A DNA stretch of 64,000 nucleotides from Pseudomonas aeruginosa PAO1 (GCF_000006765.1 NC_002516.2); one strand, 5' to 3'. Numbered from the stretch's first letter, positions 1 to 64,000 are shown. Made by a program: numbers and translations. Notes: generated by a model from the sequence alone, not told the origin.

Positions 1-880
1 CCGCCATGCGGTGCAGATCCAGGAACAACTGGGGCTGGACGTGCTGGTACATGGCGAAGCCGAGCGCAACGACATGGTCGAGTACTTCGCCGAGCAACTG
101 GACGGCTACGTCTTCACCCGCTTCGGCTGGGTGCAGAGCTACGGCTCGCGCTGCGTGAAGCCGGCGGTGATCTATGGCGACCTGAGCCGTCCGCGGGCCA
201 TGACCGTGGAGTGGATCAGGTACGCCCAGAGCCTTACCGACAAGGTGATGAAGGGCATGCTGACCGGCCCGGTGACCATGCTGATGTGGTCCTTCCCGCG
301 CGAGGACGTGTCTCGCGAGGTGCAGGCGCGCCAGTTGGCCCTGGCGATCCGCGACGAAGTGGTCGACCTGGAGGCCGCCGGCATCAGGATCGTGCAGATC
401 GACGAGGCGGCTTTCCGCGAAGGCCTGCCGCTGCGCCGCAACGCCTGGCCGCACTATCTGGAGTGGGCCACCGAGGCCTTCCGCCTGTGCGCCTCCGGAG
501 TCCGCGACGAAACCCAGATCCATACGCACATGTGCTACAGCGAGTTCAACGATGTGATCGAGTCCATCGCCGCCATGGACGCCGACGTGATCACCATCGA
601 GACCTCGCGTTCGGACATGGAGCTGCTGGAGGCTTTCGAGCAGTTCGACTACCCGAACGAGATCGGTCCGGGCGTCTACGACATCCACTCGCCACGCGTG
701 CCGAGCCGGGAAGAGATCGTCGCGTTGCTGCGCAAGGCGGCCCGGCGGATACCCGCCGAGCGGCTCTGGGTCAACCCGGACTGCGGCCTGAAGACCCGCG
801 CCTGGCCGGAAACCGAGGCAGCGCTGGTGAACATGGTCGCCGCGGCCCGCGAACTGCGTGGCGACCTCGCCCGCGGTTGA
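1..880 (+). CDS. metE: Cobalamin-independent methionine synthase, 3' part (5' end outside window)
   Basis: Motifs [25 protein letters not shown] and [11 protein letters not shown] (Zn ligands His/Cys/Cys). Confidence 0.97.
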
Positions 881-900
881 CCGGCGGGCCTGGTGAGCGG

Positions 901-923
901 AACGGGACGCCTGGCGTCCCGTT
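901..923. terminator. Perfect 11-bp inverted repeat between convergent metE and rimJ
   Basis: AACGGGACGCC-T-GGCGTCCCGTT; no clear U-tract. Confidence 0.5.
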
Positions 924-941
924 GCGCATTTGCACGTCGGT

Positions 942-1565
942 TCAGCGCGGAGCGTCCACCAGCGCCCGTAGCACATGGTCTTCCCAGACCCCGGCGATCT
1001 TCAGGTAGGCGCGGGCGTAGCCTTCCTTCTCGAAGCCGAGGCTTTCCAGCAGGCGCTCGCTGCGTGCGTTGCGCGGCAGGTGGCTGGCCATGATCCGGTG
1101 CAGGCCGAGCTGCTCGAAGCAATACCGGTTGGCTACCCGCAGGGCTCGTGCCATCAGGCCGCGGCCCTGCGCCGCAGCGGCCAGGGAAAAGCCCAGGTGG
1201 CAGGCCTGGAATACCCCGCGGACGATATTGGTGTAGCTGCAGCGCCCCAGCACCTCGCCGTCGTCGGGATCGAGCAACAGCAGGAGAAGCGCCTCGCCTT
1301 CGTCCATGCTCGCCACCTGTAGCAGGGTGCGGGCGCGGGCGTTGTCCACGGAAAAATACCCCGGGTCGCGCAGCGGCTCCCATGGCGCCAGGTGCTCGCG
1401 GTTGGCGTTCTCGTAGCGGCTGGTCCGGACGAAATCGTCGGGTTGCAGCGCGCGCAGGAGGAAGTCCGCGTCGCGATGCAGTATCGGCACCTGCCGTCGG
1501 TTGCCCGGCAAGCCCCTCGGGTAGTCGGGCGGGAAGGGCGCCAGGGCGGACTTGAAGTCATTCAT
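942..1565 (-). CDS. rimJ: RimJ-family ribosomal-protein alanine N-acetyltransferase
   Basis: GNAT/RimJ motifs [41 protein letters not shown] and [17 protein letters not shown]. Confidence 0.9.
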
Positions 1566-1854
1566 AGAACTTGCCCGCCAGCATCAGCTGCGCCGCGCGC
1601 CGCCAGGCATTCTCCGGCCTGGAATAGCCCGGCAGGCCGTCGCGGGAGTCCTCGCCCCAGGTCGCGGCGGCATCGAGGAAGCCACCGATGCTGCCGTTCT
1701 CCCAACCCAGCGGGCTGGGGCCGAACGGTTTCGGCGGGTTGGCGGCGGCGAGGCGGCGGTCTTCCTCCCAGTCCGCCGCCAGCGCGGCGAGGAAGCGCAG
1801 GAAACCCGCTTCGTCCTCGACCTGTTCGGCCAGCGCGTAGAGATCGGTTGCCAT
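1558..1854 (-). CDS. Small hypothetical protein (98 aa), WEN...FL..A..W...YE type
   Basis: Strong AGGAGG RBS, typical codon usage, and 8-bp overlap with the rimJ start. Confidence 0.8.
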
Positions 1855-2140
1855 GTGCTTCCTCCTGGAAGTGGGTTTCGGGATACGACGGCGCGAGGTC
1901 GGAGCGCGGTCAGTCCGGGCGCAGCGATCATAGCGCGGACCGGCGCTGGCATGGCTCGCAGCCTGGCTGATGCACGGGCGCGGGGCGATTGTCTGGGCGT
2001 ACCAATGCCTGCCTCAACCAGAGCGTCTCGGTAGTCGGGCTGGCCGGCCTGGCGATCCTGGCATCGCGCGCCCCGCTGGGTCCCGCCCGCTAGGGGACGG
2101 ACGGCGATGCGGGCGCCGAGGAAAGTTGCCGGAGCCCGAT

Positions 2141-2147
2141 CTACACT
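2141..2147 (+). promoter_or_regulatory. Possible RpoS-type -10 element (CTACACT) upstream of the PAS chemoreceptor
   Basis: Exact match to the CTAYACT consensus about 80 bp before the ATG; a short motif, so it may be chance. Confidence 0.35.
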
Positions 2148-2225
2148 GGCGTTTAGCGGTAGGACGGCTATCTCCGGTTCTCCACTCCCTCGCGATGGAC
2201 AGGCGCCATCAAGGAGTCGTGCGCG

Positions 2226-3521
2226 ATGCTCTTCGGCAGAAAAAGCAGGGCGGTGGAAAGCGCCGCCAAGGATGAAGACCTGGCGTGGCGACTCGATGCC
2301 ATCGGGCAGAACGTCGCCACCATCCGTTTCACTCCCGATGGCCAGATACTGTCCGCCAACCCGCTGTTCCTCGCGGTGGTCGGCTACTCGGCGGACGAGC
2401 TGGTCGGCAAGCACCATCGGATCTTCTGCGAAGAGGACTTCCAGGCCTCCGCCGCCTACGTGCGCTTCTGGAAGGAACTGGCCAGCGGCACGCCCCAGCG
2501 CGGCGTGTTCAAGCGCCTGCGGCGCGATGGTACGCCGGTCTGGCTGGAGGCCACCTATTTCCCGGTGAAGAATGCCGAAGGGGCGGTCGTCGAGGTGCTG
2601 AAGATCGCCGCCGACGTGACCCGCAACCATTCCGAACTGCTCCTGCTCAACGCGATCAACGACGCCATACGCCAGTCCATGGCGGTCATCGAGTTCACCC
2701 CGGACGGCGAGATACTCGATGCCAACGAGAACTTTCTGCGTCTCTTCGGCTACAGCCTCAAGTCGCTCAAGGGCCAGCACCACCGCATGCTCTGCTTCGA
2801 CGAGTTCTATCGGGAGAACCCGGATTTCTGGGCTCGGCTGCGGCACGGCGAATTCTCCCGCGGGCATTTCGAGCGCCGCAGCGCCGCCGGCGAGCGGGTA
2901 CATATTGAAGCCACCTACAACCCGGTCAAGGACAGTTCGGGGCGGATAATCAAGGTCATCAAGTTCGCCATCGACGTTACCGAGCAGGTCAATCGCAACG
3001 AGGAAGTACGGCGCGCCGCCGAGCTGTCGTTCTCCACCGCGGAAGAGACCGCGCAGATTTCCACCCGCGGCATCGACTCCCTCGACCAGTCCGTCGCCCT
3101 GTCGGCCAAGACCCTGTCGATGGTCAACACCGCCGTCGGCCTGATTTCCCAGCTCACCCACCAGACCAAGGACATCGAGAACATCGTCACCACCATCCAG
3201 AGCGTCGCCGAACAGACCAACCTGCTGGCCCTCAACGCCGCCATCGAGGCGGCTCGCGCCGGCGACATGGGGCGCGGCTTCGCGGTGGTCGCCGACGAGG
3301 TGCGGCAACTGGCGGCGCGCACCAGCGGCGCCACGGTGGAGATCAAGAACGTGGTCACCGAGAACGTCAAGCTGACCCAGCAGATCAACCACAACATGCA
3401 GACCATCGAGTCCAGCGCCCAGGAGAACAACAACCAGATCACCACCGTGGCCGGCATCATGCAGGAGATCAGCAAGGGCGCCGAGCACGTGGCGCGGGTG
3501 GTGTCGAGCCTGTTCAAGTGA
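2226..3521 (+). CDS. mcpS: Soluble methyl-accepting chemotaxis protein with two PAS domains
   Basis: Two PAS/PAC repeats, MCP hairpin [34 protein letters not shown], no TM segment; AAGGAG RBS. Confidence 0.88.
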
Positions 3522-3690
3522 CCTCGGTGCAGGGCTCCGGCGGCCGATAGCGGCGCAGGCGTCGAGCATCCGCCCGCCTTTGTGGCATGGCCATGGCCGT
3601 CATTTACTTTGAACGTATCTTCGAGCCGTTCGGTCGGACCTGAAAAAGCGGCATCCGCCGCGCCGATGCACCGACCGTGAGGCTTGTACC

Positions 3691-4203
3691 ATGACCAATC
3701 CGGAGCCGGCGGACCTGCCGATCAGCCTGCTGATCAATGGCCAGCGCCGAGAGCTGAGAGTACCCCCGTGGCTGACGCTGCTCGACCTGCTGCGCGAGCG
3801 GCTCGACCTGGTGGGCAGCAAGAAGGGCTGCGACCACGGCCAATGCGGCGCTTGCACGGTGTTGCGCAACGGTCGCCGGATCAACGCCTGCCTGACGCTG
3901 GCGGTGATGTGCGACGGCGATGCACTGACTACCATCGAAGGTCTGGCCGAGGGTGATCGCCTGCATCCCCTGCAACAGGCGTTCATCCGCCATGATGCCT
4001 TCCAGTGCGGCTACTGCACGCCCGGACAGATCTGTTCGGCCCTTGGCCTGGCGAGCGAGGGGCGGGCGCGCTCGCGGGCGGAGATCCGCGAGGGCATGAG
4101 CGGCAACCTGTGCCGCTGCGGCGCCTACGGCAATATCCTCGACGCTGTGGAAGACGCCTTGCCGCTGCTCGATCGCGACGGACAGGGAGGGCAGCGCGCA
4201 TGA
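3691..4203 (+). CDS. 2Fe-2S subunit of PaoABC/YagTSR-type aldehyde oxidoreductase
   Basis: KKGCDHGQCGACTV and QCGYCTPGQ...NLCRCGAY. Confidence 0.93.
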   Translation: MTNPEPADLPISLLINGQRRELRVPPWLTLLDLLRERLDLVGSKKGCDHGQCGACTVLRNGRRINACLTLAVMCDGDALTTIEGLAEGDRLHPLQQAFIRHDAFQCGYCTPGQICSALGLASEGRARSRAEIREGMSGNLCRCGAYGNILDAVEDALPLLDRDGQGGQRA

Positions 4204-5189
4204 CGCCCTTCGCCTATGCCAAGCCGGCCGACATCGAGCAGGCGCTGGGCCTCGCCGGCCCGGAGTCGCGCTACATCGCCGGCGGCACCAACCTGCTCGA
4301 CCTGATGAAGGAAAACGTTGCCAGGCCCCGGCGACTCATCGACATCACCGGCCTCCCGCTGCGCGACATCCGCCGGACGCCCACCGGCGGCCTGCTGGTC
4401 GGAGCCCTGGTCAGCAACGCCGAACTGGCCTGGAATCCCGCCGTGGAGGCGGACTATCCCTTGCTAGCCCAGGCGATCCTCGCCGGCGCCTCGCCGCAGT
4501 TGCGCAACATGGCCAGCACCGGCGGCAACCTGTTGCAGCGTACCCGCTGCCAGTATTTCTACGACACCGGCACGCCATGCAACAAGCGCGAGCCGGGCAG
4601 CGGATGCCCCGCGCGCAGCGGGCTGAACCGCAACCATGCGATCCTCGGCGCCAGCGAACACTGCGTGGCGGTACATCCATCCGACCTGTGCGTGGCGCTG
4701 GCGGCGCTGGAGGCTCAGGTACTGGTGCGCGGCCGCGCTGGCGAGCGGCGGGTCGCTTTCGCCGACTTCCATCGCCTGCCGGCGGACACGCCCGAGCGCG
4801 ACAACTGCCTGGCCGTCGACGAACTGGTCACCGCCATCGAGCTGCCAGCGCCGCGCTTCGCCCGGCATTGCCACTACCTGAAGGTGCGCGACCGGGCCTC
4901 CTACGCCTTCGCCCTGGTCTCGGTGGCGGCGGCCCTGGAACCGGACGGCGAGCGCATTGGCGAACTGCGCCTGGCGCTCGGCGGCGTGGCCCACAAGCCA
5001 TGGCGCGTCGCAGAGCTGGAGGAACGTTTCAGGGGCCACCCGGCGAACCGGGACAGCTATGTCCGCTTCGCCGAAGCGCTGCTGCGTGACGCCAGGCCGC
5101 TGGCCCACAACGCCTTCAAGATCGGATTGGCGCGCAACGCCATCGTTCGCGCACTGGAAGAAGCCCACTCGGGAGGGATCGGCCAATGA
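4200..5189 (+). CDS. FAD-binding subunit (PaoB/YagS type, with 4Fe-4S insert)
   Basis: AGGTNLLDLMK, SPQLRNMASTGGNLLQRTRC..., CNKREPGSGC and CVAVHPSD; ATGA overlap with the upstream gene. Confidence 0.92.
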   Translation: MTPFAYAKPADIEQALGLAGPESRYIAGGTNLLDLMKENVARPRRLIDITGLPLRDIRRTPTGGLLVGALVSNAELAWNPAVEADYPLLAQAILAGASPQLRNMASTGGNLLQRTRCQYFYDTGTPCNKREPGSGCPARSGLNRNHAILGASEHCVAVHPSDLCVALAALEAQVLVRGRAGERRVAFADFHRLPADTPERDNCLAVDELVTAIELPAPRFARHCHYLKVRDRASYAFALVSVAAALEPDGERIGELRLALGGVAHKPWRVAELEERFRGHPANRDSYVRFAEALLRDARPLAHNAFKIGLARNAIVRALEEAHSGGIGQ

Positions 5190-7390
5190 GCAGCCTGCCA
5201 CACAGCACCGGGCAAGCCCTGGATCGCGTCGACGGGCCAGCCAAGGTCACCGGCCAGGCTCGCTACGCCGCCGAATATCCTGCCGCCGACCTGCTCCACG
5301 GCAGCGTGGTCAGCAGCGACGTCGCCCGCGGCCGGGTGCGCGGCATCGACTGTGCGGCGGCCCTGGCGGTACCCGGGGTGGTCGCGGTACTGCATCACCT
5401 GAACCGGCCGCCGATGGCGGGCGACGACGAGCCCTACAAGGACGCCGATGCCGCCGAAGGCGAACCCTTCCGCCCGCTGTTCGACGACCGCGTCCTGTAC
5501 AGCGGCCAGCCCCTTGCCCTGGTCCTGGCACGGAGCCTGGAACTGGCCCGCTACGCGGGCTCGCTGCTGCGCATCGATATCGAGCCCGAGCCGCACCAGA
5601 CCGACCTGCTGGCCGCCCTCGACCAGGCCCATGAGGCTCCCGCCCAACTGCCCGCCGAGCGCGGCGATTTCTACACCGCCTACGGCGCCGCGCCGATTCG
5701 GGTCGAGGCCAGCTACAGCACGCCGATCGAGCACCACAATCCCATGGAACCGCACGCGTCCACGGTCATCGTCCAGCCCGACGGCAGCCTGCTGGTGCAC
5801 GACAAGACCCAGGGGACGCAGAACAGCCAGGCCTACCTGCAAAAGGTCTTCGGCCTGCCCGCCGACAAGGTAAGGGTCTGTGCCGCCTACGTCGGCGGCG
5901 CCTTCGGCTCCGGCCTGCGTCCGCAATACCAGTTGGCCCTGGCGGTGATGGCGGCGCTGCAACTGCGGCGGTCGGTGCGCGTAGTGCTGACCCGCCAGCA
6001 GATGTTCACCTTCGGCTACCGGCCGCGCACCCTGCAGCGCCTGCAACTGGGCGCCGATGCCGAGGGGCGCCTGCTTGCGCTGGGCCACCAGGCGACAGCG
6101 CAGACCTCGCGCTTCGAAGACTTCACCGAGCACGTGGTGGAGTGGAGCGGCATGCTCTATCGCTGCGAGAACTTTTCCCTAGCCTACCGTCTGGTGCCGC
6201 TGGACGTCTATACCCCGCTGGACATGCGCGCCCCCGGCGCGGCGCTGGGACTGATCGGGCTGGAATGCGCGATGGACGAACTGGCGGTGCGGCTCGGCAT
6301 GGACCCCATCGCGCTGCGCCGGTTCAACTTCGCCGAGCGCAATGGCAACGAGGACAAGCCGTACTCCAGCAAGGCGCTGCTGGCCTGCTACGAGGAGGGC
6401 GCCCGGCGCTTCGGTTGGCAGGCCCGCGACCCACGGCCACGGAGCATGAGCGAAGGGCGCCAGTTGCTCGGCTGGGGCATGGCCGGCGGCGTCTGGGAGG
6501 CCATGCAGAGCAAGGCCAGCGCGAGGGCGCGGCTGGAGGCGGACGGCCTGCTGCGGGTGGCCAGCGCGACCACGGATATCGGCACCGGCACCTACACGGT
6601 GATGACCCAGATCGCCGCCGACGCCGCTGGCATGGCGCCGGAAGAGGTGCGCTTCCAGCTTGGCGACAGTGCGTTGCCCAAGGCTCCATTGCAGGGCGGC
6701 TCGTTCACCGTCTCGTCGGTCGGTTCCGCCGTCCGCCTGGCCTGCCTGCGCCTGCGCCAGGCCCTGGTCGCCCATGCCAGGGCCCGCCATCCGGAGCTGG
6801 CCGGCACCGCCGAAGAACGCTTCCGCATATGCCGTGGCCATCTGGAAGCGGGCGATACGCGATACGCCCTGGCCGACCTGCTGCAAGGCCTGCCGGAAGA
6901 CGCGTTGCAGGTGGAGGTGGAAGCTGAACCCTCGGCGCGGCGCAAAGGCTACGCCACCGCGACCCATTCGGCGGTATTCGTCGAGGTGCGGATCGACGAA
7001 GCCCTCGGTACCCTGCGTGTGAGCCGGGTGGTCAGCGCGGTCGCGGCGGGGCGGGTGATCAACCCGAAGACCGCTCGCAGCCAGATACTCGGCGGGGTGG
7101 TCTGGGGCCTGGGCATGGCCTTGCAGGAGGAAACCCAGGTCGACCATGCGCTGGGCCGCTGCATGAACCACAACCTCGCCGAGTACCACATCCCGGTTAA
7201 CGCCGATATTGGCGATATCGAGGTGATCTTCGTTGACGAACCCGACGATATCGTTAACGAACTGGGCTCCAAGGGCGTCGGCGAAATAGGCATCGTCGGC
7301 GTCGCCGCCGCAGTGGCGAATGCCGTGTACCACGCCACCGGCCGCCGCCTGCGCGACTTCCCGCTGACCGTCGACAAGTTGCTCGGCTGA
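5186..7390 (+). CDS. Molybdopterin-binding subunit (PaoC/YagR type)
   Basis: RVDGPAKVTG, HHNPMEPHA, YVGGAFGS, MRAPG and KGVGEIGIVGVAAAVANAVYHATG. Confidence 0.93.
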   Translation: MSSLPHSTGQALDRVDGPAKVTGQARYAAEYPAADLLHGSVVSSDVARGRVRGIDCAAALAVPGVVAVLHHLNRPPMAGDDEPYKDADAAEGEPFRPLFDDRVLYSGQPLALVLARSLELARYAGSLLRIDIEPEPHQTDLLAALDQAHEAPAQLPAERGDFYTAYGAAPIRVEASYSTPIEHHNPMEPHASTVIVQPDGSLLVHDKTQGTQNSQAYLQKVFGLPADKVRVCAAYVGGAFGSGLRPQYQLALAVMAALQLRRSVRVVLTRQQMFTFGYRPRTLQRLQLGADAEGRLLALGHQATAQTSRFEDFTEHVVEWSGMLYRCENFSLAYRLVPLDVYTPLDMRAPGAALGLIGLECAMDELAVRLGMDPIALRRFNFAERNGNEDKPYSSKALLACYEEGARRFGWQARDPRPRSMSEGRQLLGWGMAGGVWEAMQSKASARARLEADGLLRVASATTDIGTGTYTVMTQIAADAAGMAPEEVRFQLGDSALPKAPLQGGSFTVSSVGSAVRLACLRLRQALVAHARARHPELAGTAEERFRICRGHLEAGDTRYALADLLQGLPEDALQVEVEAEPSARRKGYATATHSAVFVEVRIDEALGTLRVSRVVSAVAAGRVINPKTARSQILGGVVWGLGMALQEETQVDHALGRCMNHNLAEYHIPVNADIGDIEVIFVDEPDDIVNELGSKGVGEIGIVGVAAAVANAVYHATGRRLRDFPLTVDKLLG

Positions 7391-7884
7391 GCCCGGCAGC
7401 CTGCGCAAGCGGCTTGGCGGCCACCCGCCGGGTCGCCGGGCTTGACTCTCCCCCAAGGGGAAGATCGCAGGCCCCGCTCGCCACCCGCAACGGAGTCGAA
7501 CACGACATGCCGCCGACAGCCTCGGTGACGCCCTCGCCGAGCGCTACCGCGATGCCGGTCCAGGCGCACTTGTTGCATCGCGGCCACGCCGAAGCGGACC
7601 TGCCCGGCGCCCATTGGGCCATCGCCTGGGCCGAGCGTCCGGCCTGTGGTTGCAAGCGTTCGAGGGCAACCTGGCGGGCGCGAGGACCGTGTGGGTTGGA
7701 AGACCGGCGTTCCGCGTAGCGAGCGATTTTCGCCTGGAAGCACGGTTGCGGGAAAAGTTCCGCTGGAAACCCTCCGACTTGCAGAACACGAGGCGCCCCG
7801 CATTCCTTGGCACTGCGCTTGATCGCGGCGAAAAGACCCACGGAAAATCACCGGGTCGTTCAGTCTTTGCCAAAGGAAATCAGT

Positions 7885-8265
7885 ATGAAGAACGCAATGG
7901 CCCTGACCCTGGCCGGCCTGCTGGCCGCTCCTTCCCTCGGCTTCGCCGCCGCGCCGGACGCAGTGATGGTCTTCGCCCGCCAGGGCGACAAGGGCAGCGT
8001 GTCCGTCGGCGACAAGCACTTCCGCACCCAGGCCTTCAAGGTCCGCCTGGTGAATGCGGCGAAGAGCGAGATCAGCCTGAAGAACAGCTGCCTGGTGGCG
8101 CAGTCCGCCGCCGGCCAGTCCTTCAGGCTGGATACCGTGGACGAGGAACTCACCGCCGATACCCTCAAGCCGGGCGCCTCCGTCGAAGGCGACGCGATCT
8201 TCGCCTCCGAAGACGACGCGGTGTACGGCGCATCGCTGGTCAGGCTGAGCGACCGGTGCAAGTAG
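7885..8265 (+). CDS. Secreted hypothetical protein (DUF4354-like)
   Basis: AAGGA RBS, Sec signal peptide MKNAMALTLAGLLAAPSLGFA, conserved-looking C-terminus. Confidence 0.8.
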   Translation: MKNAMALTLAGLLAAPSLGFAAAPDAVMVFARQGDKGSVSVGDKHFRTQAFKVRLVNAAKSEISLKNSCLVAQSAAGQSFRLDTVDEELTADTLKPGASVEGDAIFASEDDAVYGASLVRLSDRCK

Positions 8266-8284
8266 GCGACTAGCCGTTGCGCAG

Positions 8285-8316
8285 CGAAAGCCGCAGGGCA
8301 GCCTCGGCGGCTTTCG
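8285..8316 (+). terminator. Hairpin downstream of the DUF4354-like gene
   Basis: CGAAAGCCGC ... GCGGCTTTCG 10-bp arms. Confidence 0.5.
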
Positions 8317-8498
8317 GGTGCGAGGAAACGGCTTTCGAAGGTTTCGGCGCGAATCTGAAATCATTCAGGGCGCGTTTCCGGTGCTTCTGGTTGCCTGGGC
8401 TGGGGGCCGAATTCCAGATACCCGGGGCCTAGGGGAGGGTAGACATCGTTCCAGGCTGCGCCCGAGCGAGGCGCTCGACCCACAAGGCACGCCCGGCC

Positions 8499-8534
8499 CC
8501 CTCTCCCGCGTGCGGGAGAGGGTTGGGGTAAGGG
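8499..8534. repeat. REP-like palindromic element
   Basis: CCCTCTCCCGC-GT-GCGGGAGAGGG followed by TTGGGGTAAGGG, a form of short interspersed palindrome common in proteobacteria. Confidence 0.6.
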
Positions 8535-10584
8535 CCAGCAGCACAATACCCGCCAACACCAGATTCCAAAAACCGAATCCGCACCACTCAAGCCGCGACT
8601 ATTGCGGTTAGCAGCGGGGGAGGTTGTGGTTCTGCGGGTGGCAATAGAGGTGCCCACCAGATATGGGAGAGGCCATGGCTTAGGGAGGGAAGGGCTGTAT
8701 ACGGCCACCCGAACCCCACCTCCAGGAGAAAGCGGACGGTCAATTCTGTATATAAATCCCCCCTTTTCGCTATCGAGATGGGCGGCTCGCTGCTCGCCAG
8801 CCGCGCTACTGACCTGCTTTTCGCAGTCAGGCTGCGCTCACCTGACGCTGCGCCCCCAGGTCCAGGTGAGCGCAGCCCGACGGCTAACTCAAAGGCCCAA
8901 CTAAGCGGTGACATTCGTCCTTTACACTCACGCGGGCCGAACCTGGAGCATTAAAGATGGGAATGGCCCAGCGGCTCACATGCGAGGAGTCGATAAGGCG
9001 GCCTGGCCATACGCGTACCGGGGGCCACGTCATAGTCGCTCGATTTCTTCCGCCCTGAACCAGTTGTTGCGCAGCGCCGCCGCAATGAGCGCTTCGGGAT
9101 CCTTCGTGTAGGCCACCAGCGCCAAGCTTTTCTGGGCACGAGTGCAGGTCACATATAACAGGCGACGCGTGCGCACGGTGCCCTCTTCAGCCGTGTCAGC
9201 AGGAGTTTTACGACTAGCTCCTGTCGCTGGTGTCGCTTCGAATAATTTGTCGTAAGAAAACAGAAAGCCGCGTGCATCGCTATCGTCGAGGATCACCAGG
9301 ACACGTTCAAACTCCAGGCCTTTCACACCCTGATGTGTACCGAGGGGCCCTTTATCACTGACGTATTCCGCGAATGGGATCGACTGCCTGTACGGTGTTT
9401 CCAGGAATGCTCGCCAGGCCTCCAAGCTCGCAGGAGACCTCTCTTCCGGCGCGTCTTCTTCGCCCGGTGCGCTCTCATCGCCGGCCAGCTCGACATCGTT
9501 TTCTTCAGCTCCATTCGCAACAAATGGGCGTAGCGCATCAGGAATCTCGAATAAACGATGTTTTGCGACGCATTCCAACACGGCGAGGAAAGTGGTTTCC
9601 TGGCCGTCAGTATCCAGGGTAAGCAGTGCTTCTACAGCGGCGCGAATCGGTAATAACGGATCATCCGTGTGCGCGAGCCGAGCGATAGCTGCACGCTGGA
9701 GAAGCGGCGAGGTCGCGCGCAGCTGCGCCATCACTGCGAAGTCATCCTTCATACGCGCGGCGGCAATCAGCGGGGCGACTCTATCGGTGAATAATCTGAG
9801 CCCGGCTAAGTCCCCTGTGCGCAGACCTGTCGATAGGCGTGAATCCTGGTTGAGCGCCTGGAACATCTCCAAGAAGCCACGGCGTGATGCCGCCATGTGA
9901 TGTTCGAGCGTCAGCGCTTTGACCGCAGCCTCCTCACGCCACTGGAGATCGTTACACAAGTCGGCCATTCGATCGCGCGCGCGCCGCTCAAGTGCAGGCT
10001 TATCAAGGACATCGCTGGGAGACACAAAGAGACGGACAATACCGATTTCGCTGTCTTCGCGGGCTACCTGGTATTGGCCATCAACAGGCTCTCTTAGCAC
10101 ATTGCCGAGGGCAATCACGCGTTGGGGGGAACGATGGTTAAGGCGCTTAGCCGGACGCGCCCAGTCTGCGGGAACCAGACGCTCCAGCTCGGGATGACCA
10201 TCCAAGAAAATGCGTTGCATGGTATCGCCGAATAGGCCAATCGCGAACTTGCCCTTGTGTGCGGCAGCTAGGGCAAAGAAGGCTTCTATCAGCCCTCTAT
10301 TCGTATCCTGACTCTCGTCGATAAGCAAGAAGGGAAATCTGTTAACCAAGATCGCTTGCATCGATGGTTTGGTTTCAATGAACGCAGCGGTGATTTTCAG
10401 CACCTCTGCGTGGGATAGCGAGTCCTGACCAAAATTATCGCCGTTGGGGCTGTAGGTAAACCGCCGAGGAACACTGAGCCACTCAATCCGTTGCATCGTG
10501 GAAGCGATGGCCCTCTCGCTGTAGTGGTCTACTGATCCCGGACACCGATTTAGGCGAAAATCCTCGCCGTGAGAGAGGTGTCTG

Positions 10585-11747
<1,163 letters not shown>

Positions 11748-12224
11748 CCACTACACGCGGTCTTGCGCGGCCTTGGTGCCAGAGCGCCCCTTCGCTTGCT
11801 TCTCGCGTAGGTCGGCAAGCTCAACCGGAAGTCTGTTGAGGAGCCACGCCTGGATATCACGATGGTAGGCCTCGATATGGCGCCAGCAGAAGCTGTGGAT
11901 CGTCGATATAGGAAACAGCGGATCCTCTCCGACACGTTCGGCGATTTCGTCGGCCGCGACGTTCGTATATGTAATGACCGCGATCTTCTTACCAGTCCGC
12001 CTAAAGGTCGCGCCATGATCTTCGCGAAAGGTGTCGAGCGCCCTTTTCAGAGAGCGCGTCTTACCGGATCCTGCCCCGGCGTAGAGAAAAAAGCTTTGCG
12101 GCGCGGCGGGATTCAGACAGGCCCGTATCTGTACGTCGGCGCTCTCATCGAAGTCTGGCGCGGCCGTTTCAATGATCATGCTAATCCTCTGCTCCCTGGA
12201 TTTCGCTCTGGGCGATGTCCTTAC

Positions 12225-14339
12225 CTACCGCCCCTCATCTCCGGACAGATCCTGAGCGACAATGCCGCGAACCTTGGCCGAGGTGATCGAACCTTCGATC
12301 TTTCCAGCGACTGCCAAATTCTCCAGGATCAAGGCGTCCTCAAAGGTTCGCGGAATGATGAGGTCGCTGTCTTCGGAAGCACCCTTCACGTTGACTGGCT
12401 TTTGATAGGCGACATACAGCTCATAGTCGCCGCCAGCCGTTGAAATGTGTCCATCGGGCGGTAGCGCGACGAGTTCATCAATAAGCTTTTTCCCGGGGTG
12501 CCAATCTTTGAGAACTGAGTTTGCGGTTTGCTGAGCTTTGCCCTGCTCGGGGCGAGCCGACTTCCAACGAGTTGTTTCTCGCATATTTTTATCGATAATC
12601 TTAACCGCCGTTGTGGCATCCAGATCGCCAATGATCAGCGTCGCGATGCCGAGCGCGTCGACTAAATTGCGGAAGCTGTGCACGTGACTTCCGCCGAGTT
12701 CGAGCAACGTAACGTAGCGCCGCGACAGCTCTGGAAAATGATGGCGGATGAAGTGAGGCACCAGGATGCGCTCCGCCTGTCCCTCGACGAAGATGACGCC
12801 GTCTGCGAAGAAGAGATCGCAGTGGGTCGCCTTGAGGTAGCGTTTCACGAAGCGCTTTGTCTCGTCCCCATCACCGAAGATGTAGGACAGATTGGCCACC
12901 GTAGTGGTCGGCGTCTCCCCCATGCTGGCCGCCGGCCGGCGCCGAAAATAGCGTAAATTGGCGAAGTCAGCTTCGTGCGCGACGTGACTCGAGTGCGTAC
13001 TGACGATCAGTTGAGTGCAATAGTTTTCCGCGACACCCAGATCGGCGTGCTTTCGGAGTAGTGTATAGGCCTTGTTAATGAAGACCTGCTGGACCTGTGC
13101 ATGAAGATGGGCTTCGGGTTCCTCTACTAGCACGAGGTGCAGTGGCTGTATCTCGTGTGACACGTCGGCCCCCTCGAGAATGCCGGCTTTCTCTACGCGC
13201 ATCCACTCGTCGCGGAAGCCCATCAACATGAACACCATGGCAATCAGGTTCTGATACCCGAGCCCCGAATAGTCCTCTGGTAGTTGGAGGGTGTTGCTGC
13301 CGTCCCCTGAAGGGTCTGCAACCTGGTACTGCACGGACGATCCATGCTTGAGCCCATCCGTTCCCCGAAGAAGGGTCGAGATCTTGAGCTTGGGATTACT
13401 CATGCCTGGATAACCCAGATCCTCTAGCTCTTGAAAGGCAGCGGAAAAGCCTTCCTCAAGTCGCGCGTCAAAACTGCGCTCAGCCGCTTGAATTGCTCCG
13501 AGCGCTTCATAGTCCTTGTCCGATGGCGTCTTCGTCGGGTCGAGATGGCGATCATAATAGGAGCGTAACTGGTCTGAGAGGCGACGTTTGAACCGACGAT
13601 TGTTCGCCTCCCCCTTGTCTTCACCGCCGTCACTGCTGCTAGCGTCGGCGAAGTCGCGCTGCGCGGCGATTTCGTCAATCTTGATGAGTTTTTTGAATGG
13701 TGGATGCTCGAACGCAAGTGCGCTGGCGGGGAGCCTTTGCGGCGTCGCGAGGCCGCTTCTTCCCGGCGGAACAACAGCAGCCGGGTCAAGGGGATAGGCT
13801 AGGAGTTCAAGATGTGCTCGCAGCCGACGCTCCAGAAAGTCTGTAAGGTTGCGTGGCCAGACTGCAATCTTGATCGACTCACCGTTCGGCCCAACGATAG
13901 CCGCGTCCCGCGCCGCAGTTCGTTGCGCGATATATTCGCTCTTGAGTTTGTCGAGATTTTTTATTCGAAACGCTAGTCGAACCCCCAGCAGCCCGCCGGA
14001 CCAATCTAACGTTGGTAGGATATCGACGACGTGCTGGATCTCGCGGAGCGGAACGTCAAGCCAGACATCCAGCGAGGGAAGCAGCGAATCCAGATCGACG
14101 GTGGGCTCCGCACCGGCTTCCCACTCGCTCCCCAGTAGATCAATCTTGGTCCAATTTGCAATTGTGACGTCGCGAAGATTCAAGCGCGTAGGTGATAGTA
14201 GGAAGATGCGCAGCGCCAGCATTGCAGAGGTCTTTCCGCTGTTGTTGGCACCGACCAGAATCGTCGTGTTTTTATCTAAATCGAGATGGGTAGACTTCAG
14301 CTTTCGGAAATTGGAAATCTCCACAAACTTGATTCGCAT
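12225..14339 (-). CDS. gajA: OLD-family ATP-dependent TOPRIM nuclease, Gabija GajA (possibly C-terminally truncated)
   Basis: Walker A GANNSGKT, Walker B/D-loop VEEPEAHLH, H-loop STHSSH, TOPRIM VIFVEGQAE and GDLD, TFEDAL; GGAGGT RBS; directly upstream of the UvrD-like gene. Confidence 0.85.
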   Translation of the reverse strand: MRIKFVEISNFRKLKSTHLDLDKNTTILVGANNSGKTSAMLALRIFLLSPTRLNLRDVTIANWTKIDLLGSEWEAGAEPTVDLDSLLPSLDVWLDVPLREIQHVVDILPTLDWSGGLLGVRLAFRIKNLDKLKSEYIAQRTAARDAAIVGPNGESIKIAVWPRNLTDFLERRLRAHLELLAYPLDPAAVVPPGRSGLATPQRLPASALAFEHPPFKKLIKIDEIAAQRDFADASSSDGGEDKGEANNRRFKRRLSDQLRSYYDRHLDPTKTPSDKDYEALGAIQAAERSFDARLEEGFSAAFQELEDLGYPGMSNPKLKISTLLRGTDGLKHGSSVQYQVADPSGDGSNTLQLPEDYSGLGYQNLIAMVFMLMGFRDEWMRVEKAGILEGADVSHEIQPLHLVLVEEPEAHLHAQVQQVFINKAYTLLRKHADLGVAENYCTQLIVSTHSSHVAHEADFANLRYFRRRPAASMGETPTTTVANLSYIFGDGDETKRFVKRYLKATHCDLFFADGVIFVEGQAERILVPHFIRHHFPELSRRYVTLLELGGSHVHSFRNLVDALGIATLIIGDLDATTAVKIIDKNMRETTRWKSARPEQGKAQQTANSVLKDWHPGKKLIDELVALPPDGHISTAGGDYELYVAYQKPVNVKGASEDSDLIIPRTFEDALILENLAVAGKIEGSITSAKVRGIVAQDLSGDEGR

Positions 14340-14578
14340 AGCACCTCCCGTGTGCCTGAGCTTTCTCGCAGACGAGCGCAGCGTTTAGTTGTAATGCCTC
14401 ATCTCTTTTATTCATTGCCAAATTAGTTGCGACGAGAATAATGCCTTCAAGTACTGCGTTTCCAGGCCTTCCGACAGCAAACGCTAGAGCTTGGCATCAG
14501 GGGTATCTAATGTCGGCTTATGGCCGATTCTGGCCATTCCCGATCAGCGTAACACCAAGCACTCCTCCCCCTAAACCT

Positions 14579-15718
14579 TCACCCATTCCTCCCTAACCTA
14601 TACCCACTGACCGCCTCGTAAACCGCCTTCCGCAACCGGTTGATCCCGCCGATCGGCCGATGCTCCGGCAGCGCGTGCCAGGGGTTGAACGAAAGGTTGT
14701 CACAGAACAGGTTCTGTTCCCGGCTATCAAAATCCTGAGCTGGCACAATGATGTCGGCTATGGTAGCGAAGGGCGCGTCCGACTCCTTCCATTCGACGCT
14801 GGTGTCTTCGATGGGCATGTACTTGGCCGGGTCCTGGCGCTGCACCTGGAAGGCGTAGCAGGCGGGGGTGCGGTCGATGGAGAGTTGCTGGTACAGGGCG
14901 GCGCGGAGGAAGTTGGGCAGGTCCTGGTTCTGCTTCGGTAGCTGGTAGGCCGGGCATTTCTCCGGGGCGGGGACGACGCGGAACTTGATGTTGTGTTCGC
15001 CCAGCTTGTACGGCGAGATGCCGTTGTAGCCGGCGTGCAGCGGGCTGTCCGGGGCGGGGGCGAGGGTGCGCAGGGCGATCAGCAGGTGGCGCAGTTCCCA
15101 GCTGGCGGGGTTCCAGTTGGGGAAGAAGGCCAGGGCTTTCTTGCCGTCGGCCTGGGCGGCGAAGTTTTGCCGGTATTCGGCGATGTCGCGGATGAAGAAC
15201 ACCGGCTGGTTGAACATGACGAAGTCCTGCTCGCCGTCATGGCCGCGGCCGGGCAGGAGTTTTTCGCCGGGCACGTCGAGCAGCTTGATGGCCATGCCGC
15301 GCGCGTCGTTCTTGCTGTCGAACTGCGGGTAGGCGTTGCCGTTGGAGAAGCGCACCCAGGCGTTCCAGCTTTTGCCCGGTTCGGCGAACACGCCGCGACG
15401 CAGGGTCGGGTCGAGGTCGGCGCGTACCTTGAACTCGGCCTTCACGCAGCCGTGGGCCTTGGCGTGGGCATCGCGCAGGACGCGGGTGTTGTCGCGGTGC
15501 TGTTCGACCACGCGGATGGCGTCCTGGATGATCGCCTGGGTGATGCGGGCTTCGTCCGGGGCGATCTGCTCTTCCGCGGACACCGGGCCGGAGAATTTCC
15601 AGGCGTAGTAGAGGCTGCCGATGGCCCAGCCGCCGAGGCCGACGGCCAGCAGCAGGAGGAGCAGGCGGCCGAGCCATTTGCCGAGGAACAGCCAGGCGTG
15701 GGTGAGGGGTGCGCGCAT
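14579..15718 (-). CDS. Catalase-related heme protein with N-terminal membrane anchor
   Basis: RDAHAKAHG (distal His), VRFSNG, RGMAIK, DFVMFN and C-terminal RPIGGINRLRKAVY (proximal Tyr); start placed at MRAPLT. Confidence 0.82.
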   Translation of the reverse strand: MRAPLTHAWLFLGKWLGRLLLLLLAVGLGGWAIGSLYYAWKFSGPVSAEEQIAPDEARITQAIIQDAIRVVEQHRDNTRVLRDAHAKAHGCVKAEFKVRADLDPTLRRGVFAEPGKSWNAWVRFSNGNAYPQFDSKNDARGMAIKLLDVPGEKLLPGRGHDGEQDFVMFNQPVFFIRDIAEYRQNFAAQADGKKALAFFPNWNPASWELRHLLIALRTLAPAPDSPLHAGYNGISPYKLGEHNIKFRVVPAPEKCPAYQLPKQNQDLPNFLRAALYQQLSIDRTPACYAFQVQRQDPAKYMPIEDTSVEWKESDAPFATIADIIVPAQDFDSREQNLFCDNLSFNPWHALPEHRPIGGINRLRKAVYEAVSGYRLGRNG

Positions 15719-15896
15719 GGAGTGGGTGTCCTTGGTGGTGTGCGTTGGCTGTGGGCTTTTATTCTTCTTGGGCGGGGAGTGCGCCACGATTGCTTCTCCC
15801 CGTCCTCTGGCTAGGCGTCCCCCCTGAAGGGAGAGGGGCTGCTAGGGGTGGAGAGGGGCGGCGGCGCCATGCCTCGCGCTTCTCCATTTCCCAGGT

Positions 15897-17792
15897 TCAG
15901 CGTTGCGCGGTCCGTTGCTCCGGCGCCGGGCATTTCGGGCCGGGCGTCCAGGGTGGGGTCTGGGCCGGGACCAGGCGGCGCTCGAATTCGGGGTTGCCGA
16001 GCACCTTCAGGTATTCCACCAGCGCCCAGCGTTCTTCCGGGCTGAGGGCGCGGCCGATCACGCCGTTCTGCCGGCAGCCGTCGCGGAATTCGTGGCCGCT
16101 GTTGCGGTTGCCGGTGAGACGGGTGTCGAGGAGGAAGCCGCCGGGGAATTTCTCGGTGCGGAATCCAACGAATTTCGGATCGAATTCGAAGGTGCCGACG
16201 TAGAACTGCGGCGAGCGTTCGGCGGCCGGGGAGAGCAGTTGGAACAGGTTGGGCACCGAGCCGTTGTGCAGGAACGGCGGAGTCGCCCAGACGCCGTCCA
16301 GCGGGCGGGCCTTGTAGGCGCGCAGTTCCTGTACGCCGATCGGCAGGTCGAAGCCGTTCATGGTCTTTTGCTGTTCCGGCGGGATGCCGGCGTCCCGGTA
16401 GGCGCGCTGCTCGACGAAGGCGGTGATGTAGGCCAGGCCCTTGGCCGAGGACAGTTGCGAGAGGTCGAGTTGCTGCGGATCGGCGCCGATCAGCTGGACG
16501 TTCATCCGCGCCAGTTCGTCGACGCTCCAGCCGAGCTTGCGCAGGTCGTAGCGGTGGTCGGCGATGTTGTCGGCGGTGGTCGGATCGGTGCCGATCACCT
16601 CGGTCGGCACCATGTGCATGCGCCACTCGGGATTGCGTCCGGGGGCGGCGTATTCCGCCGGTTGCACCTTGGGTGCATGGCAGAAGGCGCAGTTGGCTTC
16701 GAACAGGGCGCGGCCCTGGGAGGCGCGTTGCAGGTCGATGCGGCCGAAGAGGTCTTCCGGCCAGGTCGGCGGTTTCAGTTGTTGCAGGGTTTCTTCCAGG
16801 GCGTGCAGGTCGTGGAGGCGTACGCTGGAGGCGTAGCGCTGCTCGCCCCGCAGCGGCTGGCCGTGCTCGTCGAAGATCTGCAGGCGCGCGCCGACGCCGA
16901 GGGCCTCGCCGATATTGCGCGCCATCGGCTGCATGGCCGAGCCGTTCCATTGCACCCAGTCGAATTTCCAGATGTCCCAGACCTGCGGATAGCTCACCGG
17001 GGCGTTGGCGACGCGGTAGTTGCTCGGGTCGATGGCATCGCCGAAGACGCTGTTGGCGATGCGCCCGAAGGCGTCGGTGCGGCCGGGGCCTTCCTCGGTG
17101 GGGTAGAGGTGGCGGCGGGTGTCGTTCCAGGCGGTGCGCAGGAGGGTGTCGAGGACGGCCTTGAAGTCGGCGCGCAGTTGCGACTTGTCCTGTTCGTAGC
17201 GTTCGCCGAGGACTTTCCTGGCGAAGCGGTTGAACTTGAACGGGTTGTAGTAGGTGGCGGCCATGCTCGCGCCGAGCGCCTGGCCGAAGGCGCCGCCGCG
17301 CAGGGTCGGCACGGTGGCGGCGATGGAGTGCATGGCGGCGCCGCCGTCGATGCGCAGCGACTTGCCCTGGTAGCGCAGTTCGCCGGTGTGGCAGGCGGCG
17401 CAGGTGATGTCCAGGTAGCGGGTGCCGGTCTTCTCGTCGCGGTGCTGGCTGAAGCCCACCGGCAGGTTGCCGGGGTTGAGGTCGCTGGCCTTCTGCTGCG
17501 GATCGACGAGGAAGCCGAAGCGGGCGAGGTATTCGGGGGCGGCGAAGGGTTCTTCGGAGAAGGGCAGTTCGAGGGCGGTGAACCAGTCGTAGTGCAGGCC
17601 TTTCACCAGGGTACCCTGGGGCGTGTAGTAGAAGCGCTGGCGGGCCTCGTCCTGCCATTGCGGCAGGTAGCGTACCTCGCTCGGCGCCTGGTAGTGGGGG
17701 AGGTTGGGATTGGCGACGTAGTAGACCACCACCCCGACGACCGCCAGCACGATCACGCCGACAACCAGCAGAGCCTTTTTCACGGTGCGCAT
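15897..17792 (-). CDS. Diheme c-type protein of the RoxA/cytochrome c peroxidase-like superfamily
   Basis: Two CxxCH motifs (CAACH, CAFCH), YKARPLDGVWATPPFLHNGSVP motif, N-terminal hydrophobic anchor. Confidence 0.85.
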   Translation of the reverse strand: MRTVKKALLVVGVIVLAVVGVVVYYVANPNLPHYQAPSEVRYLPQWQDEARQRFYYTPQGTLVKGLHYDWFTALELPFSEEPFAAPEYLARFGFLVDPQQKASDLNPGNLPVGFSQHRDEKTGTRYLDITCAACHTGELRYQGKSLRIDGGAAMHSIAATVPTLRGGAFGQALGASMAATYYNPFKFNRFARKVLGERYEQDKSQLRADFKAVLDTLLRTAWNDTRRHLYPTEEGPGRTDAFGRIANSVFGDAIDPSNYRVANAPVSYPQVWDIWKFDWVQWNGSAMQPMARNIGEALGVGARLQIFDEHGQPLRGEQRYASSVRLHDLHALEETLQQLKPPTWPEDLFGRIDLQRASQGRALFEANCAFCHAPKVQPAEYAAPGRNPEWRMHMVPTEVIGTDPTTADNIADHRYDLRKLGWSVDELARMNVQLIGADPQQLDLSQLSSAKGLAYITAFVEQRAYRDAGIPPEQQKTMNGFDLPIGVQELRAYKARPLDGVWATPPFLHNGSVPNLFQLLSPAAERSPQFYVGTFEFDPKFVGFRTEKFPGGFLLDTRLTGNRNSGHEFRDGCRQNGVIGRALSPEERWALVEYLKVLGNPEFERRLVPAQTPPWTPGPKCPAPEQRTAQR

Positions 17793-18020
17793 CAGGAACG
17801 TCCTTGTAGGCCTTTTTTGGGCACCGTTATGCCAAGGCGTTGGCATATTGGCAAGCTGCTATCAGCTTTTTTGACAAGGTTTTCTTGACAGCGAACGGGT
17901 GAAACGTTTGCGCAGGCCTCGCCTGGCGATGTTGACGACGAAAGCTCGGTATTTCACCGGAGAAAGGCGGGACGCCGGAGCGTCTTGGAACGGCAGGGCG
18001 AGGCGCCAGCGGCCTGCCGG

Positions 18021-18107
18021 TCAGAGACCGGAGAAGGCCAGCCAGGCGATGATTGCGGCGTAGAGCATCCAGGTGGGATCGGTACGGCGGTCGAGCAGGG
18101 CTTTCAT
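18021..18107 (-). CDS. Putative 28-aa small membrane peptide (not in the ORF track)
   Basis: MKALLDRRTDPTWMLYAAIIAWLAFSGL; GGAGGT RBS; ATGA overlap with the upstream ORF stop. Confidence 0.6.
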   Translation of the reverse strand: MKALLDRRTDPTWMLYAAIIAWLAFSGL

Positions 18108-18238
18108 TTCTTCACCTCCGCGCTCCAGAAGCCCTGGGCGTTGCGGAAGGGCTGGCGGGCCAGTTGTTCCAGGCGGGTGATGCCGTCGGCGCGCATGGCA
18201 TTGATCAGGGCCGAGAAGGATTTGGCGGAGTAGCTCAT
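18104..18238 (-). CDS. Small hypothetical protein (44 aa from the RBS-supported ATG)
   Basis: MSYSAKSFSALINAMRADGITRLEQLARQPFRNAQGFWSAEVKK; GGAG RBS; typical codon usage. Confidence 0.7.
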   Translation of the reverse strand: MSYSAKSFSALINAMRADGITRLEQLARQPFRNAQGFWSAEVKK

Positions 18239-18326
18239 GGTGTCGTCTCCAGTTCCGTTCTGGTTATTCGGGGATCTGGCGACTATGTAAACATCGGCGT
18301 TGGCGAATGAAAAATGGATAGTCTCA

Positions 18327-18350
18327 CTAGCCACTATCGATGGAATTGAT
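18327..18350 (-). promoter_or_regulatory. LysR-type (MexT-like) box upstream of the small-ORF pair
   Basis: ATCA-ATTCC-ATCGAT-AGTG-GCTAG versus the recalled consensus ATCA-N5-GTCGAT-N4-ACYAT; contains ATC-N9-GAT. Confidence 0.45.
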
Positions 18351-18395
18351 TGATAGGCGAGAACATCTCCCCGCCGCAGGGCGGGGCGATGCGGA

Positions 18396-19493
18396 TCATT
18401 CCGGGTTGAACAGGATCACCGCCGCGCGCAGCTTGCTGCGGCCGAAGCGGCTCATCTTGTCGAACTCGGCGTGGCTTACCGGGATGTGCTGGCAATCCAG
18501 CGGCTGGCGGTGCTGGCTGTGGTCGACGTCGGGATCGTGGAGGTAGACGAAGTCCTCGTCGTAGTGGGTGACCAGCACCCAGTGCGGGGCCTTGGAGCGG
18601 GTCAGGCGGTAGCTGCTGATCAGCACCAGCGGCTGGCCGCCCCTGGCCAGCTGGCGTGGGATGTCGAGCCTGGCCGAGCGCTTCTGCTCGACGCCCGAGG
18701 CGTCCAGTTCCTCGCAGAAGTCCTCGTGGACCAGGCGCATCACCGCCTTCTTGTCTTCGTTGCGTACGCCGTCGAGGAACAGCGGGCCGCCGGCGGACAG
18801 CACCAGCTTGACCCGGAAGCCGCGCCGCCAGGCGGCCAGCGCCAGGCCCTGGGGGCTACAGCCGCCGTGCCCGGCGGTCATGTAGATGGTGGTCGCCTCG
18901 CGCCACAGGCGCAGTTCCTCGCGGCGGGTCAACTGGCGCTCCGGTTGCAGCGCGCCCATGGCCATCAGCAGGCAGGCCGGGCCGCAGGTGAAATCGGTGG
19001 TCTGCCGGTAGAAGGGCACGTGGCGGCGCTGGTCGTGGCCGGGGTTGCGGATGCGTTTCTCGAAGCGCAGCGCTTCGCTGTGGTCCTCGTAGTAGTCGCG
19101 CACGGTGGCGAAGGGACGGTAGCCGTTGCGCTCGTAGAGGGCGATGGCGCCACGGTTGTCCGGGCGCACTTCCAGGCGCATGTAGGCGCGGTCGTTGTCC
19201 CGCGCGGCCTGCTCGGCGGCTTCCAGCAGCTTCTGGCCGAGGCCGATGCCGCGGGCGCGCGGGTCGATGGCGATGGAGTAGAGGCGGGCCAGCGAGGTGC
19301 CTTCGTGGAACAGCACCAGGGCGTAGCCGAGCACGCCGCCGTCGCCCTCGGCTACCGTCAGGCTGGCGTGGGCGCGGGTGAGCATCCACTGGAAGTTGCG
19401 GCGGGACAGGCGATCATAGTCGAAGCAGCGGTTTTCCAGCTCGACCAGGGCGGACAGGTCGTCCACACCGGCCGGGCGGAGGGTCAGGTTCAT
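18396..19493 (-). CDS. GNAT acetyltransferase fused to a C39-like peptidase domain
   Basis: N-terminal RimI-like GNAT (RARGIGLG, LEVRPDNRGAIALY); C-terminal QTTDFTCGPA, HWVLV and HDP (Gln/Cys/His/Asp). Confidence 0.85.
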   Translation of the reverse strand: MNLTLRPAGVDDLSALVELENRCFDYDRLSRRNFQWMLTRAHASLTVAEGDGGVLGYALVLFHEGTSLARLYSIAIDPRARGIGLGQKLLEAAEQAARDNDRAYMRLEVRPDNRGAIALYERNGYRPFATVRDYYEDHSEALRFEKRIRNPGHDQRRHVPFYRQTTDFTCGPACLLMAMGALQPERQLTRREELRLWREATTIYMTAGHGGCSPQGLALAAWRRGFRVKLVLSAGGPLFLDGVRNEDKKAVMRLVHEDFCEELDASGVEQKRSARLDIPRQLARGGQPLVLISSYRLTRSKAPHWVLVTHYDEDFVYLHDPDVDHSQHRQPLDCQHIPVSHAEFDKMSRFGRSKLRAAVILFNPE

Positions 19494-19683
19494 AGCGGTC
19501 TCCACGGCCGCGGGCGGGAACTTCCGCGCGGGCGTGCTGTAATGGGTGCTGTACGCTTCGGTTTGCTGGCAGGCGCCATAGAGCGGTTTCGCAAGGGATT
19601 CCCGCCGAGTATTGGCCGGGATGCGTGCGCCGGCAAGCCGGTTCCGAATGCGCCGTGGTTTCGCTGTCACCCCGGGAGGTGTC

Positions 19684-21171
19684 GTGAGCAAGCTGTTCAT
19701 CATCGTGGAACGCAAGGAAGACTGGACGTCCTATTACCCCAGCGAGGATGTGGTCACCGCCCAGGAATACCTGGAACTGCCCATCGACGACGACACTGGC
19801 AAGCGGGTCCAGGTGATCAACCTGTGCCGGCACTACAAGTACCTGCGCCATGGCTACTACTGCTCGCTGCTCGCCGAGGCGCGCGGGCACAAGGTGATCC
19901 CCTCGGTGCGGACGATCAGCGAGCTGGCCAGGAAGTCGCTGTACAGCCTGGTCCTGGAAGATCTGGATCGCACCCTGGACAAGGCCCTGGCCGCGCACCC
20001 CTACGGCAGCACCGATGGTTTCACCCTGACCCTGTATTTCGGCCGTACCGATATCGAGCCGCTGCAGGACCTGGCGCGACAACTGTTCGAGGCGTTTCCC
20101 TGCCCGTTGCTGCTGGTGGAGTTCAAGCGCAACCGCACCTGGCACATCGAGGGCATCAAGCCCGGCGCCATCCACAAGCTGCGCGAGGACCAGGAAGACC
20201 TCTTCGCCAACGCCCTGGACAGCTTCAGCCGGCAGATCTGGCGCAAGCCGCGTTCGCGCAAGCCGTTCCGCTACGACCTGGCGATCCTCCACGACCCCGG
20301 CGAGGCGTTCCCGCCCTCCGACGCCAAGGCGCTGAAGAACTTCGTGCGGGTCGGCCGCAGCCTCGGCATCGACGTCGACCTGATCGAGCGCAAGGACTAT
20401 TCGCGGATCGCCGAGTACGACGCGCTGTTCATCCGCGAGACCACCAATGTCGCCGATCACACCTACCGTTTCGCCAAGAAGGCCGAGAGCGAAGGGTTGG
20501 TGGTGATGGACGACCCGGTGTCGATCCTGCGCTGCACCAACAAGGTGTACCTGGCCGACCTGCTGCGCAGCCACAAGCTGGGCATGCCGGCCACCGAGAT
20601 TCTCTACAAGGAGAACCCGCAGGAACTGGAGAAGGTCGGCGAGCGCCTGGGCTTCCCGCTGGTGCTGAAGATTCCCGACGGCAGCTTCTCGCGCGGGGTG
20701 ATCAAGGTGGAGGACCAGGAGCAGTTGCTGGCGGCCAGCGCCGAGCTGTTCGAGCGCTCGGTGCTGATCCTTGCCCAGGAGTTCTTCTATACCGAGTACG
20801 ACTGGCGTATCGGCGTGCTCAACCGCAAGCCGATCTTCGCCTGCCAGTACTTCATGTCCAAGGGCCACTGGCAGATCTACGACCACAGCCCGGACGCCGA
20901 GGAGGTCAGCGGCGATTTCCGCACCATGCCCGTGCACGAGGCGCCGCGCAAGGTGGTGGAGCTGGCGGTGAAGACCGCCAATCTGATCGGCGACGGCCTC
21001 TACGGGGTGGACCTGAAGCAGGCCGGCGACAAGGTGGTGGTGATCGAGGTGAACGACAACCCGAACATCGACTGCGGGGTGGAAGATGTCTACCTCGGCG
21101 ACGACCTCTACAAGCTGGTCCTGGAGGAGTTCGTCCGGCGCCTGGAAGTCAAGCGTCGCGGCTACGACTGA
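19684..21171 (+). CDS. RimK-family ATP-grasp ligase with N-terminal RLAN-type domain
   Basis: GTG start with GGAGGT RBS; YYCSLLAEARGH; ATP-grasp motifs PLVLKIPDGSFSRGV, QEF, YGVDLKQ and IEVNDNPN. Confidence 0.87.
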   Translation: MSKLFIIVERKEDWTSYYPSEDVVTAQEYLELPIDDDTGKRVQVINLCRHYKYLRHGYYCSLLAEARGHKVIPSVRTISELARKSLYSLVLEDLDRTLDKALAAHPYGSTDGFTLTLYFGRTDIEPLQDLARQLFEAFPCPLLLVEFKRNRTWHIEGIKPGAIHKLREDQEDLFANALDSFSRQIWRKPRSRKPFRYDLAILHDPGEAFPPSDAKALKNFVRVGRSLGIDVDLIERKDYSRIAEYDALFIRETTNVADHTYRFAKKAESEGLVVMDDPVSILRCTNKVYLADLLRSHKLGMPATEILYKENPQELEKVGERLGFPLVLKIPDGSFSRGVIKVEDQEQLLAASAELFERSVLILAQEFFYTEYDWRIGVLNRKPIFACQYFMSKGHWQIYDHSPDAEEVSGDFRTMPVHEAPRKVVELAVKTANLIGDGLYGVDLKQAGDKVVVIEVNDNPNIDCGVEDVYLGDDLYKLVLEEFVRRLEVKRRGYD

Positions 21172-21306
21172 TAAGACGATTTCGGCATTGGCGATATAAA
21201 CAAAGATTCACTTTCGCGCGTCAAAAAATTGCTAGATTTTCCTTTCAGAGCGCCAACATGCCGTTTTTATGACGGTTCAAAGAATTGGCGCCGCAAAGGA
21301 GCACAC

Positions 21307-22635
<1,329 letters not shown>

Positions 22636-22779
22636 GTGGGCGGCGGGAGATCTGCCAGCCAGGCAAAATATCCTGCGTTTCCCAGCCGTAGCGAACTAGA
22701 ATCCAACCGATCCCGACCGGTTCGCGACAGTTGCTCGTGGCGATTGACAGAATCTGTCAGATCGACGCATATTCACCTA

Positions 22780-22795
22780 ACGCAAACGTTTGCGT
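22780..22795. promoter_or_regulatory. LacI-family operator (probable RbsR site)
   Basis: Perfect palindrome ACGCAAACGTTTGCGT downstream of TTGACA (22744-22749), upstream of rbsB. Confidence 0.8.
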
Positions 22796-22853
22796 CTGGA
22801 TAATCTCCTGGAAAAGCCTCAATACAACGATAAGAAAAGCTGGAGGATACACC

Positions 22854-23813
22854 ATGAAGCGGGTCGCTTCCCGGCGCCTGTTGGCTGCCGTTGTGCTGAC
22901 TGCCTGTTCCTCGTTCCTGCCCCTGTCCGCCGTCCACGCGGAAACTCCCGAGAAGCCCAGGATCGCGCTGGTGATGAAGTCGCTGGCGAACGAGTTCTTC
23001 CTGACCATGGAGGACGGCGCCAAGGCCTACCAGAAGGAGCATGCCGACCGGTTCGAACTGGTTTCCAACGGCATCAAGGACGAGACCGATACCTCCAGCC
23101 AGATCCGCATCGTCGAGCAGATGATCGTTTCCGGGGTCGACGCACTGGTGATCGCGCCGGCCGATTCCAAGGCGCTGGTGCCGGTGGTGAAGAAAGCGCT
23201 GGACGCCGGCATCGTGGTGGTCAACATCGACAACCGCTTCGACCCGCAGGTGCTGCAGGCGAAGAAGATCGGCGTGCCCTTCGTCGGGCCCGACAACCGC
23301 AAGGGTGCGCGGCTGGTCGGCGAGTACCTGGCGAAGCGACTGAAGGTCGGCGACGAGGTCGGCATCATCGAAGGGGTCTCCACGACCACCAATGCCCAGC
23401 AGCGCACCGCCGGTTTCAAGGATGCGATGGACGCGGCGGGGATGAAGATCGTCTCCTTGCAGTCGGGCAACTGGGAAATCGAGAAGGGCAACGCGGTGGC
23501 CTCGGCGATGCTCAACGAGCATCCTGACCTCAAGGCGCTGCTCGCCGGCAACGACAGCATGGCCCTCGGCGCGGTATCGGCGGTGCGCGCGGCGGGCCGC
23601 GCCGGGCAGGTGAAGGTGGTCGGCTACGACAATATCCAGGCGATCAAGCCGATGCTCAAGGATGGCCGGGTGCTGGCCACTGCCGACCAGTTCGCCGCGA
23701 AGCAGGCGGTGTTCGGTATCCAGACCGCGCTCAAGCTGCTCGCCGGGCAAACCCCGGAACATGAGAAGGACGGCGTGGTCGAGACGCCTGTCGAGTTGGT
23801 GACCGCGCCCTGA
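22854..23813 (+). CDS. rbsB: Ribose ABC transporter periplasmic binding protein
   Basis: Signal peptide, sugar-binding protein fold, first gene of the operon with rbsK. Confidence 0.9.
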   Translation: MKRVASRRLLAAVVLTACSSFLPLSAVHAETPEKPRIALVMKSLANEFFLTMEDGAKAYQKEHADRFELVSNGIKDETDTSSQIRIVEQMIVSGVDALVIAPADSKALVPVVKKALDAGIVVVNIDNRFDPQVLQAKKIGVPFVGPDNRKGARLVGEYLAKRLKVGDEVGIIEGVSTTTNAQQRTAGFKDAMDAAGMKIVSLQSGNWEIEKGNAVASAMLNEHPDLKALLAGNDSMALGAVSAVRAAGRAGQVKVVGYDNIQAIKPMLKDGRVLATADQFAAKQAVFGIQTALKLLAGQTPEHEKDGVVETPVELVTAP

Positions 23814-23834
23814 GCCGTCCGATGGAGCCTTCCC

Positions 23835-25367
23835 ATGTCTAGCGACGCATTGCCGCTGCTGAGCATCCGCGGGGTCGGCAAGACCTACGCGCAGCCGGTG
23901 CTGGCGGAGATCGACCTGCAACTGTTCGGCGGCGAGGTGCTGGCCCTGACCGGCGAGAACGGCGCCGGCAAGAGCACCCTGTCGAAGATCGTCGGCGGCC
24001 TGGAGCGTCCCGGCGCCGGCAGCCTGGAACTCCTCGGCCGGCCCTACGCCCCCGCTAGCCGCCGCGAGGCCGAGGCGCTGGGCGTGCGCATGGTGATGCA
24101 GGAACTGAACCTGCTGCCGACCCTGTCGGTGGCGGAGAACCTGTTCCTCCACGACCTGCCCCGGCGCGCCGGCTGGATCGACCGTCGGCGCCTGCGCGCG
24201 GCGGCCCGCGAGGCGATGGCCCAGGTCGGCCTGGAGGCGATCGATCCCGACACGCTGGTCGGCGACCTCGGCATCGGCCACCAGCAGATGGTCGAGATCG
24301 CCCGCAACCTGATCGGCGACTGCCGCTTGCTGATCCTCGACGAACCCACGGCGATGCTTACCGCGCGCGAAGTGGACATGCTCTTCGAGCAGGTCGAGCG
24401 GCTGCGCGAACGCGGCGTGGCGATCGTCTACATCTCCCATCGCCTGGAAGAGCTGGCGCGGATTTCGCAGCGCATCGCGGTGTTGCGCGATGGCCGCCTG
24501 GTCTGCGTCGAGCCGATCGAGCGCTACGACGCCGACCAACTGGTGACCCTGATGGTCGGCCGCGACCTGGGCGAGCGCTTCGACCTGGGCCCACGGCAGA
24601 CCGGTGCGCCGCTGCTGCGGGTGGAGCGGCTGAGCCGGCGCGGCAAGGTGCATGAGGTGTCGTTCGAGGTGCGCGCGGGGGAGATCTTCGGCATTTCCGG
24701 ACTGATCGGCTCCGGGCGCACCGAATTGTTGCGCCTGATCTACGGCGCCGACCGCGCCGACGGTGGGCAGGTCCTGCTCGGCGATCCGCCGCAGCGCCTG
24801 AGCCTGCGTTCGCCGGCCGACTCGGTGCGCCAGGGGGTGGCGCTGATCACCGAGGACCGCAAGGGCGAGGGCCTGCTGCTGGACCAGTCGATCAGCGCCA
24901 ACCTCGCCCTGGGCAACCTGCCGGCGCTGGCGCGCCACGGGGTGATCGACCGGCGCCGCGAGGAAGCCCTGGCGCGGCGCCAGGTGGAGGCGCTGCGGGT
25001 GCGCTGCGCGGACACCGCGCAGGCGGTGGGCGAACTGTCCGGCGGCAACCAGCAGAAGGTGGTGATCGGCCGCTGGCTGGAACGCGACTGCCAGGTGCTG
25101 CTGTTCGACGAGCCGACCCGTGGCATCGACGTCGGCGCCAAGTTCGACATCTATGCCTTGCTCGCCGAACTGACCCGCCGGGGCAAGGCGCTGGTGGTGG
25201 TGTCCAGCGACCTGCGCGAGCTGATGCTGATCTGCGATCGCATCGGCGTGCTCTCGGCGGGACGTATGGTGGACACCTTCGAGCGCGACGCCTGGACCCA
25301 GGACGCGCTGCTGGCGGCGGCCTTCGCCGGTTACAAGAAACGCGACGCGCTGCTGGCGACGTCGTGA
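23835..25367 (+). CDS. rbsA: Ribose ABC transporter ATPase (two NBDs)
   Basis: GENGAGKST, LDEPT, LSGGNQQKV and DEPTRGIDVGAK. Confidence 0.93.
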   Translation: MSSDALPLLSIRGVGKTYAQPVLAEIDLQLFGGEVLALTGENGAGKSTLSKIVGGLERPGAGSLELLGRPYAPASRREAEALGVRMVMQELNLLPTLSVAENLFLHDLPRRAGWIDRRRLRAAAREAMAQVGLEAIDPDTLVGDLGIGHQQMVEIARNLIGDCRLLILDEPTAMLTAREVDMLFEQVERLRERGVAIVYISHRLEELARISQRIAVLRDGRLVCVEPIERYDADQLVTLMVGRDLGERFDLGPRQTGAPLLRVERLSRRGKVHEVSFEVRAGEIFGISGLIGSGRTELLRLIYGADRADGGQVLLGDPPQRLSLRSPADSVRQGVALITEDRKGEGLLLDQSISANLALGNLPALARHGVIDRRREEALARRQVEALRVRCADTAQAVGELSGGNQQKVVIGRWLERDCQVLLFDEPTRGIDVGAKFDIYALLAELTRRGKALVVVSSDLRELMLICDRIGVLSAGRMVDTFERDAWTQDALLAAAFAGYKKRDALLATS

Positions 25368-25390
25368 ACACGCAACGCAAGGAACCAGAA

Positions 25391-26389
25391 ATGAGCGACC
25401 CGACGTCTTCCGCTACCGCCGCCGCAGCGCCAACCCTGCGACGCGGCAACTATTTCGGCCTGGGCACCTACCTCGGCCTGGCCGGCGCGCTGCTGGCGAT
25501 GATCGCGCTGTTCTCGGCGCTGAGCAGCCACTTCCTCAGCTATGGCACCTTCCTCGCCATCGCCAACCAGATCCCCGACCTGGTGGTGCTGGCGGTGGGC
25601 ATGACCTTCATTCTGATCGTCGGCGGCATCGATCTCTCGGTAGGTTCGGTGCTGGCCCTGGCGGCCTCGGCGGTAAGCCTGGCGACGCTCGGCTGGGGCT
25701 GGGGCGTGCTGCCGGCGGCGATGCTCGGGATGGCCTGCGCGACCCTGGCCGGCTGCGTCACCGGTTCGATCACGGTGGCCTGGCGGATTCCCTCGTTCAT
25801 CGTGTCCCTCGGGGTGCTGGAGATGGCCCGTGGGCTGGCCTACCAGATGACCGACTCGCGCACGGCCTATATCGGCGACGCCTATGCCTGGCTGTCCAAT
25901 CCGCTGGCGTTCGGCATTTCGCCGGCCTTCGTGATCGCCCTGCTGGTGATGTTCGCCGCCCAGGCGGTGCTCACCCGCACGGTGTTCGGCCGCTACCTGA
26001 TCGGCATCGGCACCAACGAAGAAGCGGTGCGATTGGCCGGTGTGAACCCGAAACCCTATAAGATTGCAGTATTCGCCCTGATGGGGCTGCTCGCCGGGTT
26101 GGCCGCGCTGTTCCAGATCTCGCGTCTGGAAGCGGCCGATCCCAACGCCGGGGTCGGCCTGGAACTCCAGGTCATCGCCGCGGTGGTGATCGGCGGCACC
26201 AGCCTGATGGGCGGGCGAGGTTCGGTGGTCAGCACCTTCTTCGGCGTGCTGATCATTTCCGTATTGGCGGCGGGGCTGGCGCAGATCGGTGCGTCGGAGC
26301 CGACCAAACGAATCATTACCGGGGCGGTGATCGTGGTAGCGGTGGTGCTGGATACCTATCGCAGCCATCGCGCCCGCAGACAGGGCTGA
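25391..26389 (+). CDS. rbsC: Ribose ABC transporter permease
   Basis: GGIDLSVGS, RIPSFIVSLG, IGTNEEAVRLAG and IAAVVIGGTSLMGGRG. Confidence 0.93.
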   Translation: MSDPTSSATAAAAPTLRRGNYFGLGTYLGLAGALLAMIALFSALSSHFLSYGTFLAIANQIPDLVVLAVGMTFILIVGGIDLSVGSVLALAASAVSLATLGWGWGVLPAAMLGMACATLAGCVTGSITVAWRIPSFIVSLGVLEMARGLAYQMTDSRTAYIGDAYAWLSNPLAFGISPAFVIALLVMFAAQAVLTRTVFGRYLIGIGTNEEAVRLAGVNPKPYKIAVFALMGLLAGLAALFQISRLEAADPNAGVGLELQVIAAVVIGGTSLMGGRGSVVSTFFGVLIISVLAAGLAQIGASEPTKRIITGAVIVVAVVLDTYRSHRARRQG

Positions 26390-26392
26390 ACG

Positions 26393-27406
26393 ATGGCGAC
26401 AATGAAGGACGTGGCGGCGATGGCGGGGGTTTCCTTCACCACCGTATCGCATGTGGTGAACAGGACGCGGCCGGTCAGCGACGCGGTGCGCAAGAAGGTC
26501 GAGGACGCCATCGCGCAGCTGCACTACGTGCCCAGCGCGGTGGCGCGCTCGCTGAAGGTGCGCACCACCTCGATCATCGGCCTGCTGGTGCCGAACAGTA
26601 CCAACCCGTATTTCGCCGAGCTGTCGCGCGGCATCGAGGATTGCTGCGAGCGCAACGGCTACTGCGTGATCCTCTGCAATTCCGACGACAACCCGCAGAA
26701 GCAGGCCAACTACCTGCGCGTGCTCCAGGAGAAACGCATCGACGGCCTGGTCCTGGCGTCCGCCGGCGGCGACGGCGCGCTGGCCAAGGGACTGGCGAAC
26801 ATGCGCACGCCGACCGTGATCGTCGACCGCGAGGTGGAAGGCGTGGAAGCCGACCGGGTGCAGATCGACCATGAGATGGGCGCCTACCTGGCGACCCGCC
26901 ACCTGCTCGAACTGGGCCATCGCGACATCGCCTGCATCGGCGGGCCGCTGTCGACCAAGGTCTCGACGCTGCGGGTGGAGGGCTACCGGCGGGCGATGGC
27001 CAAGGCCGGCCTGGAGGTGCGCCCGCAGTGGCTGCTGGAAAGCGAGTTCAGCAGCCCCGGCGGCTACCACGCGGCGCTCGGCCTGCTGGGCGGCGAGGGC
27101 GAGCGACCGACGGCGATCGTCGCCGGCAACGACATGATCGGCATCGGCGTGCTGCGCGCCGCGGCCGAGCTGAATATCAGGGTGCCGCACGAACTGTCGG
27201 TGATCGGCTTCGACGATATCGAGCTGAGCCGCTTCGTGTTTCCCGCCTTGACCACCGTGGGCCAGTCGATCCGCCTGCTTGGCGAGATCGCCGCGCAACT
27301 GCTGCTGCAACGCATCGCCGAGCGCGAGGAGCCGATGCAGCGGCGGGTGGTGGCGCCGGCGCTGGTCCTGCGCGAATCCACCGCGCCGCCGCTGGTGCGG
27401 GTCTGA
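26393..27406 (+). CDS. rbsR: LacI-family ribose operon repressor
   Basis: TMKDVAAMAGVSFTTVSHVVN HTH plus sugar-binding domain. Confidence 0.92.
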   Translation: MATMKDVAAMAGVSFTTVSHVVNRTRPVSDAVRKKVEDAIAQLHYVPSAVARSLKVRTTSIIGLLVPNSTNPYFAELSRGIEDCCERNGYCVILCNSDDNPQKQANYLRVLQEKRIDGLVLASAGGDGALAKGLANMRTPTVIVDREVEGVEADRVQIDHEMGAYLATRHLLELGHRDIACIGGPLSTKVSTLRVEGYRRAMAKAGLEVRPQWLLESEFSSPGGYHAALGLLGGEGERPTAIVAGNDMIGIGVLRAAAELNIRVPHELSVIGFDDIELSRFVFPALTTVGQSIRLLGEIAAQLLLQRIAEREEPMQRRVVAPALVLRESTAPPLVRV

Positions 27407-27459
27407 ACCGGGCGCCGGGGGCGCCCTCGCTAGAGAGAGGCTGGAACAAGGACGCAACG

Positions 27460-28386
27460 ATGCAAGCGAAAGTACTGGTGGTGGGCAGCCTGAACATGGA
27501 CCTGGTAGTGCGCGCGCCGCGCCTGCCACGGGGCGGCGAGACCCTCGCCGGGCAGTCCTTCATCACCGTTCCCGGCGGCAAGGGAGCCAACCAGGCGGTC
27601 GCCGCGGCGCGTCTCGGCGCGGAGGTGGCGATGATCGGCTGCCTTGGCGACGATGCCTACGGCGACCAGTTGTACCGTGCGCTACAGGCCGAGGGCATCG
27701 ACTGCCAGGGCGTCGAGCGGGTGGCCGGGGAGTCCAGCGGAGTGGCGCTGATCGTGGTCGACGACAGCAGCCAGAACGCCATCGTCATCGTCGCCGGCGG
27801 CAACGGCCACCTGTCGCCGGCCGTGCTGGCGCGCCACGAGCACTTGCTGGAGCAGGCGCAGGTGGTAGTCTGCCAACTGGAAAGCCCGCTGGAGACGGTT
27901 GGCCATGTGCTGCGCCGGGCCCATGCGCTGGGCAAGACGGTGATCCTCAACCCGGCGCCGGCCACCCGCGACGTGCCGGCGGAGTGGCTGCCGCTGGTGG
28001 ACTACCTGGTCCCCAACGAGACCGAAAGCGAACTGCTCTGCCGCCTGCCGGTGGACTCCCTGGAGAGCGCCGGGCGTGCCGCCGAGCGCCTGCGCGAAAT
28101 GGGCGCCGGCAGGGTGATCGTCACCCTCGGCGCCCAGGGCGCCCTGCTGGTAGGCGAGGGGCGGGTCGAGCATTTCCCGGTGGCGCGGGTCAAGGCGCTG
28201 GATACCACGGCGGCCGGCGACACCTTCGTCGGCGGCTTCGCCGCGGCCCTTGCGCGCGGCCTCGACGAGGCGGCGGCGATCCGCTTCGGCCAGGCCGCCG
28301 CGGCGATCTCGGTGACCCGCCTCGGCGCGCAGACCTCGATCCCCTCGCGCGAGGAAGTCGAGCGGGCGCTCGTTGGCGAGGCTTGA
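27460..28386 (+). CDS. rbsK: Ribokinase
   Basis: GSLNMD, PGGKGANQAVAAARLG and DTTAAGDTFVG. Confidence 0.95.
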   Translation: MQAKVLVVGSLNMDLVVRAPRLPRGGETLAGQSFITVPGGKGANQAVAAARLGAEVAMIGCLGDDAYGDQLYRALQAEGIDCQGVERVAGESSGVALIVVDDSSQNAIVIVAGGNGHLSPAVLARHEHLLEQAQVVVCQLESPLETVGHVLRRAHALGKTVILNPAPATRDVPAEWLPLVDYLVPNETESELLCRLPVDSLESAGRAAERLREMGAGRVIVTLGAQGALLVGEGRVEHFPVARVKALDTTAAGDTFVGGFAAALARGLDEAAAIRFGQAAAAISVTRLGAQTSIPSREEVERALVGEA

Positions 28387-28408
28387 GAGGGACGGTGCCG
28401 TTGCTACC

Positions 28409-28437
28409 GGCGGATAACGCCTGCGGCGTTATCCGCC
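28409..28437. repeat. Pseudomonas REP-type palindrome between convergent rbsK and fapF
   Basis: GGCGGATAACGCC-TGC-GGCGTTATCCGCC, perfect 13-bp arms. Confidence 0.8.
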
Positions 28438-28519
28438 CTGCGCAGCTAGGCGAGGATCGCTCCCAGGCTCACGCATCCCTTCGAGGGGTAAGGCATGCCC
28501 AGGCTCGAACGGTGGCCCC

Positions 28520-29785
28520 TCAGAAGTAGTAGGGGAATTTCACGCCGAAGGTGAAGTCCGGCGCGTCCGGAGTGATGCCGATGGACAGGCTGGGCACGAT
28601 GCTGAACCTGTTGCTCACCGCATAGGTCATGCCCAGGCCGAAGTAGCCGGCGTTGGCGTCGCTGCCGCTGACGGTCTGCCAGCTCTGGCCGTCCTGCTTG
28701 ACCTTGCTCTTCTGGCTGATCAGTTCGGAGAAGGAGAACGACATGCTCATCTTCTCGTTCAGCGCGAAGGCCACGCCGACGCCGAGTTGGAACCAGTTGC
28801 CGAGCTTGACCTTGCCGCCGGTCTTCACGCCTTGCTGCGGGTTGATGTCGTCGAACGACTCTTCGAAGTTGTAGGTATACGACAGGCTGCCGAACAGCAC
28901 CGCCGGGTCCACCGTCTTCACCAGCGAGATGCCCGGGGTGATCGACCAGACGCCGTTGCCGGTGGGCAGGTCGTCGGGCACGTTGAGGTTGTTGTTGCCC
29001 GGTACCTGCTTCAGCTTGATGCCGTAGGGATCCTTGCCGGTGGGCGCCTTGACCCGCAGGCTGACCACCGCGTCCGGGGTGCTCTCGCTTTCGTCGAGGA
29101 ACTTGTAGGCGACGCCGAAGCTGACGTCGCCCAGGCGTGGGTCGCCGGTCACCGATTTCTCGGTGATCTGCGAGGTCGAGCCGCCGGCGCCGGCGGACTG
29201 GTAGGTCGATTCGCGATAGACCACCGGGGCGTTGATATCCACCTGCCAGCGCTGGTTCCAGTTGTAGCGGCCGGTCAGGTCGAGGGTCCAGATGTCGGCA
29301 TCGATCTGGTCCACGCCGATGTTGCCGAGGAAGATCGAGTCCAGCGCCAGGAAGCCGTTGAGGAACAACTGGCGGGTGTCGTAGTGGCTGTAGGTGAGGC
29401 CGGTCTCCAGGCTGAAGGTGCCGCCGCCGAAGAAGCCGCTGGCGTCCTGGTAGATGTTTTCCACGCTGGGCGCGGGCGCGCCATCGTCCTTGAGGCTGGC
29501 GCCGTAGGTGCCGGCGACCGCGTTGGCGTCGTTGCGCGCCTGCGCCGGCGGCTGGATCGACTTGACCAGGCGTTGCGGCTGCGGCGCCTGGGGTTGCGCC
29601 TCGACCTGGCGCACGCGCTGTTCGAGGACCATCAGGGCGTTCTGCTGGGCCTCGTAGCGTTGGCGCAGCTCCAGGAGTTCCTTCTTCAGCGCCTCGACCT
29701 CGGATTCCGTCGCGGCCTGCGCCAGGAACGGGGAAACCAGGGTGGTGGCGCAGAGGACAGCTCGCAGCGAGAGTGTCTGGGTCAT
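28520..29785 (-). CDS. fapF: Amyloid secretion outer-membrane channel
   Basis: Signal peptide, coiled coil, beta-barrel ending in PYYF; last gene of the six-gene fap cluster. Confidence 0.9.
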
Positions 29786-29845
29786 GTTTGCCGTTCCGTT
29801 TTTATGGCCTTCCGATAGCACAGTGATTTCAGACTAGATCAACTT

Positions 29846-30580
29846 TCAGTAGCCGCTGGGGCGCAGCGCGCGCAATTGCTCCCAGGCGCAATTCAGTGCC
29901 GGATCGGCGCCCGGCCGGTCCTTGAGCATCACCTCGAGCGCCGCCAGGTTCTGCACCAGGTTGCGGTTTCCGCTGAGCGCCACGCTCTGCACCAGGCCGC
30001 CGGCGCCGAGGCTTTGCAGGCTGGCGCCCTGGCCGCTGGCCTGGATCGCCAGTTGCAGGGCGCCGCCGTTCGGCGTGACCTTGACCGTGCCGGTCTCGCC
30101 GCTGAGGGCGAGCGCACCTTCCAGCGGCGTGCCGCCCGACAGTGGCGGCGGCGCCTCGCCGTGGCGGACCTCGATGCTGACGCCATTGCTGGCGCTGTTG
30201 TGGTCGCCGGCGGTGCGGATGCTCTGGCTGACCCCCTGGGTCTGCGCCAGTCCGGCGCCGCCGAGGACCTGGCCGTTGCCGGCGACGGGTGGCGGGGCGT
30301 CGCCTGGCCGATCGACCAGGGTGACGTTGAGGACCGGGCGCGCCAGGTTCTGCCGCACCTGCAGGTCGACGCGTGCGCCGAGGACCTGGCCGCTGGCGTT
30401 CTGCCAGGTGCTGCTCATGGTCACCCCGAAGCTGACGATCCGCCCCGGCAGCACGTAGCGCCCGCGCAACTGGGAAAGCTCCTGGTCGCTCAGTTCGGCG
30501 GGGGCGAAGAGGTCGCTGGCGGGGGCGGGCAGCGCAGCGCCCAGGCAGCAGGCGAGGACGAAGCAGTGGTGCGTGTACAT
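29846..30580 (-). CDS. fapE: Fap amyloid accessory protein
   Basis: ELSDQELSQLRGRY motif and position in the operon. Confidence 0.85.
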   Translation of the reverse strand: MYTHHCFVLACCLGAALPAPASDLFAPAELSDQELSQLRGRYVLPGRIVSFGVTMSSTWQNASGQVLGARVDLQVRQNLARPVLNVTLVDRPGDAPPPVAGNGQVLGGAGLAQTQGVSQSIRTAGDHNSASNGVSIEVRHGEAPPPLSGGTPLEGALALSGETGTVKVTPNGGALQLAIQASGQGASLQSLGAGGLVQSVALSGNRNLVQNLAALEVMLKDRPGADPALNCAWEQLRALRPSGY

Positions 30581-30611
30581 GGCGTGCTCCCGGAGCATCC
30601 GGCTCCTGCGA

Positions 30612-31292
30612 TCAGAAGAAATCGCTCTGGATGAAGCCGAACTCCATCAGTTCGGCGTCCCTGACCGGTTTGAAGCGGTCCAGGCGATTGCGCGCGGTCA
30701 GCGGTTCGGGCGGCGTCAGCAGCGGATTGCCGCGGTCGTATCCCTGGCCGATCACGGCGAAGACGATGCCGTTCCAGCCCTTGGCGAACTCTGTCAGCGC
30801 GTAGCGTTTGTGCCCCAGCGCCGGGTCACCCACGTACACGTACTCGCCCTGGGTGCGTTGCAGGACGACGAAGTGCTTGTAGCCGCGGATTTCCATCAGC
30901 ACGATGGCGGGGATCTTCAGTTGTTCCAGTTGCGCCGCCTCGATGCGGTAGCCGCGCGCGCGCATGCCCATGGATTCGACGTAGCGCTTCATGTCGAGCA
31001 TGGAGAAGCCCTGGGTGCGGACGATCTCCGGGTCGGCGTGGGCGAGCATGCCCTGGATCACCGCCTGCTCGTCGAGCGGGGCGCCGTAGGCCTTCTCCAG
31101 GATGGTCGCGAGGGCCGCGGCGCCGCAGCTGAAATCGGTCTTCTGCTCGACCAGGTCGGCGAAGCGCCGCTCGCGGATGCTCTGCACCTGCTTGTAGACC
31201 AGGCCGCCGCCGGGCAGGGCGGGAAAGCCGAGGGTCGCCGCCTGGGTGGTGAGGTCGACGAGCAGCAGCAGGGAAAGGATGAGCGTGCGCAT
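30612..31292 (-). CDS. fapD: C39-like peptidase of the fap system
   Basis: QKTDFSCGAA, HFVVL and GDPALG. Confidence 0.9.
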   Translation of the reverse strand: MRTLILSLLLLVDLTTQAATLGFPALPGGGLVYKQVQSIRERRFADLVEQKTDFSCGAAALATILEKAYGAPLDEQAVIQGMLAHADPEIVRTQGFSMLDMKRYVESMGMRARGYRIEAAQLEQLKIPAIVLMEIRGYKHFVVLQRTQGEYVYVGDPALGHKRYALTEFAKGWNGIVFAVIGQGYDRGNPLLTPPEPLTARNRLDRFKPVRDAELMEFGFIQSDFF

Positions 31293-31353
31293 GGCCGGTT
31301 CCCGTGTCGGGTGGAAAAGGGTTCCGGCTGGCGCCGGAACCCCTGGGCCAGGA

Positions 31354-32376
31354 TCAGAAGCCAAGGCTCTCGCCACCGGCCGGGCAGCTGCTGCAACCGG
31401 CGGCGATGGACAGGGAGTTGCTCTGCTGGTTGCCGCCACCGGCGGCGATGTTCACCCCGACGTTGCCCGAGACGTTCTGCAACGAGTTGCTCAGGCTGGC
31501 GTTGTTGGTGACCGGGGTCTTGAAGCCGACGATCGCCGGGATGAAGCCGGACACCGTGCCTTTCAGGTCGACGTCGCCCTTTTCCTTGAAGGCGAACGCG
31601 CCGCCGTCGTGGTTCAGGTCCTTGGCGCCCTGGGCCTGGCTGTCCACGTCGATGTGGCCGGTATTGCTGCCGCCCGGATGGGTCTGGCCTTCCCAGGTGT
31701 CGAGGTAGACGTCGCCGATCTGGTCGGAGGTGCCCTTGTAGCTGCCGTCGGCGTTCAGCTTCAGCGACACGTAGGTGCCGCCATAGGCGTAGTTGGCGCT
31801 GTTGACGGTGGTGTTGCCGGTGGAGGTCTGCGACGCGGCGCTACCGGCAGTGCTGTACTGGCCGTTGGAGACGGCGGCGGCCAGGTCGTTCTTCTGCTGG
31901 TTGAAGTTGCCGGCGGCGACGTTCACGCCCAGGTTGCCCGAGACGTTGTTGGCCGAGTTGCTCAGCGATGCGGTGTTGGGGTTGGAGTAGTTGTTCAGCG
32001 TATTGCCGTAGCCGCTCTGCAGCACGCTGGTGCTGGCGGTCGCGGTGCCGAACACGAAGCTGGCGTCGGCGCTGGCCAGCGCGGCGGCGTTGGCCTGCTG
32101 GTTGTTGTCGCCGGCGGCGACGTTGACCCCGACGTTGCCCGAGGCATCCTTGATCGAGCCGCTCACCGAGGCATTGTTCAGCGTGCCGAAGTTGCTGACC
32201 TTGTTGTTGTAGTTCTGCTGCGTATCCACCACCAGGGCCGTGGCTCCGCCCTTGTTGTTCGACTGCGGGTTGGGTTTCGGCGGGTGCCAGCCACCTTCGT
32301 TTCCGGCGTAGGCCGATACCGACAGCACTGCAGCCATTGCCAGGGCCAGCGGGGTCAGGACCATAGTCGCTTTCAT
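31354..32376 (-). CDS. fapC: Major functional amyloid subunit (340 aa)
   Basis: Three imperfect N.AS...S....SGN.GVN.AAG..NQQ.N repeats and a C-terminal CSSC. Confidence 0.95.
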   Translation of the reverse strand: MKATMVLTPLALAMAAVLSVSAYAGNEGGWHPPKPNPQSNNKGGATALVVDTQQNYNNKVSNFGTLNNASVSGSIKDASGNVGVNVAAGDNNQQANAAALASADASFVFGTATASTSVLQSGYGNTLNNYSNPNTASLSNSANNVSGNLGVNVAAGNFNQQKNDLAAAVSNGQYSTAGSAASQTSTGNTTVNSANYAYGGTYVSLKLNADGSYKGTSDQIGDVYLDTWEGQTHPGGSNTGHIDVDSQAQGAKDLNHDGGAFAFKEKGDVDLKGTVSGFIPAIVGFKTPVTNNASLSNSLQNVSGNVGVNIAAGGGNQQSNSLSIAAGCSSCPAGGESLGF

Positions 32377-32432
32377 GGCGTTTCTCCTTGCATTTCTGTG
32401 CTTAGTGTTGGGCTTGTGTTGGCTTGGCAGAG

Positions 32433-33002
32433 TCATTCCATGACCCTGACGCTGAGGGTGTTCATCGACTGATTGCCCACCCCAGCGCTCTGGTTCACCT
32501 GCACCACGCCGCTGCTCCCGGCGAAGGCGCGATCGTCCGTCGAGACGCTGCGTCCCCCCGGGACCGGAGTGGCCGAACCGGAGACTTTGGTCAGCGCCAC
32601 GCTTTGCGCGAGAACGCTGTCATCCAGGCTTTCCGGGCCGTTGCTGAGACTCAGCCGGAAGGCGTTGATCTGTTGGTTGCCGAGGCCGGCGCCCTGGTTG
32701 ACGCCGAGGATGCCGCTGCCGCGCAGCGCCGCCCCCGAGATGCTGGCGCTGGCTGCGATCGGCTGGCTGGCGTCGAGTTGCAGATGCTGGCGCTGGTCGC
32801 TGCCGACGAGGGCCGCGGAGCCTACCGCGACGACACGAACGTTGCTCTGTTGCTGGGCGTCGCCGGCGGCCTGGTTGAGGGCGAAGTTGCCGCGGTAGGT
32901 GCCGCTGTCATCGATGCTGGCGCGATTGCGTGAGGCCAGCGGGTCGGCCTGGAGCGACGCGATACAGGCGAAGGCGAGGAGGAGGGCGGACAGGCGCTTC
33001 AT
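32433..33002 (-). CDS. fapB: Minor amyloid subunit/nucleator
   Basis: Signal peptide and three short NQ.AG..NQQ.N repeats. Confidence 0.9.
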
Positions 33003-33487
33003 TGACCACCCCCGAGCATCTGCAGCGGTGCCAGGCCCTGCTTGAGGCTGCCGTTGATCTGCCCGGCGAGGCCTGCGCCGGCGCCGCCTCCCGCGCCGTG
33101 GGTGGTGCCGAGGTTGCCGACGGCCTGGACCGTCGCCGGGTTCGCCGGCTGGCTGGCGAAACCCGGCAGGGCGCTTCCGGTGAGAATCATGCTGCGAATC
33201 CCGGAACCGCTGGTCACGATGGCGAAGTCGGCATCGCCCAGTTCGCGGCTCACGGTATTGCCGCTGGCCGCCCCGTTGGCGAGGGCGTTGACCTCGGCGG
33301 AGACGTTGGTGTCGACGACGGTGGGATGTGGGTCGGGCACCATGCTCGGACGGTAGGCGACCCGTGGCTGGACCTGGCGCTGGACGACGATCGTACCGTC
33401 CGCCGCATGCGCGGGGAGGCTCACCGGCACGGAGCCGACGATGACCAGCAGCGCTGGAACGACGATGCGTAGCGAACTCCCCGACAT
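32999..33487 (-). CDS. fapA: Fap accessory protein
   Basis: Signal peptide; first gene of the operon, overlapping the fapB start. Confidence 0.8.
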
Positions 33488-33539
33488 GATGGCGCTTCCT
33501 TCGTTGGCGCTGAGCCCTAATCAGCGTTGGCAGGGAGCG

Positions 33540-33556
33540 AGCATGGGGCGTGCCGG
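33540..33556 (-). promoter_or_regulatory. Sigma54 -24/-12 promoter of the fap operon
   Basis: Minus strand CCGGCACGCCCCATGCT, GG-N10-GC. Confidence 0.7.
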
Positions 33557-33574
33557 TTTTGCGTTTTCCTTGTC

Positions 33575-33587
33575 AATCAAGGGCTTG
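33575..33587 (+). promoter_or_regulatory. IHF site
   Basis: AATCAAGGGCTTG, exact match to WATCAANNNNTTR, between the promoter and the UAS. Confidence 0.65.
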
Positions 33588-33618
33588 GAGGTGAGCGCCG
33601 GGGGAACCTGGCGGACAG

Positions 33619-33703
33619 TGTTGCATCCGTGCAACAGCAGGCCCGCCGACCATGGGGTCAAGCCTGCCGGGGAAGCGCCCGGAGCTGTTTCAGCGCCGAG
33701 ACA
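33619..33703. promoter_or_regulatory. Two palindromic upstream activator sites (TGT-N12-ACA)
   Basis: TGTTGCA-TCCG-TGCAACA (33619-33636) and TGTTTCA-GCGC-CGAGACA (33686-33703). Confidence 0.6.
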
Positions 33704-33789
33704 GCTTTCCGCGGCGCCGTCGCGAAACGCTCTGCGCCAAGGGCCGGACTGTGCTGGCGGTGTATCGCTGGCGTGACAGGGCCGGCCCT

Positions 33790-34317
33790 TCAGCCGTCCT
33801 GGAGCAGTCCTTGCACTGCGGCGAAAGCCTGGCGCCGGCGCTCGGCCCAGTCGCCGGCGATGGCGCGGTAGGGCTGCCGATGCCGCTCCAGCCAGGCTTG
33901 GCATTCGCGGTGGAAGGCCTGGCGCTGCGCCAGTTCCGGCTGGCAGCGCTGGCCGTCGGCGCTCCAGGCCACGCCTTCCGGCGAGAGCAGCAGGTGCAGG
34001 TCGTAGCGCCGCCGCAGCAGGGCGGGTTCGAGCCAGTCCGGACAGTCGCCGAAGAGAATCCGGCTCCAGAGGATGTTGCTCAGCAGGTGGGTATCGAGGA
34101 TCAGCAGCGCCGGCCGTTCCGCGCGAGCGGCGTCCTCCCAGGCCAGTTGCCCGCGGGCGATGGCGGGGATGTCGGCGTAGCAGGTGTCGCGGCGCTGTTC
34201 GTCGATGAAGTGGCGGACGTACTCGCCGACCACCCGGCCGCCGAAGCGGGCCTGGAGCTGCTCCGCAAGCCAGCTCTTGCCGCTGGATTCGGGCCCGGTG
34301 AGTACCAGCACCTTCAT
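33790..34317 (-). CDS. NadR-type P-loop kinase/ATPase (kinase domain only)
   Basis: TGPESSGKS, EYVR, GQLAWE, DTHLL and WSADGQR; ATGA overlap with pnuC. Confidence 0.85.
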   Translation of the reverse strand: MKVLVLTGPESSGKSWLAEQLQARFGGRVVGEYVRHFIDEQRRDTCYADIPAIARGQLAWEDAARAERPALLILDTHLLSNILWSRILFGDCPDWLEPALLRRRYDLHLLLSPEGVAWSADGQRCQPELAQRQAFHRECQAWLERHRQPYRAIAGDWAERRRQAFAAVQGLLQDG

Positions 34318-34889
34318 GCGGCGACGCCCTCGCGCAATGCCGGGTCGCGGCGCCAGGTCCGCCAGCCGTGGATCGCCAGCAGGGTGAAGAGGGCGTAGAG
34401 GGCGGCGGTCAGGTACAGCGCCTTGCTGGCGAAGAGCGCCACGAACAGCACGTCCACGGCGATCCACAGGGCCCAGCATTCCAGGCGCTTCTGCGCCATC
34501 CAGCATTGCGCCACCAGGCTGAAGGCGGTCAATCCGGCGTCCCACCAGGGACTGGCGGCATCGGTGTGGTTGGCCATCAGGTAACCGAGCGCGACGCTGC
34601 CGACCAGGCCCGCACCGAGCCCGTAGAGGCGCTGCGCGGCGTTCAGGCGGCTCACCGAGCGGCCGTCGTGGTCCTGCCCGCCGCGGGTCCACTGCCACCA
34701 GCCATAGAGCTGTAGCGCCGCGTAGACCATTTGCAGGAGCATGTCCGAATAAAGCTTCACCTCGAAGAATATCCAGGCGTAGAGCGCCACCATCACCAGG
34801 CCGATAGGCCAGCACCAGGGATTCTGGCGGACGGTCAGGTAGACGGCGATGGCGCCGAGCGAAGCGGCGAAGAGTTCAAGGGGTGACAC
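34314..34889 (-). CDS. pnuC: PnuC-family vitamin/nicotinamide riboside transporter
   Basis: Multiple TM helices, WPIG, LYGWWQW and WALWIAVD. Confidence 0.88.
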   Translation of the reverse strand: MSPLELFAASLGAIAVYLTVRQNPWCWPIGLVMVALYAWIFFEVKLYSDMLLQMVYAALQLYGWWQWTRGGQDHDGRSVSRLNAAQRLYGLGAGLVGSVALGYLMANHTDAASPWWDAGLTAFSLVAQCWMAQKRLECWALWIAVDVLFVALFASKALYLTAALYALFTLLAIHGWRTWRRDPALREGVAA

Positions 34890-35172
34890 GGAAGGCCCTC
34901 ATGCGACGAGGACGCATTGTAGCGAATGTATCCGGCGCTTCGCGAAGACCAGGGCGGAGGGGACGGGCGCGGACAGATTTGTTCAGACGCCGGCTGGCAA
35001 GAATTCCAAGATTCCTGGCCGGCCGCTCTGGTAGCATGCCCGCCGGTTTCGACTTCGGCAGTGGGGGAACTGGTCGGGTTCTTCGGAGTCGTAAGGCCTT
35101 CATAAAAGACGGCGAGTGTATCGCCGAGAACAACGAAAGCTCGTTCGGGACAGTAGTAGAAGGGGGAGAAAC

Positions 35173-36006
35173 ATGGAGTGGTGGACTGCTTTCCAGGCGT
35201 TCATCCTGGGCGTCGTGGAGGGGCTGACCGAGTTCCTGCCGATTTCCAGCACCGGGCACCAGATCATCGTCGCCGACCTCATCGGCTTCGGCGGCGAACG
35301 CGCCAAGGCGTTCAACATCATCATCCAACTGGCGGCGATCCTCGCTGTCGTCTGGGAATTTCGGGGAAAGATCTTTCAAGTCGTCCGTGACCTGCCGAGC
35401 CAGCGCCAGGCCCAGCGTTTCACCGCCAACCTGCTGATCGCGTTCTTCCCGGCGGTAGTCCTCGGCGTCCTGTTCGCCGACCTGATCCACGAGTGGCTGT
35501 TCAATCCGATCACCGTCGCCCTGGCGCTGGTGGTGGGCGGGGTGGTCATGCTCTGGGCCGAGCGCCGGAAGCATGTGATCCGCGCCGAACACGTCGACGA
35601 CATGACCTGGAAGGACGCCCTGAAGATCGGCTGTGCCCAGTGCCTGGCGATGATCCCCGGCACCTCGCGGTCCGGCGCGACCATCATCGGCGGCCTGCTG
35701 TTCGGCCTTTCGCGCAAGGCGGCCACCGAGTTCTCGTTCTTCCTGGCGATGCCGACCATGGTCGGCGCGGCGGTCTATTCCGGATACGTGTACCGCGACC
35801 TGTTCCGCCCCGAGGACCTGCCGGTGTTCGCCGTCGGCTTCGTCACCTCGTTCGTCTTCGCCATGCTGGCGGTGCGTGCCTTGCTGAAGTTCATCGGCAA
35901 CCACAGCTACGCGGCTTTCGCCTGGTATCGGATCGCCTTCGGCCTGCTGATCCTGGCGACCTGGCAATTCCACCTGATCGACTGGAGCACCGCCGGCGAG
36001 GTGTGA
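35173..36006 (+). CDS. uppP: Undecaprenyl-diphosphatase (BacA)
   Basis: [17 protein letters not shown] and PGTSRSGAT. Confidence 0.96.
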
Positions 36007-36024
36007 GGCCCGGGAACAGGCAAG

Positions 36025-36051
36025 AGGCGCGGCGCGAGCCGCGCCTTTTTT
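36025..36051 (+). terminator. Rho-independent terminator after uppP
   Basis: AGGCGCGGC-GCGA-GCCGCGCCT followed by a T-tract. Confidence 0.8.
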
Positions 36052-36115
36052 CGTCTGGCCGCCGCGGGTGGCTAGAATGCAGCGCGAAACGGGTAGCGAG
36101 CGAGTGGATGTGGAT

Positions 36116-36799
36116 ATGGAAAAGCCGGGCATGATCAGCCGCTGGTATGACGACAAGGGCTTCGGCTTCATCCTGCCGAAGACCGGCGGGGAAGAAGTCT
36201 TCCTGCATATCTCCGCGTTCCGCGGCGACCGCCGTCCTCGCCAGGGCGACCAGGTGTGGTTTCTCGCCAGCCAGGATGCCCAGGGCCGCCTGCGCGCCGA
36301 GAGGGCGCGGCTGGACGCGCTGACCATCGATCCGCCGACTGTCCGCCGTGGCGCCCAGGCGCCGGTGACGCGGGCCCAGGCGCGGCCGGCGCCGACTCCG
36401 CCGAGCGCGTTGCAGCGCCCGTTGGCGAAGCTGCTGGTCCTGCTGATCCTCTGCGTGCTGCCGGCCGCTGGCGCCTGGCGGATGTACCTGGACGGACAGG
36501 CCCTCTGGCCGCTGCTGGCCTATCCGCTGGCCAGCCTGCTCGCATTCGCCCTCTACTGGCGGGACAAGCGCAGCGCCGCACGCGGCGACTGGCGTACCCC
36601 GGAGGTCCGCCTGCACCTGTTCGAGCTGCTCGGCGGCTGGCCTGGCGCGCTGGTCGCGCAGCAGGTATTCCGCCACAAGACCCGCAAGCTCTCGTTCCAA
36701 CTGGTGTTCTGGGGCATCGTCCTGCTGCACCAGCTGTTCTGGCTCGACAGCCTGCTCGGCGGGCGCCTGTCCGCCGCGCTGTTGCAGTGGATCGGCTGA
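36116..36799 (+). CDS. Cold-shock domain plus DUF1294-type membrane protein; start uncertain
   Basis: WYDDKGFGFI and VFLHISAF (CSD); DKRSA..GDWRTPE..LH...GGWPGA (DUF1294-like). Confidence 0.85.
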   Translation: MEKPGMISRWYDDKGFGFILPKTGGEEVFLHISAFRGDRRPRQGDQVWFLASQDAQGRLRAERARLDALTIDPPTVRRGAQAPVTRAQARPAPTPPSALQRPLAKLLVLLILCVLPAAGAWRMYLDGQALWPLLAYPLASLLAFALYWRDKRSAARGDWRTPEVRLHLFELLGGWPGALVAQQVFRHKTRKLSFQLVFWGIVLLHQLFWLDSLLGGRLSAALLQWIG

Positions 36800-36809
36800 A
36801 CGGCGCGGC

Positions 36810-37745
36810 TCACTCGCGGGCGCGGCGGTAGGCCGGGCCGGTCTCGCCCGAGGGGCGTTGCAGGGCTTCCACGAGAAAGTCGATCAAGGCACGGATCGCC
36901 GGAATCTGGCTGCTGCGCGGCAGGTAGGCGGCCTGCATGGTGCTTTTCGGCAAGGTCCACTGCGGCAGGATGCGCACCAGGCTGCCATCGGCCAGTTCCC
37001 TGTCGCAGTAGCCTTCGGGCAGCAGGGTGACGCCGAGGCCGGCCACGGCGGCTTTCTTGCGCAGGACGAAGTCGTCGACGCCCAGGCGCGGTTCGCGTTC
37101 CAACTGGTAGCGGCTGCCATCCGGCCCGATCAGGGTCGCGTGGACCTTGCGGTCGTTATGAATAGCGCCGAGGAAGGGCAGGTCTTCGAGGTCTTCCGGA
37201 TGTTCCAGGCGACGCCCGGCGATCAGCGACGGGGCGGCGAGGATCTGCGTGGTCGCCGGAGCCAGGCGCCGGCAGACCAGCGCAGGGTCCTCGTCGCCGA
37301 GTTCGCGCACGCGCAGTGCCACGTCCACCCCCTCGTTGAGCAGGTCGACCCGGCGGTTGGTCAGGAGGATTTCCAGCTGGACCTGCGGGTGTCGTTCGAG
37401 AAACCGCGGCAACAGGTCGGCCAGGTTGCTCGAAGCCATGGCCACCGGTGCGGAAAGGCGCAGCCGGCCACGCGGCTCGACGCTCAGCTCGGCGATCACC
37501 TGGTCGGCCATCTCCGCTTCCAGCAGCAGGTTGCGGCAGTGCTGCAGGTAGCGTTCGCCGACCTCCGTGAGCGCCAGCTTGCGTGTCGTGCGGTGCAGCA
37601 GGCGCACCTGAAGGCGCTCCTCCAGCTCGGCGATGCGCCGCGACAGGCGCGACTTGGGAATCCCCGTCTCGCGTCCGGCCGCGGCGAAGCCGCCGCATTC
37701 CACCACCTTGGCGAAGTAGTAGAGGTCGTTGAGGTCGTGGGGCAT
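36810..37745 (-). CDS. LysR-family regulator (CrgA-like), divergent from azoR2
   Basis: Lys[18 protein letters not shown]...[11 protein letters not shown]. Confidence 0.92.
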
Positions 37746-37893
37746 GCAGGCGCTCCGCTGGGGGGAAAAACAGATTGTCCTATGTGTGGGACGAATAGTC
37801 ATGTTTCTACCGACTAATCGTCGATTGGCCTTGCCGGTAGGATGCAAACCACTCGATCGCCACACTGCGATCCCCCACTTTCAGGAGCGAGAC

Positions 37894-38502
37894 ATGAAAC
37901 TTTTGCATATCGATTCCAGCATCCTCGGCGACGCCTCCGCTTCCCGCCAACTGAGCGCCGAGCTGGTCCAGGCCTGGCGGCAGAACGAAGACGGGCTTGA
38001 CGTCACCTACCGCGACCTGGCCGCCGACGCGGTGGCGCATTTCTCCGCCCTGACCCTGGCCGCCGGCAGCACCCCGGCGGAGCTGCGCGATGCCGCGCTG
38101 AAGCATGAAGTCGCGGTGGGTGAAGAAGTGCTGGAAGAGTTCCTCGCCGCCGACGTCGTGGTAATCGGCGCGCCGATGTACAACTTCACCATCTCCAGCC
38201 AGCTCAAGGCCTGGATCGATCGCATCGCGGTCGCCGGCAAGACCTTCCGCTACACCGAGAACGGCCCGGTTGGCCTGGCCGGCGACAAGAAAGTGGTGAT
38301 CGTCTCCACCGCCGGTGGCGTGCATGCCGGCCAGCCGACCGGCGCGGCCCACGAAGGCTACCTGCGCACCGTGCTGGGTTTCTTCGGCATCACCGATATC
38401 GAAGTGGTTCGCGCCGAAGGCCTGGCCTATGGCGAGGAGCCCCGCACCCAGGCCATCGCCGCCGCCCGCCGGCAGATCGCCGGGCAGTTCGCCGCGGCCT
38501 GA
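37894..38502 (+). CDS. azoR2: FMN-dependent NADH azoreductase
   Basis: [23 protein letters not shown] and STAGG. Confidence 0.9.
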
Positions 38503-38517
38503 TCCCCGCGTCATCGG

Positions 38518-38541
38518 AAAACCCCGCTTCGGCGGGTTTTT
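38518..38541 (+). terminator. Terminator after azoR2
   Basis: AAAACCCCGC-TTCG-GCGGGTTTT. Confidence 0.7.
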
Positions 38542-38608
38542 CGCGTTGTGCGCAGCGGCGCGCTGCGTGTAGATTGGCCGGACAATTACAAGCACAAGGA
38601 ACCGGCCT

Positions 38609-38875
38609 GTGAGCGCGTGTTACTGCCGCAACTGCGGCGCCCGAGCGACCCGTCTCGTCGAGAACGGCATCTGCGAAGCCTGCAAGCGGCGCTCGGACAT
38701 CAATCCGAAGAACGTCCTGATCGCCGCCGCCCTGATCGTCTACATCGGGGTGAACGTGGCTGCCTACATCAAGGACCACCCGCCCCGCGAGCTGACCGCC
38801 GAACAGCGCGAGAAGATCGCCGAGGGCCAGCGCCTGGCGACCCGCGCGGCGATGATGGCCGGCTACGTCGACTGA
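38609..38875 (+). CDS. Small hypothetical membrane protein with two CxxC motifs
   Basis: GTG start; CRNC...CEAC followed by one TM helix. Confidence 0.75.
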   Translation: MSACYCRNCGARATRLVENGICEACKRRSDINPKNVLIAAALIVYIGVNVAAYIKDHPPRELTAEQREKIAEGQRLATRAAMMAGYVD

Positions 38876-38916
38876 GTCGCGCTCCCCATAGGCCCTGCGC
38901 GTCCATGCCGGAATGA

Positions 38917-38942
38917 AAAAGCCCCGCGGATGCGGGGCTTTT
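38917..38942. terminator. Bidirectional terminator
   Basis: AAAAGCCCCGC-GGAT-GCGGGGCTTTT between convergent genes. Confidence 0.85.
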
Positions 38943-38960
38943 GCGTTGCGCGACGGGGAC

Positions 38961-40550
<1,590 letters not shown>

Positions 40551-40853
40551 CTTCTTTACCTATAGAGGACTTACGCACGCCTGGACCATGGCGATACCGG
40601 TCTGCTGCCGGTCTCGGCTTTCCGCTGCGCTCCATCTGGAGCATGGGGCGATCCTGCGGGCATTCGTGGAGTGCCGCAGCCAGCGTCATGACGTGGCTGT
40701 AGCGCGATGAAGGCGGGGTGTGATGCCTGGCATTCGGCGAATTGTCTCACAGGTCCGCCTGCCGTTGCATGACAGCGTACGCCGAAGCGGTTTTTCCCGC
40801 TGCCCGGCAGGTGGTAGAGTCCCGTCTTCCGCTCATCCGCAAAGGACTCCCCG

Positions 40854-41189
40854 ATGAAGCCCGCTGTTCTCCCCGCGTTGTTGGTTCTGTCGCTGCTGGG
40901 CGGTTGCGGGGATTCATCGACGGACGGAAAGGCCGCTTCCGGGCCGCTGGCGTTGCACTGCGGAGACTTCGGCAAACTCGAGGTGATCGACGGTTTCGCC
41001 AGTCTAAAGCTGCCCGACGGCAGCAGCGTCCAGTCGCTGGGCGGCGATGTCCGCAGCCTCGCCGATGGCCAGGCGCTGAGCGCGATTTCCTATAGCGACG
41101 GTTCGGTCCTGTACCGCCAGGCGGGCGACACGCCCGGCTACCTGTACACGCCGGCCAAAGGCCAGCGGCAGGCCTGCGAGACGCGCTGA
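40854..41189 (+). CDS. Hypothetical lipoprotein
   Basis: Lipobox LLGGC; AAGGA RBS. Confidence 0.75.
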   Translation: MKPAVLPALLVLSLLGGCGDSSTDGKAASGPLALHCGDFGKLEVIDGFASLKLPDGSSVQSLGGDVRSLADGQALSAISYSDGSVLYRQAGDTPGYLYTPAKGQRQACETR

Positions 41190-41471
41190 ACGATCCCGCC
41201 GGAGGGAATGCCCATGCCCGGTGCCGCCGATATTGTCCGTCATCACGACAGCGACCCGCTGGAAAATCCCTGGGTCGACGGCCAGCCGCCAAGCGCGGCG
41301 AGCAACGGGTGGCGGACTACAACCGGTGCAAGGAGCCGCTGATCCGCGCCATCTACGCGCGGGTTTTCGCGGCCGCCGGGTTGATCTGAGCCACGCAGGC
41401 GCAGGCCGGCTGTCGCATCGCTCGTCGAGCCGCTAGAATCCCGCTCCCCATTCCCCGCAAGGCCCGCCAGC

Positions 41472-41843
41472 ATGCCGCATCTCGTCATCGAAGCCACTGC
41501 CAACCTCCGCCTCGAAACGTCCCCCGGCGAACTGCTGGAGCAGGCCAATGCCGCGCTGTTCGCTTCCGGGCAATTCGGCGAGGCGGACATCAAGTCGCGC
41601 TTCGTCACCCTGGAGGCCTACCGGCAGGGAACCGCGGCGGTCGAGCGCGCCTACCTGCATGCCTGCCTGTCGATCCTCGACGGGCGCGACGCGGCGACCC
41701 GCCAGGCGCTGGGCGAGTCGCTCTGCGAGGTGCTCGCCGGAGCGGTGGCGGGCGGCGGCGAGGAGGGCGTGCAGGTCAGCGTCGAAGTGCGCGAGATGGA
41801 GCGCGCCAGCTACGCCAAGCGCGTCGTCGCCCGGCAGCGCTGA
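41472..41843 (+). CDS. 5-carboxymethyl-2-hydroxymuconate isomerase-like (tautomerase) protein
   Basis: N-terminal MPHLVIE (catalytic Pro), DIKSR and ILDGRD. Confidence 0.85.
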   Translation: MPHLVIEATANLRLETSPGELLEQANAALFASGQFGEADIKSRFVTLEAYRQGTAAVERAYLHACLSILDGRDAATRQALGESLCEVLAGAVAGGGEEGVQVSVEVREMERASYAKRVVARQR

Positions 41844-41863
41844 GAGACTGGCGCGCGCCTGGC

Positions 41864-42364
41864 TCAGATCCAGGCGTTCAGCGTCGCGCGGGCCTGCGTC
41901 GGGTCCTCTTGCCGTCCCGGCGCCTGGCCGTTCTGCATGGCGATCATCTCGCGCATGCGTTCGCCGATGCCTTTCTCCACCTGTTCGCGTTTCTCCGGCG
42001 GCATCGCGTCCAGTTCCTCCTCGGTCAGGCCGAGGCTCTTCAGGACCTGCTCGCGCATCCGCTCGGCAGGCGATTTCTGCATGTACTCCTTGAACTCTTC
42101 ATAGGCCGACTTGCCTTCGCTGGCGCCGGCAGGGGCATTCGCCTGGTTCTGCTTCAGCGTCAGGTTCAGCTTCGCAAAACCCTCGTCCATGGCCTGGCGG
42201 GCGGACTCCGCGGCGGGATCGACGGCCTCGTTGCGCAATGGCGTGCCAAGGGCGGGGCGCGGTTTCCGCAGATCGCCGTTGCCGATCTCGGTGTTGGCTT
42301 GCCGCTGGTTGTTCAGGTAACGCGCAGACCAGCCGGAAAGGCTGGCGGGACCTATGCTGTTCAT
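41864..42364 (-). CDS. Hypothetical protein (166 aa)
   Basis: Start at MNSIG; AYEEF.EYM.KSPAERMREQVLKSLGLTEEELDAMPPEKR motif; GGAAG RBS. Confidence 0.75.
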   Translation of the reverse strand: MNSIGPASLSGWSARYLNNQRQANTEIGNGDLRKPRPALGTPLRNEAVDPAAESARQAMDEGFAKLNLTLKQNQANAPAGASEGKSAYEEFKEYMQKSPAERMREQVLKSLGLTEEELDAMPPEKREQVEKGIGERMREMIAMQNGQAPGRQEDPTQARATLNAWI

Positions 42365-42401
42365 GACCTGCTTCCATGGAAATGAATGACCGCCGCTCCG
42401 T

Positions 42402-42418
42402 CGCAAGGGCCGTGCCAG
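42402..42418 (-). promoter_or_regulatory. Sigma54 promoter upstream of the 166-aa gene
   Basis: Minus strand CTGGCACGGCCCTTGCG, exact TGGCAC-N5-TTGC. Confidence 0.75.
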
Positions 42419-42547
42419 GTCGCCGAACCCCGCGCCAGAGGGCTCGGCGCATGGCGCAGGCGGGGCGGAGGCAAGCGCTTGCCGCGAACGGCAACGGCGT
42501 TCCGCGGTTAGAATGTCCGACTTGTGCAGCAGGTTGCGAAGAGAGCC

Positions 42548-42781
42548 ATGACCGACACTCCCGACGATCGAACCGGAGAGGCCTCCGGTCTGTCGAAGCG
42601 CCAGGCATTCCATCGGCAGCACCGGCAACGGGCGGAGGAAGAGGCGCGGCGCCTGCTCGACGCCCGCGCCGAACAGGGCGGCCGCTGGCTGGACTGGGTC
42701 GCGGGCCAGCTCTACCTCCTGCGTCCGCCGGAATACGCGGCCATGGTGCGTCGCGAACTGCAGCGCCTGAGCGGCGACTGA
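42548..42781 (+). CDS. Small hypothetical protein (77 aa)
   Basis: GAGAG RBS, typical codon usage. Confidence 0.6.
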   Translation: MTDTPDDRTGEASGLSKRQAFHRQHRQRAEEEARRLLDARAEQGGRWLDWVAGQLYLLRPPEYAAMVRRELQRLSGD

Positions 42782-42872
42782 AGCTGGCGAATTTGTCAGC
42801 GCGGATTGCAGTTTCGCCAGGAAACCCATGCCACTGGTAAGGTGGCGATCCCAGAAGATCAGAGGAGGCGGT

Positions 42873-43220
42873 ATGCCTTTGAAGCAGTTTTCCAGTGCAC
42901 TCGTTCTCGCGGCCCTGCTCGCCGGTTGCAGCAGCAACGGCGACGGCCCGTCCACCGAAGGCGCCAGCGTAGCCACCGGCAGCGCCAGCGCGCCCGCGGC
43001 CACCCCGGCAGCGGATGGCCGTTGCGACGCCAACGCGGTGCAGGCCTATGTCGGCAAGCAGGCTTCCGCGGCCATCGTCGAGGAGGCCCGCCGCGCCGCC
43101 GGAGCGGAAGTCGCCCGGGCGCTGCGCCCGCACGATGCGGTGACCATGGACTACAACCCGCGCCGGCTGAACATCGATGTCGACGACACGCTGGTGATCA
43201 AGCGCCTGTCCTGCGGCTGA
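42873..43220 (+). CDS. Lipoprotein of the peptidase inhibitor I78 family
   Basis: Lipobox LLAGC; C-terminal VTMDYNPRRLNIDVD...LSCG; GGAGG RBS. Confidence 0.85.
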   Translation: MPLKQFSSALVLAALLAGCSSNGDGPSTEGASVATGSASAPAATPAADGRCDANAVQAYVGKQASAAIVEEARRAAGAEVARALRPHDAVTMDYNPRRLNIDVDDTLVIKRLSCG

Positions 43221-43240
43221 CCGCCCAGCCCCGAATACGA

Positions 43241-43267
43241 AGAAGCCCCGCATCGCGGGGCTTTCTC
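43241..43267. terminator. Bidirectional terminator
   Basis: AGAAGCCCCG-CATCG-CGGGGCTTTCT between convergent genes. Confidence 0.75.
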
Positions 43268-43286
43268 TTGGCCGTTCGACGAGGCC

Positions 43287-43526
43287 TCAGATGGCGGTAC
43301 TGCGTAGGGCGGCGTTGGACTGGCTGACGGCGGTTTGCGGTTTTTCCTCGAGAATTGCCTGACGCTTGGCCTGGTATTCCTCGAACGACAGGCTGCGCCG
43401 GGCCAGGTCCTCCAGCGCCAGTTGCCTGACCTCGTCGCTGCTGTACGGGCGAGAGGGGTTGTAGTCGCTGGCGCAGCCGGCGAGGGCGAGGGAGAACAAC
43501 AGTACGCTGATGAGTGCCTTGGCCAT
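43287..43526 (-). CDS. Small lipoprotein (79 aa)
   Basis: Lipobox LALAGC; AGGAG RBS. Confidence 0.82.
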   Translation of the reverse strand: MAKALISVLLFSLALAGCASDYNPSRPYSSDEVRQLALEDLARRSLSFEEYQAKRQAILEEKPQTAVSQSNAALRSTAI

Positions 43527-43595
43527 GACCGGCTCCTGGATTCGCTTTCCTGGGGGAATGGTCGAAAGGCTAACAACCGCGCCGCTGCGCTAGAA

Positions 43596-43619
43596 ATCAT
43601 CCTGCTCGATAGTGCTTAT
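43596..43619 (+). promoter_or_regulatory. MexT-like LysR box upstream of the 79-aa lipoprotein
   Basis: ATCA-TCCTG-CTCGAT-AGTG-CTTAT; contains ATC-N9-GAT. Confidence 0.55.
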
Positions 43620-43754
43620 TCGTTCGGCTGAACGCGGGAAGAAGCGCTGCCGGCGGCGCCAGCCGGGCCGTGGGGTGGACGACGCGATTGGCGCCGCCCG
43701 CCGGCATGTCCCGCGCTCGGCCGGGAGAACAAGCGGCAGGCCGCTGGGGCCTGC

Positions 43755-45068
43755 TCAGGCGGCGACTTGCGCAGGCTTGCCCAGCAGGCGGTCGACCAGG
43801 CTGCAGGCGGCGAGAGTGGCGACCGAGGGGATCAACCAGGCCAGGCCCTGTTCGGCCAGCGGCAGGTGCAGCAGCCATTGCGGGAAGTCCTGGCCCAGGC
43901 CCGCCGCCTTCAGGGCATCGAGCACGCCGAACGCCAGGGAAACCAGCATCACCGGGGCGAGGATGCGCGTCGCCGAATGCCAGAGGCCGATGCAGAAGCT
44001 CAGCGCCACCAGCACGATGCACGGCGGATAGATCGCGGTGAGCACCGGGATCGAGACCTGGATCAGCTTGGTCAGGCCGAGGTTGGAAACGATGAAGGAG
44101 AACCCTGCCAGTATGATCACCAGGCTGCGGTAGGACAGCGGCAGGCGCTGGCAGAAGTACTCGGCGCAGGCGCAGGTCAGGCCGACCGCGGTGACCAGGC
44201 AGGCCAGCGCGATAAGTCCCGCCAGGAACGAGCTGCCGAGGCTGCCGAAGGTATGTTGCACGTAGGCATGCAGGACCGCCGCGCCGTTGCTGGCGTCGGC
44301 GGCGATGGCATGGCTGCCGGCGCCGAGCCGGAACAGGCTGACGTAGACCAGCACCAGGCCGACACCGGCGATCAGCCCGGCGACGATGGCATAGCGGGTG
44401 ATCAGACGCGGCGACTGCACGCCGCGGGAACGGATGGCGTTGACGATGACGATGCCGAAGACCAGCGCGGCGAGGGTGTCCATGGTCAGGTAGCCGTTGA
44501 CGAAACCCTGGGAGAACGCGGCCTGGGTGTACTCCGGCTGGGCCGTGCCGATCGGGCCGGCAGGCCAGAGGAAGGCGGCGACGCCGAGAATCGCCAGGGC
44601 GAGGATCTTCAGCGGGGCGAGGAAGCGTCCGACGGTGTCCAGCAGGCGACCGGGGTAGAGGGAGATGGCCAGGGCCAGAAGGAAGTACGCCAGGCTGTAG
44701 ACGAACAGCGCCGTGCCGCTCTCGCCGAGCAGCGGCACCACGCCGACCTCGAAGGACACCGTGGCGGTGCGCGGAATGGCGAACAGCGGGCCGACCGCCA
44801 GGTAGCAGACCGCCGCCAGCAGGCCGCCGGCATACCTACCGATCGGATGGCTGAGGGCGTCGACCGAACCGCCGACCTTGGCCAGGGCGATCACGGTGAT
44901 CACCGGCAGCCCCACCGCGGTGATCAGGAAGCCCAGCGCCGCCAGCCACACATGGGGGCCGGACTGCAAGCCGACGATGGGCGGGAAGATGATGTTGCCG
45001 GCCCCGACGAACAGGGCAAAGGTCATAAAACCAAGCGCCAGGATGTCCCGGCCTTTCAAAGCGTTCAT
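43755..45068 (-). CDS. braZ: Branched-chain amino acid:cation symporter (BrnQ family)
   Basis: [27 protein letters not shown] and [10 protein letters not shown]; 437 aa. Confidence 0.92.
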
Positions 45069-45593
45069 GCTGGAGAGGTACCGCGCTGCTCGAGGAAATT
45101 CACAGAAGGGTTTCCCGGGGGGTAGGGGAAACGGCACTCATCTGGATGGGACGAGCAGGGGAGGCGGCCGCTGTCCTTGTGGGAGCCGGGCCGGAAACTT
45201 GGCATGCTAACGAAAATGCCGTGGTCGCGGGATAGACATTGGTTTGGCTGTCCTTTTGTTGAAAAACGACGTCGCAATCAGAACAGTCCGTAGGCACTGG
45301 CGCCGGAGCGCTCCGCGTTCCTTGCCGCTTGCTGTCTTCCGCCCGCATCGGCGGCGCCATGCGGGGGGATGCCGGCGAACCCGGAGAGCTCCCGGAAAGC
45401 TTCCCGCGAACTTTTTGCAATCCGGCTGAAAGCCCCGGAATACAAGGGTTGCGGCGCTTTCGGAGGGTTACGTTTTCTGTAGGTATTCTTCACGAAAGAT
45501 TGACGGATCGCCGAGCAGACTGCCGCCGTCGTCGAGTGCTGCCAGGGGCAACGCTGCGCACGGCAACCCGGAAGTCAGTGAAGATCCGTGCCC

Positions 45594-47297
45594 ATGTCGA
45601 AAGCCCGCGCCGTCCGTCCCGAACTGCTGACCCTGCTGGTCAGCCTCGCCTTCCTGCTGTTCTACAACCTGCCGCTGTGGCAACGCCTGCTGGCGATCAC
45701 CCCGGGGGGCTGGCAGGGCCTCGGCATGATGCTGGCGGTCGGCCTGATGATCGCCGCGATCTTCAACCTGGCGCTGACCCTGCTGGCGTTCCGCTGGCTG
45801 CTCAAGCCGGCGCTGACCCTGCTGATCCTGGCGGCCGCCGGTACCACCTACTTCATGACCCAGTACGGCGTGCTGATGGACGTCGGCATGCTGCGCAACG
45901 TCATGCAGACCAACCCGGCCGAGGTCGCCGACCTGCTTTCGCCGAAGCTCGCCGTCTACCTGGCGTTGCTTGGCGCGCTGCCGGTCTGGCTGCTGTGGCG
46001 CACCCCGGTGCGCTACCGGCCGTGGCCACGCGAGCTGCTGAGCAAGCTGCTGGTGGCGCTCGCCTGCCTGGCCCTGCTCGCCGGGGTGGCGCTGGCCAAT
46101 TACCAGGGGCTGTCCTCGCTGTTCCGCAACAACAAGGAACTGCGCCTGCAGGTCACCCCGAGCAACCTGGTCGGCGCCGCCATCGGCTACGCCAAGGGCC
46201 AGGCCCAGGCCGCCAGCCAGCCGCTGCGGCCGATCGCCGTCGATGCCCGGCGCGCCGCCCTGTGGCAGGGCCATGCGCGCAAGTCGCTGACCGTGCTGGT
46301 GGTGGGCGAGAGCGCGCGGGCACAGAACTTCGGCCTCAACGGCTACGCTCGCGAGACCAACCCGCGGCTGAAGGCCGAGGAGGGCCTGATCAACTTCTCC
46401 AACGTGCACTCCTGCGGTACCGAGACCGCGGTGTCGGTGCCCTGCATGTTCTCCAACCTGGGCCGCGCGGACTACAGCGACGCTCGCGCGCGCACCCAGG
46501 AAGGCCTTCTCGATGTGTTGCAGCGCGCAGGCCTGCGGGTCCTGTGGCGGGACAACCAGTCCGGCTGCAAGGGCACCTGCGACCGCGTCGCCTTCCAGGA
46601 CCTGAGCGAGAGCAAGGATCCGGCCCTGTGCGCCGGCGGCGAGTGCCATGACGAGATCCTCCTGCGCGACTTGCAGGCCTTCATCGACGGGCTGCAACAG
46701 GACACCGTGCTGGTCCTGCACCAGATGGGCAGCCACGGCCCGGCCTACTTCAAGCGCTATCCCAGGGAGTACGAGAAGTTCACCCCGGTCTGCGCCAGCA
46801 ACGACTTCAGCGCCTGCTCGCGGGACAGCATCATCAACGGCTACGACAACACCCTGCTGTACACCGACCACGTGCTGGCCAGCCTGATCGACCTGCTGCG
46901 CAAGAACGAAGAGCGCATCGATACCGGCATGCTCTACCTCTCCGACCATGGCGAGTCGCTCGGCGAGTACAACCTCTACCTGCATGGCACGCCTTACCTG
47001 CTGGCGCCGGACCAGCAGAAGCACGTCGGCATGCTGGCCTGGTTCTCGCCCGGCTACCAGAGCGCCTTCGGCCTCGACAGTGGCTGCCTGCGCCAGCGCA
47101 GCAACGAGGAGCTGTCCCAGGACAACCTGTTCCACTCGATGCTCGGTCTGCTGGAGGTGCGCACCGGCGCCTACGATCCCGGCCTCGACCTGTTCGCCCC
47201 GTGCCGTGCGCCCGAGGTCCTGCAGGCGCTCAAGGCCGACGGCGGACGGGCGCTGTACTCCGAGGAAGCGTCTGGCCAGGAGCCGCCGGCTTCCTGA
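45594..47297 (+). CDS. eptA: Lipid A phosphoethanolamine transferase
   Basis: Five TM segments plus VVGESARA, SCGTETAVSVPCMFS, LHQMGSHGP and SDHGESLGE. Confidence 0.92.
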   Translation: MSKARAVRPELLTLLVSLAFLLFYNLPLWQRLLAITPGGWQGLGMMLAVGLMIAAIFNLALTLLAFRWLLKPALTLLILAAAGTTYFMTQYGVLMDVGMLRNVMQTNPAEVADLLSPKLAVYLALLGALPVWLLWRTPVRYRPWPRELLSKLLVALACLALLAGVALANYQGLSSLFRNNKELRLQVTPSNLVGAAIGYAKGQAQAASQPLRPIAVDARRAALWQGHARKSLTVLVVGESARAQNFGLNGYARETNPRLKAEEGLINFSNVHSCGTETAVSVPCMFSNLGRADYSDARARTQEGLLDVLQRAGLRVLWRDNQSGCKGTCDRVAFQDLSESKDPALCAGGECHDEILLRDLQAFIDGLQQDTVLVLHQMGSHGPAYFKRYPREYEKFTPVCASNDFSACSRDSIINGYDNTLLYTDHVLASLIDLLRKNEERIDTGMLYLSDHGESLGEYNLYLHGTPYLLAPDQQKHVGMLAWFSPGYQSAFGLDSGCLRQRSNEELSQDNLFHSMLGLLEVRTGAYDPGLDLFAPCRAPEVLQALKADGGRALYSEEASGQEPPAS

Positions 47298-47373
47298 TAC
47301 GACCCGGCGAAAGGACTATTTCCTTCGCCTCGCGGAAGGGTAAGGTTCAGCCTCGGAACCCGCGAGGACGCCC

Positions 47374-49701
47374 ATGGATCACCACGCCCAACACCACCCC
47401 AGGAGCCACGCCTGCGTGCTGCCCAACGGCCTGCGCCTGCACCTGGCGCATGATCCGGCGGCATCGCGCGCCGCTGCCTGGCTGCGGGTGGCGGCGGGCA
47501 GCCACGACGAGCCGAGCGCGCATCCCGGCCTGGCCCACTTCCTCGAGCACCTGTCGTTTCTCGGTGGCGCGGCGTTTCCCGGCGACGAGCGCCTGATGCC
47601 GTGGTTGCAGGTCCGCGGCGGCCAGGTCAACGCCAGCACCCTGGGCAAGACCACCGACTATTTCTTCGAGGTGACGGCGGAGCACCTTGGCGCCGGTCTG
47701 GCACGGCTGATCGACATGCTCGCCCGCCCCTTGCTGGACATCGATGCGCAACGGCGCGAGCGCGAAGTGCTCGAGGCCGAATACCTGGCGCGCTCGGCCG
47801 ACGAGCAGACCCTGATCGACGCGGCGCTGGCCCTCGGCCTGCCCGCCGGACACCCCCTGCGGCGTTTCGCTGCCGGGCGCCGCGACAGCCTGGCCCTGGA
47901 GAGCGATGCGTTCCAGCGGGCCCTGCGCGAATTCCATGCCGCCCACTATCACGCCGGCAATTGCCAGCTATGGCTGCAAGGGCCGCAGACACTGGACGAG
48001 CTGGAGAGGCTGGCGCAGCGTGCCTGCGCCGACCTGCCGGGGCGCGCGCCAGGCGCGAGTCCGCCGCCGCCGCCGTTGCTGCCCTTCGCCTGCGAAGCGC
48101 TGGCGCTGCGCCTGCCGGGACCGCCGCGGCTGGTGCTGGGCTTTGCCCTCGACGCTTTGCGGGGGGCCGACGAACAGACCCTGCTGGCGTTCGCCGAATT
48201 GCTCGGCGATCGCTCGCCGGGCGGGTTGCTGGCGGCACTCGGCGAACAGGGCCTGGGCGAATCGGTGGCGCTGCGGGTGGTTCATCGGGACGCGCGGCAG
48301 GCGCTCCTGGCGTTGACCTTCGAACTGTTCGACGGCAGCGCGGCGGCGGCGCTGGAGGCGGCCTTTTTCGACTGGCTGGGCGCCCTGCGCGACGATGCCG
48401 CCAGCCTGCTGGCGGCGCGCCGGCCGTTGCTGGCGGAGCCCACTGCACCGCTGGAGCGACTACGCCAGCGCGTTCTTGGCCTGCCAGCGGAGATTCGCCC
48501 GGCCTGCCTGGACGCGCTGCGCGCCGACCGTTGCCTGCGGCTGCACCTGGACAGCGAACTCGACGGTGCCGAAGCGCGCTGGTCGGCGGGCTTCCGCCTG
48601 AGTGTGGCGCCGGTTGCCGCAGCGCCGCCGCTGGCCGCGCAGCGGCATGCCTGGCGCTTCGAACTGCCGTTGCCGCCCAGTGCCGCCGCCGAGGGCGCGC
48701 TGTTCCTGCGCTGGCGCTTTCCCGGTGTGCCCGCACGGTCACGCTTCCTGGCGCTGCGCCAGGCGTTGCGTCCGCTGTGCGGCCAGGCGCGCCTGGGGGG
48801 AGTGGAGATGGGCCTGGAGGCGCTCGGCGAAGACTGGTCGCTGAGCTTGCTCGGTCCGCGCGATCGCCTCGAGGCCGCCGTGCGCCCGGCCCTGGCCCGG
48901 CTCCTCGCGGCGCCGCCCGACTGGCGCGCAAACGGCGAGCGTCTGTCCTCCGCCGAGCGGCGCCGCAGCGCCACTGGCCTGCCGATCCGGCAGTTGCTGG
49001 ACGCCTTGCCCGGCCTACTCGGCGAGCCGCTGGCGGAGGTCGACGACTGGCGGCGGACGCGCTGGGACGCCTTGGTCATGCAGGCCGCGATGCCAGATCC
49101 CCGATGGATGCCCGGCCAGGCTGCCGGCGAGCGCCTGGAGCCTCTGCCACCGAGGCCCGGACGGCATCGCCGCGAACTGGCCGTGGACGGCGAGTCGGCG
49201 TTGCTGCTGTTCTGTCCGCTGCCCACGCAGGAGGTGCCGATGGAGGCGGCCTGGCGCTTGCTGGCGCGCCTGCACGAACCGGCCTTCCAGCGGCGCCTGC
49301 GCGACGAGCTGCAACTGGGCTACGCGTTGTTCTGCGGTTTCCGCGAGGTCGGCGCCCGGCGCGGCCTGCTGTTCGCCGCGCAATCTCCGCGTGCCTGCCC
49401 GGCACGCCTGCTGGAGCATATGGAGACCTTCCTCCAGCGCTCCGCCGAGGCGCTCGCGCAACTGCCGGCGCGACGCCTGGCCGGCCTGCGCAAAGCCCTC
49501 GCCGACGACCTGCGCCGAGCGCCGGGTAGCTTCGCCGAGCGAGCACGGCGCGCCTGGGCGGAGCACCTTGGCGGTGGCGCCGGTCGCTCCCGGCTGCTCG
49601 CCGAGGCCGCCCTCGGCCTGAGCGGCGACGACCTGCTCGCGGCCCAGGCCCGGTTGCTGGAGGCGCGCGGCGGCTGGTGGGTGCTTTCCAGCCGGCGCTG
49701 A
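47374..49701 (+). CDS. pqqF: PQQ biosynthesis M16 peptidase
   Basis: HFLEH inverzincin motif; LRDELQLGY; located at the edge of the PQQ/ethanol cluster. Confidence 0.92.
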   Translation: MDHHAQHHPRSHACVLPNGLRLHLAHDPAASRAAAWLRVAAGSHDEPSAHPGLAHFLEHLSFLGGAAFPGDERLMPWLQVRGGQVNASTLGKTTDYFFEVTAEHLGAGLARLIDMLARPLLDIDAQRREREVLEAEYLARSADEQTLIDAALALGLPAGHPLRRFAAGRRDSLALESDAFQRALREFHAAHYHAGNCQLWLQGPQTLDELERLAQRACADLPGRAPGASPPPPPLLPFACEALALRLPGPPRLVLGFALDALRGADEQTLLAFAELLGDRSPGGLLAALGEQGLGESVALRVVHRDARQALLALTFELFDGSAAAALEAAFFDWLGALRDDAASLLAARRPLLAEPTAPLERLRQRVLGLPAEIRPACLDALRADRCLRLHLDSELDGAEARWSAGFRLSVAPVAAAPPLAAQRHAWRFELPLPPSAAAEGALFLRWRFPGVPARSRFLALRQALRPLCGQARLGGVEMGLEALGEDWSLSLLGPRDRLEAAVRPALARLLAAPPDWRANGERLSSAERRRSATGLPIRQLLDALPGLLGEPLAEVDDWRRTRWDALVMQAAMPDPRWMPGQAAGERLEPLPPRPGRHRRELAVDGESALLLFCPLPTQEVPMEAAWRLLARLHEPAFQRRLRDELQLGYALFCGFREVGARRGLLFAAQSPRACPARLLEHMETFLQRSAEALAQLPARRLAGLRKALADDLRRAPGSFAERARRAWAEHLGGGAGRSRLLAEAALGLSGDDLLAAQARLLEARGGWWVLSSRR

Positions 49702-49967
49702 AGCGAGCCACGCGGTAACTCGACGACAGCCTTGCCGGCGTCACTGCGGCGTTAGGTCGAAAGCCGCGCTGCTTCGGTGGCGCTCCCGCCGCGACCAAGG
49801 TTGCGCTACCGCCGGAGGAGCGCTGCCCGCGCCTTGCGCAGCGGCACCCACGCCCACCATGAAGAAGCGTCGAAGCAGGCCCAAGGAAGCGTATGGCAGG
49901 GCTTTCCCGGTTTCGATAATCGGCTCCGCCACGACCGGCCCGGTCGTTTCACCTCGCGGAGTGCGCC

Positions 49968-51167
49968 ATGAACAAGAACAACACCGCCGTTCGCCGAATC
50001 CTGCCGCTGACCCTGGCCTCGCTGGGTGCCCTGGGCGGCCTGCAACCGGCCGCCGCCGATATCCTGCTGTACGACAAGGACGAGACCACATTTTCCACCG
50101 ACGGCTACTTCAATGCCTTCTACGTCAACAGCGACGTCGACCGCCAGGGCGAGACCTACGATCGCCGCCAGTCGCGGGTGAAGATGGGATTCCTGCCGAA
50201 CTACATCGGCTTCAACTTCGGCAGGAAGGTCGACGAGCTGAGCCTCGGTGGTCGCGCTTCCTTCTGGGTGACCATCAACGACAGCGAGACCGACGGCACC
50301 GATACCGCCATCGACGTCCGTCAGTTCTACGGCACGGTCGCCGGCGACTGGGGCGAGGTGCTGATCGGCAAGGACTTCGGCCTGTTCTCGCGCTCGAACA
50401 TCTTCCTCGACGAACTGCTGGCCGGTTTCGGCAACCCCAGCGACACCCTCGGCCTGGTGGACGGCAAGGGCGTCTCCTTCGGCAACATCGGCACCGGCTA
50501 TCCGTATCCGTTCCCCACCTCGCAGATCACCTACCGCAACAACAACCTGCTGCCCGGCCTGCGCATCGCCGTGGGCATCCTCGACCCGATCGACTCCAAC
50601 CAGATCGACAAAGATGCCAGCGACGGCCTCGACGACAAGGCCTACCAGGACAACCCGCGCTACGAGAGCGAGGTCAGCTACCAGTTCGACCTGGCCGGGG
50701 CGCAGGTCTACAGCTGGATCAACGGCGGCTACCAGACTTCGAAGAACACCAGCGACAGCGTCGACAGCGTGACTTCCAAGGGGGTCGGCTATGGCTTGCA
50801 GGTGAAGATGGGCGGCTTCTCCGTGACCGGTTCGGGGTTCACCGCCAAGGGCATCAATCCCTTCTTCACCAACAACGCCGGCGAAGCCGCGCTGCGCGAG
50901 GTGGACAGCCGCGGCGCATTGCTGCAGGGCTCGTATTCATGGGGCAAGAACCGCCTGGCGCTGTCCTACGGCAAGACCGTCGACGACGGCAACGGCCTGG
51001 GTTCCGCGGCCGACTACGAGAGTCGCGGCATCGCCTATTTCCGCACGATCAACGACAACCTCAAGCTGGTCGCCGAGCTGAACCGCTACCGGATCGACGG
51101 GCGCGACGGTGCCGCGCTCGACGAGGACACCGACACCGTGGCCCTCGGCGCCGTACTGAACTGGTGA
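49968..51167 (+). CDS. Outer-membrane porin associated with the ethanol oxidation cluster
   Basis: Signal peptide, amphipathic beta-strands, C-terminal Trp. Confidence 0.85.
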   Translation: MNKNNTAVRRILPLTLASLGALGGLQPAAADILLYDKDETTFSTDGYFNAFYVNSDVDRQGETYDRRQSRVKMGFLPNYIGFNFGRKVDELSLGGRASFWVTINDSETDGTDTAIDVRQFYGTVAGDWGEVLIGKDFGLFSRSNIFLDELLAGFGNPSDTLGLVDGKGVSFGNIGTGYPYPFPTSQITYRNNNLLPGLRIAVGILDPIDSNQIDKDASDGLDDKAYQDNPRYESEVSYQFDLAGAQVYSWINGGYQTSKNTSDSVDSVTSKGVGYGLQVKMGGFSVTGSGFTAKGINPFFTNNAGEAALREVDSRGALLQGSYSWGKNRLALSYGKTVDDGNGLGSAADYESRGIAYFRTINDNLKLVAELNRYRIDGRDGAALDEDTDTVALGAVLNW

Positions 51168-51269
51168 TACCGCTACTTTCGAAGGACCCCGCCGCGACCC
51201 AAGTAGGATAGGGGCCGCGGCGGCGCCCTTCGTAGAATGCTGGCGAGGCGGAACGACGGGGGAGCGGGC

Positions 51270-52433
51270 ATGTACGAAGGGCAGGGGGAAGGGGTCTGCA
51301 GGGGCATGTCCAGCGCGCGCGACGTCGAAGTGGTGGCCCAGGACCTGGCGCGCCAGCTTATCCATCCGCACCTGGGCTTCGTGCTGTTCTTCTGTTCCGC
51401 GGAATACGACCTGCCGGCCCTTGCCGAGATGCTCGAACGCTACTTCGGCGGCATCGACCTGGTCGGCTGCACCACAGCCGGCGAGATCACTCCGGCGGGC
51501 TACGGGCGCGGCTGCGTCAGCGCGGTGGGCTTCGACGTGCGCAGCTTCGCCATCAGCAGCGCGCTGATCGACGAAATGGAGCGCTTCAGCCTGCTGGACG
51601 CGCAGCAGATGGTCGAGACCCTGGTGGCCGGCTGTCGCCGCGGCGGCCTGGCGCCGATCAAGGACCACAGTTTCGCCCTGACCTTGCTCGACGGCCTGTC
51701 CAGCCGCGAAGAGGTGGTGCTCGCCGCGCTTGGCGCGGCGCTCGGCGCGATCCCGCATTTCGGTGGCTCGGCCGGCGACGACCGGCACCTGACCCACACC
51801 CATGTCTACCACCAGGGCCAGTTCCATACCGGGGCGGCAGTGGTGGTGCTGGTCAACACCTGGCTGGACTTCGAGGTCTTCACCACCCATCACGTGGTGC
51901 CGCGCGCCGAAAAGTTGGTGGTGACCCGCGCCGACAGCGGCAGCCGGCGGGTCCACGAACTCAACGCCGAGCCGGCGGCGCTGGAATACGCCCGGCTGGT
52001 CGGGGTGGCGCCGCAGGCGCTGGATTTCGCCCTGTTCTCCGCGCATCCGCTGGCGGTGCGGGTCGACGAACGCTATTACGTGCGCTCGATCCAGCAGGCC
52101 AACGAGGACCTGAGCCTGACGTTCTACTGTGCGGTGGAGAACGGCATCGTTCTCACCGCGATGAGCACCGGTCCGCTGTTGCCCAACCTGGAGGCGCAGT
52201 TCCGCCGCCTCCACGAGCGCCTCGGACCGCCGTTGCTGACCATCGGTTGCGACTGCTTCCTGCGGCGCCTGGAGCTGGAGGTCGGCGGTGACACGCAAGC
52301 TACCGCCGCGTTTCTCCGCAGCCAGCAGGTGATCGGCTTCAACACCTACGGAGAGCAATTCAATGGCATGCATATCAACCAGACCTTCACCGGGGTCGCC
52401 ATTGGCCGACCCCGCGGAGGTGTCCGTCGCTGA
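51270..52433 (+). CDS. nosP: FIST-domain heme/NO sensor
   Basis: GCTTAGEI, GGSAGDD, YYVRSI, GCDCFLRR and GFNTYGEQ; overlaps the kinase gene. Confidence 0.85.
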   Translation: MYEGQGEGVCRGMSSARDVEVVAQDLARQLIHPHLGFVLFFCSAEYDLPALAEMLERYFGGIDLVGCTTAGEITPAGYGRGCVSAVGFDVRSFAISSALIDEMERFSLLDAQQMVETLVAGCRRGGLAPIKDHSFALTLLDGLSSREEVVLAALGAALGAIPHFGGSAGDDRHLTHTHVYHQGQFHTGAAVVVLVNTWLDFEVFTTHHVVPRAEKLVVTRADSGSRRVHELNAEPAALEYARLVGVAPQALDFALFSAHPLAVRVDERYYVRSIQQANEDLSLTFYCAVENGIVLTAMSTGPLLPNLEAQFRRLHERLGPPLLTIGCDCFLRRLELEVGGDTQATAAFLRSQQVIGFNTYGEQFNGMHINQTFTGVAIGRPRGGVRR

Positions 52434-55008
52434 GCTGCAGGCGCGGGTCGTCGCCCTCGAAGAAGAGCGGCACAAGTTGCAGCGGATCAACCAGGCGCTG
52501 ATCGGACGCATCGAGTCGAGCGCCGCGCAGAGCGACGAGGCCTACGGCGCCTTCCAGTATTCCGTGGTGCTGGCCGAGCAGGTCCGCGAGCGCACCGACG
52601 CGCTGAGCCAGACGATGCTCGAACTGAAGGCCAGCAACCAGTTGCTCAGCGACGCTCGCCTGCGTGCCGAGACCGCCCACCAGCATCTGCTCGACGCCAT
52701 CGAAAGCATCTCCGACGCCTTCGTCCTGTTCGATCCGCAGCAACGCATCGTGTTGTTCAACGAGCGCTTCCGCGCGCTGTGGATCGACAGCCGGGCGCGG
52801 ATCGGTCCTGGCATGCGTCGCGCCGAACTGCACCGGCTGGCGCGTAGCGGCGGGCTGATCGTCGAGGAGCAGCGTGGCGGCGACCAGCAGACTCTGTACC
52901 GCCTGCGCGACGAGCGCTGGCTGCGGATGAGCGAGCGACCGACCCGCGACGGCGGGCTGGCGGTGCTCTACAGCGACGTCACCGAGATCAAGCTCAGCGA
53001 GACCGCGCGCCGCGAGCAGGCGCTGGCGCAGAAGTCGCACCTGTTGCAGCGGGCGGTGGACAATCTCTCCCAGGGCGTGGCGATGGTCGGTGCCGACGGC
53101 GTGCTGGAGTTGTGGAACCGGCGCTTCCTGGAGCTCTGCGGGCTGGCCCCGATCGCCGGGCACCGGGCCTTCGCCGAAGTCATGGCGGAGAGCGAATTGC
53201 CGTTGCTCACGCCGCGCAGCCAGGACTCCCAGGGGAGTCCGCTGAGCGCCCGCGAGCAGCGCCTGTTCGATGGCCGGGTGCTGGAGATCCGTACCCATGC
53301 GCTGCCCACCGGCGGCTTCGTCAACACCTTCACCGACATCACCGAACGCTATCGCCACGCCGAGGCGTTGCGTGCCAGCGAGCGCTGGATCCGCCTGATC
53401 ACCGACCAGGTGCCGGCGCTGATCGCCTATCTCAGCGACGAACTGGTCTACGAATTCACCAACAAGGTCTACGAGGAGTGGTACCGCTGGCCCAGCGGCT
53501 CGATGCTCGGCCGCTGCCTGCGCGACGTGCATGGCGCCGAGCACTGCCGGCGCCTGGAACCGTACTTCGAGCGGGCCCTGGCCGGCGAAAGCGTGACCTT
53601 CGAGATCGCCGAGACCGCGTTGTCCGGCGAGGAGCGCTACATGCAGCGCTCCTACGTGCCGAACCGCCAGGCCGACGGCCGGGTCGCCGGGCTGTTCGTG
53701 CTGATTCGGGATATCACCGAGCGCCGGCGGACCGCCGAGGCGCTGCACCAGGCCTACCAGAACCTCGAACAGCGGGTGCGCGAGCGGACCGCCGAGCTGA
53801 CCACCCTCAACGACCAGTTCAAGCGCGAGATCCACGAGCGCAGCCAGGTCGAGGCGCGCCTGCGCGAAGCCAAGCGCGAGGCGGAACAGGCCAACCTGTC
53901 GAAGACCAAGTTCCTCGCGGCGGTCAGCCACGACCTGCTGCAACCGCTGAACGCCGCGCGGCTGTTCACCAGCGCCTTGCAGGAGCGCGGCAGCGCGACG
54001 CGGGACAACGAGGCGCTGGTGAACAACATCAGCCATTCGCTGGAGGACGTGGAGAACCTGCTCGGCACCCTGGTGGACATTTCCAAGCTGGACGCCGGCG
54101 TGATCACCCCGGACATCGCCCCGTTCGAGCTTGGCGAACTGCTCGGCAACCTGGCCGCGGAGTACCGCCAGGTAGCCGCCAGCGAAGGGCTACGCCTGGA
54201 CTTCGTGGCCTGCGGGGCGCTGGTCCGCAGCGACCAGCAACTGCTCGCGCGAATCCTCCGCAACCTGCTTTCCAACGCCATCCGCTATACCCCGCGAGGG
54301 CGCGTGCTGCTGGGTTGCCGCCGGCATCGGCAGCGCCTGTCGATCGAGGTCTGGGACACCGGGGTGGGCATCGCCGCCGACAAGCTCGGCGAGATTTTCC
54401 AGGAATTCAAGCGCGGCGAGTCACAGCGTTGTCACCAGGACCGCGGGCTCGGCCTGGGATTGGCGATCGTCGACAAGATCGCCCGCATGCTCGGCCACCG
54501 GGTCCGGGTCGGCTCGCTGCCGGGCAAGGGCTCATGCTTCGCCATCGAGGTACCGCTGGCCCGCCATGCCCCGCGCAGTCGCGCCGAGCCGCTGGCCAGC
54601 GCGGACGACCTGCGCGAGCGCCTGCGTGGTTCGCGGGTGTGGGTGCTGGACAACGATGCGGCGATCTGCGCAGGCATGCGCACGTTGCTCGAAGCCTGGG
54701 GCTGCCGGGTAGTGACGGCGCTGTCGGAGGAAGACCTGGCGCGACAGGTCGACAACTACCATGCCGAGGCCGACCTGCTGATCGTCGACTATCACCTCGA
54801 CGACCAGCGCAACGGCGTCGACGCGGTCGCCGCGATCAACGCCCGGCGCGGCTCGCCGCTGCCGGCGCTGATGATCACCGCCAACTACAGCAACGAGCTC
54901 AAGCAGCAGGTCCGCGAGCTTGGCCATACCCTGATGCACAAGCCGGTGCGGCCGATGAAGCTGAAGACCGCGCTCTGCCACTTGCTGGAGCGCGAAGCCT
55001 CGGTCTGA
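52363..55008 (+). CDS. nahK: Hybrid sensor histidine kinase with PAS domains and receiver (NahK/ErcS'); start uncertain
   Basis: Three PAS-like regions, H-box AVSHDLLQPL, N/G boxes, C-terminal REC with DYHLD. Confidence 0.88.
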   Translation: MACISTRPSPGSPLADPAEVSVAELQARVVALEEERHKLQRINQALIGRIESSAAQSDEAYGAFQYSVVLAEQVRERTDALSQTMLELKASNQLLSDARLRAETAHQHLLDAIESISDAFVLFDPQQRIVLFNERFRALWIDSRARIGPGMRRAELHRLARSGGLIVEEQRGGDQQTLYRLRDERWLRMSERPTRDGGLAVLYSDVTEIKLSETARREQALAQKSHLLQRAVDNLSQGVAMVGADGVLELWNRRFLELCGLAPIAGHRAFAEVMAESELPLLTPRSQDSQGSPLSAREQRLFDGRVLEIRTHALPTGGFVNTFTDITERYRHAEALRASERWIRLITDQVPALIAYLSDELVYEFTNKVYEEWYRWPSGSMLGRCLRDVHGAEHCRRLEPYFERALAGESVTFEIAETALSGEERYMQRSYVPNRQADGRVAGLFVLIRDITERRRTAEALHQAYQNLEQRVRERTAELTTLNDQFKREIHERSQVEARLREAKREAEQANLSKTKFLAAVSHDLLQPLNAARLFTSALQERGSATRDNEALVNNISHSLEDVENLLGTLVDISKLDAGVITPDIAPFELGELLGNLAAEYRQVAASEGLRLDFVACGALVRSDQQLLARILRNLLSNAIRYTPRGRVLLGCRRHRQRLSIEVWDTGVGIAADKLGEIFQEFKRGESQRCHQDRGLGLGLAIVDKIARMLGHRVRVGSLPGKGSCFAIEVPLARHAPRSRAEPLASADDLRERLRGSRVWVLDNDAAICAGMRTLLEAWGCRVVTALSEEDLARQVDNYHAEADLLIVDYHLDDQRNGVDAVAAINARRGSPLPALMITANYSNELKQQVRELGHTLMHKPVRPMKLKTALCHLLEREASV

Positions 55009-55009
55009 T

Positions 55010-55873
55010 TCAGGCGCCTTCGCGCGCCGCGCGGCCCAGGCGCGGGGCGAGGATCAGGGCGATCCCGCCGAGCACCGCCAGGGTCGCCGGCGGCAATCGC
55101 GGGGCGAGCGGCTCGCCGAGCAGCAGGGCGCCGCAGAGGGCGGCGAGCACCGGCACGCTGAGCTGCACCGAGGCGCCCTGGATCGCCGTCAGCCCCGGCA
55201 GTGCGCTGTACCAGACGGCGTAGCCGAGGCCGGAGGCGAGGGCGCCGGAAAGCAGGGCATAGGCCAGCCCGGCGCCGTCCAGCCGCAACTGCCCGTGGAA
55301 TGCCAGGAGCAGCAGGGCGGCGAAGGCAAGGGCACGCAGGAAGTTGCCCGCGCTGACCGCCAGCGGATCGCCGCCGCCGCGGCCGAGCAGGGTATAGAGG
55401 CCCCAGGCGAGGCCGGACAGGAGCATCAGCAGGGCACCGCCCAGCGGCGGCGCGCTGGCTCCGGGGAGCAACAGGAACAGCAGGCCGCCCAGGGCCAGCA
55501 GGAAACCGAGCAGCGCCTGTCCGCCCAGCCGTTCGCCGCGCAGCAGGCCGGCCAGCAGCAGGGTGACCTGTACCGCGCCGAATAGCAGCAGCGCGCCGGT
55601 GCCGGCGTCCAGCTGCACGTAGGCGTAGGAGAACGCGGCCGCGTAGACGAACAGCGCCGCCGCCCCGCGCCAGCCGCCGCGCGCGGGCGTGGCCGGGCGC
55701 CGGCGCAGATGCAGCAGGACGGCGAGCATGAGGGCGCCGGAGAAGAGACGCAGGGCGGTGAAACTGACCGCGTCGATGGCGGTGTCCTTCAGCGCCGCGC
55801 GGCAGAGCAGCGAATTGCCGGCGAAGGCCAGCATCGCCAGGACAGTGAGCAGCAGGGTACGGCGGTCGGGCAT
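55010..55873 (-). CDS. EamA/DMT-family transporter
   Basis: About ten TM helices in two repeats. Confidence 0.85.
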   Translation of the reverse strand: MPDRRTLLLTVLAMLAFAGNSLLCRAALKDTAIDAVSFTALRLFSGALMLAVLLHLRRRPATPARGGWRGAAALFVYAAAFSYAYVQLDAGTGALLLFGAVQVTLLLAGLLRGERLGGQALLGFLLALGGLLFLLLPGASAPPLGGALLMLLSGLAWGLYTLLGRGGGDPLAVSAGNFLRALAFAALLLLAFHGQLRLDGAGLAYALLSGALASGLGYAVWYSALPGLTAIQGASVQLSVPVLAALCGALLLGEPLAPRLPPATLAVLGGIALILAPRLGRAAREGA

Positions 55874-55882
55874 CGGCGGGTC

Positions 55883-56548
55883 TCAGCGGCGCAGGTAGGC
55901 GGCGAAGTCGATGTCGCCGGCGCTGAGGATCGCCTGGACCCGGTTGTGTACCTTGAGCTTGCGCAGGATCGCCGAGACGTGCGCCTTCACCGTGGTCTCG
56001 GCGATGTCCAGGTTGTAGGCGATCTGCTTGTTCGACTCGCCCTTGGTCATCCGCTCCAGCACCAGCAGCTGCTTGCGGGTCAGGGCCTGGAGCAGTTCCG
56101 GGGAGATGCCGTGTTCTTCGTGGCCGCTGCGTCGCGGCGAACTCTTCTGGGTGCGGATCACGTCCGAGGGCAGGTAGACGTTGCCGTTGAGGATCTGCTC
56201 GATGGCTTCGGTCATCTGCGCGCGTGGCGAGGACTTGGTGATGAAGCCCACCGCGCCGTAGGTGATGGCCTGTAGCACCACCTGCTTGTCCTGCTCGGCG
56301 GAGACGATAACCACGGGAATGGTCGGGGCCTCGTTGCGCAGGTTCATCAGGCCGTTGAGGCCGTGCATGCCGGGCATGTTCAGGTCGAGCAGGATCAGGT
56401 CGAGGTCGTCGTGTTCCTGGGTCAGGCCCAGGGCGCTGTCGAGGTCGGCGGTTTCCATCACTTCGCTGCCGGGGAATCCGTCGGCGATGACATTGTGGAT
56501 GGCCTCGCGGAACAGCGGGTGGTCGTCGGCGATCAGGATCTTGTACAT
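55883..56548 (-). CDS. erbR: NarL/LuxR response regulator of ethanol oxidation (AgmR)
   Basis: [16 protein letters not shown], Lux[20 protein letters not shown]; 221 aa. Confidence 0.9.
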
Positions 56549-57063
56549 GGCCTGCACCTCGTTATTGTCGTTATGGGCGGCTGGTGGCGGCTCGGGGCAC
56601 GCGGGCGGATGCGAATGCGCTCACGGTAGCAGTCGTGGGCGCGATAGCCCAGCGGGTGGGCGTTCCGCCGCGCGCTGCCGGGGACGCGTCGCGGACGGTC
56701 GGCAGCCGGGTAGGCGGAGAAGGCGAACTCGGTACTGCGGCGGGACCGCCGCAGGGTAGTCGGGCGCTACGCGGGGCAAGGCAAGGCGGGGCATGGCGGC
56801 TTCTCGTCGTTTCTTCTTGTATGCGTCATTACAGGGCAGGCGCGCTGCTTTGGAAATTCGACGTCCGGAGGGGTGAACCAGTACCAAAGTAGCAGGACCA
56901 GGCGCTTGCGCAGCGCTCCTGCTGCATCGGCGGCGCCCGCAAGGGCGGCTGGAGGCGGGTGGCCGCGCAAAAGTAGCGGCCCGGCAGTACCAAGGTAGTA
57001 GCACGCCGTGGCTCCGCGCGTCCTAGCATGTCTCGACAACGACAATGGACAGGAGTCGCCGCC

Positions 57064-57204
57064 ATGCGCATCGCCGTCACCCTGGTGTTGCCCATCCTGC
57101 TGATCCTCAGCCTGCTCGGGTTCGATTTCCTCTATTCCCGCCACCTCGGCCAGGAAAGACCTGCCGCCTGCGCCGTCGGACAGGCCTGTCGGATCGTCCC
57201 CTGA
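57064..57204 (+). CDS. Putative 46-aa single-pass membrane peptide (not in the ORF track)
   Basis: MRIAVTLVLPILLILSLLGFDFLYSRHLGQERPAACAVGQACRIVP; AGGAG RBS; stops 8 nt before the eraS ATG. Confidence 0.55.
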   Translation: MRIAVTLVLPILLILSLLGFDFLYSRHLGQERPAACAVGQACRIVP

Positions 57205-57212
57205 GCCACGCC

Positions 57213-57863
57213 ATGGATGACCTGCGACCCGCCGGCCCGGCGGAGTACCGCTGGCTGCTCGCCGTGCAGGAGCGCGAGCGGCGCTTGCTGGCCCAGGCGG
57301 TGCATGACGATATCGGCCAGTACCTGACGGGCATCCGCACCCAACTGTTGTTGCTGCGCTGCACGGCAGGCGACGGGCAGCCGGCGCTGGCACGCCTGGA
57401 GCGCTACTGCCAGGGGCTGGACGACAGCTTCCGCGCGCTGCTGCGCGGTCTACCGCCGCCGGCCCTGCAACGCCAGTCGCTGGACGAGGCGCTGCGCGCC
57501 TGCGTGGCGGACTGGCAGGAAGGCCAGGGCATCGCCTGCGAGCTGCGCCTGGGCGGTCCGCTGCCGCCCCTGGATGCGGCGGCCGGGACCCATCTCTACC
57601 GCCTGTTGCAGGAGGCGCTGAACAACGTCGCCCGGCATGCCGGCGCCAGCCGCGTGCGGATCCGCCTGCAATGCCGTGGCGGCTTTCTCTACCTGAGCGT
57701 ACGCGACGACGGTCGCGGCTGCGCGGCGGACCCGGCACCCGGCTTCGGCCTGGACTCGATGCGCCAGCGCGCGCGCTGCCTGGGCGCTGAACTGAGCCTG
57801 CGCAGCCGTCCCGGACAGGGCCTGGCGTTGCGCCTGCGGATGCCGCTGGAACGCGACGACTGA
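57213..57863 (+). CDS. eraS: Soluble HisKA_3 sensor kinase (ExaD)
   Basis: ERRLLAQAVHDDIGQ, QEALNNVARHA, DDGRG and GLDSMRQRA; no sensory domain. Confidence 0.85.
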   Translation: MDDLRPAGPAEYRWLLAVQERERRLLAQAVHDDIGQYLTGIRTQLLLLRCTAGDGQPALARLERYCQGLDDSFRALLRGLPPPALQRQSLDEALRACVADWQEGQGIACELRLGGPLPPLDAAAGTHLYRLLQEALNNVARHAGASRVRIRLQCRGGFLYLSVRDDGRGCAADPAPGFGLDSMRQRARCLGAELSLRSRPGQGLALRLRMPLERDD

Positions 57864-57875
57864 GAGGAGAGGACG

Positions 57876-58553
57876 ATGAAGGTCCTGCTGGTGGACGATC
57901 ATTTCGTGGTCCGCGAAGGGCTGGCCGCGCTGTTGCGCGGGCTGCTCCCCGACGTGGAGGTGAACGAGGCCGGCGACGGCGAAGAAGCCTTGCAGGCGGT
58001 GCAGCGGGAAATTCCTTCGCTGGTCATCGTCGATCTCGGCCTGCCGGGCATCAGCGGCCTGGAACTGACTCGCCGGCTGCGCCAGCGCCTGCCGCAGTTG
58101 CGTGTGCTGTTCTTCAGCCTCCACGACGAACTGGCCCTGGTGCGCCAGGCGCTGGATGCCGGTGCCCGCGGCTACGTGACCAAGCGCGCGGCGCCGACGG
58201 TGCTGCTGGAGGCGATACGGCGAGTGCTCGCCGGCCAGCTCTATCTGGAGCAGCCCCTGGCCACGCGCCTGGCCTGCCAGTCGTGGGAAGAGCAGGGCGG
58301 GGCAGCGTTGCGCGGGCTGACCCGTCGCGAGTTCGAGATATTCCGCCTGCTCGCGCGTGGCCTGGCCCTGCGCGAGGTGGCCGAGCACCTGGGGGTAAGC
58401 GCCAAGACCGTGTCCAACCATGTCAGCCTGCTCAAGCAGAAGTTGCAGGTGAGTACCCAGGCGGAACTGGTGCACCGGGCCATCGACAGCGGCGTGCTGC
58501 GGCTGGGCCTGCCGCTGCCGCTCGCCGAGGAGGCTCGCGGCAGTCTCGGCTAG
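57876..58553 (+). CDS. eraR: NarL/LuxR response regulator (ExaE)
   Basis: VDDHFVVREG, DLGLPG and LuxR HTH; adjacent to eraS. Confidence 0.88.
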   Translation: MKVLLVDDHFVVREGLAALLRGLLPDVEVNEAGDGEEALQAVQREIPSLVIVDLGLPGISGLELTRRLRQRLPQLRVLFFSLHDELALVRQALDAGARGYVTKRAAPTVLLEAIRRVLAGQLYLEQPLATRLACQSWEEQGGAALRGLTRREFEIFRLLARGLALREVAEHLGVSAKTVSNHVSLLKQKLQVSTQAELVHRAIDSGVLRLGLPLPLAEEARGSLG

Positions 58554-58579
58554 GGGCGCCGTCGCTGCTGTCCGGCGCT

Positions 58580-59227
58580 TCACTGCCAGCCCGCGGGGCA
58601 ATCCTTGCAACCCTGCATGTTGCTGCCCTGGAAGTTGCCGAAGCGCACCTTGCTGCCGCGCAGGTCGGCATCCTCCAGGTTGGCCTCGGCCAGCTTGACT
58701 TCCTGCAGGTTGGCGTCGCGCAGGTCGGCGCCCTTGAGATCGGCGCGGGACAGCCAGGTCATCTCCAGGTCGGCGGCGCGCAGCGTGGCCTGGTGCAGGC
58801 GGCCGCCGCTGAGACGGGCGAACTCCAGGTAGGCGGCGGTGAGGTCGGCGCCTTGCCACTGGGCGCCCTGGGCGAACAGGCCCCAGGCCTGGATCGCCAC
58901 CGCCCTGGCGCCGGAGAGGTCGGCGCCGCGCAGGTTGGCTTGCTGCAGGCTGGCGCGGGTGAGGTCGGCACCACGCAGGTTGGCTTTTTCCAGGTTGGCC
59001 AGGTCGAGCCTGGCGTGACGCAGGTCGGCGCCGGAGAGATCGGCGCCGGCCAGGTCGATGCGGCCGAGGTCGAGGTTGCGCAGGTCGGCGCCGCGCAGGT
59101 CGGCCTTGGCGCAGCGCGCGCCGGGCTCCAGGCGGCAGCCGGCGATGACGCGGACGTCGTCGATGTCGTCGGCGGCCTGGGCCAGGCCGGCGCCGAGCAG
59201 GGCGGCGCAGAGGAGGAAGGTCTTCAT
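58580..59227 (-). CDS. Secreted pentapeptide-repeat protein
   Basis: Signal peptide followed by many A(D/N)LxG repeats. Confidence 0.88.
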   Translation of the reverse strand: MKTFLLCAALLGAGLAQAADDIDDVRVIAGCRLEPGARCAKADLRGADLRNLDLGRIDLAGADLSGADLRHARLDLANLEKANLRGADLTRASLQQANLRGADLSGARAVAIQAWGLFAQGAQWQGADLTAAYLEFARLSGGRLHQATLRAADLEMTWLSRADLKGADLRDANLQEVKLAEANLEDADLRGSKVRFGNFQGSNMQGCKDCPAGWQ

Positions 59228-59280
59228 CGGGATACTCCGCAGGCGGGGAAAGCCGCGCCTCGCAGGGCGCGGCGCGGGGA

Positions 59281-61152
59281 TCAGCGGCTGGCGGTGCGGT
59301 TGTCCCAGCTGGGCAGCTTGAATACCCAGAAGGAACCGCCCTGGGCCACCGGCCGGGTCAGGTCGGCCATGTCGCCGCCCCACAGCGGCACGGCGCCGCC
59401 GTAGCCGACGGTCACGCCGAGGTACTGCTCGCCGTCCTGTTCCCAGGTGATCGGTGGCGAGACGATGCCGCTGCCGGTCTGGAATTTCCACAGCTCCTTG
59501 CCGCTCTTCGCGTCGAAGGCCTTGAAGTAGCCGTCGCCGGTGCCGGTGAACACCAGGTTGCCGGCGGTGGCCAGCACCCCGGCCCAGAGCGGCAGGTGTT
59601 CCTTGTGTTCCCAGACCACCTTGCCGCTGACCGGGTCCATGGCGCGCAGGCTGCCGACGTGGTCGTCGTACATGCGCTTGATCCGGAAGCCCATGCCAAG
59701 GTAGGCGCTGCCCTTCGTATAGCTGACCTCCTCGGTCCAGTAGTCTTCCTTCCAGTGGTTGGCCGGCACGTAGAACAGGCCGGTGTCCTGGCTGTAGGCC
59801 ATCGGGTTCCAGTTCTTGCCGCCGAGGAACGGCGGCGATACTTCCACCGCCTTGCCATGCTTCTGCCCCGGTTCCGGCAGCGGCGGGCGCTGGCCCTCGC
59901 GCTCCACCGGGCGGCCGGTCTTCAGGTCGATGTGGCTGGCCCAGGTGATGTTGTCGACGAAGGGGAAGGCGTTCTGCAACTTGCCGTTGCTGCGGTCGAC
60001 CACATAGAAGAAGCCGTTGCGGTCGGCGTGGGCGGTGGCCTTGACGATCTTGCCGTCCTTGGCCTTGTAGTCGAACAGCACCAGTTCGTTGTTGCCGGAG
60101 AAGTCCCAGGCGTCGTTGGGGGTGTGCTGGTAGAACCACTTCACCTCGCCGCTGCTCGGGTCCACCCCGACCTGGCCGGAGGTGTAGAGGCTGTCGTAGT
60201 CGTGCGGGTTGCCGCCCTTGGCGGTGCGCGCCCAGGTGTTCCACGGGCCGGGGTTGCCGGCGCCGACGATGATGGTGTTGGTCTCGGCGTCGAAGCTGGC
60301 GCTCTGCCAGGGAGCGCCGCCGCCGTGGCTCCACGACTCGACCTTGCCGGTCGGCGAGTTGCGATCGTCCGGCCAGGAGGGCGCCTTGACGTCGCCGGTC
60401 ACCGTGCTGTCCTTGCCGTTCAGGCGGCCCATGTGGCCTTCGACGAAGGGACGCATCCAGATTTCCTCGCCGGTATCCGGATCGCGGGCGAACAGGCGGC
60501 CGACCACGCCGAACTCGTCGCCCGAACTGCCGTGGATCAGCAGGACCTTGCCGGTCTTGCCGTCCTTCACGATGGTCGGCGCGCCAGTCATGGTGTAGCC
60601 GGCGCCGTGATCGGCGAACTTCTTCTTCCACACCACCTTGCCGGTGTTCTTGTTCAGCGCCACCACCGAGGCGTCGAGGGTGCCGAAGAACACCTTGTCG
60701 CCATAGATCGCGGCGCCGCGGTTGACCACGTCGCAGCACGGGCGGATGTCGTCGGGCAGGCGGTGGTTGTAGGTCCACAGGCGCTTGCCGGTCTTCGCGT
60801 CGAGGGCGAACAGCCGCGAGTAGGAGGCGGTCACGTAGATCACGCCGTCGCTGACGATGGCCTGGGACTCCTGGCCGCGCTGTTTCTCGTCGCCGAAGGA
60901 GTACGACCAGGCCGGGGTCAGCTTGAACACGTTGTCGGCGTTGACCTGCTTGAGCGGGCTCCAGCGCTGGGCGTGGGTGCCCATGCCGTACTGCAGCACG
61001 TCGCCGGTGGTCTTGTCGTCGTTGGCGATGTCCTCCCAGGTCACATCCTTGGCCAGCGCGGCGCCAGCGCTGCCCAGGGCGACGGCGAAGGCGAGGCAGT
61101 GCAGGCTCGGGCGCAGGAGGCCGGCAGGGGCGGGTGAGGTTCTTGTTGTCAT
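59281..61152 (-). CDS. exaA: PQQ-dependent quinoprotein ethanol dehydrogenase (Ca-type)
   Basis: Signal peptide, vicinal CC (PCCDVVNRG), WDFSG (Ser rather than the lanthanide-type Asp); 623 aa. Confidence 0.96.
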
Positions 61153-61463
61153 GATCGGGTTCCCGTTTGGAGTGAGGGTCGAGAAACGGCAGGCCGCTGC
61201 TCGGGCCGCGGCGGCTTCATGGTGGAAGCGGGGCGCGCCGGCGGGAACGGAAGATCGCCCGATTCGTCCGGGAAGACTTCCCGGCCGGGGCATGACTTGG
61301 ACTTGCTGCCAAAGCCCCGCGTAAGGCCTTCCGAGGCTCTACTCCGAAGGAGTAGGCGAGGACGCCCAAAGCAGGATTCGGGCGCGCGGCGGAGCTTCCT
61401 AGGATGGCGATGAGCGTCGTTTGGCGCCCGTGCCTTGTCCTGTCTCCCCGGAGGAATGAAGTG

Positions 61464-61901
61464 ATGAACAAGAACAACGTCTTGCGCGGCCTGCTGGTGC
61501 TGGCCGGTCTCAGCCTCTCGAGCCTGGCGCTGGCCCACGGCGATGTGACCCCCCAGGCAGTGGACACCAAGGGACTCGAGCCGCTGGGCAAGGAATGGCG
61601 CGACACCAACCCCTACCGCAAGCCCTACGCCAAGCACGACCTCGCCGTCGAGATCGGCGCCTCCGCCTACAACCAGAACTGCGCGCGCTGCCACGGCCTG
61701 GAAGCCAAGTCCGGCGGCATCGCCCCGGACCTGCGCCTGCTGGAGACCGGCGCCGAGGGCGACGAATGGTTCAAGGAGCGGGTCATCAACGGCGCGGTGC
61801 GCGATGGCGCGGTGTACATGCCGAAGATGGCCGACTTCATCAGCCAGGAAGGCCTCTGGGCGATCCGCAGCTATCTGGAAAGCGTGCACGTCGACGAGTG
61901 A
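61464..61901 (+). CDS. exaB: Cytochrome c550
   Basis: Signal peptide, CARCH, GIAPDLR and MPKM. Confidence 0.93.
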
Positions 61902-61987
61902 CGCGCCCGACCCTTCGCCGCCGACCGCGGCGCCCTTGCACGAGTCCGCCGCGCCACGGCGGAACGACCACACAGGAGAGCTTCGCC

Positions 61988-63508
<1,521 letters not shown>

Positions 63509-63620
63509 GCGGTCCTCAGCCGCCGCGGATCGCTCCGACCCGCGGCCTTTCCGCCAAGGCACCTGCGGGTGCGCTCGTCCCGCGTCCCGACGCGGCTTTC
63601 CCCATGGCGGGTTCTGGCGC

Positions 63621-63648
63621 GACGCGGCCCTGGCCGCGTCTTTTTTTT
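63621..63648 (+). terminator. Rho-independent terminator after exaC
   Basis: GACGCGGCC-CT-GGCCGCGTC followed by T8. Confidence 0.8.
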
Positions 63649-63864
63649 CGCCTCGCCGCCGCCCCTGCATGGACTAGGCTTCTGCCCTGCACCAGGGCGA
63701 ACCAGGGGGCGCAACGGCGTTCTCCCGGCGAACCTTGGGCGGGACAGGCAGTCCCTACCAAATCAGGGGGAAAACTCCTTCGAAAGTCTCATTCGGAGCG
63801 AGCCCCGCTGATGTTTAACTCGACCTGCCGGAATCGCCCGGCCCCACCAGAGAGGATCGACCCC

Positions 63865-63936
63865 ATGTGGACCAAGCCCAGCTTCACCGACCTGCGTCTC
63901 GGTTTCGAAGTGACCCTCTACTTCGCCAACCGCTGA
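63865..63936 (+). CDS. pqqA: PQQ precursor peptide (23 aa)
   Basis: [23 protein letters not shown] with the ExxxY motif. Confidence 0.97.
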
Positions 63937-63943
63937 TCCGTTC

Positions 63944-63963
63944 GGCCCCGGTCTTCCGGGGCC
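63944..63963 (+). other. Stem-loop between pqqA and pqqB
   Basis: GGCCCCGG-TCTT-CCGGGGCC. Confidence 0.6.
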
Positions 63964-63988
63964 TCCCTCCAGCCCGCGGGGCAGACCC

Positions 63989-64000
63989 ATGCACATCCGT
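63989..64000 (+). CDS. pqqB: Start of PqqB (truncated by window end)
   Basis: ATG CAC ATC CGT (MHIR) directly after pqqA; called mainly from position. Confidence 0.6.

Follow-up and report, generated by a model that had tools for sequence, protein, structure and literature searches.

In Pseudomonas aeruginosa, PA2077 is an oleate 10S-dioxygenase and PA2078 a 7,10-diol synthase, both of the 'FadCcp' subfamily (PMC4496055), and the oxylipins that result promote biofilm formation and virulence and carry a signal from cell to cell (PMC5155153, PMC6377657). The rubber-cleaving enzyme RoxA of Xanthomonas sp. 35Y is secreted (PMC4877957). Catalase relatives are known as hydroperoxide converters that work with dioxygenases, as stated for lipoxygenases in an earlier note on this DNA and confirmed in the literature (PMC10813956, PMC5617202, PMC13049297); among them, the 10S-hydroperoxide lyase of Nostoc punctiforme pairs with a cyclooxygenase-like 10S-dioxygenase (PMC13049297). 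In the window analysed here, a stretch of 64,000 nucleotides of the P. aeruginosa PAO1 genome, the genes PA1941 and PA1940 bring a diheme protein of the first kind and a catalase-fold protein together (Table 1), and our literature search found no functional study of either. The pair shares with PA2077/PA2078 a periplasmic location and, as we propose, a two-step logic in which a dioxygenase acts first and the product of a neighbouring gene then converts the hydroperoxide, but the partner of PA1941 is a catalase-fold protein and not a second diheme protein. The earlier note had read two co-oriented genes for membrane-anchored or exported haem proteins, one with two CxxCH motifs and a further conserved motif, the other with the distal His and proximal Tyr of catalases, and all of this is borne out by re-translation, alignment and hydropathy: both genes lie on the minus strand, and each protein has a single N-terminal hydrophobic segment and a long N-terminal helix in its model.

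Table 1. Features of the PA1941-PA1940 locus, with positions counted from the first letter of the window.
Feature	Position	Strand	Description
PA1941	15897..17792	(-)	631-aa membrane-anchored diheme c-type cytochrome, RoxA/FadCcp-like (translation and NCBIfam NF040606 match)
PA1941 N-terminal membrane anchor	17715..17771	(-)	Residues 8-26; hydropathy and model helix 2-27
PA1941 first haem-binding motif CAACH	17388..17402	(-)	Residues 131-135; aligns with first CxxCH of RoxA
PA1941 second haem-binding motif CAFCH	16677..16691	(-)	Residues 368-372; invariant in family
PA1941 WATPPFLHNGSVP motif	16251..16289	(-)	Residues 502-514; conserved MauG/CCP/RoxA signature region
PA1941 GHEF	16086..16097	(-)	Residues 566-569; G566 and H567 invariant in family
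PA1941-PA1940 spacer	15719..15896	(-)	178 bp
PA1940	14579..15718	(-)	379-aa membrane-anchored catalase-fold haem protein (mini-catalase; translation)
PA1940 N-terminal membrane anchor	15608..15664	(-)	Residues 19-37; hydropathy and model helix 3-41
PA1940 RDAHAKAHG	15449..15475	(-)	Residues 82-90; distal His85 after Ala84
PA1940 FNQPVFF	15194..15214	(-)	Residues 169-175; distal Asn170
PA1940 NRLRKAVY	14618..14641	(-)	Residues 360-367; proximal Arg363 and Tyr367

Re-translation of the coordinates places the ATG of PA1941 at 17792 and its stop at 15897-15899; the equivalent Met is the start in the orthologues of the genus, and the protein is 100% identical in the nearest comparison genome (G001). 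The frame of PA1940 runs from an ATG at 15718 to a stop at 14579-14581, and AAGGA stands about 10 nt ahead of each of the two start codons. Each protein has a single N-in/C-out anchor and a domain that faces the periplasm. The anchor of PA1941, which is kept in its orthologues, has a Kyte-Doolittle value of 2.96 over 19 residues and that of PA1940 one of 2.01 over 19 residues, both with three K/R before and one after, and hydropathy gave no second strongly hydrophobic segment in either protein beyond the N-terminal one. In this respect PA1941 differs both from the secreted RoxA and from PA2077/PA2078, which carry an apparently cleavable signal sequence (read by eye).

PA1941 is a diheme cytochrome with the fold of RoxA, and its NCBIfam subfamily also holds the oleate 10S-dioxygenase and the 7,10-diol synthase. 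Against the model of that subfamily, NF040606, it scores 595.1 bits (cut-off 150), its residues 64-614 covering positions 1-523 of the 524 in the profile, while PA2077, PA2078 and a third paralogue score 530, 491 and 453 bits, respectively. NCBI labels this family 'di-heme-cytochrome C peroxidase'. The hallmarks of NF040606 are present in PA1941, namely two CxxCH, the W-A-T-x-P-x-x-H-N-G-S motif and a C-terminal G-H-x-F. C131, C134 and H135 of the first haem site, as well as W502, A503, P506, L508, H509 and N510 of the WATPPFLHNGSVP motif, are invariant across 32 family members, and the two CxxCH stand 237 residues apart, compared with 235 and 245 in PA2078/PA2077 (PMC4496055), the genes of which were recognised by the spacings 235/245 together with H365 and checked against the same paper. 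As in PA1941, CxxCH motifs 235-245 residues apart are accompanied in PA2077/PA2078 by WAT-P-HNGSVP and GH-F motifs. PA1941 was nevertheless rejected as an orthologue of PA2077/PA2078, for it belongs to a 22-member clade (SH-aLRT 100) on the opposite side of the midpoint-rooted tree and is 32-34% identical to them over the N-terminal half.

RoxA (4b2n) is the only significant solved relative of PA1941 (3.6e-09 by sequence, 9.7e-31 by profile), and the earlier note's statement on the family, which joined RoxA with the P. aeruginosa oleate enzymes, holds accordingly. Both haem motifs, the conserved motif (RoxA 510-522) and the C-terminal His align between the two proteins, the GHEF of PA1941 with a GHDF close to the RoxA C-terminus. 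His567 is, from this alignment, a candidate for the sixth ligand of the second haem, and H641 of RoxA has been named as a haem-associated histidine (PMC4496055). The AlphaFold model of PA1941 (pLDDT 88.5) matches RoxA across most of the protein (VIA Z 15.9, rmsd 3.8, 402 residues aligned, model residues 47-598), and Foldseek agrees with an E of 4.3e-12, yet with a TM-score of only 0.44. It could be argued from this best structural relative, and from the RoxA-like_Cyt-c domain (PF21419) that Pfam detects in PA1941, that the enzyme directly cuts an isoprenoid, a carotenoid, a quinone side chain or another alkene and that PA1940 only clears the peroxidic by-products, and a membrane anchor would suit isoprenoid lipids. 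We consider such cleavage improbable, given that the equivalog models of RoxA, RoxB and RoxC (NF050033, NF050034 and NF051462) return 56.1, 57.4 and 67.1 bits, far under their cut-offs of 1000, 900 and 900, so that PA1941 is rejected as a member of any of the three, whereas the score of 595 bits is for a family model common to fatty-acid enzymes; lipase and acyltransferase neighbours, described below, suggest acyl lipids as well. RoxA is not known to have a catalase-like partner.

The core of the PA1941 model also superposes on bacterial diheme cytochrome c peroxidases and MauG over about 220-245 residues with Z of 11-12 (about 12 for MauG, 10.8 for the MauG-like 6e1c), and its FHxGS-type motif region matches weakly those of bacterial cytochrome c peroxidase and 6e1c; PA1941 is, however, twice their size, with RoxA-type insertions, and Pfam CCP_MauG gave no match in it at E <= 0.01. 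MauG-type enzymes act on proteins encoded beside them, and PA1941 might likewise be a MauG/MbnH-like enzyme that oxidatively matures or cross-links PA1940 or its haem, or passes electrons to it, a relation that close adjacency and fusion of the two genes would suit equally. This is distinctly improbable, because the nearest relatives of PA1941 by family model and fold (RoxA, PA2077/PA2078) act on small or polymeric lipids (PMC4496055), because the partners of the catalase-like domain include oxidative enzymes of four unrelated kinds, so that it needs no diheme maturase, and because many catalase-like relatives of PA1940 occur alone.

PA1940 is a mini-catalase that retains the residue set of true catalases, the distal His and Asn and the proximal Arg and Tyr. 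RDAHAKAHG aligns with RVVHAKGAG of human catalase (HMMER alignment), which makes His85 the distal His, and FNQPVFF aligns with its NTPIFF, which makes Asn170 the distal Asn, while the Arg-x3-Tyr of the proximal helix aligns with RTLVY of the solved relative 3e4w. Among 120 relatives R82 and Tyr367 are invariant, Arg363 is found in 119, H85 in 118 and Asn170 in 72. The residue ahead of the distal His, Ala in PA1940, is Ala in 73 of these relatives, Gln in 18, Val in 14 and Ser in 4, and Thr in none. Mashhadi, Newcomer and Brash (2016; reference 158 in PMC10813956) reportedly named Thr-His the hallmark of those catalase relatives whose substrates are fatty-acid hydroperoxides; PA1940 lacks it, and Thr is found in 0/120 close relatives. 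As a true monofunctional catalase PA1940 was rejected, having Ala84 instead of Val and a core of only about 330 residues; Pfam Catalase gives 45.5 bits on profile positions 24-142 of 383 only, and the HPII equivalog 15.5 bits with a cut-off of 1102.

The model of PA1940 (pLDDT 96.5) has the catalase core fold of about 330-370 residues of the allene oxide synthase type, and its top structural matches are the coral allene oxide synthase structures 1u5u (Z 28.6, 303 residues aligned) and 3dy5 (Z 28.4), followed by 3e4y (Z 27.4), true catalases being at about 25. The coral enzyme likewise combines a core of this size with the distal His and proximal Tyr, and in both the coral and the Nostoc converters a dioxygenase stands alongside or is fused. 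PA1940 differs from them in its Ala-His instead of Thr-His, in an identity of only about 17%, in a partner that is a diheme cytochrome c and not a lipoxygenase or cyclooxygenase relative, and in its anchored, periplasmic location. With the 33-kDa MAP-2744c of Mycobacterium avium subsp. paratuberculosis (3e4w/3e4y) it shares the same minimal catalase core; this protein comes first in the profile search (3e4w, 1.4e-20) and is the best Foldseek match (3e4y, 5.5e-16, TM 0.76 of target), but identity is about 21%, and PA1940 has in addition a membrane anchor and a conserved diheme partner. MAP-2744c reportedly has organic-peroxide-dependent peroxidase activity.

These data bear on a rival reading of the pair, in which PA1940 would remove H2O2 or unspecific organic peroxides that are made by, or harm, its oxidative partner or the membrane on its periplasmic side, so that the two genes would form a defence unit and not a biosynthetic one. 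All four catalytic residues of catalase are there, the Val-His of true catalases occurs in the 14 relatives counted above, NF040606 bears the name of a peroxidase family, and PA1940 has been placed among antioxidant proteins (PMC13295329) and termed a putative catalase (PMC6429555). Against this are the Ala ahead of the distal His, the limitation of PA1940 to the catalase core, the fact that those structural neighbours which match it in size are relatives of catalase and not true catalases, and the activities of the characterised NF040606 members, an oxygenase and a hydroperoxide isomerase and not peroxidases (PMC4496055). Together with the genomic contexts given below, we judge a purely protective role to be unlikely, though of real weight.

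On the evidence of sequence, PA1941 and PA1940 are functionally coupled, because their adjacency and order are kept across phyla and they are fused in some organisms, and this wide conservation, with the NF040606 score so far above its cut-off, argues that the observation is not due to chance. The two genes adjoin in 25/25 genomes of the genus, and a diheme and a catalase-like gene also adjoin in three genomes (G419, G232 and G391) among 401 that were sampled evenly across the class. At 65/76 assessable loci of the closest PA1940 relatives, 33 of these outside the Pseudomonas group, the gene immediately upstream is a diheme gene in the same orientation, with Arenicella, Pseudoalteromonas, Thalassotalea, Colwellia, Woeseiaceae, Methylophaga, Methylophilaceae and Terriglobales among the taxa covered. 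At several loci in other taxa the genes abut or overlap at start and stop, and fused proteins occur in both domain orders, in two independent architectures. A diheme+catalase-like fusion (P0240, 942 aa, 65 cluster members) comes from Planctomycetota MAGs; it and a further one (P0203) retain the two CxxCH as well as the His and Tyr motifs of catalase, and P0240 also the GHxF histidine. Absence of co-occurrence elsewhere would, according to the earlier note, have refuted its reading, but the genes co-occur across phyla. The spacer in P. aeruginosa holds no terminator-like or sigma-70-like site. That PA1941 and PA1940 might be unrelated genes and mere neighbours could be read from the 178-bp gap, within which one RNA assembly breaks, but the kept order and strand, the overlapping genes and above all the two fusion architectures, which contradict it, render this reading highly improbable. 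In the diheme family tree the members linked to a catalase-like gene occupy two clades that lie well apart. Some diheme orthologues, those of four genomes (G161, G278, G189 and G148), have no catalase-like gene within a few kb or in the genome (PA1940 query, E <= 1e-10), a point against the module proposed below.

The catalase-like subfamily of PA1940, which adjoins or is fused to NF040606 dihemes, has other partners. Members 41-44% identical to PA1940 are fused to cyclooxygenase-like dioxygenase domains (best PDB match PGHS-2 at 6e-43, versus 1e-14 to 1e-18 for peroxidases), to an SRPBCC lipid-binding domain or to DyP peroxidases, while LodA-type oxidases are the fusion partners of catalase-like domains further removed from it (28-29% identity). 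Extended operons of the pair carry an LCAT-like lipase and Acyl_transf_3, or an SMP-30/paraoxonase-like propeller. The lipid-related neighbours and fusions fit the idea of lipid oxidation, and the lipase, acyltransferase, SRPBCC and cyclooxygenase-like contexts count against a purely protective role; the fusions to DyP and to the H2O2-forming LodA-type enzymes count in favour of it, and fit the handling of H2O2 as well as that of lipid hydroperoxides.

We tentatively propose, with somewhat less than even confidence, that the pair consists of a dioxygenase and a hydroperoxide-converting enzyme acting on a lipid. PA1941 and PA1940 would form a two-enzyme haem module at the periplasmic face of the inner membrane, in which PA1941 would, by O2-dependent oxygenation, turn an unsaturated fatty acyl or isoprenoid chain, a lipid probably associated with the membrane, into a hydroperoxide, and PA1940 would take up the organic hydroperoxide at its Tyr-ligated haem and rearrange, cleave or reduce it, in a step likened to those of the catalase-related enzymes beside lipoxygenases and cyclooxygenase-like dioxygenases. 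The Nostoc 10S-dioxygenase and its catalase-related hydroperoxide lyase from a separate gene are a precedent (PMC13049297). The oxylipin- or isoprenoid-oxidising system suggested in the earlier note is upheld in part, the lipid-related contexts agreeing with it and the distal site of PA1940, for want of Thr-His, not. With greater reserve, we regard it as possible that PA1941/PA1940 and their relatives are a third, hitherto unrecognised bacterial tandem of a dioxygenase and a catalase relative (diheme oxygenase and mini-catalase), spread through Pseudomonadota, Acidobacteriota and Planctomycetota, which, anchored on the outer side of the cytoplasmic membrane, would convert unsaturated lipids, exogenous or of the membrane itself, into oxidised lipids of a new class that are either signals or remodelled membrane lipids. 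In P. aeruginosa, where AmrZ would control it, the tandem would add a second oxylipin system to that of PA2077/PA2078.

If the proposal is true, a second, membrane-bound system of a paralogous diheme protein and a catalase relative widens bacterial oxylipin biology, a function is given to two genes present in every sampled genome of the genus and to a catalase-like family whose sequence clusters number in the thousands, and catalase-fold proteins have been recruited as partners of fatty-acid dioxygenases that belong to at least two and possibly three unrelated classes. The Ala-His of PA1940 on the distal side would also test the rule by which Val-His and Thr-His set the substrate in the catalase fold. 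Were the pair only a guard against peroxides, it would still define a widespread periplasmic antioxidant module. The PA1940 peptide given in PMC13295329 agrees with the sequence of PA1940.

It is well supported, and in our judgement very probable, that the diheme c-type cytochrome PA1941 and the catalase-like protein (mini-catalase) PA1940 form a conserved, extracytoplasmic and functionally coupled module of two haem enzymes. The pair is adjacent, diheme gene first, in 25/25 sampled genomes of the genus, and a catalase-like gene adjoins the diheme gene in all four sampled genomes with a diheme protein of the PA1941 clade; among 401 genomes sampled evenly from the class, another genus of the family and two species of a distant family also have the genes side by side. 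When 185,579 species genomes were scanned with a 14-sequence alignment as query, 80 loci came back that encode the catalase-like protein's closest relatives, a set that leans towards the paired clade, since the query had been built from it. In 65 of the 76 loci with upstream DNA on the contig, the next gene upstream, on the same strand, is of the NF040606 type (the NCBIfam diheme family that includes PA2077 and PA2078); the other 11 have no diheme gene upstream. Grouped by record titles, 33 of these 65 loci fall outside Pseudomonas, Stutzerimonas and Atopomonas, including Arenicella, Pseudoalteromonas, Thalassotalea, Colwellia, Woeseiaceae, Halieaceae, Methylophaga, Methylophilaceae and Terriglobales (Acidobacteriota), and the stop and start codons of the two genes overlap in several loci. 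Co-occurrence elsewhere, which the earlier note had named as a point to check, is thus borne out, the pair being co-located in several phyla and fused in some organisms. The catalase-linked dihemes make up two separate, well-supported clades of the diheme tree, and some diheme orthologues stand without a catalase-like neighbour, nor was one found genome-wide with the PA1940 query at E <= 1e-10.

Two natural fusions join the parts in opposite orders: P0240 (942 aa) has its diheme part at residues 47-571 and its catalase-like part at 617-936, and P0203 (1043 aa) has the catalase-like part first. Both retain two CxxCH plus the catalase His/Tyr motifs, and the GH-F histidine is retained in P0240, whose cluster numbers 65 members, with full-length copies on several contigs and Planctomycetota MAGs as its named members. 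Because such fusions exist, chance adjacency was rejected, and it is extremely unlikely that PA1941 and PA1940 are mere neighbours. A complex prediction for their two soluble domains, run without controls, scored 0.00, a value that speaks neither for nor against binding.

The gene names rest on a PA1940 peptide printed in PMC13295329, which is found within the window's catalase-like protein, and on the OLD-family gene immediately 3' of it, which matches PA1939 as named in PMC3946381. The window is chromosomal DNA of P. aeruginosa; in G001, the nearest comparison genome, in which 75% of the window's sampled words are common, the two genes stand at 100% and 99% identity. Both start codons were picked from orthologue N-termini, and AAGGA lies about 10 nt 5' of each. 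The two proteins have exactly one strongly hydrophobic N-terminal segment each, preceded by three positive charges and followed by one, and in both predicted models it is a long helix. Maturation of c-type cytochromes necessarily occurs outside the cytoplasm, and for that reason the catalytic domains of both proteins should face the periplasm; the four cysteines of PA1940, all kept among close relatives, are consistent with an extracytoplasmic protein, though not proof of one.

Features around PA1941 and PA1940 (positions in the window)
Feature	Position	Strand	Remarks
PA1941, diheme gene	15897-17792	minus	631 aa
Spacer PA1941-PA1940	15719-15896		178 bp
PA1940, catalase-like gene	14579-15718	minus	379 aa
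Gabija defence system	9030-14339		directly downstream of PA1940
gajA	12225-14339	minus	PADLOC GajA, 848 bits; intact
gajB, N-terminal piece	11751-12179		profile positions 5-139
IS3-type insertion in gajB, orfA	10585-10893	plus	
IS3-type insertion in gajB, orfB	10902-11747	plus	
gajB, C-terminal piece	9030-10622		profile positions 137-623
Two very short ORFs	18020-18238	minus	~44 and ~28 codons
GNAT/DUF3335 gene	18396-19715		

The earlier note had placed PA1941, as a diheme protein with two CxxCH, in a superfamily with RoxA and the P. aeruginosa oleate enzymes, and rightly so: CAACH is at residue 131, CAFCH at 368 and the WATPPFLHNGSVP motif at 502-514, NF040606 holds the PA2077/PA2078-like genes, and RoxA is a solved relative. 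PA1941 scores 595 bits against NF040606 (cut-off 150) and only 56-67 bits against the RoxA, RoxB and RoxC equivalogs (cut-offs 900-1000). The two haem motifs, the conserved motif and the C-terminal GH-F histidine are invariant across 32 family members. Among solved structures only RoxA (4b2n) is a significant relative (single-sequence E 3.6e-09, profile E 9.7e-31), and it matches the PA1941 model with a Foldseek E of 4.3e-12 and a VIA Z of 15.9 over 402 residues; its residues ~200-337, which contain the active-site F317 and W302, are unaligned to the PA1941-family profile. A RoxA-type cleavage of another alkene by PA1941 seems to us improbable. MauG and the classical diheme peroxidases match the model over the core only (Z 11-12). 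That PA1941 acts like MauG on its partner protein is very improbable. In a tree of 51 NF040606 members PA1941 belongs to a 22-member clade (support 100) well apart from PA2077/PA2078; it is their paralogue, not their orthologue.

Three NF040606 genes besides PA1941 are present in G001, giving four diheme paralogues in P. aeruginosa. Two form a tandem (L033, 2304-6122) whose CxxCH spacings, 235 and 245, and His365 within the second motif of the first agree with the description of the oleate-diol synthase pathway, in which PA2078 is the 7,10-diol synthase and PA2077 the 10S-dioxygenase (PMC4496055), and were on that basis assigned to PA2078/PA2077. The third (L034, 2179-3885), a 568-aa protein with a signal peptide and 453 bits on NF040606, appears uncharacterised.

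The distal His and proximal Tyr of PA1940 are also as the earlier note had read them: the His, H85 within RDAHAKAHG, aligns to human catalase (HMMER), as does the distal Asn, N170, and the Tyr lies in an element, Arg363-x3-Tyr367, that aligns to its counterpart in 3e4w, a solved relative. The Pfam Catalase profile matches at 45.5 bits over its N-terminal third only, and the family comprises 4430 clusters at 50% identity (E <= 0.001). In VIA-align the very confident AlphaFold model (pLDDT 96.5) comes closest to coral allene oxide synthase (Z 28.6 with 1u5u, Z 28.4 with 3dy5) and the 33-kDa MAP-2744c (Z 27.4), with true catalases at Z ~25; MAP-2744c ranks first by Foldseek and by sequence profile. 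Across 120 diverse relatives R82 and Y367 never vary, and H85 is kept in 118, R363 in 119 and N170 in 72. Directly before the distal His, 73 of them have Ala, as does PA1940, 18 have Gln, 14 have Val and none has Thr. Val-His is typical of true catalases and Thr-His is reportedly the hallmark of the catalase relatives that act on fatty-acid hydroperoxides; with its Ala, PA1940 has neither, and so departs at this site from the coral allene oxide synthase that is its top VIA-align match. In some more distant catalase-like clades (alignment A1) the distal His is replaced by Asn (L028; L027, 2931-4124; L032) or, with Thr-His present, the proximal Tyr by Met (L030, L031), and a LodA fusion (L016) has Phe for the distal His; distant clades without a catalytic residue may be something other than ordinary haem enzymes.

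The company kept by these proteins bears on their chemistry. Relatives that share 41-44% identity with PA1940 occur in fusions with a cyclooxygenase-like dioxygenase, an SRPBCC domain for hydrophobic ligands or a DyP peroxidase, and more distant catalase-like domains in fusions with a LodA-type amino-acid oxidase (lysine-epsilon-oxidase). The cyclooxygenase-like partner, of Pfam An_peroxidase, has PGHS-2 as its best PDB match (6e-43; peroxidases reach 1e-14 to 1e-18), and in JGI these proteins go by the name prostaglandin-endoperoxide synthase. Fusions with LodA, DyP and SRPBCC/Polyketide_cyc2 (Algoriphagus) were seen in L016 (1930-4869), L017 (1168-4116), P0188, P0213, P0215 and P0224, and the partner regions of P0214, P0229 and P0236 had no Pfam or NCBIfam match. 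Two operon types recur: type A has a TPR protein (13 loci), an SMP-30/gluconolactonase-like propeller (18 loci), the diheme and the catalase-like gene (outside Pseudomonas, L052, L055, L062, L065, L067, L069 and L084), and type B, in nine loci, an LCAT-like lipase, the diheme, sometimes an Acyl_transf_3 membrane acyltransferase, and the catalase-like gene (outside Pseudomonas, L071, L074, L077, L078, L086, L088 and L097).

The lipases, acyltransferases, lipid-binding domain and cyclooxygenase-like partners point to lipid substrates, and we tentatively propose, from family, fold, fusions and neighbours, that PA1941 would oxygenate an unsaturated lipid and PA1940 would convert the hydroperoxide arising from that reaction. 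The fusions with DyP and LodA speak rather for the handling of H2O2, and a role as a peroxide guard is a rather unlikely alternative; since the contexts point both ways, the catalase-like family probably covers both lipid-hydroperoxide and H2O2 handling. The proposed oxygenation and conversion would follow a logic known from the coral AOS-LOX and HPL-LOX (PMC5617202, PMC10813956), where a catalase relative converts the hydroperoxide made by a dioxygenase, and from the Nostoc 10S-dioxygenase, which works with a separately encoded catalase-related lyase (PMC13049297). A FadCcp/RoxA-type diheme oxygenase (FadCcp being the fatty-acid diheme cytochrome c peroxidases), a catalase relative and dioxygenase-plus-catalase-relative tandems are already known kinds; new are the way they are combined, their anchoring in the membrane, the Ala-His site and how widely the module is spread, and no study of what PA1941 or PA1940 does, or of their pairing, turned up in our literature search.

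PA1941 has been listed as directly repressed by AmrZ (RNA-seq change of -4.87-fold, ChIP enrichment of 3.28; PMC3946381), and a cysteine-containing PA1940 peptide appears in a table of antioxidant proteins (PMC13295329). The public RNA evidence consists of assemblies, not reads, in which one contig over a region cannot prove one transcript and expression cannot be ranked; in three of them the whole PA1941-PA1940 stretch lies within one contig. The fourth, from run X22, has a contig break at 15690-15783, inside the spacer, and its contig over PA1940 continues into gajA with a higher mean word depth than the PA1941 contigs. There is a hint of a separate promoter for PA1940; scanning for promoters and terminators turned up neither a terminator-like nor a sigma-70-like site in the spacer, and nothing just upstream of the genes.

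Downstream of the catalase-like gene, the window (~8000-14500) and G001 (L035, 12300-16000) have different DNA, so the pair borders a variable region. The Gabija system found there has a lower GC content (0.57-0.61), and its gajB is split by the IS3-type insertion. On the other side, between PA1941 and the GNAT/DUF3335 gene, lie the two very short ORFs, the second of them hydrophobic.
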